A DNA stretch of 32,000 bases from an uncultured archaeon. Lineage in GTDB: Archaea; Iainarchaeota; Iainarchaeia; Iainarchaeales; Iainarchaeaceae. The translations under genes were made by a program, and so were the position numbers. Below, piece by piece: positions 1 through 32,000 of the stretch (positions within the stretch are counted from its first letter, which is position 1; each line of letters begins with the position of its first letter). The stretch is from positions 119,987 to 151,986 of the forward strand of contig CAZNZM010000002.1 in the NCBI GenBank assembly GCA_964577555.1, in the 5' to 3' direction. Below the pieces are notes generated by a model. That model was given only the letters and a program-made list of their open reading frames with translations. It had not been told where the DNA came from and ran no database searches.

Positions 1-85
1 GGATTCTGATAATTCAGGAAGGCTTGAAATTGTTTCTGCAAGGCTTGAAGAAAAATGATTTTTTTTATGGTGTTTTTTTGTGTCT

Positions 86-1033
86 TTAAGTTTTGCATTC
101 ACCGTTGGTTGGTTGGCTGATTACTTTAATATTTGTAGCATATACTTCGGCATTTTCTGTTTCTATTCCTTTTTCTCTCCATTTTGAGGCGCATTCGTAT
201 CCGAATTCACAGCCTTCGCATTCATAATAGGTTTTGCATATTCCTTCTTCTAAAATTGTTTTTCCTTTTTTTGTTGCTGTGCATTTTGTGTTTGTTGATT
301 GTTCTACGAATATTTCTTTTTCCCATTCTGCAATTCCAGCGTCTTCAGAGTTTGCAATTATTTTAACAATGTAGTTGCCTGCTTTTGCCAGGATTATTTG
401 TCTTGCAATTGTGTATTTTTCATTAGGATTTATTTCGTTTATTTCTCCTAAAATATTCTGGGCTAGTATTTCTTTTTTTTCTTCACCTTCTTTTATTATA
501 AAATAAAACAATATTTCGTAATTTAATTTTGCCGCTGTTATTTTTCCGTTGTTTGCCAATTCAAAACTGAATTTTATTGTTTCTTTTTGTTTTGCATTGT
601 TTGGTATTATTACGTTTTGTATTTCTATGTTTGCAGGTTTGTCGCCAAAGTAAACCGTGCAGTCATCAATTATTTGCGTTCCTCCAAGTTTTAGGGGTTT
701 GCATCTGAAATGTGCCATTGTTGAAAAAGTGGTTTTTGCATTTATGTTTTTTGGCTCAATTTTTATTTTTTGGCCGCTGCATGTTTGAAAGTCTGAGCAT
801 TCAAATCTTATATTAATTATGGGTGTTTCCATATTTTTGGCTTTTAGCGAAAACCCTTCTTTGAAGTAAATTTCTTTTGAATATAATTTTCCAATATTGC
901 CGTGTGCTAAATCAATGCCTTTTTTTATTTCTTTTTCCGTTTCTGTATGTGGCATAATGAAAATGTTATAGATTATGAATATTATTGTCGCTGTTGCAAT
1001 CCCGTAAATAAGTAATTTTAGCGGCGAATCCAT
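86..1033 (-). CDS. Membrane-anchored secreted protein with a CARDB/Ig-like beta-sandwich region and a Cys-rich C-terminus
   Basis: 315-aa ORF with an N-terminal hydrophobic helix (LLIYGIATATIIFIIYNIFI). The middle region resembles CARDB-type domains (IEIQNVIIPNNAKQKETIKFSFELANNG...). The C-terminus carries many Cys (CKTYYECEGCEFGYEC). Its start overlaps the stop of the upstream small ORF. Confidence 0.6.
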   Translation of the reverse strand: MDSPLKLLIYGIATATIIFIIYNIFIMPHTETEKEIKKGIDLAHGNIGKLYSKEIYFKEGFSLKAKNMETPIINIRFECSDFQTCSGQKIKIEPKNINAKTTFSTMAHFRCKPLKLGGTQIIDDCTVYFGDKPANIEIQNVIIPNNAKQKETIKFSFELANNGKITAAKLNYEILFYFIIKEGEEKKEILAQNILGEINEINPNEKYTIARQIILAKAGNYIVKIIANSEDAGIAEWEKEIFVEQSTNTKCTATKKGKTILEEGICKTYYECEGCEFGYECASKWREKGIETENAEVYATNIKVISQPTNGECKT

Positions 1034-1275
1034 TTTGGTTTCCTTCTTTCAGGTTTAAGCACTTCCCTGACTTCCCATTTCCAAAGGGTTTCTATGATGA
1101 ATGTAATTCCGAATGTTATAATGATTATTGTTATGATTGTTCCGTAGTCTCCGACAAAAAACAAGTATCCTTGTTCTTTTTGAGCCCATAGTTTGAATAG
1201 TAAAATGAAAAATATAGTCATTAGAAAGCCAAGTGTTAATTTCACTGCTTTTTCTATGAGAATTAATATTTGCAT
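1018..1275 (-). CDS. Small two-helix membrane protein
   Basis: 85-aa ORF with two hydrophobic segments and a basic tail. It overlaps the start of 86..1033 by 16 nt, which suggests co-translation. No family recognised. Confidence 0.45.
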   Translation of the reverse strand: MQILILIEKAVKLTLGFLMTIFFILLFKLWAQKEQGYLFFVGDYGTIITIIIITFGITFIIETLWKWEVREVLKPERRKPKWIRR

Positions 1276-1289
1276 ATATAAATTTTATT

Positions 1290-1839
1290 TTTTGGTATTT
1301 AAAAGTCGTTTGTTTAAGTTTTTTATGGGTTTTTTTTTGCTTTTTTTGTTATTTTTTTTAGCCATTATTTTTAGAGGGTTTTTTTTGGGGTTGTTTTTTT
1401 AATTTTGTTTTTTTTGTCTTTGTTTTTTTTGTTGTTTGCTTTTTAAGTCAATTTATTTTTTAGATGTTTTTTTAATCATTTTTTTGGGTATTTTTTTTAT
1501 TTTTTTTAATTGTTTTTTTTGGCGAGCCGTTTTTTTTGTTATTTTTTTTTGTTTGTTTTTGCAAGCCTTTTTTTTGTTTTTTTTGTGGCTTGGTTTTTTT
1601 TGTTTGAAATTTTGTTTTTTTGCAAGCCAATTTTTTTTGTCATTTTTTTTTGAATTATTTTTTTGTTTTTTTTTGTTGTTTTTTTTGTCGAGCCAATTTT
1701 TTTGTTATTATTTTTTTTGTTTTTTTTAATTGAATTTTGTTTTTTTGTAAGTCATTTTTTTCTTATTTTTTTTGGTTGTTTTTTTTGTGTTTTTGTTTTT
1801 GTGAGCCGTTTTTTTTAGTATTTTTTTTATTGTTTTGGC
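1290..1839. repeat. T/G-only intergenic array built from a degenerate AGCC-core repeat
   Basis: About 550 bp that is almost only T and G on the + strand. A core G(C/T)(A/G)AGCC(A/G) followed by T7-9 starts at 1522, 1561, 1622, 1688, 1747 (degenerate) and 1801, a spacing of 39-66 bp. ORFs called here are Phe-rich (+) or Lys/Asn-rich (-) homopolymer artefacts. Confidence 0.75.
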
Positions 1840-3693
1840 TTATTGGTTTTCTTCTTCCATTATATTGGTTTTTGTTTGCTTGTTGTACATTTCTATTATT
1901 TCTTTTACTGTTGTGCTTTCTTCTGGTTTTTTTTCTCTGAATTTTATCATTCTTGGAAATCTCAAAGCGTATCCTTGCCCTGTTTTGTCCATTCCACAAG
2001 TGTGTAATGGGCTTCTTGTGATTTCATCAGCCCTTACTTCTATGACTTGGTTTGGCAGAACCCAGGCATCTGGTTCTATTTTGGAGTCAACTCTTGCTGG
2101 TTTTTCTTTTTTTGAGATTTTTTCCAGTTTTTGTTTGAGTTCTTTGAGCATTTCTTCGCTCATTCCACTCCCTATTTTGCAAATTGATTTGAATGAGTCT
2201 GTTTCTTCATCATATACTGCTGTCAAAAGTCCGCCAAGCCCGAATTCTGTTCTTTTTCCTTTTCCTTTAAAATAGCCTATTATTGTAACATCAACCGAAT
2301 CGGATAGTTCTCCTTTGTAGCTTCTTTTTAGTTTTATCCATGCGAATTTTCTGGCTCCTGCAATGTATGGTGCGTTTAAGTCTTTTGCAATTATTCCTTC
2401 AAGCCCGTTTTCAATGTTTTCAAGGAAGAATTCTTCTATTTTTTTAGGGTCGTCGGTTATGATGCTTTTTGTTAGTTGTATGGTTTCTCCTTTTCCAATG
2501 ATTTTTGACAATAGTTCTCTGCGTTTGCTGAATTTTTCGTTCATTATGTTTTTACCGTCAATGTACATTGCATCAAATGCAAATACTTTTAATGGAAATT
2601 CTTCTGCCATTTTTCCAATTTCGTATTTTCTTTTTCTTTGCATTGTCACTTGAAATGGAAAGTATTGTTGCGTTTCTTCATTGTATGCTAATGCTTCGCC
2701 TTCAAATATTGCTGATTTTGCTTTGATTTGTTCTTTTATTGCTTCTACTATTTCAGGAAACATTTCTGTCATGTTTTCAGATTGCCTTGAAAAAATTACT
2801 ACTTTGTCCTGGTCTTTGTGGCATTGCAGTCTTAATCCGTCGTATTTTGCTTCAACAGCACATTTTCCTATTTTGTTTATGATTTCTTCTGATGAAGGGA
2901 GTCTTTCTGCAAGAGTTGGCCTTATTGGAGTTCCAGGCTGTATATTGATTTCTTCTAGCCCTTTGAGGCCTTTTTCTTTTAGTTTTTTTGCTATTTCTCC
3001 CAAGTCTGAAAATATGTTGTATTTTTCTTCTATGTATTGCCTTAATTTTTGTTTTGCCTTTCTTTCAAATTCCTCTTTTCTTTTTTCGTCTTTTTTTTCT
3101 TTTAATTCTGATTCTATTTCGTTTTTCGTTTTTTCGTTTTTTAGGAATTCGTCAAGATAATTTATTGCCAGAGAATCCATTATTGTTGGGTCTCCAATAC
3201 CTAATCTTAGATTTCCCAATGGTAATCTTGCAATGTATTTTGCTTCTATGGGGGTTGCGCTGTTTAGGAGCTCTGCAAATGTTCTTAGTTTTATTTCTTG
3301 GCTTCCTTTTCCTTCCGTTTCTGCGATTTTCACTAGGTTTGAGAAAACTTTGTTTGGTGTGAGTTTTTCTGTGAAAAAAGATTTTTGTTTTCTTGTTTTT
3401 GCAAGTTTTTCTGCAACGCTTCCAAGGTCGCCCATTTCTTTGTAGAGTTTTGTTATTTCTTCTCTTGTGAATCCTGTTGCGTTTGCTATTCCTTGTTCTA
3501 ATAAACCTTCGCCTATTCCAGATTCAAGGCTTGCGTGTTTTGGGCCTAAAGCACCTTGTGAGAAATATACTATTTGTTTTGCTTCGTTTTCGTTAGCTTT
3601 TGCAATTAGTTCTGCCAATATTTTTGTCATTTCAATTCTTGAATTTGTGTTTTCTATTTTATTGAATTGTTCTGCGATTTCCAAAAAAAGCAT
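1840..3693 (-). CDS. lig: ATP-dependent DNA ligase (Lig1 / archaeal type)
   Basis: 617-aa ORF. Motif I adenylation site is AVEAKYDGLRLQ (KxDG). Downstream motifs EGIIAK, WIKLK and a C-terminal OB-fold region (LRFPR) are in family-typical order, and an N-terminal DNA-binding domain is present. Confidence 0.95.
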   Translation of the reverse strand: MLFLEIAEQFNKIENTNSRIEMTKILAELIAKANENEAKQIVYFSQGALGPKHASLESGIGEGLLEQGIANATGFTREEITKLYKEMGDLGSVAEKLAKTRKQKSFFTEKLTPNKVFSNLVKIAETEGKGSQEIKLRTFAELLNSATPIEAKYIARLPLGNLRLGIGDPTIMDSLAINYLDEFLKNEKTKNEIESELKEKKDEKRKEEFERKAKQKLRQYIEEKYNIFSDLGEIAKKLKEKGLKGLEEINIQPGTPIRPTLAERLPSSEEIINKIGKCAVEAKYDGLRLQCHKDQDKVVIFSRQSENMTEMFPEIVEAIKEQIKAKSAIFEGEALAYNEETQQYFPFQVTMQRKRKYEIGKMAEEFPLKVFAFDAMYIDGKNIMNEKFSKRRELLSKIIGKGETIQLTKSIITDDPKKIEEFFLENIENGLEGIIAKDLNAPYIAGARKFAWIKLKRSYKGELSDSVDVTIIGYFKGKGKRTEFGLGGLLTAVYDEETDSFKSICKIGSGMSEEMLKELKQKLEKISKKEKPARVDSKIEPDAWVLPNQVIEVRADEITRSPLHTCGMDKTGQGYALRFPRMIKFREKKPEESTTVKEIIEMYNKQTKTNIMEEENQ

Positions 3694-3771
3694 AAATGAT
3701 TTATATGCTGTGTTGAATTAAATTTAATGTTTTTGCAGGTTTTATGGTTTTATCGTTTTTTATAATTTTGT

Positions 3772-4164
3772 TTACACCCAAGAGAAAATTACTTTGTTTA
3801 TGTCCTTGTTTTTTATTAGGGTGTTTCGCATGTTTATTATTTCTTCTGATTTGCCATGTAAGATAAAATTGTCTATGCATTTGTTTTCGTTTATGCATGA
3901 ATGATTTTGCCCGATTATTATTTTGTTGAATTTGTGTTTTGTTTCAGAGATGAATTTTTCTGTTTTCCGCGGGTGTATTGTTGATATTGTTGCGTTAGCA
4001 ATTCCTTTTATGGAATTTTCTTTGTTGATTTTTTCAAGGGCTATATTTATTGCTGCTCTAATTGCTTCTGAGTTGTTTGCGTGGCCCATTGCATTTTTGA
4101 TTGTTTGAAGTGCATCTATATTTTTATCCCCTAAAGAAATGCTGATTATTTTCATAAAAATCAA
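3772..4164 (-). CDS. NikR/CopG-family metal-responsive transcriptional regulator (ribbon-helix-helix plus ACT-like C-domain)
   Basis: The N-terminus KIISISLGDKNIDALQTIKNAMGHANNSEAIRAAINIAL is a typical RHH. The C-terminal half has the NikR-like His/Cys pattern (TIHP, TKH, NHSCINENKC). The true start may be the Met at 4155. It is divergent from a ZIP transporter operon. Confidence 0.7.
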   Translation of the reverse strand: MIFMKIISISLGDKNIDALQTIKNAMGHANNSEAIRAAINIALEKINKENSIKGIANATISTIHPRKTEKFISETKHKFNKIIIGQNHSCINENKCIDNFILHGKSEEIINMRNTLIKNKDINKVIFSWV

Positions 4165-4193
4165 ATGTTATTTTATTAACAATTAAATTTTTA

Positions 4194-4210
4194 TTATTAA
4201 TTATTAATAA
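4194..4210. promoter_or_regulatory. Perfect 8-1-8 AT palindrome in the NikR-like/ZIP divergent spacer (candidate operator)
   Basis: ttattaat-t-attaataa is self-complementary around its central base and lies between the divergent starts at 4164 and 4243. An AT-only palindrome in AT-rich DNA is weak evidence. Confidence 0.2.
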
Positions 4211-4242
4211 AATTTTCAAAAATTGTAATATTAGTGGTTTTT

Positions 4243-4404
4243 ATGGTTGAAGAGATTTTGCATTTTTTAGGCGGTTTTATTTTTGGTGCCGGGGTTTATC
4301 AATATTTTTTTGTAAAGCATGGCGAGAAGGCTAATTTGGTTTTTCTTTTTTTAGCGGGTTTTGTTGGTTGGGTTTTGGTTGAATTTTTTTTGCATGGAGG
4401 GTGA
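4243..4404 (+). CDS. Small (53 aa) two-helix membrane protein
   Basis: ATG-initiated ORF MVEEILHFLGGFIFGAGVYQYFFVKHGEKANLVFLFLAGFVGWVLVEFFLHGG, below the size cut-off of the ORF track. T-rich codon usage matches other + strand genes. It is the first gene of the ZIP-side operon. Confidence 0.35.
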   Translation: MVEEILHFLGGFIFGAGVYQYFFVKHGEKANLVFLFLAGFVGWVLVEFFLHGG

Positions 4405-4678
4405 GGTGTTTTTGGTGTATTTTAAATTTTTTTTTATTTTTTTTGTGTTATTGAATTTTCCATTTGTTTATTCTCATGGTTTTCATGGGCCTGAAGGGGT
4501 TTCTTTTGAGAATTTGTTTTTTTTGTTGTCTTTTGGTTCTATAGGAATTGGACTTTATTCGTTGCATTCCGAAATTTCTGGTCATGAATTGAAGTTGCTT
4601 GAAATTGGAGCCGCTTTTTTTGGTGGTTATTATATTATTAGCATTTTTGTTTCTTGGTTAGTTGGGTTGTTTGGTTGA
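4394..4678 (+). CDS. Small secreted/membrane protein with His-containing motifs
   Basis: The likely start is the ATG at 4394, inside track ORF 4361..4678, preceded by ggagggtgagg-like purines. It has a signal-like segment FKFFFIFFVLLNFPFVYS, then HGFHGPEG and SLHSEISGHE, then a C-terminal helix. It sits directly upstream of the ZIP gene. Confidence 0.4.
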   Translation: MEGEVFLVYFKFFFIFFVLLNFPFVYSHGFHGPEGVSFENLFFLLSFGSIGIGLYSLHSEISGHELKLLEIGAAFFGGYYIISIFVSWLVGLFG

Positions 4679-4683
4679 TTTTT

Positions 4684-5430
4684 ATGGATGTATGGTTTTT
4701 GGCTTTGTTGAGTACTTTGCTTGTCAGCATTGTTTCATTTGTTGGAATCGTTATTTTGATTATTAGCAAGAATCTTGTTGATAAACACATTTATTTTTTG
4801 GTGGCCTTGTCTGCTGGTGTTCTTTTAGGCGATGCTTTTTTTCATTTGATGCCTGAAGCTTTGGAGCAAGAAGGAGTAAAGGCTATTAGTGTTTCGCTTG
4901 ATGTGATTTCAGGTTTTATTTTTATGTTAGTATTTGAGCGTTTGATTCATTGGCATCATTGTCATGGGCATGAGCATGATTGTGAAAATTTGAAGTCTTT
5001 TGGGTATGTAAATTTGGCTGGTGATGCTATTCATAATTTTATTGACGGCATGCTTATTGCAGGAAGTTATTTGATTTCAGTTCAGGTGGGTGTTGCTACT
5101 ACTATTGCTGTAATTTTGCATGAGATTCCTCAAGAGCTTAGTGATTTCGGTGTTTTGCTTGCAGCAGGTTTTTCCAGGTTTAATGCTATTGTTTTCAATT
5201 TTATTTCTGCAATTTTTGCGGTTCTTGGCGCGGTTTTTGTTTTATTTTACAACAATCAAGTATCAAATATTGATGTTTTTCTTGCGGGTTTTGCTGCCGG
5301 TGGTTTTATTTATATTGGCGCTACTGATCTTTTGCCCGAATTGAGCAGGCGGAATAAAATTTCTTTGTTTTATATGAGTTCATTTGTAATTGGACTTCTT
5401 TTGATGTATTTTTTGCTTTTTTTAGAATAA
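4684..5430 (+). CDS. ZIP-family divalent metal transporter (ZupT-like)
   Basis: Signature HNFIDGMLIAGSY and ILHEIPQELSDFGVLL (the HEIPQExGDF-type ZIP motif), a His-rich loop HWHHCHGHEHDCE, and multiple TM helices. The track ORF begins at an alternative start at 4654; the ATG at 4684 is more likely. Confidence 0.9.
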   Translation: MDVWFLALLSTLLVSIVSFVGIVILIISKNLVDKHIYFLVALSAGVLLGDAFFHLMPEALEQEGVKAISVSLDVISGFIFMLVFERLIHWHHCHGHEHDCENLKSFGYVNLAGDAIHNFIDGMLIAGSYLISVQVGVATTIAVILHEIPQELSDFGVLLAAGFSRFNAIVFNFISAIFAVLGAVFVLFYNNQVSNIDVFLAGFAAGGFIYIGATDLLPELSRRNKISLFYMSSFVIGLLLMYFLLFLE

Positions 5431-5612
5431 TGATTTTTTTTGTGTTTTTTTTGTAAATTTTTATTTTTTAATTTGAAAATAAATTGCTTTTTTTTTGTCT
5501 TTTGTCTTGGTTAGCCAGTTTTTGCAATTTTATTTTTCTTTTTTTATTTTTTTGTTTTGTTTGTTTACAGTTTATCTTTAAATAGTTGTCTTTGTATTTA
5601 ATTATTTTAAAT

Positions 5613-5744
5613 GGGGTTATGGTGTAGCCTGGTCTAGCATACAAGCTTTGGGTAATCCTTTTCTTAAAAGCAGGTTTTTTTTGGCTTGTTTGGAGCCGGG
5701 ATTAAAAATAGCTTGCGACGGGGGTTCAAATCCTCCTAACCCCA
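5613..5744 (+). tRNA. tRNA-Pro(UGG): tRNA-Pro (anticodon UGG) with a 57-nt intron at the canonical 37/38 position
   Basis: Acceptor GGGGTTA/TAACCCC is perfect. D arm is GTGT-AGCCTGGTCTA-GCAT. The anticodon stem CAAGC (5642-5646) pairs with GCTTG (5711-5715), which is split by 5653-5709. The loop reads TT-TGG-G. T arm is GGGGG-TTCAAAT-CCTCC and the discriminator is A. Intron ends taatcc/ggatta can pair. No encoded CCA. Confidence 0.8.
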
Positions 5745-6035
5745 TTTTGATCTTTTGTATTTTTTGTTAATTTTTGCTGGTTGGAAATGTGAGCATTTTA
5801 AAGTGCATATATGGGTTTTGTTTTTTTTATGTTGTTGTATAAAGTTTTTTTTGATTGTCTTAAATCAATGTTTTGTAAAGACAATACGAATAGGCAACCT
5901 TATGCGGTTGTGTCTGCAGAAACTTGTAACGGTGCAAACAATTGTCATTTTTTTTCGTATTTTTTTTGTGTTTGGCTTGTTTTGCGGTTGTTAGAGTTGT
6001 ATTAAAAAACTTGTTTTGGAAGATTGACTTATCAA

Positions 6036-6109
6036 GGGGCCGTAGTATAGCTTGGTTAGTACTTACGCTTGGGGTGCGTAAAACCTGAGTTCAAATCTCA
6101 GCGGCCCCA
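6036..6109 (+). tRNA. tRNA-Pro(GGG): tRNA-Pro (anticodon GGG), intronless
   Basis: Acceptor is GGGGCCG/CGGCCCC. D arm is GTAT-AGCTTGGTTA-GTAC. Anticodon arm is TACGC-TTGGGGT-GCGTA. T arm is CTGAG-TTCAAAT-CTCAG and the discriminator is A. Confidence 0.9.
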
Positions 6110-6138
6110 GTTGTATTTTTTGTTTTTTGTGTCTTTTT

Positions 6139-6678
6139 TTATATAATTTGTCCTAACAAAATTAGCATCAGTATTCCTGTTGTGTTGAGTAAAAATGATA
6201 TTATTGTAAAAAGTTTGTCCGAAATTTTTGTTGTTGCCAATAATGCTACTCCAATTTCATCTGGCAATGGCGATGCTATGATTAATCCTGCCATTATTGG
6301 AATTATATATTCAATTGTCCATTTTGGGAGCATTTCTCTTGCTTGTGCAATTATGTTTTCTTTAGCCAATGCGTGTATTTCGTCGTGAAATGAATGTCTT
6401 ATTATTTTGAATATTATTAAGTCTCCTATAAAGGCTCCGATTCCTCCGAGAATGGCTGTAAGAAAGATGTTGTGGGTTTCTCCAATTATGAGGAATATTG
6501 CGGTGGCTATGGCGGCAGTAAAACCGTATGCTATGAGTATTCCCCCTATGAATGCGCCTGAATAGCCTATTTTTGAAATTGATTCCCTCAAGCCTGAAAA
6601 GTATTCTTGTGTAATTAAAAAATATGCTAATATAAAGGTGATTATTAATAGAAATAGTTTTGGGTATTTGAATTTCAT
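6139..6678 (-). CDS. Multi-pass integral membrane protein, family not recognised
   Basis: 179-aa ORF with 4-5 hydrophobic helices rich in Gly/Ile (GAFIGGILIAYGF, ILGGIGAFIGDLIIF). Its A-rich coding strand is typical of - strand genes here. Confidence 0.6.
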   Translation of the reverse strand: MKFKYPKLFLLIITFILAYFLITQEYFSGLRESISKIGYSGAFIGGILIAYGFTAAIATAIFLIIGETHNIFLTAILGGIGAFIGDLIIFKIIRHSFHDEIHALAKENIIAQAREMLPKWTIEYIIPIMAGLIIASPLPDEIGVALLATTKISDKLFTIISFLLNTTGILMLILLGQII

Positions 6679-6968
6679 TAATTATTTGTTATGGGTATTT
6701 GTTATTAATTTTTTGTTTGTTTTTTTTGAACTTAGTCTAAAGTTGTTTTGTTTTTCTTTTTTTTGTTGTTTGTTTTGCAAGCCAAATCAGCATGTTTTTT
6801 TTATTTAAAATTCTGAATTTTTTTTGTTCTTTGTTTTGGCTAACTTATTTTTTTTGATTTTTTAAATCATTTTTTTAGATTAAATTTTATTTTTGCTTTT
6901 TATCGTCGTGATTTTTTTAAATTTATTTTTTTATTTTTTTCATGCGGTTTTTATTGAAAGAATTATTT

Positions 6969-7586
6969 TTAATTGTCTGTTTTTGTGTTGTCTTTTTGCG
7001 CTTTGTTTTTTTTCATGAATCCGATTATTTGCATTATTATTGTTATTGCCGCTATTGTTAATAGTGCGATTTCTGCTATGTTTAATCCTGTTTCAGAATT
7101 GGGGTTGATGCCGTTTGCTTTCATTACGAAATGCGCTAGGCTTAATATAAATGCAATATATACTAGTCTTTGGATTGTTTTCCAGTGTTTTCCAAGTTTT
7201 GCTACTGCCAAATTGTTTGATGTCAGAGTCATTATGGACAGAATTAGCATTGCTGGTATTGCTATTGCTAATTTGTAGTCTGTAATTATTTGGTTGAAGT
7301 CGTAGTCGTAATATTTTGTAATGACTATTAAATAATGTAGTGCTATGAATATGAATGCTGCTATTCCAATTGCTCTTCTTGGTTCTAATAATTGTGAAAA
7401 TTCTTTTGGGTTTATTACATAAAGCGGGCCTATTATTAAAGAGATGCACAGCAAGTAAAATCCGCTTAGTGCCAATGTTCTTGTCATTGTTATCATTGGC
7501 GATGGCACTTCGATTAACGAGTTGTAGTAGGATATTATGGCTATTCCTGTAAGTGTGATTAACCATAGTTGGCTTTGTCTGTTCAT
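6969..7586 (-). CDS. Ferric-reductase-like / MsrQ(YedZ)-like heme-b membrane protein
   Basis: 205 aa with about 6 TM helices. Conserved-looking His sit inside helices (IFIALHYLIV, ILSLAHFVMK) and an RRAIGIAAF segment is typical of the ferric reductase transmembrane domain. It lies directly downstream of apbE in the same orientation. Confidence 0.65.
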   Translation of the reverse strand: MNRQSQLWLITLTGIAIISYYNSLIEVPSPMITMTRTLALSGFYLLCISLIIGPLYVINPKEFSQLLEPRRAIGIAAFIFIALHYLIVITKYYDYDFNQIITDYKLAIAIPAMLILSIMTLTSNNLAVAKLGKHWKTIQRLVYIAFILSLAHFVMKANGINPNSETGLNIAEIALLTIAAITIIMQIIGFMKKNKAQKDNTKTDN

Positions 7587-7609
7587 TGAATCACTTTTGT
7601 TTTTGTATT

Positions 7610-8509
7610 TTATGTGTATAAATTGGCTTTAAATCCGTTGCTAATATACATTTTGTTTGATTCCGAAATAAAAAGTATTTCTGCAGGTAGTTTTTTTGAA
7701 ATTCTTATTCCTTCTTCAAATCCTGCGCAAAAAATCCCTTTTGCATATGCGTCTGCTTCTATTCCTGTTTTTGCTGAGACAAATATTGCTTTGCATCCTT
7801 GTATTGGCATTTTTGTTTTTGGATTTATGAGGTGGTGGAATTCGTTTAGCCATTTTCTCTTGTTTGTAGCAGTTCCTGCTATTGCTGAATCATTTATTCC
7901 TATTTCTCCTATTGCTATTTTCGGGTTGTCCGGGTGTTCTAAAAGTATTTTCCATGTTTGTGTTTTGTTTTTGGCTTTTGCATAAATGTCTCCGCCTGCA
8001 TTGATGTAATAATGGTTGATTTCTTTTTTGTCAAGTAGGTTTGCTATTTTATCTATGGCGTGTCCTTTTCCCAAGCCGCCAAAATCTATTTCTTTTTTTA
8101 GCATTATTTTTTGTTCTTTTTCGTTGATTTTTATGGCTTCGTCAAAAGTCAATTTTGGCGTGTTTATTTCTTCTATAATTTTTTCAAATTTTGGTTTGAA
8201 AGAGTAGTCTTTGTCATAGCCTATGCTGTCAAGCGCGGATTTTATTGTAATATCAAAGTTTCCTTCTGTTTCTTCGTGAATTTTTTTTGCAAATTTGAGT
8301 AGTTCTATAAATTCTTTTGAAACTTTTTGCCACTTGCCGAGGTTTTTGTTTGCAATTGAAAGAGTGGATTTTTCGTCAAATCTGGAGTAGGTTTTTTCAA
8401 TTCTTTCGATTTCTGAAAAGCATTCGTGGAAATATTTGTGGTATTGGCTTGGCAATTTTATTTCTATTTTCGTGCCAAGCCCGTATTTTGTTTTTGATAT
8501 TATTTTCAT
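7610..8509 (-). CDS. apbE: FAD:protein FMN transferase (ApbE family)
   Basis: 299 aa with family motifs DFGGLGKGHAIDKI, INAGGDIY and AIAGTATNKR. Confidence 0.9.
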   Translation of the reverse strand: MKIISKTKYGLGTKIEIKLPSQYHKYFHECFSEIERIEKTYSRFDEKSTLSIANKNLGKWQKVSKEFIELLKFAKKIHEETEGNFDITIKSALDSIGYDKDYSFKPKFEKIIEEINTPKLTFDEAIKINEKEQKIMLKKEIDFGGLGKGHAIDKIANLLDKKEINHYYINAGGDIYAKAKNKTQTWKILLEHPDNPKIAIGEIGINDSAIAGTATNKRKWLNEFHHLINPKTKMPIQGCKAIFVSAKTGIEADAYAKGIFCAGFEEGIRISKKLPAEILFISESNKMYISNGFKANLYT

Positions 8510-8514
8510 GTCAT

Positions 8515-9075
8515 CTACTTGTAATTTTCTGCAACTATTTCATTGATTGCCTTTTCAAAGGCTGCTGTAGTCAAGGATGATCCCGCTATTTGTTTTGGGA
8601 TTTTGATTTCCGTGATTTTTTTGCCTATTGCAAGGTTTGGCAGTTCATCATTGACTTTTTTCACATAGCTTTTTGTAATGTCGTTTGTTGATTCGCCTTT
8701 AATTGATGCTTTTGTAATTATTTCGTTTTCCACTGAAATGCTTACTTGCAAATTTTCTGTTCCTTTGACTTCGTCTTTTGGATAAGTGTATTTGACTGCT
8801 TTTGAATATTCGCCGTCTGCTATTGCTTTGTCTATTGCTTCTTTGATTTTTTCTTCGCCTGTTTTTGGATCGCCGGTGTTTATGATTGGTGTTTCATCTT
8901 TTATATTTGTGTTTTCTTGTGATTTTTGATTTTCTTGAGTTTGTTTATTTTCTGTATTTTGAATATTTTGAATATTCTGTTGGGCATTTTGAGTGTTTTG
9001 TGCCGTGTTTTGTTGTTGGGTGCAACCAGTCACCATTATTAGTGCGATGAAGATCATCGCGCTTGCAATTATCAT
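8515..9075 (-). CDS. Lipoprotein with a Q/N-rich linker and an FMN-binding-domain-like C-terminal domain (probable ApbE substrate)
   Basis: Signal peptide plus lipobox (LIMVTGC). A low-complexity QNTQNAQQNIQNIQNTENKQ linker follows. The C-terminal domain has the FMN_bind layout (DGEYSKAV...VSISVENEIITKASI...KQIAGSSLTTAAFEKAINEIV), where AGSSLTT aligns with the SGATxTS flavinylation motif. Confidence 0.6.
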   Translation of the reverse strand: MIIASAMIFIALIMVTGCTQQQNTAQNTQNAQQNIQNIQNTENKQTQENQKSQENTNIKDETPIINTGDPKTGEEKIKEAIDKAIADGEYSKAVKYTYPKDEVKGTENLQVSISVENEIITKASIKGESTNDITKSYVKKVNDELPNLAIGKKITEIKIPKQIAGSSLTTAAFEKAINEIVAENYK

Positions 9076-9295
9076 TTTCGTAAATTGTTTTTTTGTTATA
9101 TTTTCCCCTCCTTTTTTTGTTGTTATAATTCAGCTTGTGCTGAAATTTATTTTATTATTATTGTTTTTGTTTTATAAATTATCGTTTTTATTGAGTTGTT
9201 TTTTTTTGTTTTTCAAGTCTTTTTTTGGAGATTTTTGTTTGTTTGGTTAACCAAATACTTTTAATTTATTTTATGGTTGCTATTTTAGTGGTTTG

Positions 9296-10729
9296 ATGTC
9301 TGAAGATAATACTCTTGGCATTACTGTGAAAAAGTCTGAGGATTTTGTAGAGTGGTATAATCAGGTGGTTTTAAAGTCTGGGCTTGCAGATTATGCTCCA
9401 ATTAAGGGTTTCATGGTTATAAGGCCGAATGGTTATGCTATTTGGGAGTCTATTCAGAATTATTTTAATGTTGTAATGCGCCGTCTTGGCGTTCAAAACG
9501 CTTATTTTCCTTTGCTTATTCCAAAAGAGTTTTTTGAAATGGAGGCTGAGCATGCCGAGGGTTTTGCTCCAGAACTTGCTTGGGTTCAATCCAAAGAAGG
9601 TGATAATGAGAAGGTAGCCATAAGGCCTACTTCCGAGACAATAATTTACCATTCTTATTCCAAATGGATTCGTTCTTGGCGGGATTTGCCTTTGCGGATA
9701 AATCAGTGGTGTAATGTATTGCGTTGGGAGGTAAAGCAAACCAAGCTTTTTTTGCGTACAAGGGAATTTCTTTGGCAGGAAGGGCATTGTGTTTATGCAA
9801 CCAAAGAAGAGTGTGATAGGGAGGTAAGGTTGATTTTGGATGAGTATAAGAAGCTTGTTGAGGAGTTGCTTGCAATACCTGTTATTGCTGGTGAAAAAAC
9901 CGAGTCGGAAAAATTTGCTGGTGCGCTTTATACTACTACTATTGAAGGTTTGATGCCTGATGGACGGGCTTTGCAAATGGGTACTTCTCATAATCTTGGA
10001 CAGGGTTTTGCCAAGGCTTTTGGTTTGAAATTTGTTGATGTTGACAAGTTGGAGAAGTTTCCTTGGCAATCAAGTTGGGGTTTCAGTACAAGGTTGATTG
10101 GTGCAATAGTGATGGTTCATGGAGATGATAAGGGCTTGGTTTTGCCGCCAAGGGTTGCGCAGAACAAGATTGTTATTGTTCCTATTGTTTTTGGGGGTGA
10201 GAAGGAAAAAGTTTTGAAAAAGGCTAGGCAGTTAAAGGAAATTCTTTCTGGGTTTGGTGCATTGCTTGATGATAGGGATAATTATAATCCAGGTTGGAAG
10301 TTTTCCGATTGGGAATTGAAAGGAATACCTATTCGTATTGAGGTAGGTCCAAAGGATATTGAAAAGAGGCAGGTTGTTGTTGTTAGGCGTGATAATGGTA
10401 AAAAAGAAGCGGTTTCGGAAAATGAAATTGTGAAGAGGTGTTTTTCTATATTGGAGGAAATGCATAAAGACATGTTTTCAAAAGCAAAAAAATTTTTGAA
10501 TTCTAATATGGTTGAGGCAAAAAATGAAAAAGAGTTTTTGAAATTCATAAATGAAAAAAAGATGGTGCTTGTTAATTTTTGTTGCAATCCTGTTTGTGAA
10601 AAATCTGTTAAGGAAAAGACAGGTGTTACTTCAAGGTGCATTCCTTTTGAACAAAAAAATTTTGTTGGAAAATGCGTTTTTTGCGGTTCCAAATCAGAAA
10701 AAATGGTTCTTTTTGCAAAATCTTATTAG
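9296..10729 (+). CDS. proS: Prolyl-tRNA synthetase, archaeal/eukaryotic type
   Basis: Class II motifs FLRTREFLWQEGH and GTSHNLGQGFAKAF are present, with an anticodon-binding domain and a C-terminal Cys-containing domain (CCNPVCE...CVFCG). The track starts 3 nt earlier at a TTG. Confidence 0.95.
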   Translation: MSEDNTLGITVKKSEDFVEWYNQVVLKSGLADYAPIKGFMVIRPNGYAIWESIQNYFNVVMRRLGVQNAYFPLLIPKEFFEMEAEHAEGFAPELAWVQSKEGDNEKVAIRPTSETIIYHSYSKWIRSWRDLPLRINQWCNVLRWEVKQTKLFLRTREFLWQEGHCVYATKEECDREVRLILDEYKKLVEELLAIPVIAGEKTESEKFAGALYTTTIEGLMPDGRALQMGTSHNLGQGFAKAFGLKFVDVDKLEKFPWQSSWGFSTRLIGAIVMVHGDDKGLVLPPRVAQNKIVIVPIVFGGEKEKVLKKARQLKEILSGFGALLDDRDNYNPGWKFSDWELKGIPIRIEVGPKDIEKRQVVVVRRDNGKKEAVSENEIVKRCFSILEEMHKDMFSKAKKFLNSNMVEAKNEKEFLKFINEKKMVLVNFCCNPVCEKSVKEKTGVTSRCIPFEQKNFVGKCVFCGSKSEKMVLFAKSY

Positions 10730-10733
10730 TTTT

Positions 10734-11192
10734 TCAATTTAATATTTTTTTTGAGTTTGGTTCTGTCAAATCAAGTTCCCAAATTTCTATTATTGAATTG
10801 TCTATTATTTTTTCGTGTATTTGTACAAATTTGAATCCTGCGCTTTTGTAAATTTTTTTGGCTCTTAAGTTGTTCTTTTTCACTAGTAATATTATTTTTT
10901 TGCCGTTGGAGTTTTTGATGAATTTTATTGCATGATTGAGAAGTTCTTTGGCGTATCCTTTTTCTCTTTCTTGCGGTATTATGCTTATTGCATTGAGCAT
11001 CCATGCTTCTGGAAGTTTTTGTATTTCAACAAACCCTATTATTTTTCTGTTTTGTGTTTTTTTGAATATTTTTATGTTTTGGTTTTTCAGTCTTTCTGCA
11101 ATTTTTTCTTTTTGCATTTTTTTGTATGGAAATTCTTTTGCAATTATTTTTTCAAGAAATTGTATGTCTTTTTCTTCTGCTTCTGATATCAC
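10734..11192 (-). CDS. GNAT-family N-acetyltransferase (RimI-like)
   Basis: 152 aa with an acetyl-CoA-binding-type segment IPQEREKGYAKELLNHAIKFIK and the motif B-like region NLRAKKIYKSAGF. Its start overlaps the stop of the upstream PIN-like gene by 4 nt. Confidence 0.8.
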   Translation of the reverse strand: MISEAEEKDIQFLEKIIAKEFPYKKMQKEKIAERLKNQNIKIFKKTQNRKIIGFVEIQKLPEAWMLNAISIIPQEREKGYAKELLNHAIKFIKNSNGKKIILLVKKNNLRAKKIYKSAGFKFVQIHEKIIDNSIIEIWELDLTEPNSKKILN

Positions 11193-11884
11193 TTTCCCAC
11201 TTCATTCAAATAACTTTTTATTTCGCTTTCCGATACCGCGCAACCAGCGTATTTTGCCGCCCAGAGAGAGGCTTCGAGTGCTTCTTTTGATTTTTTGACT
11301 TCTGTTTCTATTGCGCCGCATTCGTATGCAAAGGCTATGAGTTCAACTGATCTTATTATTTTTAATCCTGCGAACATTGCTGTGAATTCTCTTGCGGCGT
11401 GTGGGTTTATGGTGATTTGTTTGTGGTGTCTTTTTTCTAGAAAGTCGTGCATGTTGAATGGTTCTTCTACAAGCATTCTTGTTGTTCTTTCATCAACCAT
11501 TACGATTTTTGCTCCTGAATTTTTTGCCAAGGCAAGTGCTTCCGTTTCCCCTTTTTGAATTAGTTTTAGCGGCTTTCCATTGGCTAGGCATATTTCGCTT
11601 GAAATGTTGTTTATATATTGCATAAGAGATTTTATTTCAGGCGTGGATTTTTTCACTTTTATGTATCCTTCTTCTACCGCGTCTTTTATTCTGATTGCAT
11701 TTAGCTCGTATTGTTTTATTTTTAGCGGATTGATTACGCTTTCTTCGTATACTGATTCTGGTATTGTAAAATTAAGTTTTTTCATTTCAGTTAGATTTTT
11801 GATTATTTTTATGAGGCAATTGTCTGATATTGTTATAAGGCTGCTTGAATCGACTATGATTGTTTTGTTTTTGTATTGGCTCAT
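11189..11884 (-). CDS. PIN-like nuclease-fold protein (COG2405/DUF3368-like), enlarged
   Basis: Acidic residues follow the PIN pattern: IIVDSSSL, GETEALALAKNSGAKIVMVDERTTR, then LKIIRSVELIAFAYECG, resembling the DUF3368 tail. 4-nt overlaps with both neighbouring genes. Confidence 0.5.
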   Translation of the reverse strand: MSQYKNKTIIVDSSSLITISDNCLIKIIKNLTEMKKLNFTIPESVYEESVINPLKIKQYELNAIRIKDAVEEGYIKVKKSTPEIKSLMQYINNISSEICLANGKPLKLIQKGETEALALAKNSGAKIVMVDERTTRMLVEEPFNMHDFLEKRHHKQITINPHAAREFTAMFAGLKIIRSVELIAFAYECGAIETEVKKSKEALEASLWAAKYAGCAVSESEIKSYLNEVGK

Positions 11885-12432
11885 TTGGCAATCTCCTTTA
11901 GTGCAATTATTCTTTTTTTTATTCCGGTTGTTGTTGGTTCTTCATCATGTATTCTTGTTTCGCCAATATAGTGTTGAAGTTCTTTTTTTTCTGCCCCTGT
12001 TAATTCTGCAGCTTGGCTTAGGCTTAGCCCCAATGCATATGCTGTTGAGGCTTGTTTCATTTTGGCTTTTTCATAAATGTTTTTTGCAAAGTGGCTGAGT
12101 TTGTCGTCAATGTTTTCTATTTTTTGTATTGCGTCTTTTAAGTTTCTTTTGAATGATCTGTGTTTTCCTTGGAGTACTGCTTGGGTGCTTTTTTGCAGCG
12201 ACTTGGTAATACTTGATGCTATTTCTTGCCATTTTGGGTTTTGGATAAAGTGTTCTTTTGTTAGCATTTTGTAAAGTGCGTATGATATTACTGATATTTT
12301 TGCCATGTCGTGGTCAAATGAGATAGTTGCGTCGTTTATGCTGTCGTTTGCAATTTTTTTGATGTCGTAGATGTTGCCCGCTGAAAATGCTTTTGAAAGA
12401 GCGTCTAATCTTTGTGCGAGTTTTGGCTGCAT
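11881..12432 (-). CDS. Helical protein with a C-terminal UPF0175-like HTH (candidate antitoxin/regulator partner of the PIN-like gene)
   Basis: The C-terminus YALGLSLSQAAELTGAEKKELQHYIGETRI resembles the UPF0175/COG2886 motif (SLgkAAElaGms..ef...L). An N-terminal extension of about 120 aa has unknown function. Confidence 0.4.
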   Translation of the reverse strand: MQPKLAQRLDALSKAFSAGNIYDIKKIANDSINDATISFDHDMAKISVISYALYKMLTKEHFIQNPKWQEIASSITKSLQKSTQAVLQGKHRSFKRNLKDAIQKIENIDDKLSHFAKNIYEKAKMKQASTAYALGLSLSQAAELTGAEKKELQHYIGETRIHDEEPTTTGIKKRIIALKEIAK

Positions 12433-13134
12433 AAAAACTAACTATGGTTTTAGTATATAATGTTTTTGCCTGGTTTGGTGTTGTTTATTTTTTTTAAGCC
12501 TGTTTTTTTTGTTTGGTTTTTGCAAGCCGTTTTTTTGTCAATTTTCTTTTTTTGAATTTATTTTTTTTGGTTTTTGTGTTTTTTTTGCGAGCCGATTTTT
12601 TTTGTGTTGTTTTTTTTGTGATTTTATTTTTTTTTATTTAAAATTGTTTTGTCTTTTTTTTGTGGCTTGTTTTTTTTTGAATTATTTTTTTTGGTTTTTG
12701 TGTTTTTTTTGGCGGGCTGTTTTTTTGTGGGTTTGTTTTATTTTTTTTTGTTTTTGTTGGTTTGGTTTTTTTTTGTTGGGTCAATGTTGTTTTTTTTAAA
12801 TTTGCTTTTTTTTGTTTTTTTTTGGTATTGCTAGCCATTTTTTTTTGTCATTGTTTTTTGTGAGCTATTTTTTGTTATTTTTTTTGTGATTTTATTTTTT
12901 TTTATTTAAAATTGTTTTGTCTTTTTTTGGCTTGTTTTTTTTCAAGCTGTTTTTTTTATGGAATTTTGTTTTTTTGGAGACTTTTTTTGTCAAGCCGTTT
13001 TTTGGCGAGCCGATTTTTTTGTCATTTTGTTTTTGTAAGCTTATTTTTTTTGATTTGTTTTTTTATAAATGGTTTTTAAGGTTGTTGTGCTGGCAAGCCA
13101 AGTTTTTTATTATGAAAGTTGCCTTTACATTAGG
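12433..13134. repeat. Second T/G-only intergenic array of the AGCC-core repeat, with long internal direct repeats
   Basis: About 700 bp of nearly pure T/G. Cores start at 12522, 12587, 12712, 12830, 12860, 12942, 12989, 13005, 13035 and 13093. A direct repeat of about 65 nt occurs at 12611-12678 and 12879-12940, and one of about 55 nt at 12549-12600 and 12672-12727. Confidence 0.75.
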
Positions 13135-14424
13135 ATGAAATATATTGTTTTGTGTTTTTTTGTTTTGTTGCCTTGTGTTTTTTCTGTATCCAGCAGTGAC
13201 GCGGTTAATTTGGTTATTGCGTCAAACCATTATTTGTATGATTCTGAAACATATACTCCGCCGAACGTTCCAATAAAATTTGAGGACAAGAGTTATTGGG
13301 TTATCCCTTTGACTTCTGGCAAAGATGTTGTCACTTATTTTCCTGTTGAATCTTCAAGAGGAGAGCTTTCCACTTCAAGGCAAATTAATCGCGGGCTTTT
13401 TGAGGTTTCTGATTCTTTGCGCGAATTGCAACTTCTTAAAGCTTCTATTTCACAAGGCAGGTCTGTTGATTGGATTTTTACGCAGAAATATAGGGAGATT
13501 TTTGCAGAGTTTTCTCTTCAATTGCAGGATGAAATTTTTCAATTGAATACTGCTGAATCAATTCTTTCTGCTAATAAAATAGATTCTGATCTTTCTCAGC
13601 TTGTTTCTGGTTTAAGGTCAATGTCTTCACTTTCTTCTGAAATTTCTGAGTATATTTTTGCTGCCTCTAAATCTGAAGATGCTTTTTTTCAATCTCCTTC
13701 TTCTGATAGTCTTTCTGAATTAAAAGAGTCTTATGAAAAGGTTTTTTCCGGAATTTCGTTACTTAATGATAATGCTATTGTTTATCGTAGCGGTATTTCG
13801 AAGTTGAAGCAGGAAATTTCTTTTGCAAATATTGATGCTGAAATAAAGTCTCAGCTTTTTAATATTTTGGATGTGCCTTCAGGGCTTAATGCAGTAAGGA
13901 ATTACAATTTGGATTCAATCCAGATAAAGACTTCTGTTGATTCGGCTTTTTCAAAAACGAGTTTGAGAATGGATTCTATGCTTTCAGAATTGGATAACAG
14001 GATTTTGAAGAATAAAGTATATAATTTGATTTATTCCGATAATGAGAAATTGAAGAAGGCGACTGGTTTTTCGTCTCTTTTTGAAGCTCAGAAGAATATT
14101 CTTTCTGATGAAGTAAAAGACAGTTGGGAGAATTCGTCAAAGGTTTCAGATTTGGAGAAGGATTATTTGAAAGCAGTTGAATTATATAATAAAAGGGTTT
14201 TTTCTCAATCGGAAAAATATGCAAACTTGGCTATTGACGACGCTATTGCTGTTTATAGGGGTGGCCAAAAAAAGAAGCCAGTTTCAAGTATTGATAACAG
14301 TACTTTGGTCAATTTTGCTATTGTCCTTGCTGTTCTCTTAATTGTTTTGTTTGCTTTTAATAATTCTAGTAAAATAAAAAAATGGGTGGAGGGTAAAAAA
14401 GACGAAGTTGATTTTTATGGTTGA
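13135..14424 (+). CDS. Type I membrane protein, Ser-rich extracellular domain
   Basis: The ATG at 13135 gives a clean signal peptide (MKYIVLCFFVLLPCVFSVSS), whereas the track start at 13069 lies in the T-array. A C-terminal TM follows (LVNFAIVLAVLLIVLFAF) with a short basic tail. No family recognised. Confidence 0.7.
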   Translation: MKYIVLCFFVLLPCVFSVSSSDAVNLVIASNHYLYDSETYTPPNVPIKFEDKSYWVIPLTSGKDVVTYFPVESSRGELSTSRQINRGLFEVSDSLRELQLLKASISQGRSVDWIFTQKYREIFAEFSLQLQDEIFQLNTAESILSANKIDSDLSQLVSGLRSMSSLSSEISEYIFAASKSEDAFFQSPSSDSLSELKESYEKVFSGISLLNDNAIVYRSGISKLKQEISFANIDAEIKSQLFNILDVPSGLNAVRNYNLDSIQIKTSVDSAFSKTSLRMDSMLSELDNRILKNKVYNLIYSDNEKLKKATGFSSLFEAQKNILSDEVKDSWENSSKVSDLEKDYLKAVELYNKRVFSQSEKYANLAIDDAIAVYRGGQKKKPVSSIDNSTLVNFAIVLAVLLIVLFAFNNSSKIKKWVEGKKDEVDFYG

Positions 14425-15295
14425 TTTTCGTTTTTGTTTTTTGATTTTGTCGTTGGTTTTTTTTTCTGTTTTTGCAGATTCGAGGATAGCAGTCACTATT
14501 GATGAGAATGCTGGTGCTTCTCTTTATCAGTTTGAATCGCGAGAGTTTGTTGTTTCTGTGGTAAATACTTCTGAAAGTGAGGTTGCTGATGTAGTTTTGA
14601 GGTTTGAGCCTTCGGAAAATATTGCAGTGCTTGTGGGTGGCGAGGAAAGGAGGGAGCATTTTATTTCTTTGTATAATATTCAGCCAGGCGAAGTGAGAAA
14701 GAAATCTGTTGAGTTGAAGGCTCTTTCAAATATTGGTGTTGCTGTTTTGAAAATTTATTTTGGTGATGGTTTTTTTGAGAGTTCTTATTCTGTAAATTTT
14801 AATGTAGTTGAATCTCCGCTTTATGTTGAGTTAAGGCAGTTGAAGGAGCCTTTTGTTGAAGAGGAAAAGGTTGAATTGTTATTAATTAATAATTCCTCTG
14901 AAAAGATTGGCTTTATTAAGGCGGTTGTTCTTCCTTCTAAAGTCGTTTCTTTCAAAGGCAAGCCTTTTGAATTAAAAGCTCTTGATTCTAATGGTTCTGT
15001 AAGAGGTGTTCTTAATTATTCAGAAGCTGGTTTTGGCAAGCCAAATAGTGTTGTTGTGCGAGTTTTTTTTGATGATTCTAAGGGTACTCATGTCATTGAA
15101 AAAAGCTTGATTGTTTCTTCTAATGAATATCGTGACTTTGTTGCAATTATTGCTGTTTTGGCGATAATTGGTTTTGTTTTTTATTATTTTAGAAAAAGAT
15201 CAAGATCTGTTGGCAATAGTGGCGATTCTATTTCTGGTCATGCTGGGAATGAAAGTCATGGAAGTAAGCACGATTCAAAGCATAATTTTCATTGA
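14417..15295 (+). CDS. Type I membrane protein with Ig/CARDB-like repeats and a His-rich cytoplasmic tail
   Basis: It has a signal peptide (FCFLILSLVFFSVFA), beta-rich repeats (VVSVVNTSESEVADVVLRFEP...), a TM (FVAIIAVLAIIGFVFYYF) and a tail SGHAGNESHGSKHDSKHNFH. The ATG overlaps the upstream stop by 8 nt. Confidence 0.7.
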   Translation: MVDFRFCFLILSLVFFSVFADSRIAVTIDENAGASLYQFESREFVVSVVNTSESEVADVVLRFEPSENIAVLVGGEERREHFISLYNIQPGEVRKKSVELKALSNIGVAVLKIYFGDGFFESSYSVNFNVVESPLYVELRQLKEPFVEEEKVELLLINNSSEKIGFIKAVVLPSKVVSFKGKPFELKALDSNGSVRGVLNYSEAGFGKPNSVVVRVFFDDSKGTHVIEKSLIVSSNEYRDFVAIIAVLAIIGFVFYYFRKRSRSVGNSGDSISGHAGNESHGSKHDSKHNFH

Positions 15296-15300
15296 TTTTT

Positions 15301-16368
15301 TTATGCCGAAAATTCTATTATATCACCCATTTTGAGTTCGTATTCTTTTGATACTCTTTGTCCTGGAAATTTTGTAGAACCCCATACTTTGGCGTATTTG
15401 AGGTTTTTTGCTATTTCTTTGTGCACCATTTCCGCTATTTCTGTTATTGTGGCTCCTTTTTTTGTCACTAGTGGTTTTTCTAAGTCTGCTTCTTTTCCGG
15501 GTTTTTTTGTGTAAACAATTATTTTTCCAAGCAATTTGAATATTATTTCTTTTAAGTGGTCGTCTTCAAATGTATTGAATGTGTGCAAAAATAGGCATTC
15601 TTTGTATTCGATTCCTTGGTCTAATACTTCTTTTATTTTGTCTTTTGTGGCTGGTTCTTCCAAAATAATGGTTGCGTTGTGTATTCCAAATTCTTTTAGA
15701 ATGTTTTCCAACTCTGTTTGAGGTATTTTGAGAAAGTTTTTTCCAGTAATTGTAAGTCCTTTGGAATTGGATGGTTTTATAGTTATTTTTGGTTTTTTTC
15801 TTCCTAATATTATTTTTGCTTTTTCCAGTTCTTTTATTATTGTGTTTTTTTCTTCTTCTGTTTTGTATATTAGTATTATTGCATCTGCGTTTCTTATGAG
15901 GCTCATTAATTGGGTTCCGTTTGCTTTTCCTTCGCTGCTGCCTTCTATAATGGCTGGAACTTCAACTAATTGGACTAGTGCACCTTTAAAGTTCATCATG
16001 CCTATTTCTGGCATTGTTGTGGTGAATGGGTAATCTGCTATTTCAACTTCTACTTTTGTCAATCTGTGGAGTAAATAGCTTTTTCCTGAGTTTGGTGCTC
16101 CTACAATTGCTATTTGTCCTGCCCCTTCTTTTTTGATGTTGAAGGATATTCCTGCTCCTTTTTTTGCTTGTTGTTCTTTTTGTTTTTCTATTTCTTTTTT
16201 TAGTTTTGCGATTTTGTAGGTTATTTCAGCGATTAGGTTTTCGCTGGATTTGTGTTTTGGCGCGTATTTTAACATTTCTTTGAGTGACGCAAGTTTTTGT
16301 TCTGAAGTAGTTGCTTCTTGGTATTTTTTTTGTGCAGCAAAATATTCTGGGCCTGCGTTTGTTGTCAT
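15301..16368 (-). CDS. DRG/Rbg-family (Obg-like) GTPase with a C-terminal TGS domain and non-canonical G3/G4 motifs
   Basis: The P-loop IVGAPNSGKS, ADYPFTT (G2) and the TGS-like end (IIVYTKKPG...VWG...MGDIIEF) match DRG. The likely start is MTTNAGPEYF at 16368. The track's extension to 16467 would overlap the upstream gene. Confidence 0.85.
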   Translation of the reverse strand: MTTNAGPEYFAAQKKYQEATTSEQKLASLKEMLKYAPKHKSSENLIAEITYKIAKLKKEIEKQKEQQAKKGAGISFNIKKEGAGQIAIVGAPNSGKSYLLHRLTKVEVEIADYPFTTTMPEIGMMNFKGALVQLVEVPAIIEGSSEGKANGTQLMSLIRNADAIILIYKTEEEKNTIIKELEKAKIILGRKKPKITIKPSNSKGLTITGKNFLKIPQTELENILKEFGIHNATIILEEPATKDKIKEVLDQGIEYKECLFLHTFNTFEDDHLKEIIFKLLGKIIVYTKKPGKEADLEKPLVTKKGATITEIAEMVHKEIAKNLKYAKVWGSTKFPGQRVSKEYELKMGDIIEFSA

Positions 16369-16411
16369 CCGAAAAAATTGAGTGGTAATTATTATTAAAA
16401 TTGTTTTTTTG

Positions 16412-17002
16412 TTATTTAGTTGCTTTGAAGACTGCCAGTTCTTCAAAGAACATTTTTTTTCTTGCAACTATTTTGAATTTTAGATTGTGTTTTTTGAGTT
16501 TTTTTTCGGTTTCTTTGTAATCGTTTATGTTTGTTTGCAGGAAGTAGCATGTTCCTCCTTTGTTTAGGTGGTTTGGGAATTCTTCTATGAATTTGTCCAG
16601 TATTTCTCTTCCTTTTTTGCCTCCGTCAAGGTCCGCGTATTTTATTTCTTCTGTTTCTACGTATGGAGGGTTGAATACTATTAAATCAAATTTTTCTGGG
16701 GCTTTTTTGAAGAGGTCTGATTTTCTTGTTTCTACTTTTTCGGAGAAACCCGCTATTTTGCAATTTTTTTTGGTTGCTTTTAGGCATTCTTGGTTTATGT
16801 CTGTTGCAATTACGTGTGAGGCTCCTTTAATTAGGATGTTTATTGTTTGTATTCCTGTTCCGCAGCCAATATCTATTGCAAAATCTTTTTTTTTGGGTTT
16901 TGTGGCTTGTGCTAGCAAGTATGAGTCTTCTGCCGGCACGTATACGTTTTTTGGACATTCAAAGAGTTTTTCTTTGAAGTAAAATTTTGTTTGGTTGTTC
17001 AT
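16412..17002 (-). CDS. HemK/Mtq2-type SAM-dependent methyltransferase (release-factor glutamine N5 type)
   Basis: SAM-binding motif DIGCGTGIQTI and catalytic motif VFNPPYV (NPPY). At 196 aa it matches the archaeal Mtq2 size. Confidence 0.85.
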   Translation of the reverse strand: MNNQTKFYFKEKLFECPKNVYVPAEDSYLLAQATKPKKKDFAIDIGCGTGIQTINILIKGASHVIATDINQECLKATKKNCKIAGFSEKVETRKSDLFKKAPEKFDLIVFNPPYVETEEIKYADLDGGKKGREILDKFIEEFPNHLNKGGTCYFLQTNINDYKETEKKLKKHNLKFKIVARKKMFFEELAVFKATK

Positions 17003-17016
17003 TATTTTTACCGTTT

Positions 17017-18210
17017 TTATTGTGTTTTTGTTTCTTCTTCGTTTTTTTTGCAGTTTTCGTATTCCGGGTGGATTGCGCAGAATGATTTTTCAAGCATGAA
17101 TAGGTGGGTTGTTTCTTTGCAGTCTATTAATATTGTTCCTGCTCTTTCTATTCCTAATTCTTCTGCGGTTTTTTTGGCTGTGTTGTAAATAATGTTTTTA
17201 TTGTTGTAGCATTGCATGAATGCATTTGTGTCGATTTTTGCTCTGTTTAGTGCTATGTCCAGTTCTATTTGGGTTAGCGGTTTTCCGTAGTGGTTGCTTA
17301 GGGTCCAACACCCGTTTATTTCCGGTTCCGTTAAAATTGTTGGGTCACCGTTGAATGGGTTGTTGCAGTATATTCCTGCCATTGCATATTCCATTTCAAT
17401 GAATTTTCCTTGCATTGATGCACAAGTCAGGAATATGTTTCCTAGTATTGCATTTTCGTCGGCTGATGCTTGTGTTTGGGCGTACATGAATTTTATGTCG
17501 GTTCCTTGGTTATAGTCTTTTATGAAGTCGTAGAGTATTCTTCTTGATTTTGTGTTTTCTGGGTTATAGAAGTCGTCAAAAATTGTTATTGTTGGTTTTT
17601 CCGAGCAAAACTCGGGTACTTTTTTTAGGAAATATACTGGGAAGTATGCTTGCAGGTCAAGATTTAATTCTGGAGCTATGTATGCGTTGAATTTTTTTGC
17701 CATTTTGCCAAGGGCTACTTGGGCGTCGAAATCTGCTTTTGTTTTTGGATAGAATTTCAATTTTTCGGCTTCTATTATTGCTGTAGGCACTCTGTCTATT
17801 CCGAATCTTTCTATTATTTTTTTGCCTTCTTTCGTGCTTGCTTCTATTTTTGTCAGGTTGTATTTTATGTTTCTTATATTGAATAGTTCTTCAAAAGTGT
17901 TTGTTTCCCTGCATTTTTTGCAGTCTTTTGAGTATATCATTGTCACTTCTATTGTTCTGTATGCTGTGTCGTTGGTGTTTATATTGTTTGTTTGGTTGTT
18001 TTGGTCTTCGTTTGGTTCAGGTTTTGGTTTGTAGAATGTAATAAAAATTGCTGTTGTTATTAGTACTCCAAGTATGAAAACCATTATCAATAAGTAGATT
18101 GGAGGGTTTTTGTTTTCTGTGTTTTCTTTTTTAATTCCTGTTTCCAGAAATTTTTCTTTTTTTTCTTTTATTTCTTGTGGTATTGATTTGCTTTTTTTTG
18201 TTTCTTTCAT
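17017..18210 (-). CDS. Membrane-anchored protein with a thioredoxin-like CxxC domain and a DsbA-like domain lacking the CxxC
   Basis: It has an N-terminal TM (IYLLIMVFILGVLITTAIFITF). The first domain carries YSKDCKKCRE. The second resembles DsbA (TIFDDFYNPENTKSRR where FxDFxCPxC is expected, and CASMQGKFIEMEYAM like the qgkFwefhd helix). Confidence 0.55.
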   Translation of the reverse strand: MKETKKSKSIPQEIKEKKEKFLETGIKKENTENKNPPIYLLIMVFILGVLITTAIFITFYKPKPEPNEDQNNQTNNINTNDTAYRTIEVTMIYSKDCKKCRETNTFEELFNIRNIKYNLTKIEASTKEGKKIIERFGIDRVPTAIIEAEKLKFYPKTKADFDAQVALGKMAKKFNAYIAPELNLDLQAYFPVYFLKKVPEFCSEKPTITIFDDFYNPENTKSRRILYDFIKDYNQGTDIKFMYAQTQASADENAILGNIFLTCASMQGKFIEMEYAMAGIYCNNPFNGDPTILTEPEINGCWTLSNHYGKPLTQIELDIALNRAKIDTNAFMQCYNNKNIIYNTAKKTAEELGIERAGTILIDCKETTHLFMLEKSFCAIHPEYENCKKNEEETKTQ

Positions 18211-18262
18211 TGCGATTCACTTTTAACCTTTATTATTTGATTTTATTAGGCATAATTTTTAA

Positions 18263-19018
18263 ATGGTGTCATTTTTGTTAGCTGATTCGCATTGTCATTT
18301 GGATTGGTTTAAAAATCCTGAAAAAGAGGTAGAAAAGGCTAAATTAGCCGGTGTCATGGCAATTCTTTCAAATTCTACTGATTTTAAGTCAATTGAAGCT
18401 AATCTTCGTTTGGCAAAGGATTTTGAAATGGTTAAGTGCGCTATTGGAATTCATCCTGTTGACCTTTTGCAAATTCCTGTTTCTGATTTGTCTTTGTTGT
18501 CGGATTTTGTCGAGAAGAATGTTGGCGGTGCTGTTGCGATTGGCGAGGTTGGCATGGATTTTAAGCGAGCCGTTTCATTTGAGCAAAGGTCGCTTCAAGA
18601 ATTTTTTTTCAGGAAATTTGTGGAACTGGCTGTTAAAAAAAATCTTCCCGTGGTGGTTCATGCTCGTTATTGTGAAACCGAGTGTCTTGATATTCTTGAG
18701 GAAATGGGTGTGAAGAAGGTTCATATGCATTGGTTTACCAACAGCAAAAAGACTTCTGCAAGGGCTGTTAGTCTTGGTTATAAAATTTCTTGTGGTCCAA
18801 TAATTTTGTCTGACAATAAATCAGCCGATGTTGTCAAAGAAATTCCAATTGAGAGTCTTATGCTTGAAACAGACGCCCCAGTTGAATTTGGCGGTTGCAA
18901 ATCCACGCCTTCTTGGATACGGCATGTTTGTTTGAAAGTCGCAGAGTTGAAAAATATTCCGCCGGAAGAAGTTTCTCGGGTTACGGGCAAGAATTTTGCC
19001 AATTTTTATGGGAAATGA
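18263..19018 (+). CDS. tatD: TatD-family metal-dependent hydrolase/DNase
   Basis: N-terminal DSHCHLD, then AIGEVGMDF, VVVHAR, HMHWF and LETDAP in family order. Confidence 0.9.
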   Translation: MVSFLLADSHCHLDWFKNPEKEVEKAKLAGVMAILSNSTDFKSIEANLRLAKDFEMVKCAIGIHPVDLLQIPVSDLSLLSDFVEKNVGGAVAIGEVGMDFKRAVSFEQRSLQEFFFRKFVELAVKKNLPVVVHARYCETECLDILEEMGVKKVHMHWFTNSKKTSARAVSLGYKISCGPIILSDNKSADVVKEIPIESLMLETDAPVEFGGCKSTPSWIRHVCLKVAELKNIPPEEVSRVTGKNFANFYGK

Positions 19019-19062
19019 TTTTTTTGGTTAGGTTTATAACCATTTTCAATAAGTTTGTCTTT

Positions 19063-19422
19063 ATGGGTCCTGTAACAGTGTTCTTGGCTGTTTTGATTGT
19101 TGGATTGGTTATTGGTCATTTGTTGCTTTTTGTTTTGGACAAAAAAAGTTCGCTTGGTTTGATTGCACATTATGTTAAGTCTGACAATAATTCGGTCTCA
19201 AAGAACATTTATCCTCCTTTGTCAAGTTCTTTCGAGCCGCAATCAGAAGATCTTTATTCAAAAAATCTTGTGTTGGAGCGCAAGCTTGAATTGGCTCATT
19301 TGAGGCTTCAGAAAATGGAGCGAGAATTGAGGGCTATGCAAGTTGCAAAAGCCGAAAAGGGCGAATTTATTGATTTAAGGGAAAATTCAGAAAAAAAGAA
19401 GCCTTTGAAAAAGAAAAAGTGA
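19063..19422 (+). CDS. Small membrane-anchored coiled-coil protein
   Basis: The ATG at 19063 gives an N-terminal TM (MGPVTVFLAVLIVGLVIGHLLLFVL), followed by a coiled-coil-like LELAHLRLQKMERELRAMQ and a Lys-rich end. The upstream part of the track ORF overlaps tatD and is unlikely to be coding. Confidence 0.5.
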   Translation: MGPVTVFLAVLIVGLVIGHLLLFVLDKKSSLGLIAHYVKSDNNSVSKNIYPPLSSSFEPQSEDLYSKNLVLERKLELAHLRLQKMERELRAMQVAKAEKGEFIDLRENSEKKKPLKKKK

Positions 19423-19592
19423 CCTTGGCATTTTTTTTAATTCTGGCAATTTTTACTTTTTGAAAATTTGTTAATTGATTTTGTTTTGATTTTTTTTGCT
19501 CAGCCAAGAATGTGGCGTTTTTTTTCTCAGAGTTTGGCTTTTATGTAAAATGTTTCTATGCAACCCTTTTTTTTTGCGAAATCGTTTTTTTT

Positions 19593-19619
19593 AAACCATT
19601 TTTTCAAAAACAATGGTTT
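19593..19619. terminator. Hairpin flanked by T-runs on both strands in a convergent spacer (candidate bidirectional terminator)
   Basis: aaaccatt (19593-19600) and aatggttt (19612-19619) are perfect complements with an 11-nt loop. T8 precedes the hairpin and T-rich sequence follows it. It lies between convergent genes ending at 19422 and 19647. Confidence 0.25.
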
Positions 19620-19646
19620 TTGTTTTTTGCCGGATTTTTTTTTAAT

Positions 19647-20372
19647 TTAATTTGATTTTTCTGCTTTTTTGTTTTTCCATGTTTTTCTTTCTCCTAAGTC
19701 GGCAGAGTTGTTTCTCAAGTGCTTTGCCACGATGCTTGCTGCTCCGACAACTGGTTCAAGATCGTCCCCTTTTGGCAGAAAATTTATTTTTTGATTTTTG
19801 ACTTTTAATGGAGCCCCGTCAACTATTATTTTTGCATCTACTACTATACTTGAAAGCATTTCTGATATTTTTTCAATTGCATCTGCTTCTATTTGATTAA
19901 GGTTTTTTCCGTTGTTTCTTGCAAGGTCTATTGCTTTTGAGTTTATTGCAAATGAAACCGAAGCCAGCATTTTTTCCGACACGATTTTTTCTTTTTTTGG
20001 AATGTCTTTTGTCTTTTTGCTGTCTCTTAATTCTCTCATAGAATTTGTATCTGCCAGAACCCCTGTAATCACCATTGGCCCTGTTCTTTCTCCCCTGCCT
20101 GTTTCATCAATGCCTATTATAAAATCCTCTTTGAGCCCGAGCATTGAAAGTATTTCCTCTTTTACTTTAGTGGCTTCGATTCCTTGTATAGAAAGTTTTC
20201 CTGAATTGTATAATGTTATTGTGCACCCCATGTGTCTTGCCCTTTTTTCTTCAAAGTAATTTGTTACTTCAGCCTTTTCGTAATTTGACATTATTTCCTT
20301 GATCTTTTCTTTTTCATTTATTCCGAAGTTAAGAGTTTCCTGCATGTTCTTCACCCATGATTTTATTTTCAC
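19647..20372 (-). CDS. Type 2 RNase H with an RNase HIII-like N-terminal (DUF3378/TBP-like) domain
   Basis: The N-terminal CTITLYNSGKLSIQG matches the RNase HIII N-domain signature. The catalytic core has GIDETGRGERTGPMV, RDSKK, IIVDG and VVGAASIVAKHLRN. The start is uncertain (20372, 20345 or 20291), and 20372 would overlap truD by 44 nt. Confidence 0.75.
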   Translation of the reverse strand: MKIKSWVKNMQETLNFGINEKEKIKEIMSNYEKAEVTNYFEEKRARHMGCTITLYNSGKLSIQGIEATKVKEEILSMLGLKEDFIIGIDETGRGERTGPMVITGVLADTNSMRELRDSKKTKDIPKKEKIVSEKMLASVSFAINSKAIDLARNNGKNLNQIEADAIEKISEMLSSIVVDAKIIVDGAPLKVKNQKINFLPKGDDLEPVVGAASIVAKHLRNNSADLGERKTWKNKKAEKSN

Positions 20373-21369
20373 ATAACGCTTTTAATGACTTGACAAGGAT
20401 TGTGGCATAGCAACCTTTTCTGAGTTTGAATTCCAATACGCAATTTTCTTCAAAAAAAGTTGTTTTTGGTTGTTCAGCTTTGAAAAAAGTTTTTCTTGTC
20501 AATTCTGTTTTGGCTGGAAAAATCGGAGGTATTATTATGTTTCTTTTTATTCCATGATGACTGAATTTTATTGGAAATTTTTTTCCTGAAATTTCTATTT
20601 GCGGTATTTCTTTTTTGTTTTGCTTTTCTATTAAGCTTTTCAGTTTTAAATTGAATTGCATTGCTTGGCTTGCCTTGCATGCAATTGAAACCGATTTTCT
20701 TTCAAGCAGGTTAATGCAATCTTTAAAGTTTTTCCCGTTTTCTAATTCTTTGAAAAATATTTTTTTTGTTTCTGGAATTTTTTTGTTTTTTAAAATTTTT
20801 TTCCAGTTGCCCCAATTGTTTTTAATGTATTCTTTTATGTTTTTGGATTTTTCAGTTTCAAAACAGTCATGGTTTGTAAGTATTTCTTTTGCAGCAGCTT
20901 CATAATTTTCATTTACCAGTAATTCTCCTGCTTTTATGCTTTTACCGTGGAATCTTTGTTCGTCAAAATAATTTGGAAAAGTTTCATGTTTAAGGATTTT
21001 CGGAATAAGAGTTTTTTCTTTTTCGCTTATTTTTGAAAGTTTTATAATGAATTTGTTGGCAGTGTGCATTCCTACAAAAATTCTTTTGTTTGAAGCGCCA
21101 ACGTATTCCAAATTTATTCTTTCGTCGTTTGGTTCAGCCAAGTATTTTTTTGAGCATATCCATTGAATTGACGTTGATTTTGCATCTTTTAATCCGGAAT
21201 AGTATATAGCTGTTTTGTTTTGTTTTCCAATTAATTTTATTGCGTTTGAAGAATCAATGCCAGATTTTTCCAGTATATAATATTTGTATTTCCCGTTGTT
21301 GTTTTTTTCAAGTTTCAAATCAAGTATTTCTTGGACAATAAAATTTGATTCGTTTTTTTCAAATAGCAT
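20329..21369 (-). CDS. truD: tRNA pseudouridine synthase TruD/Pus7 family
   Basis: N-terminal FIVQE, catalytic-Asp motif SGLKDAKSTSIQW (GxKD..a.T.Q), PNYFDEQRFHG and C-terminal KGCYATILVKSL follow the TruD order. Confidence 0.8.
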   Translation of the reverse strand: MLFEKNESNFIVQEILDLKLEKNNNGKYKYYILEKSGIDSSNAIKLIGKQNKTAIYYSGLKDAKSTSIQWICSKKYLAEPNDERINLEYVGASNKRIFVGMHTANKFIIKLSKISEKEKTLIPKILKHETFPNYFDEQRFHGKSIKAGELLVNENYEAAAKEILTNHDCFETEKSKNIKEYIKNNWGNWKKILKNKKIPETKKIFFKELENGKNFKDCINLLERKSVSIACKASQAMQFNLKLKSLIEKQNKKEIPQIEISGKKFPIKFSHHGIKRNIIIPPIFPAKTELTRKTFFKAEQPKTTFFEENCVLEFKLRKGCYATILVKSLKALCENKIMGEEHAGNS

Positions 21370-21487
21370 ATTAGTAAATTGTTTGCAATGTATTATTAGG
21401 CTTTAAGGCGTATCATTGCGGGTTTGGTTTTAGGTTTTGTAAGTTTTTTAAATTTTATCATAGTTAAATATAATTCAAGGTGTTTAA

Positions 21488-22642
21488 TTGGCTAATTATA
21501 ATGTTTTGAAATCATTTATTTTTTTTGGTTTTGTTGGTTTTGTTTTTGTAATTTTTTTAGGTGCTATCTTTATAATTACTAATAAAGAAAAAATTATAAT
21601 TTCAGAAAGTCCTAATTCCCAGAAAAATAGCGGTTTGGCAAACGATGTTGAAATTGAAAATTTGAAAAGCAAGGTTGTTTTTCTTGAAAAAGAAAAAGAT
21701 GAATTGATTGCAAAGCAAAGAGAACTAGAGCAAGAAAATAAATCTTGTTCTGCTGAGTATTCTGATTTATTTGCTGATATTAATGTAACTATTTATGAAT
21801 TAAACCGCAGGGAGCAATTAATAAGAAGTTCATTAAATTGGTTTAAAGAAAATTCTGATTTGAAAAATATTGTGGATGATTCTTATAGAACTATTTTGAA
21901 TAGGTATTGTTTTAAAATTTCAGATTCAGATTGTAAGTTGCATTTAGGTTGTTTGTATTTGATAAACGAAAAAGAATTCAGATTATATTATAGAAACGAT
22001 AAAAATTCTGATAATAATGGTGATCAGCTTTTTAATTTAAAAGAATTTTTGTCTAGGAAAGGCGGGGATTGTGAAGATTTTTCTCTTTTTTTTAAAGCAG
22101 AGGTTAATGAATTTCTTAGAGGATGTGGCGACGTAGAAAATAAAAAAGTTAAAATGCTGACTTATGCTGATTGGAAAAAAGGATTTGGAGAATATGAAAC
22201 TCAATTTTTTTTGGATTTTTTGGAAAGAAATTGGTATATTCCTCAAGTAAATCGCATATGGTTGGATGATTATAAATATCCTGTTGTTGTCTGTGGCAAC
22301 ATGTATGATCTTCAATCGAAAAAGGTGAACGGGCATTGTATAATTGCTTTGCTTAAAAACAAGCCAATTGACAAAAATTCTTTGTTTACTGAGCTTAATA
22401 ATTCTCCTTTAATCGAACCTCAAAGCGGAGAGTTTGTCGGTTATTTAAATTCTGCTTCGTCAAATATATTATTAAAAGACGAGTATGTCGGTGATGAAAA
22501 TTCTTCAATAACTTCAATTATTACTGATGAAGACTATTTTTTGTATGATAATTTCACAAGTCCACATTGGATTAATTATTCATTTTATTTGGAAAGAATT
22601 ATTAAATCAAAAAGCGAATTGGAGGAATTTCTTTCTGAATGA
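21488..22642 (+). CDS. Membrane-anchored coiled-coil protein with a transglutaminase-like Cys-His core
   Basis: TTG start with aaggtg 6 nt upstream; there is no in-frame ATG until far downstream. It has an N-terminal TM, a coiled coil (LKSKVVFLEKEKDELIAKQRELEQE), then GGDCEDFSLFFKA (nucleophile Cys context) and VNGHCIIAL (His). Confidence 0.55.
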   Translation: MANYNVLKSFIFFGFVGFVFVIFLGAIFIITNKEKIIISESPNSQKNSGLANDVEIENLKSKVVFLEKEKDELIAKQRELEQENKSCSAEYSDLFADINVTIYELNRREQLIRSSLNWFKENSDLKNIVDDSYRTILNRYCFKISDSDCKLHLGCLYLINEKEFRLYYRNDKNSDNNGDQLFNLKEFLSRKGGDCEDFSLFFKAEVNEFLRGCGDVENKKVKMLTYADWKKGFGEYETQFFLDFLERNWYIPQVNRIWLDDYKYPVVVCGNMYDLQSKKVNGHCIIALLKNKPIDKNSLFTELNNSPLIEPQSGEFVGYLNSASSNILLKDEYVGDENSSITSIITDEDYFLYDNFTSPHWINYSFYLERIIKSKSELEEFLSE

Positions 22643-22808
22643 AGCATTTTTGATTTGTTTATTTTTTTTGTCCATCAGTTCGAACCAGTTTCAGCATCTT
22701 TTCACATCTTAGCTTTCTCTTTGTCATCATCGGACGAATATTCTTTGTTTGGTTTGTTTTTAAATATTTATTTTTATTGTCTTTTGCGGTTTTTTTTAGC
22801 AATTTTTT

Positions 22809-23219
22809 TTAGTTTTGTTTTGGCATTTTTTCTAATTTGAATTCTATTGTATCGTTGTTTTTTGGCATAATGCTTGAAACTCCCTTGTCTGAATATTTTC
22901 CATTGACGTATATTGCGATGTATTCGTTGTTATTTGGTTTTAATCCTTCTATTTCAGTTATAAATGCGCCGTAGGTGTATTTTTTGTAATTAAAATTCAC
23001 GCCTGATTTCAGAAGCATCTCAAAAAGGTTTTGTTCTTTTTTGTCGACAATTTGTTTTTCAACAATTGTTTTGTTTTGGGAGTCAATTATTTTCAATTTA
23101 ATTTTTATGGTGTCGCTTGTTGGGTTTAACTGCGAGGCGTTATTTTCTTTGTTTTCTATTTGTATACATCCGTTTGCTAAAATAAGAAGTAGCAGTATTG
23201 CAATGATTTTTGTTTTCAT
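22809..23219 (-). CDS. DUF4430-family lipoprotein (transcobalamin-like small-molecule binding fold)
   Basis: Signal peptide plus lipobox (LILANGC). The C-terminal pattern YGAFITEIEGLKPNNNEYIAIYVNGKYSDKGVSSIMPKNNDTIEF matches the DUF4430 signature (YG.fI..I.G......W.y.VNG.....G......GD.i.f). Confidence 0.7.
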   Translation of the reverse strand: MKTKIIAILLLLILANGCIQIENKENNASQLNPTSDTIKIKLKIIDSQNKTIVEKQIVDKKEQNLFEMLLKSGVNFNYKKYTYGAFITEIEGLKPNNNEYIAIYVNGKYSDKGVSSIMPKNNDTIEFKLEKMPKQN

Positions 23220-23746
23220 AGTTCCAACCTTAGCGTGACAATTGTGTTTTTTAAATTTGAAAGTGCGGTGTTAATTTCTTTTGATGCTTGCATGTCAAGG
23301 AATGGCGATATTATTGTAATTGCAAAAATTCCTGATATTAAATGCATTATCGTGAATGGTATTTGCATTATTATTGTTGTAAGAAGGTCTTGTTTGAATA
23401 TTATTGTGCTCATTCCCGGGCCTGTTATGATGTCAAATAGGAGTATTCCGAATATTCCGCGTGTGACAAATAATTTTAACCCGGGTTTTTTTCTTTTCAT
23501 TTCTAAATGCAGTATTAGTGCTATTATGGCATATGTGCTGCTTGTTACTATTGTCCAAATTCCTATTCCGCTTGTAAAATAGTCAAAGACAGCCATTGTT
23601 GTGAATGCGAATGTTGGTGCTTTCCACCATTTTTCGTTTTTTGCCGCAGGAACTACAAATCCTATTATTGGGTCGGAGTTTGGGAATATGTGTAAGAACC
23701 TGTAAATGTTTGAAATAATTGATCCTATTATATATTTTGGCGTCAT
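23216..23746 (-). CDS. Multi-pass membrane protein, possibly an ECF-type S-component
   Basis: 176 aa with 5-6 TM helices. It overlaps the DUF4430 gene start by 4 nt, and DUF4430 genes commonly pair with ECF S-components. The assignment is by context, not motif. Confidence 0.4.
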   Translation of the reverse strand: MTPKYIIGSIISNIYRFLHIFPNSDPIIGFVVPAAKNEKWWKAPTFAFTTMAVFDYFTSGIGIWTIVTSSTYAIIALILHLEMKRKKPGLKLFVTRGIFGILLFDIITGPGMSTIIFKQDLLTTIIMQIPFTIMHLISGIFAITIISPFLDMQASKEINTALSNLKNTIVTLRLEL

Positions 23747-24007
23747 AGTTTATTATGAATTTTTTAGTGGTGTTGTGTTTAAATTTAGTTTGCAAGCCAA
23801 ATTTAAATTGGTGAATTATATTACTTCTTCTATCAATTTTACAAATTCTATTAGTTTTTCTTTTTCTGTTGGTGTAATATTTTTGGCTTCGATATATACT
23901 GTTTGTGTGTCTGGGTCTATTGCTATTATATTGTAATTTGTTTGATTTTCTGATTCGTTGATTAGAGTGTAGGAGTTGTTGCCTAATGGGTTGTCTTCTT
24001 TTTTGGA
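23419..24007. repeat. Left copy of a segmental direct repeat flanking the Fic/Doc cassette
   Basis: It matches 25267-25670. It covers the 5' part of gene 23216..23746, the spacer, and the last about 64 codons of a copy of gene 25479..26207. Confidence 0.85.
23816..24007 (-). pseudogene. Truncated duplicate of the 3' end of gene 25479..26207
   Basis: The encoded KKEDNPLGNNSYTLINESENQTNYNIIAIDPDTQTVYIEAKNITPTEKEKLIEFVKLIEEVI is identical to the C-terminus of the full gene. Identity stops at 24007 and no N-terminal part is present. Confidence 0.8.
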
Positions 24008-24091
24008 TGTTCTGGCGAAATCGCACTCCAAAAATAAAGAAGGTTGATGTTTTCACGAAAAAGCAAAATGTCAAAAAATTCTGACACGTAG

Positions 24092-24184
24092 TTTAAGCTA
24101 ACAATTTTTATGGTTTTTGTTAGCCTAAAAGAACAAAATTGCAAATTTAGGCTAACTATTTTAAATAACTTTGTTAGCCTAAAA
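24092..24184. promoter_or_regulatory. Two tandem 54-bp units, each an 11-bp inverted repeat GTTAGCCTAAA with a 16-nt spacer, ending 5 nt before the Fic/Doc ATG (candidate operator)
   Basis: Half-sites are tttaagctaac (24092-24102, inverted, 1 mismatch), tttgttagcctaaaa (24116-24130), tttaggctaac (24146-24156, inverted) and tttgttagcctaaaa (24170-24184). A TATA-like ttttaaata lies at about 24159-24167. Confidence 0.5.
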
Positions 24185-24189
24185 TCAAT

Positions 24190-25137
24190 ATGAAGTTGCG
24201 TATAAAAACAATTCATGGAAAAAAATATTATTACTTGGATTTGGGCTATCGTGTTTTAGCCAAATCAAAAACATTTAGCAAATATGTTGGCACAAAAAAG
24301 CCAACAAAAAGCGAGTTGGAAAAGATTGAACAATCCTTTAGAGAGGAAATAATTTCAAAACTTTCTGGGAAGGATTACTCTTGCAAATTCATTTCAAAAG
24401 ATGACTTGATAAAAGCATTGCTTTTCAAAGATGCATTTAACAAGAAGTTTGCTTCTCTTTCAAGTGTTCAAAAGAAAAAGTATGAAGTTGACAGCACAAT
24501 CCTTTTCACGCTAACCACGCTTACAACGGAAGATGTTGATGTTAGCCTTACTGATGTAAAGCAAGCATTTGAGAAAGAAACCAAATTGAGCATGCGGGAA
24601 CAGATTAGTAAAAACATGCTTAAAGCGGTTGAATCAATAAAAGAAAAACATGTTTTAAACAAGCAATATTTGCTTGGATTGCATAAGATAATAATGGCAA
24701 GTTTTGAAGGAAAAAGCCCGGGAAAAATAAGGTGGAGACAGGTCTACTTGCAAAAAAGAGACGAAAAAAATCTTTTGGGAACGGAAATTGATTACAGGCC
24801 GCCGCATTACAGCAAAATTGACAAATTGCTTGACGACTTTGTAGAGTGGTATAATAAGACCTTGTTAAATCCAATTGAAAAAGCATCACTGGCACATTAT
24901 AAGCTATACAAAATCCATCCATTTCTTGACGGCAATAAAAGAATATGTCGGCTTATATTAAACAAAACGTTGATTGATGAAGGCTTTCCTTTGTTGAATA
25001 TTTCAGCAAAAAAGGAACAATACTTTCAAACATTAATTGATTCTATTGAAAAAGATTCGCCAAAAAAATTAGCTGAATTCACGTTGAAAGAATATTTCGG
25101 GCAAATAAAGGAATTTTTGAGCTCAAAAAGTAAATGA
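24190..25137 (+). CDS. Fic/Doc-family protein with a Doc-like variant of the active-site motif
   Basis: The core motif HPFLDGNKRICR (24916-24951) matches HxFx(D/E)GN(G/K)RxxR. An upstream helix FTLTTLTTEDVDVSL aligns with the (S/T)xxxE(G/N) inhibitory helix region. The coding strand is A-rich, unlike every other + strand gene outside the island. Confidence 0.9.
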   Translation: MKLRIKTIHGKKYYYLDLGYRVLAKSKTFSKYVGTKKPTKSELEKIEQSFREEIISKLSGKDYSCKFISKDDLIKALLFKDAFNKKFASLSSVQKKKYEVDSTILFTLTTLTTEDVDVSLTDVKQAFEKETKLSMREQISKNMLKAVESIKEKHVLNKQYLLGLHKIIMASFEGKSPGKIRWRQVYLQKRDEKNLLGTEIDYRPPHYSKIDKLLDDFVEWYNKTLLNPIEKASLAHYKLYKIHPFLDGNKRICRLILNKTLIDEGFPLLNISAKKEQYFQTLIDSIEKDSPKKLAEFTLKEYFGQIKEFLSSKSK

Positions 25138-25266
25138 TGAATTATTTTTTGGTGCATTATTCTTGCTTTTTGCTTGCTTTTATGGCACTGCAATGAAAAT
25201 TGCGGATTTGCTAAAAATTGTGCTAAAATTGTTCAAAGGGAAACCCATTTTTTTTTGACTATTGCT

Positions 25267-25393
25267 GGCCTGTTATGGCGTCAAATAGGAGTATTCCGAA
25301 TATTCCGCGTGTGATAATAGTTTTAAGCGGGTTTGCTTGTCACTATGTTTGGAATAATTGATCAATTGACCCTATTATATATTTTGGCGTCAT
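25267..25393 (-). pseudogene. Internally deleted fragment of a copy of gene 23216..23746
   Basis: It retains ggcctgttatg..gtcaaataggagtattccgaatattccgcgtgtga and the start region atgtttg.aataattgatc...cctattatatattttggcgtcat, but lacks the middle of the gene. Confidence 0.7.
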
Positions 25394-25670
25394 AGTTTAT
25401 TATGAATTTTTTAGTGGTGTTGTGTTTAAATTTAGTTTGCAAGCCAAACTTAAATTGGTGAATTATTAAATTGGTGAATTATATTACTTCTTCTATCAAT
25501 TTTACAAATTCTATTAGTTTTTCTTTTTCTGTTGGTGTAATATTTTTGGCTTCGATATATACTGTTTGTGTGTCTGGGTCTATTGCTATTATATTGTAAT
25601 TTGTTTGATTTTCTGATTCGTTGATTAGAGTGTAGGAGTTGTTGCCTAATGGGTTGTCTTCTTTTTTGGA
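25267..25670. repeat. Right copy of the segmental direct repeat flanking the Fic/Doc cassette
   Basis: It matches 23419-24007 with four kinds of difference: an internal deletion of about 210 bp (equivalent to about 23491-23704), a 7-nt insertion (aattgac), a 16-17-nt tandem duplication (taaattggtgaattat), and a few substitutions. Confidence 0.85.
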
Positions 25671-26207
25671 ATTGACAAATTGGGCAAGCCATTTGTTTTT
25701 TTCATTTTCAATTTTTTCTATTGCTTTTTCGTTATCTGGCATTTCTATAATGTTAAAAGCGATAATGTTTCGATTCATGGTATCGTATATTTTTCTTATA
25801 AAGCAGTTTGCACTCGCATATGTAGTGCCTGGTTTTAATGTTGCTTTGATTACTTGGTAGTTTTCTCCAAATAGTTTTTTTGCTTGCTCTATTATGAGTT
25901 CGTTGTTGCAAATGTAGGGTCTGGTCATTACTTTTTTTGTTTCTATTTTTGGTGGTAAAATTAATGGTGGTTCTTTTTTTTTGTCTGAATCGGTTGGCGG
26001 TTTGTCATTATTGTTAGGTTTTTGTTGTGGTTGTTGTTCTTTTTTTTTGAAATCTACGCAACCCAATGTAATGGTTGTCAAAATAACAATTATAACTAAA
26101 ATTGTTGCAATTATTGTAAAATTGTTGTTTTCAGCAGGTGTTAAACTTCGCCCGTTGGCCATAAGTTGATGATTGTTAGAACGGTTTTTTAAGTTGTTTG
26201 TTCCCAA
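25479..26207 (-). CDS. Lipoprotein / membrane-anchored protein with a Pro/Lys-rich linker, family not recognised
   Basis: It has a TM plus lipobox (IIVILTTITLGC) and a linker QQPQQKPNNNDKPPTDSDKKKEPP, then a globular domain. The probable start is the Met at 26162 (MANGRSL). Its 3' end is duplicated at 23816-24007. Confidence 0.7.
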   Translation of the reverse strand: MGTNNLKNRSNNHQLMANGRSLTPAENNNFTIIATILVIIVILTTITLGCVDFKKKEQQPQQKPNNNDKPPTDSDKKKEPPLILPPKIETKKVMTRPYICNNELIIEQAKKLFGENYQVIKATLKPGTTYASANCFIRKIYDTMNRNIIAFNIIEMPDNEKAIEKIENEKNKWLAQFVNSKKEDNPLGNNSYTLINESENQTNYNIIAIDPDTQTVYIEAKNITPTEKEKLIEFVKLIEEVI

Positions 26208-26212
26208 AGTAA

Positions 26213-26640
26213 GGAAACTTCGATGTGATCGTCAAATCAAAATTCAACGAAAACTGGGAGTTCTTTTCCTTTGACATCTCTAAAATAGACAACGTTTCGG
26301 AATGGCGCAAGATAATCGAGGACGCGCTTGTCACCCGCGAGGTCGAATTGAGAAAATTCGGCGAGCGCATGAAAAACAAGACTATAAGCTAGGAATTCGA
26401 GAACATCAAAACCCAAAGCATCTGAAACCAGACGTCAATGGAAACAACAGCCTGAAATTGATACAGGCGCAATTGGACATCCACGACGAATACCTCAAAC
26501 GCACTGAAGCAAAACTCGACGTGTCGTTACCGGAATTCGCCATGATAAAGGAACGATCCGCCACAAACCGCTGGCTCATCGGACTGCTAATCGTCGCGTT
26601 CTTCGGCCTTGTCGGAAGCCTTGTGCTTAAATTAATCTGA
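26213..26640 (+). pseudogene. Decayed gene for a coiled-coil protein with a C-terminal TM anchor (phage XhlA/DUF1640-like architecture, speculative)
   Basis: A protein-like reading GNFDVIVKSKFNENWEFFSFDISKIDNVSEWRKIIEDALVTREVELRKFGERMKNKTIS ends at the TAG at 26390. EFENIKTQSI then ends at a TGA. The sense continues in another frame as LKLIQAQLDIHDEYLKRTEAKLD...NRWLIGLLIVAFFGLVGSLVLKLI. GC is much higher than in the flanks. Confidence 0.45.
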
Positions 26641-26662
26641 ACAACAAAAGAGAGAAACAAGA

Positions 26663-26821
26663 ATGTACGACATCAAAAAAACCGCAATGAAAGGATTCTA
26701 AATATTCGCGTTCGGAGGAATCGGCTCGCTCATAGCATACCTTTCGGACTGCCAAGCGAACCAACGATCATTCGCTGTCACGGGCCTCAAGATGGCGGAA
26801 AACTACCTCAAAAACCGCTGA
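26663..26821 (+). pseudogene. Small membrane protein gene interrupted by an in-frame TAA
   Basis: MYDIKKTAMKGF-TAA(26699)-IFAFGGIGSLIAYLSDCQANQRSFAVTGLKMAENYLKNR. The hydrophobic segment continues straight across the stop. Confidence 0.4.
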
Positions 26822-26915
26822 CAAAAAAAATGCAAAGCGATTAAAAAACAAAGCAACCACAAATTTACGCGGGCCGCATGAAGAAGTTAACACCTTCTGA
26901 TTTCCAAAAGGGAAA

Positions 26916-26939
26916 ATGATGAATTAACTCAACTCTGAG
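26916..26939. repeat. Left arm of a 24-bp inverted repeat bracketing the LemA/GIDE-like module
   Basis: atgatgaattaactcaactctgag. Its reverse complement matches 28956-28979 at 23 of 24 positions. Confidence 0.8.
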
Positions 26940-27017
26940 GGTCCGCAATTTTCTTGTGACTATATAAATTGGCAGGAAAATAGGTAGCCATCTCCCAGCA
27001 AAAAGACACCATATTTT

Positions 27018-27491
27018 ATGGGTTTTGATATATTTCAACTGTTTATGATTAATCACAAAGGTTCGTTGGTTCCTTATAGACTCCAAGTAATATTGGCTGT
27101 CATAGTAGGCATAGGTGTTACTGTCCTTGTTATTGGGATGTTTGGTTTTGCCATATATGAAATGCTTGGGTTAAATTTGATTTATCAACAAACTTTTACA
27201 AATAGTGCACATGTAATAATCCCTGATGATGCTTACTTTAGAGCCAATTCCAGTACACTTGAATTGAGGATACAATCTAACAACCTCGGCACTTATACTA
27301 CGGAAGTTGTTGCGAATGGGCAAAAATATTCTCAGACTAGAACGGTAAAATACAAAGGCTCTGCCAAGAATCGGAGTTTAGATGACACGGTTTTGATTTT
27401 GGATATTAATAAAACAAAAGAATTTGACATATCTATAAGTCCTTTATCTACCCAAATATTCAAGCTTTATGTCTATGAGAAGAAATGGTGA
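27018..27491 (+). CDS. Membrane-anchored protein of unknown function
   Basis: 157-aa ORF with one TM (VILAVIVGIGVTVLVIGMFGFAIY) and a beta-rich ectodomain. Balanced A/T usage, unlike native + strand genes. Confidence 0.55.
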   Translation: MGFDIFQLFMINHKGSLVPYRLQVILAVIVGIGVTVLVIGMFGFAIYEMLGLNLIYQQTFTNSAHVIIPDDAYFRANSSTLELRIQSNNLGTYTTEVVANGQKYSQTRTVKYKGSAKNRSLDDTVLILDINKTKEFDISISPLSTQIFKLYVYEKKW

Positions 27492-27512
27492 CATTGAAAG
27501 GAGGTTATCGAA

Positions 27513-28064
27513 ATGGTTGTTGAACTTGTTGTCGGCACAATAGTTTTTTAGGTGCAACTTGGTTTATGGTTTCATATAATGGCTTTATCCAACTTAAGAA
27601 TAAGATTGATAATTCTTGGAGCCAAATCGATGTGCAACTTAAGAGGAGATTTGGCCTAGTCCCAAATCTAGTTGAAACTGTGAAGGACTACACGAAACAC
27701 GAAAAGGGAACACTAAAAGCGATAACTGTTGCAAGGGCTGTAATCCTGATATCCGGTTCCCAAAAGGAACAAATTGAAAATGAGAACTTGCTTACTAGGG
27801 CACTCAAGTCCCTGTTTGCAGTCTCTGAATCTTACCTAAATCTTAAAGGCAAACCAGAATTTTATCTCCATGCAAGAACAACTTTCTGAAATTGAGGCAA
27901 AGATTGCTTCTGCAAGACAGATGTACAATGACGCAGTGATTGCATTCAATATTAAGGCAGAAACCCTACCAGATAACCTGATTGCCGGAACATTTGGTTT
28001 CAATAAAAGGTACTACTTCCAAATAGATGAAATCGTAAGGTCAACTGTGAAAGTGCAATTCTGA
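27513..28064 (+). pseudogene. lemA: LemA-family protein gene broken by two compensating frameshifts
   Basis: aaggagg lies 9 nt before the ATG at 27513. MVVELVVGTIVF then hits a stop. The next frame reads LGATWFMVSYNGFIQLKNKIDNSWSQIDVQLKRRFGLVPNLVETVKDYTKHE...LKSLFAVSESYLNLK. The original frame resumes as ANQNFISMQEQLSEIEAKIASARQMYNDAVIAFN...FGF. All three pieces match the LemA consensus in order. Confidence 0.85.
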
Positions 28065-28076
28065 AAATTTAAACCG

Positions 28077-28724
28077 TTAAACAGAACTTAATAAAAGTAT
28101 TCCCATCACTAAGAAAATTATTGTGGTAATTATTCTGACGGGGCTTCTCCACATTTCCTTAGGATTTTTTGAATAGATTTCTACAGCCTTTGCCTTTTCT
28201 CCGGGATTAGTTTTGCATAGAACCCAGATTTTATCATTAGGAAGAATTAAAGTTTCCCAGTATTCCCTATCAGCGGCATCGCCTATGCCATATTTCACTT
28301 TGAATTGGGTGATTTTATCTTTGAATTCATAATCGTTGTCATAATAACCATTCGTTGGGAGTTCAAATCCAACAGCTTTTTCGGAATTAAGTTCTATAGT
28401 TCCGGTTTCGTCTTGCAAAAGAAAATCTCCGCCAACCGATCCAGAACCTAGTATATTAGTTGCCTTTCCGTAAAAACCACTTTTGTACCTCATTCCTCTT
28501 TCAAAAGTTTGGAATAAGCAATAAACACATGGTGTTTGGGTGATGGGTGAAAGAATAGTCTTGTCTGGCAACACAGTCCCACTGATTATAACTTCTTCTT
28601 TAATGAATTTGGATATTTCAGAAATTTTTTTGATATTGATTTTGTTGATTTTAATAAAGCCATAAATATTTAGGCAGCCCAAGCCTATGAAGACTACTCC
28701 AAAGCCTAATGCAAGAAGATTCAT
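28077..28724 (-). CDS. GIDE-domain-like membrane protein (two TM helices flanking a beta-rich domain)
   Basis: It has an N-terminal TM, then ISGTVLPDKTILSPITQTPCVYCLFQ, which resembles the GIDE signature (G.v....l.sPls...Cv.y), and a C-terminal TM (IITTIIFLVMGILLLSSV). GIDE-like genes are frequent LemA neighbours. Confidence 0.55.
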   Translation of the reverse strand: MNLLALGFGVVFIGLGCLNIYGFIKINKINIKKISEISKFIKEEVIISGTVLPDKTILSPITQTPCVYCLFQTFERGMRYKSGFYGKATNILGSGSVGGDFLLQDETGTIELNSEKAVGFELPTNGYYDNDYEFKDKITQFKVKYGIGDAADREYWETLILPNDKIWVLCKTNPGEKAKAVEIYSKNPKEMWRSPVRIITTIIFLVMGILLLSSV

Positions 28725-28856
28725 TTTAGAGATTAAAATTTTTAATTATATAAATCTTCCTTTTCAGTTTTGGATAGAATTTTGGGTAGTGTAACGAATT
28801 TGGTTAAGATTTGAAGGTGACTTTAACTGCCTATATTCCTAAAGGAGATTAAAGTC

Positions 28857-29015
28857 ATGGGTTCATTGGAACAACAGGCATTTATTTCCTTTCTTCTCCG
28901 GTTGGAGGACGAATTGTTGGAGGAATTGTGCGGTTTGTTAACTTATCATGTTTCACTCAGTGTTGAGTTAATTCATCATCAAACAACTAATTATTTGTAT
29001 TTACGTGTTTATTAA
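28857..29015 (+). CDS. Possible 52-aa ORF with a strong Shine-Dalgarno-like site
   Basis: aaaggag lies 8 nt upstream of the ATG. The product is MGSLEQQAFISFLLRLEDELLEELCGLLTYHVSLSVELIHHQTTNYLYLRVY. The ORF runs through the right inverted-repeat arm. No family recognised, so it may be non-coding. Confidence 0.2.
   Translation: MGSLEQQAFISFLLRLEDELLEELCGLLTYHVSLSVELIHHQTTNYLYLRVY
28956..28979. repeat. Right arm of the 24-bp inverted repeat
   Basis: ctcagtgttgagttaattcatcat, the reverse complement of 26916-26939 with one mismatch. Confidence 0.8.
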
Positions 29016-29483
29016 TATGTTTCGATTTGGCTTGGTCGTCCAAATAGTTTTAATTTTTAAAATTTTTTAAAATAATTTAACGTTATGGTGTAGGACGCTG
29101 TTTAAACGTCAAAAATGGTTTTTAACAATTATTTTAGCCTTAAATAAAATCACTATATTGTTAGCATAAATTGTGTTTTCCGAGTTTTTGGACATTTTTT
29201 GTTTTTTTTAGGCAAATGTCAATCGTTTTTATTTTTTTGTCTTTGTTTTGGCAAGCCATTTTTAATTGTTTTTTGTTTTGTTTTTAGTCTCTTTTTTTTG
29301 AATTTGTTTTTGTGGTGCGAACAACAAAAATTGCACCAGAATTGGTTGTTATTGTTTCGCCGAGCAGTTTGTAGTATTTGGTGTATATTTCCGCAAAATT
29401 TTAAATAGGTTTGTTCTTTCTTTGTTTGAAAATTTTATATATAAGGGAGTATATAATATAAGAATGATGGTGAGGTGTGGGGT

Positions 29484-32000
29484 TTGAATAAGCTGGGCTT
29501 TAAGCCTTGCTTTAATGATTTTGTTGTTTTTTTGTTAGCCTTCTGCATCTTTTTTGTTCTTTTTTCTCATAGTGCTTTTGCTGTGCAGCAGCTCATGGCT
29601 TTGCATGGTAAGGCTGTTTCTGGTGGTAATCCTATAAATTCTGGTAATTTGCGGGTTTTGATTTATGATTCTAATGTCGGGGGTAATTTGGTTTATGATT
29701 CTAACTCTGATTTTGATTCTAAAATAGTGAATGGTTTTTTTGATGTTATTCTTGGTTCTGGTTCTGTGCCTCTTGATTTGAATTATGGGGTTGTTTATTA
29801 TATGGATATTTTGGTTAATGGTCAGGATTTGAATTTTAATGGTGAGGACAGGAGGCCTTTTGAGTCATCTCGTGGGCCCATTATAGGTTCTTCTATAATG
29901 GCTGGCACTATTTCTAATGTTCAAATTTCTGGTTCTGCGGCAATTGATTGGACTAAAATTTCTAAGTCTGGTTCAAAGCTTAGCGATTTGGGTTTTGATG
30001 CTGATTTTAATAGAACTTATGTTACTCAGGTTGATGTCAATTCTTGGTTTGTAAAATCCGCTGATGCAAATTATATTTATTATACTCAAGCCGATGCTAA
30101 TAATGTTTTGTTGAATAAGGTTGATGCTAATAATTTGTTTGCAAGGAAGGCTTATTCTGAAGTTATTACTGGCAATTGGAATTTTTCAAATCCTTTTTAT
30201 CAGGGCGGTGGTTTTGGTTCTGGTGGAATAACTTTTCAGAATGGAATTGGTTATTTTCAAAGTATTGTGGTTTTGAATGATTTTAATGCAGCCACTGTCA
30301 CAGGTATTGATATTAATGGGCATTATGTTCCTGATCCTGACAATACTTGGGATCTTGGCTCGGCTTTGCGCAGGTTCAGGAAGATTTATTCTGTTGATGC
30401 TAATTTTGTTTCAGCCAATATTGGTTCTCTTGTTTTGGGCAGTCCTCTTGGCGTAGTTAGCGGAGGTACTGGTTCGTCTTCTTTTACGCCGGGGCAATTG
30501 CTTTATTATAATGGTTCTGTTGTTGTCGGAGATTCGTCTTTGTTTTGGGATTCTGCTTTGAAAAGGCTTGGAATTGGGACTTCTTCCCCTTCTTCGGCTT
30601 TGAATGTTGTTGGCGATACCAATGTTTCTGGCAATTTGGTTGTTGGTTCAAATAATTTATTTGTAAATTCTTTGTTAGGCAGGGTAGGGGTTGGTACGAA
30701 TTCGCCGCAAAATTCTTTGAATGTTGTTGGTGATTTGAATGTCACTGGCGTTTCTTATTTGGGCAATGTTGTTATTGCTGCTGATGATATTAATGTTAAT
30801 AGGATAAATTCAAGAGATGGGAATATTTCTTTTAATTATCAGGGTTCTGAATTAATGAGGCTTGTTGGGGCTTCTGGCAATTTGGGGGTTGGCACTTCAA
30901 GTCCGACTTCTAAATTGCATGTTGCTGGGGATATTAATGTTACAGGAAATGCTTATTTGGAGCTTGATTGGGTCAGGTTGAAAAATTATCCTGCTTCTTG
31001 TTTGAGCGGACAATTTGTTACTGGGGTTGGTGACACTTTGACTTGTATGAATGTTCCTGGCGGTGGCGGAGGCAGGACTTATATTGGATATTCTCCGATT
31101 TCCATTGATAATGATTTGAATACTATTGCCTTGAATGTGTTGCCTAATTCTGATTGGAATGGTTTGTTTGACGGTTTTGACAGCAATTATTATCTTAACT
31201 TTAAAAATTTGTCCGACAGGAATTTTTCTTTGCTTGTTTTGGATAATAATTCTTCTTTTGATGCTCGTTACATAAAGATTTCAGACACTAATAATGTTGC
31301 AAGAATCAATTATGGTGCTGTTGGTGGTCTTTCTGTTGGTGGTGTGGTTTTTGGTTCTGGTGTTGGTGTTTTGGCTCAAGATAGTAATTTGTTTTGGGAT
31401 TCTGGTCTTGATAGGTTGGGTGTTGGGACTAATGCTCCTTTGGAAAGGTTGCATATTGGTGGTGTTGGTAAGTTAATGGTTGGTGATTTGACGTCAAATC
31501 CTGGTGGTAAATTGAGGGTTACTTTGGATGATAATGATAGTGAAACTATGGGGCTTAAGGTTATTTTGATGAGGACTAGTGGTGAGAATTATGGTGTTAT
31601 TGGTACTACTGCTGGTAGTGGTGCTACTACTAATGTTGGTTTGTATGGGTGGGCTAGTGGTGGTTTGAGTAATTTGGGTTTGTGGGTTGATAGTGGTGTT
31701 TCTAGATTTGATGATAATGTTGGCATTTTGGTTAGTAGGCCTGTTAATAGGCTTAATTTGGTTGGTGATTTGAATGTGGTTGGTAGTGCTTCTGCCAAAC
31801 AACCTTCGCTTTATGTTAGGTTGGGTGATGGTAATGTTGGTTTGAATACTGTTGGTGGTGAGGGTTATAGGTTGGATGTTAATGGTAATGTGCGTGTTGT
31901 TAATGATTTGAATGTTGTTGGTGTTGCTAGTTTTGGTAGTGTTGTTGGTTTTGTTAGGGATTCTGTTTTTAATTCGAGTTTTCCTGTTTTGTTGGATTCT
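29484..32000 (+). CDS. Large secreted surface protein with tail-fibre-like G(I/V)GT..P...L.V.G repeats (partial, continues beyond the window)
   Basis: This frame is open from 29457 to the window end, 839 codons from the TTG at 29484. ggtgaggtg lies 6 nt upstream, and a GTG at 29475 is an alternative start. A signal peptide is present (FVVFLLAFCIFFVLFSHSAFA). Recurrent units are RLGIGTSSPSSALNVVGDTNVSG, RVGVGTNSPQNSLNVVGDLNVTG, NLGVGTSSPTSKLHVAGDINVTG and RLGVGTNAPLERLHIGG. It is absent from the ORF track because it has no stop in the window. Confidence 0.85.
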   Translation, partial: MNKLGFKPCFNDFVVFLLAFCIFFVLFSHSAFAVQQLMALHGKAVSGGNPINSGNLRVLIYDSNVGGNLVYDSNSDFDSKIVNGFFDVILGSGSVPLDLNYGVVYYMDILVNGQDLNFNGEDRRPFESSRGPIIGSSIMAGTISNVQISGSAAIDWTKISKSGSKLSDLGFDADFNRTYVTQVDVNSWFVKSADANYIYYTQADANNVLLNKVDANNLFARKAYSEVITGNWNFSNPFYQGGGFGSGGITFQNGIGYFQSIVVLNDFNAATVTGIDINGHYVPDPDNTWDLGSALRRFRKIYSVDANFVSANIGSLVLGSPLGVVSGGTGSSSFTPGQLLYYNGSVVVGDSSLFWDSALKRLGIGTSSPSSALNVVGDTNVSGNLVVGSNNLFVNSLLGRVGVGTNSPQNSLNVVGDLNVTGVSYLGNVVIAADDINVNRINSRDGNISFNYQGSELMRLVGASGNLGVGTSSPTSKLHVAGDINVTGNAYLELDWVRLKNYPASCLSGQFVTGVGDTLTCMNVPGGGGGRTYIGYSPISIDNDLNTIALNVLPNSDWNGLFDGFDSNYYLNFKNLSDRNFSLLVLDNNSSFDARYIKISDTNNVARINYGAVGGLSVGGVVFGSGVGVLAQDSNLFWDSGLDRLGVGTNAPLERLHIGGVGKLMVGDLTSNPGGKLRVTLDDNDSETMGLKVILMRTSGENYGVIGTTAGSGATTNVGLYGWASGGLSNLGLWVDSGVSRFDDNVGILVSRPVNRLNLVGDLNVVGSASAKQPSLYVRLGDGNVGLNTVGGEGYRLDVNGNVRVVNDLNVVGVASFGSVVGFVRDSVFNSSFPVLLDS

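Follow-up and report, generated by a model that had tools for sequence, protein, structure and literature searches.

In the window (the whole 32-kb stretch of DNA that was analysed), a gene for a Fic protein lies between two host genes arranged tail-to-head, a lipoprotein-like gene (L) and a membrane gene (M), and is flanked by partial second copies of both (Table 1). No Pfam match was found for the M protein. A sequence-only reading of the window had described a host segment that occurs twice in direct orientation, with about 1.26 kb carrying only the Fic gene between the copies, and both parts of this description were borne out. The 589 nt at 23419–24007 recur in the same orientation at 25267–25670, and the intervening segment is 1,259 nt with Fic as its sole supported gene. 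The content given for the repeated segment was also correct (the 5' part of M, the spacer and the end of L, the L part being 63 codons and the stop), as was the topology, with an intact M and a truncated L (L') on the left and a fragment of M (M') and an intact L on the right.

Table 1. Features of the Fic locus, in window coordinates
Feature	Position	Strand	Description
Membrane gene M, intact, 176 aa	23216–23746	-	Upstream of DUF4430 gene (22809–23219); orthologues in syntenic L091–L094
Left copy of duplicated host segment	23419–24007	.	5' 328 nt of M, 69-nt M–L spacer (23747–23815) and 3' 192 nt of L; colinear with single-copy L091 (5473–4266)
L', truncated duplicate of L	23816–24007	-	Last 63 codons and stop of lipoprotein gene; 100% identical to 25479–25670
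Inserted segment X, 1,259 nt	24008–25266	+	Fic cassette with outer parts of 48 nt (5') and 129 nt (3'); absent from L091–L094
Small upstream palindrome	24069–24086	.	TGTCA-N8-TGACA, read from sequence; folds as hairpin
Palindrome 1, putative operator	24092–24130	.	TTTAAGCTAAC-N-GTTAGCCTAAA; found at this position in most of the cassette loci scanned
Palindrome 2, putative promoter and operator	24146–24184	.	TTTAGGCTAAC-TATTTTAAATAAC-TTTGTTAGCCTAAA; wraps TATA-like box
Fic gene, 315 aa	24190–25137	+	Pfam PF02661, E = 1.4e-18
Right copy of duplicated host segment	25267–25670	.	Decayed M fragment (25267–25336, then about 210 nt gone), 8-nt insertion, spacer with tandem duplication, L 3' end
Lipoprotein-like gene L, intact	25479–26207	-	242 aa from TTG start; 227 aa in JGI call (from 26162)

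Insertion with duplication of a 589-bp host segment

The two copies of the segment are identical over 205/205 nt (23803–24007 and 25466–25670) and 78/78 nt (23724–23801 and 25371–25448), match at 17/18 positions between 23706–23723 and 25345–25362, and differ by 5 substitutions and small gaps between 23419–23488 and 25267–25336. This leftmost part was aligned on its own; MAFFT and global alignment misplace it. An exact repeat of 205 nt is far beyond chance. Compared with the left copy, the right one is without 23489–23705 (about 210–217 nt), has 8 extra nt at 25363–25370 and carries a 16-nt tandem duplication in the spacer (about 25449–25464). The deletion of about 210 bp and the tandem duplication had been recognised earlier, and the insertion, then given as 7 nt, is 8 nt by our count. 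The reading frame of L' continues past the left junction up to 24031, inside the insert, and the resulting ORF (23816–24031, 71 aa) is annotated as a gene by JGI.

Alignment against related genomes had been suggested as a means of finding the empty site, and such a site was found in L091, L092, L093 and L094. In 4/4 of these genomes, L directly adjoins M and the DUF4430 gene, with a single clean spacer and no Fic gene, and their DNA identities range from 84% to 65%. The gene adjoining M in L091 is 81% identical to L, and L orthologues share 81–85% (L091 and L092), 50% (L093) and 34% (L094) identity with it. The corresponding values for M are 86% (L091/L092), 74% (L093) and 59% (L094). The homology of the left copy to L091 ends precisely at 24007. 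As a single L–M spacer without Fic in four relatives represents the empty site, both insertion and duplication are derived. The right-copy indels (3/3) occur neither in the left copy nor in the outgroups L091 and L092, and are thus also derived, in line with the earlier guess that they arose later. We conclude that the Fic cassette was inserted between L and M with a 589-bp direct target duplication. Each host gene thus survives once intact in its native flanking sequence, and the truncated L' and M' face the insert.

The divergence between the copies is uneven, with 5/68 differences in the M part and 1/284 elsewhere (Fisher P = 0.001). At 7% divergence, the chance of 0/205 differences is 3e-7. 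At three positions the M fragment keeps the ancestral base and the resident M does not; the L fragment, in contrast, does not differ from L. The copies therefore do not have one uniform history. The picture given in the sequence-only reading is too simple in this respect, and an extra assumption is needed, either gene conversion or a mosaic donor.

The cassette and its Fic protein

Only 24056–25130 of the insert is conserved with the cassettes of other genomes, and this conserved cassette consists of the putative operator and promoter and the Fic gene, with nothing else. For the 48 and 129 nt at the two ends of the insert, no match was found in the window or in any locus compared, and they contain no convincing ORF or RNA. 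Besides Fic, the insert contains no sense-strand ORF of at least 40 aa, no adjacent small antitoxin gene and no transposase gene; a 46-aa ORF (25174–25314) extends into the right repeat. Among the scanned ORFs of the 32-kb window none encodes an integrase or transposase domain, which agrees with the lack of an integrase reported previously. The unusual composition that had been attributed to the Fic gene is evident in its coding-strand AT skew, which is +0.19 compared with −0.26 to −0.03 for native + strand genes, with one further exception in the window, the GC-rich ORF 26302–26640. As judged by this composition and by its presence at unrelated sites in other DPANN genomes, the cassette is foreign.

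Three palindromes precede the Fic gene. The smallest has the form TGTCC-N8-GGACA in the closest cassette lineages (the window, L007, L013 and L027 were inspected). Palindrome 2 starts at −45 in essentially all cassette loci and contains a TATA-like box (24159–24168) about 27 nt ahead of the ATG. The arms of palindromes 1 and 2 co-vary between lineages and are of the GGCTAAC, GGCTGAT, GGTAGAT, GGCAGAT or GGCGCAT type. As the putative palindromic operators straddle the TATA-like box, the cassette is probably a self-contained expression unit that is auto-repressed through them.

The Fic protein scored 67.9 bits against PF02661 (curated cut-off 24), and its AlphaFold model (pLDDT 92) has a class II Fic fold, with FICD/HYPE, SoFic and BtFic as the top Foldseek matches (probability 1.0, TM-scores 0.54–0.64). 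The active-site motif HPFLDGNKRICR is invariant across 34 homologues and departs from HxFx(D/E)GNGRxxR in having K in place of the second G, as in Doc. Because of this K, the catalytic chemistry could be either AMPylation or phosphorylation. T110-L-T-T-E114-D, at the end of helix 92–113, is also invariant and has D where the inhibitory motif (S/T)xxxE(G/N) has G/N. The best PADLOC match was SoFic (E = 1.2e-25), aligned over profile positions 68–257 of 361. The protein does not have the full-length SoFic architecture, as its C-terminal domain is missing, and it scored 34 bits against the NCBIfam SoFic profile, for which the cut-off is 550. Matches to the Doc and TIGR02613 profiles were weak (E = 0.0068 and 5e-7) and under the curated cut-offs. 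We infer that the cassette would encode an auto-inhibited Fic/Doc-type enzyme of the toxin or abortive-infection defence kind (SoFic-like).

In the model, the N-terminal module is a three-stranded sheet with a helix. This domain had no Pfam match, and a fold search of the PDB gave nothing significant (best E = 0.4), so its assignment as a known DNA binder was dropped. The co-varying palindromes are the reason for proposing that it may bind DNA.

Related cassettes in other DPANN genomes

The Fic family is DPANN-wide and highly conserved; it comprises 261 matches with 58–87% amino-acid identity, found in unrelated neighbourhoods in Micrarchaeota, Aenigmarchaeota, Iainarchaeota and Diapherotrites. 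The cassettes of L009 and L012 are 92% identical and their flanks are unrelated, while those of L010 and L012 are 87% identical in syntenic host flanks that share merely 65–70% identity. The cassette is thus a horizontally mobile single-gene unit without a recombinase of its own, present at unrelated DPANN sites. An identical Fic protein in several contexts was sought in P0063, but its 17 contigs have one neighbourhood throughout. Among possible vectors, no close relatives of the cassette were found in IMG/VR (at most 37% identity) or in the INPHARED phages and PLSDB plasmids (best about 40% over partial matches).

Direct repeats of 12–38 nt, specific to the locus, bracket the cassette in about one-third of the loci examined, and flank repeats exceed the cross-locus 99th percentile in 6–8 of about 20 loci (P about 2e-8). 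The duplications are 12, 15, 18, 21, 25, 31 and 38 nt long, compared with 589 nt in the window. Often the repeats are the ends of RNA genes, either the 3' ends of tRNA-Glu and tRNA-Thr genes or parts of C/D-box sRNA genes, some of the latter only putative; the repeat in the window is not in an RNA gene. In L015, L020 and L022, 12–18 nt of tRNA 3' ends are duplicated, and the tRNA-Glu insertions in L015 and L022 have the cassette in opposite orientations. The repeats of different loci have no common core, and directly inside the flanking repeats of the loci compared there are no terminal inverted repeats, conserved ends or motifs. These short duplications, many of them at tRNA or sRNA gene ends, resemble att sites or target-site duplications more closely than products of homologous recombination.

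Two further sets of repeats were set aside. In Aenigmarchaeota, a dispersed intergenic repeat resembles tRNA 5' fragments; the flank repeats of L010 and L012 are copies of it and were therefore left out of the count of target duplications. A 103-nt repeat in L014 was rejected as an element boundary and is instead MITE-like, since it is rich in hairpins and has CDC48 inside it in addition to Fic.

Possible routes of insertion and known systems

The 589-bp duplication is best fitted by a Campbell-type single crossover with a circle that bore a host fragment, and we put the chance that this is correct at about even. In suicide-vector genetics, a single crossover generates a duplication of hundreds of bp and leaves both genes intact, and the 589-bp duplication with both genes intact fits integration of this kind. 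As in a Campbell product, a contiguous host segment is directly duplicated on both sides of the insert, and the uninterrupted single-copy target is present in L091–L094. The donor would have been a circular or end-joined DNA of about 1.7–1.9 kb in which the cassette was joined to a fragment of the same locus, the fragment coming from a sibling or closely related cell. Host homologous recombination would then have integrated it by one crossover within the shared segment (Campbell or 'ends-in'), with no need for an element-encoded recombinase, and a crossover between the copies could free the same circle again. Later, the long unbroken homology of the L 3' end and spacer would have stayed identical or been homogenised by gene conversion, and M', cut off from the identical tract by indels, would have decayed. 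A Campbell-type event was what the sequence-only reading had proposed; its topology and direction of change stand, and the specific circle and crossover are one possible route, a one-step illegitimate duplication-insertion yielding the same topology.

Several observations count against the Campbell account. Neither a circle nor an excised product was seen among the contigs, and the uneven divergence of the copies calls for the extra assumption given above. The 12–18-nt duplications in L015, L020 and L022 are too short for ordinary homologous recombination and resemble att cores or target-site duplications, and the joining of a host fragment to the cassette and the source of the outer 48 and 129 nt are left without explanation. 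The cassette family may move by another route, with the window a special case.

In the one-step alternative, which we consider rather unlikely, replication or break repair would have captured the cassette and synthesis would have restarted 589 bp upstream, with neither circle nor crossover. The capture could have been by the nascent strand, or at a pair of staggered breaks in sister chromosomes or in the copies of a polyploid chromosome. The end topology is identical to that of a Campbell product, any length from 12 to 589 nt could arise, both cassette orientations seen at tRNA-Glu (L015 and L022) are permitted, and neither conserved ends nor a recombinase is required, as observed. However, the many insertions precisely at tRNA or C/D sRNA gene ends, and the efficient spread of an identical cassette over DPANN phyla, are not accounted for.

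It is unlikely that a site-specific recombinase acted in trans on the cassette as a non-autonomous att-flanked element, with the repeats as attL and attR. Classic integrase targets include tRNA 3' ends and small-RNA genes, which is where repeats lie in other genomes (tRNA-Glu and tRNA-Thr 3' ends or C/D-box sRNA parts, some putative), and the relative L094 has an integrase-bearing provirus directly beside L. Against this, a 589-bp duplication over two protein-coding genes is no att site, the repeats share no core, orientations at tRNA-Glu are opposite and the 32-kb window has no integrase.

Assemblies of three samples are the basis for the phase of the four junctions, and an error in it would be a quite improbable source of the arrangement. 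Mis-phasing would require an empty L–M site and a free circle of 1,663 bp made up of insert, M', spacer and D1, the loop having been threaded into the chromosome. In sample 3300043177, where L002 and L004 together contain 3/4 junctions, unitigs break precisely where the 205-nt exact repeat has its borders (L004 stops at 23929 and L002 covers 23881–25592), which fits either phase. But both copies are traversed by a 149-kb contig and by the 152-kb NCBI version. In a third sample (3300043267), L006 extends from the 3' end of Fic across the entire right copy, with M', the modified spacer and D1, into unique L, and its ends lie off the repeat borders. In addition, a 1.66-kb replicon without a replication gene would be unlikely to last. 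L002 (1,712 bp) was considered as a circle on account of a 49-nt terminal overlap that other short Fic contigs do not have. Its two ends, however, fall precisely 127 nt into the two 205-nt copies, which identifies L002 as an edge of a k=127 assembly graph rather than a circle. The assembled contigs contained neither a circular nor an excised form of the cassette.

A more speculative and improbable idea makes the cassette a novel type of autonomous mobile element, whose single protein would join a sequence-specific N-terminal DNA-binding module, recognising the co-varying palindromes, to a Fic nucleotidyl- or phosphoryl-transferase and would itself promote integration and excision or recruit host repair, producing variable-length duplications with a preference for tRNA and C/D-box sRNA gene ends. 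A classical transposon, with the repeats as transposase-made target-site duplications, would explain why direct repeats of local sequence surround the cassette in several genomes, but is very improbable given that a transposase, terminal inverted repeats and conserved ends are all missing and that duplication length varies (12–38 nt; 589 nt). That Fic was ancestral at the site and was lost in relatives is hardly credible, as it is contradicted by the empty site in four lineages and the derived right-copy indels, by duplicated host fragments that only insertion explains, and by the foreign composition of Fic.

DPANN archaea have tiny genomes and, to our knowledge, very little is known of how they acquire genes. 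Here, a toxin- or defence-type gene with its own putative operator-promoter travels across DPANN phyla as a 1.1–1.3-kb unit that lacks a recombinase. With its 589-bp target duplication and the empty site kept in relatives, the window represents an unusually informative intermediate. Gene conversion in an uncultivated archaeon can be approached directly through the uneven divergence of its two copies. Should host homologous recombination, or another repair route, suffice to move such cassettes, defence genes would have a simple way to spread in populations without classical mobile-element machinery; this, if true, would also account for assembly breaks around the Fic gene.

Among known Fic proteins, the SoFic anti-phage defence protein (a class II Fic AMPylase) is similar in its Fic fold and its single-gene organisation, and would also be similar in the putative N-terminal inhibitory-helix region. 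Unlike SoFic, the window Fic has no C-terminal domain, has an unrelated N-terminal beta-sheet module and has K for the second G, and no AS1-type small antitoxin ORF (PMC12249575) is evident downstream of it. The GNKR motif variant is shared with Doc of Phd-Doc, and an association with mobile DNA is shared with Doc and the TIGR02613 'mobile mystery protein B'. However, the window Fic is accompanied by neither partner gene, Phd or mystery protein A, and is much longer than Doc.

Among mobile elements, cis-mobilizable elements (CIMEs) and other integrase-less att-flanked islands are likewise small, without a recombination module and bounded by direct repeats, several of them at tRNA or small-RNA gene ends. 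The cassette differs from them in having neither a shared att core nor a fixed orientation, and the repeat in the window is 589 bp of protein-coding DNA. Campbell or suicide-vector integration differs from the event described here in that the latter is natural, occurred in an uncultivated DPANN archaeon and is known from assembled sequence, with uneven divergence between the copies and much shorter duplications around related cassettes. In both, a contiguous host duplication flanks the insert, each gene has one intact and one truncated copy, the element has no recombinase, and the integration is reversible by recombination between the copies.

Insertion of a Fic gene with a 589-bp target duplication

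Self-comparison of window positions 22500–26800, followed by piecewise alignment of the repeat parts, revealed three colinear direct repeats that make up two copies of a host segment (see table). This segment spans parts of a membrane protein gene, here called M, and a lipoprotein-like gene, here called L, and the copies are separated by 1,259 nt in which a Fic-domain protein gene (Pfam E = 1.4e-18) is the sole supported gene. The feature is real, and two direct copies around a Fic-only insert is the topology that the sequence-only reading had described. Of the lesions it listed in the right copy, the deletion of about 210 nt and the tandem duplication were recovered, and the insertion is 8 nt rather than 7 nt. 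A 30-nt palindrome (TTTAAATTTAGTTTG/CAAGCCAAATTTAAA) in the L–M spacer could serve both genes as a shared terminator or promoter; the tandem duplication begins directly after its right-hand copy.

Features of the Fic insertion and its surroundings (window positions)
Feature	Left or only position	Right position	Remarks
M	23216-23746 (-)		membrane gene
L	25479-26207 (-)		lipoprotein-like gene
Repeat copies	23419-24007	25267-25670	left: M 5' 328 nt, 69-nt spacer, L last 63 codons plus stop; right side: M fragment and intact L
Self-comparison, 205 nt	23803-24007	25466-25670	100% identity
Self-comparison	23717-23819	25364-25466	98% identity
Self-comparison	23419-23469	25267-25317	94% identity
Piecewise alignment	23724-23801	25371-25448	78/78 identical
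Piecewise alignment	23706-23723	25345-25362	17/18 identical
Piecewise alignment	23419-23488	25267-25336	5 substitutions, small gaps
Missing from right copy	23489-23705		~210-217 nt
Extra in right copy		25363-25370	8 nt
Tandem duplication		about 25449-25464	16 nt
L–M spacer palindrome	23778-23807	25425-25454	30 nt
Insert	24008-25266		1,259 nt
Palindrome 1	24092-24130		upstream of Fic
Palindrome 2	24146-24184		upstream of Fic
Fic gene	24190-25137 (+)
TruD	20329-21369		one 346-aa gene
Probable C/D-box sRNA gene	22669-22775 (-)		core ~22673-22731
Second composition outlier	26302-26640		ORF, GC 0.48
LemA ORFs	27566-27889, 27870-28064		Pfam LemA positions 1-83, 86-149

The closest homologues of M (86%, 74% and 59% identity) are in four loci from related genomes, L091–L094, where the order is L orthologue, 46–68 nt spacer, M and DUF4430, except that the gene downstream of M in L094 has no DUF4430 match. 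The L orthologues are 81–85%, 50% and 34% identical to that in the window. All four loci are single-copy and lack Fic, so the empty site exists and Fic without repeats was not found among them. L091 5473–4266 is colinear with window 22804–24007, the alignment ending exactly at 24007, and L091 4565–3786 aligns with 25345–26144. The empty site and this end point indicate that the Fic-less single-copy state is ancestral, and that the insertion and the 589-bp target duplication are derived. In L091, the closest relative, TruD (6113–7136) is called as two ORFs of 215 and 137 aa.

With L091 and L092 as outgroups, the right copy is derived for all three indels, as the sequence-only reading had supposed, and for several substitutions. 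At three sites in 23419–23488 the polarity is reversed: there the right fragment agrees with the outgroups, and the change lies in the resident, functional M (e.g. codon 106, GCC for Ala to ATC for Ile). Divergence between the copies is uneven (5/68 versus 1/284, Fisher P = 0.001): the truncated L is identical to L at 205/205 positions and the neighbouring spacer at 78/78, and the probability of 0/205 differences given 7% divergence is 3e-7. Gene conversion possibly keeps the long unbroken tract identical, with the indels isolating the M part, or else the host DNA that came in may stem from a donor that was diverged and mosaic.

Across the window, T and G are enriched on the + strand regardless of gene orientation, and this asymmetry makes native + strand genes T-rich on their coding strand (AT skew −0.26 to −0.03) and − strand genes very A-rich (+0.09 to +0.49). 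The coding AT skew of Fic, on the + strand, is +0.19, which bears out the odd composition noted earlier and supports a gene not adapted to its strand. Cumulative GC skew climbs monotonically through the whole window, with T>A and G>C on the + strand.

An atypical block (26000–28000) just past L has a GC content of 0.39–0.41, versus ~0.32 elsewhere, and positive AT skew. Relatives differ in the genes beyond L, with HsdM in L091 and an integrase and terminase provirus adjoining L in L094, and the region looks like a variable hotspot. The LemA gene there is split into two overlapping ORFs; a frameshift that made it a pseudogene, or a sequencing error, is the probable cause. A probable C/D-box sRNA gene lies between a 384-aa ORF and DUF4430. 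Its C box is GATGATGA and its D box CTGA; it also has a terminal stem, and a TATA-like box lies upstream. It matches Rfam sR52 at E = 0.18 only; its identity in L091–L094 (94%, 88%, 85% and 77%) exceeds the conservation of the flanking genes.

Recurrence of the Fic cassette with variable duplications

Homologues of the Fic protein number 261 at E < 1e-5, the best 120 being 58–87% identical, and occur in Micrarchaeota, Aenigmarchaeota, Iainarchaeota/Diapherotrites and unclassified archaea; many are on contigs of only 1–2.5 kb. Of approximately 30 Fic loci taken from species-representative genomes and from metagenomes, none has M, L or DUF4430 beside Fic. DNA conservation with the window is limited to ~24056–25130, i.e. 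a small palindrome, the two larger palindromes and the gene. The cassettes of L009 and L012 are 92% identical in unrelated flanks, and those of L010 and L012 are 87% identical while their syntenic host flanks, inverted relative to the cassette, share 65–70%. That the cassettes are more alike than their surroundings is evidence of movement independent of the host. The window's cassette is of foreign origin. Close relatives were not found among IMG/VR viral contigs, GenBank phages or PLSDB plasmids.

For each locus, the stretch from 85 to 600 nt upstream of the ATG was compared with the first 500 nt after the stop; pairs taken across loci served as the control and had a 99th percentile score of 14. 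Scores of at least 15 were obtained in 8/21 loci. The repeats in L010 and L012 were rejected as target duplications because they are copies of a dispersed Aenigmarchaeota repeat, leaving 6/19 (P ~2e-8). The repeats lie at tRNA-Glu 3' ends in L015 (15 nt) and, with the cassette in the opposite orientation, L022 (18 nt), and at a tRNA-Thr 3' end in L020 (12 nt; its score of 12 is at the 95th percentile of the control, and it is included because of where it lies). In L007, 31 nt overlap a C/D-box sRNA 5' end (Rfam sR1, E = 0.008, below threshold). Read from box motifs, with no Rfam match, 38 nt in L013 fall inside a putative C/D-like sRNA, and 21 nt in L052 (score 13, under the cut-off and outside the six) are probably the 3' end of one. 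The features duplicated in L018 (18 nt) and L024 (25 nt) were not identified. Repeats are locus-specific in sequence, their spacing is uniform (1.1–1.3 kb), and no conserved sequence lies just inside them among the loci compared; L175 and L176 lack repeats. The same cassette thus recurs with variable duplications and intact neighbours, and the window looks like the long-duplication extreme of this pattern.

The dispersed intergenic repeat (about GAACCAAACCATCAGCCNAGCACAGCTACGAACCC and CCAAGCTAGACTACGAACCC), always on the strand of Fic, is found in L008 (1107–1140, 2120, 2907), L009 (1213, 3954), L053 (1140), L010 (5733, 5872, 7035, 7050) and L012 (5646, 5718, 7019, 7208). It resembles reverse-complemented tRNA 5' fragments and brackets Fic and neighbouring genes, giving the look of a cassette array. 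L012 also has a tRNA with an intron (5541–5665, −; Rfam, 45 bits). In L009, the cassette's left end (palindrome 1) also occurs solo at 1141–1199, 81% identical to 4000–4058. This copy has no Fic gene, is followed by the dispersed repeat, and could have been left by a cassette since lost or excised. A 103-nt hairpin-rich direct repeat in L014 (4–106 and 7249–7351; 99% identical, 7.2 kb apart) encloses an intein-containing CDC48 gene and Fic, and looks like a MITE-type dispersed repeat. One identical Fic protein (P0063, L184–L188) has a single neighbourhood across many samples, with MazE-PIN upstream and GIY-YIG nearby; 5/10 of its contigs start 45–540 nt upstream of Fic or stop ~100 nt downstream. 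Such assembly breaks at the borders of the cassette are a hint of repeats or of presence/absence polymorphism there.

Upstream palindromes and the Fic protein

In nearly every locus palindrome 2 starts at −45, with a TATA box of the TTTAAATA type at its centre, ~27 nt from the ATG; palindrome 1 is at about −81 to −99 in most. The arms of both co-vary by lineage (types TTAGGCTAAC, TTAGGCTGAT, TTAGGTAGAT, TTAGGCAGAT and TTAGGCGCAT). A dimeric DNA-binding regulator co-evolving with the cassette would be expected to leave such a pattern, in which four half-sites ahead of the transcription start change in concert, and as Fic is the only protein that the cassette encodes, the simplest inference would be auto-repression by Fic. 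The AlphaFold model (pLDDT 92) has a class II Fic fold, with FICD/HYPE, SoFic and BtFic as best PDB matches, preceded by a three-stranded sheet and helix (residues 1–59) that has no Pfam match and no significant PDB match; DNA binding by this module is putative. The active-site motif is HPFLDGNKRICR, in which K replaces G, the Doc-type variant, making kinase chemistry possible. An invariant TxxxE(D) occupies the place of the class II inhibitory glutamate.

Mechanism and comparison with known systems

No recombinase is present in cis with the cassette. A circle carrying the cassette and a fragment of the L–M locus would produce the observed structure by one homologous crossover with the chromosome. 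This is the favoured and a plausible mechanism here: duplications of hundreds of bp with both genes left whole are not known to us as the routine outcome of another process. The Campbell-type scar proposed earlier holds as topology, with the single crossover as its probable origin. One-step illegitimate duplication-insertion, by template switching or staggered breaks, would account just as well for the spread of duplication lengths and for both orientations. A trans-acting recombinase is consistent with the tRNA and sRNA targets but does not fit the L–M locus.

A less likely alternative is mis-phasing, with assembly having joined a free circle to an empty site; the assembled contigs favour the integrated phase. 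The window is within a 149,383-bp JGI metagenome contig (3300037501, Ga0394875_0000113), and identical sequence is present in samples 3300043177 and 3300043267. In 3300043177, a 35.9 kb contig (L004) ends at 23929 and a 1,712 bp contig (L002) covers 23881–25592, and these ends fall precisely 127 nt into the two copies of the 205-nt repeat, as expected of a k=127 de Bruijn graph for a repeat with two entries and two exits. They confirm three of the four junctions, not junction phase. The 49-nt terminal overlap of L002 is explained by a graph edge, and L002 was rejected as a circle. In a 1,360 bp contig from 3300043267 (L006, 25115–26474), the Fic 3' end, the truncated M, the modified spacer and the repeat run on into and past unique sequence of L, which together with the long contig points to integration.

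The top defence-system profile for the Fic protein is SoFic (E = 1.2e-25), a single-gene abortive-infection AMPylase (PMC12249575; bioRxiv 10.1101/2022.05.11.491447). The window's cassette is also single-gene, but its protein matches the profile only in part and scores far under the cut-off of NCBIfam SoFic. In the literature searched, a recombinase-less, operator-bearing Fic cassette found across DPANN with variable target duplications is apparently undescribed. Insertion-duplication scars, integrase-less cassettes and Fic defence or toxin genes are each of a known kind; what appears to be new is the conserved recombinase-less DPANN Fic cassette.
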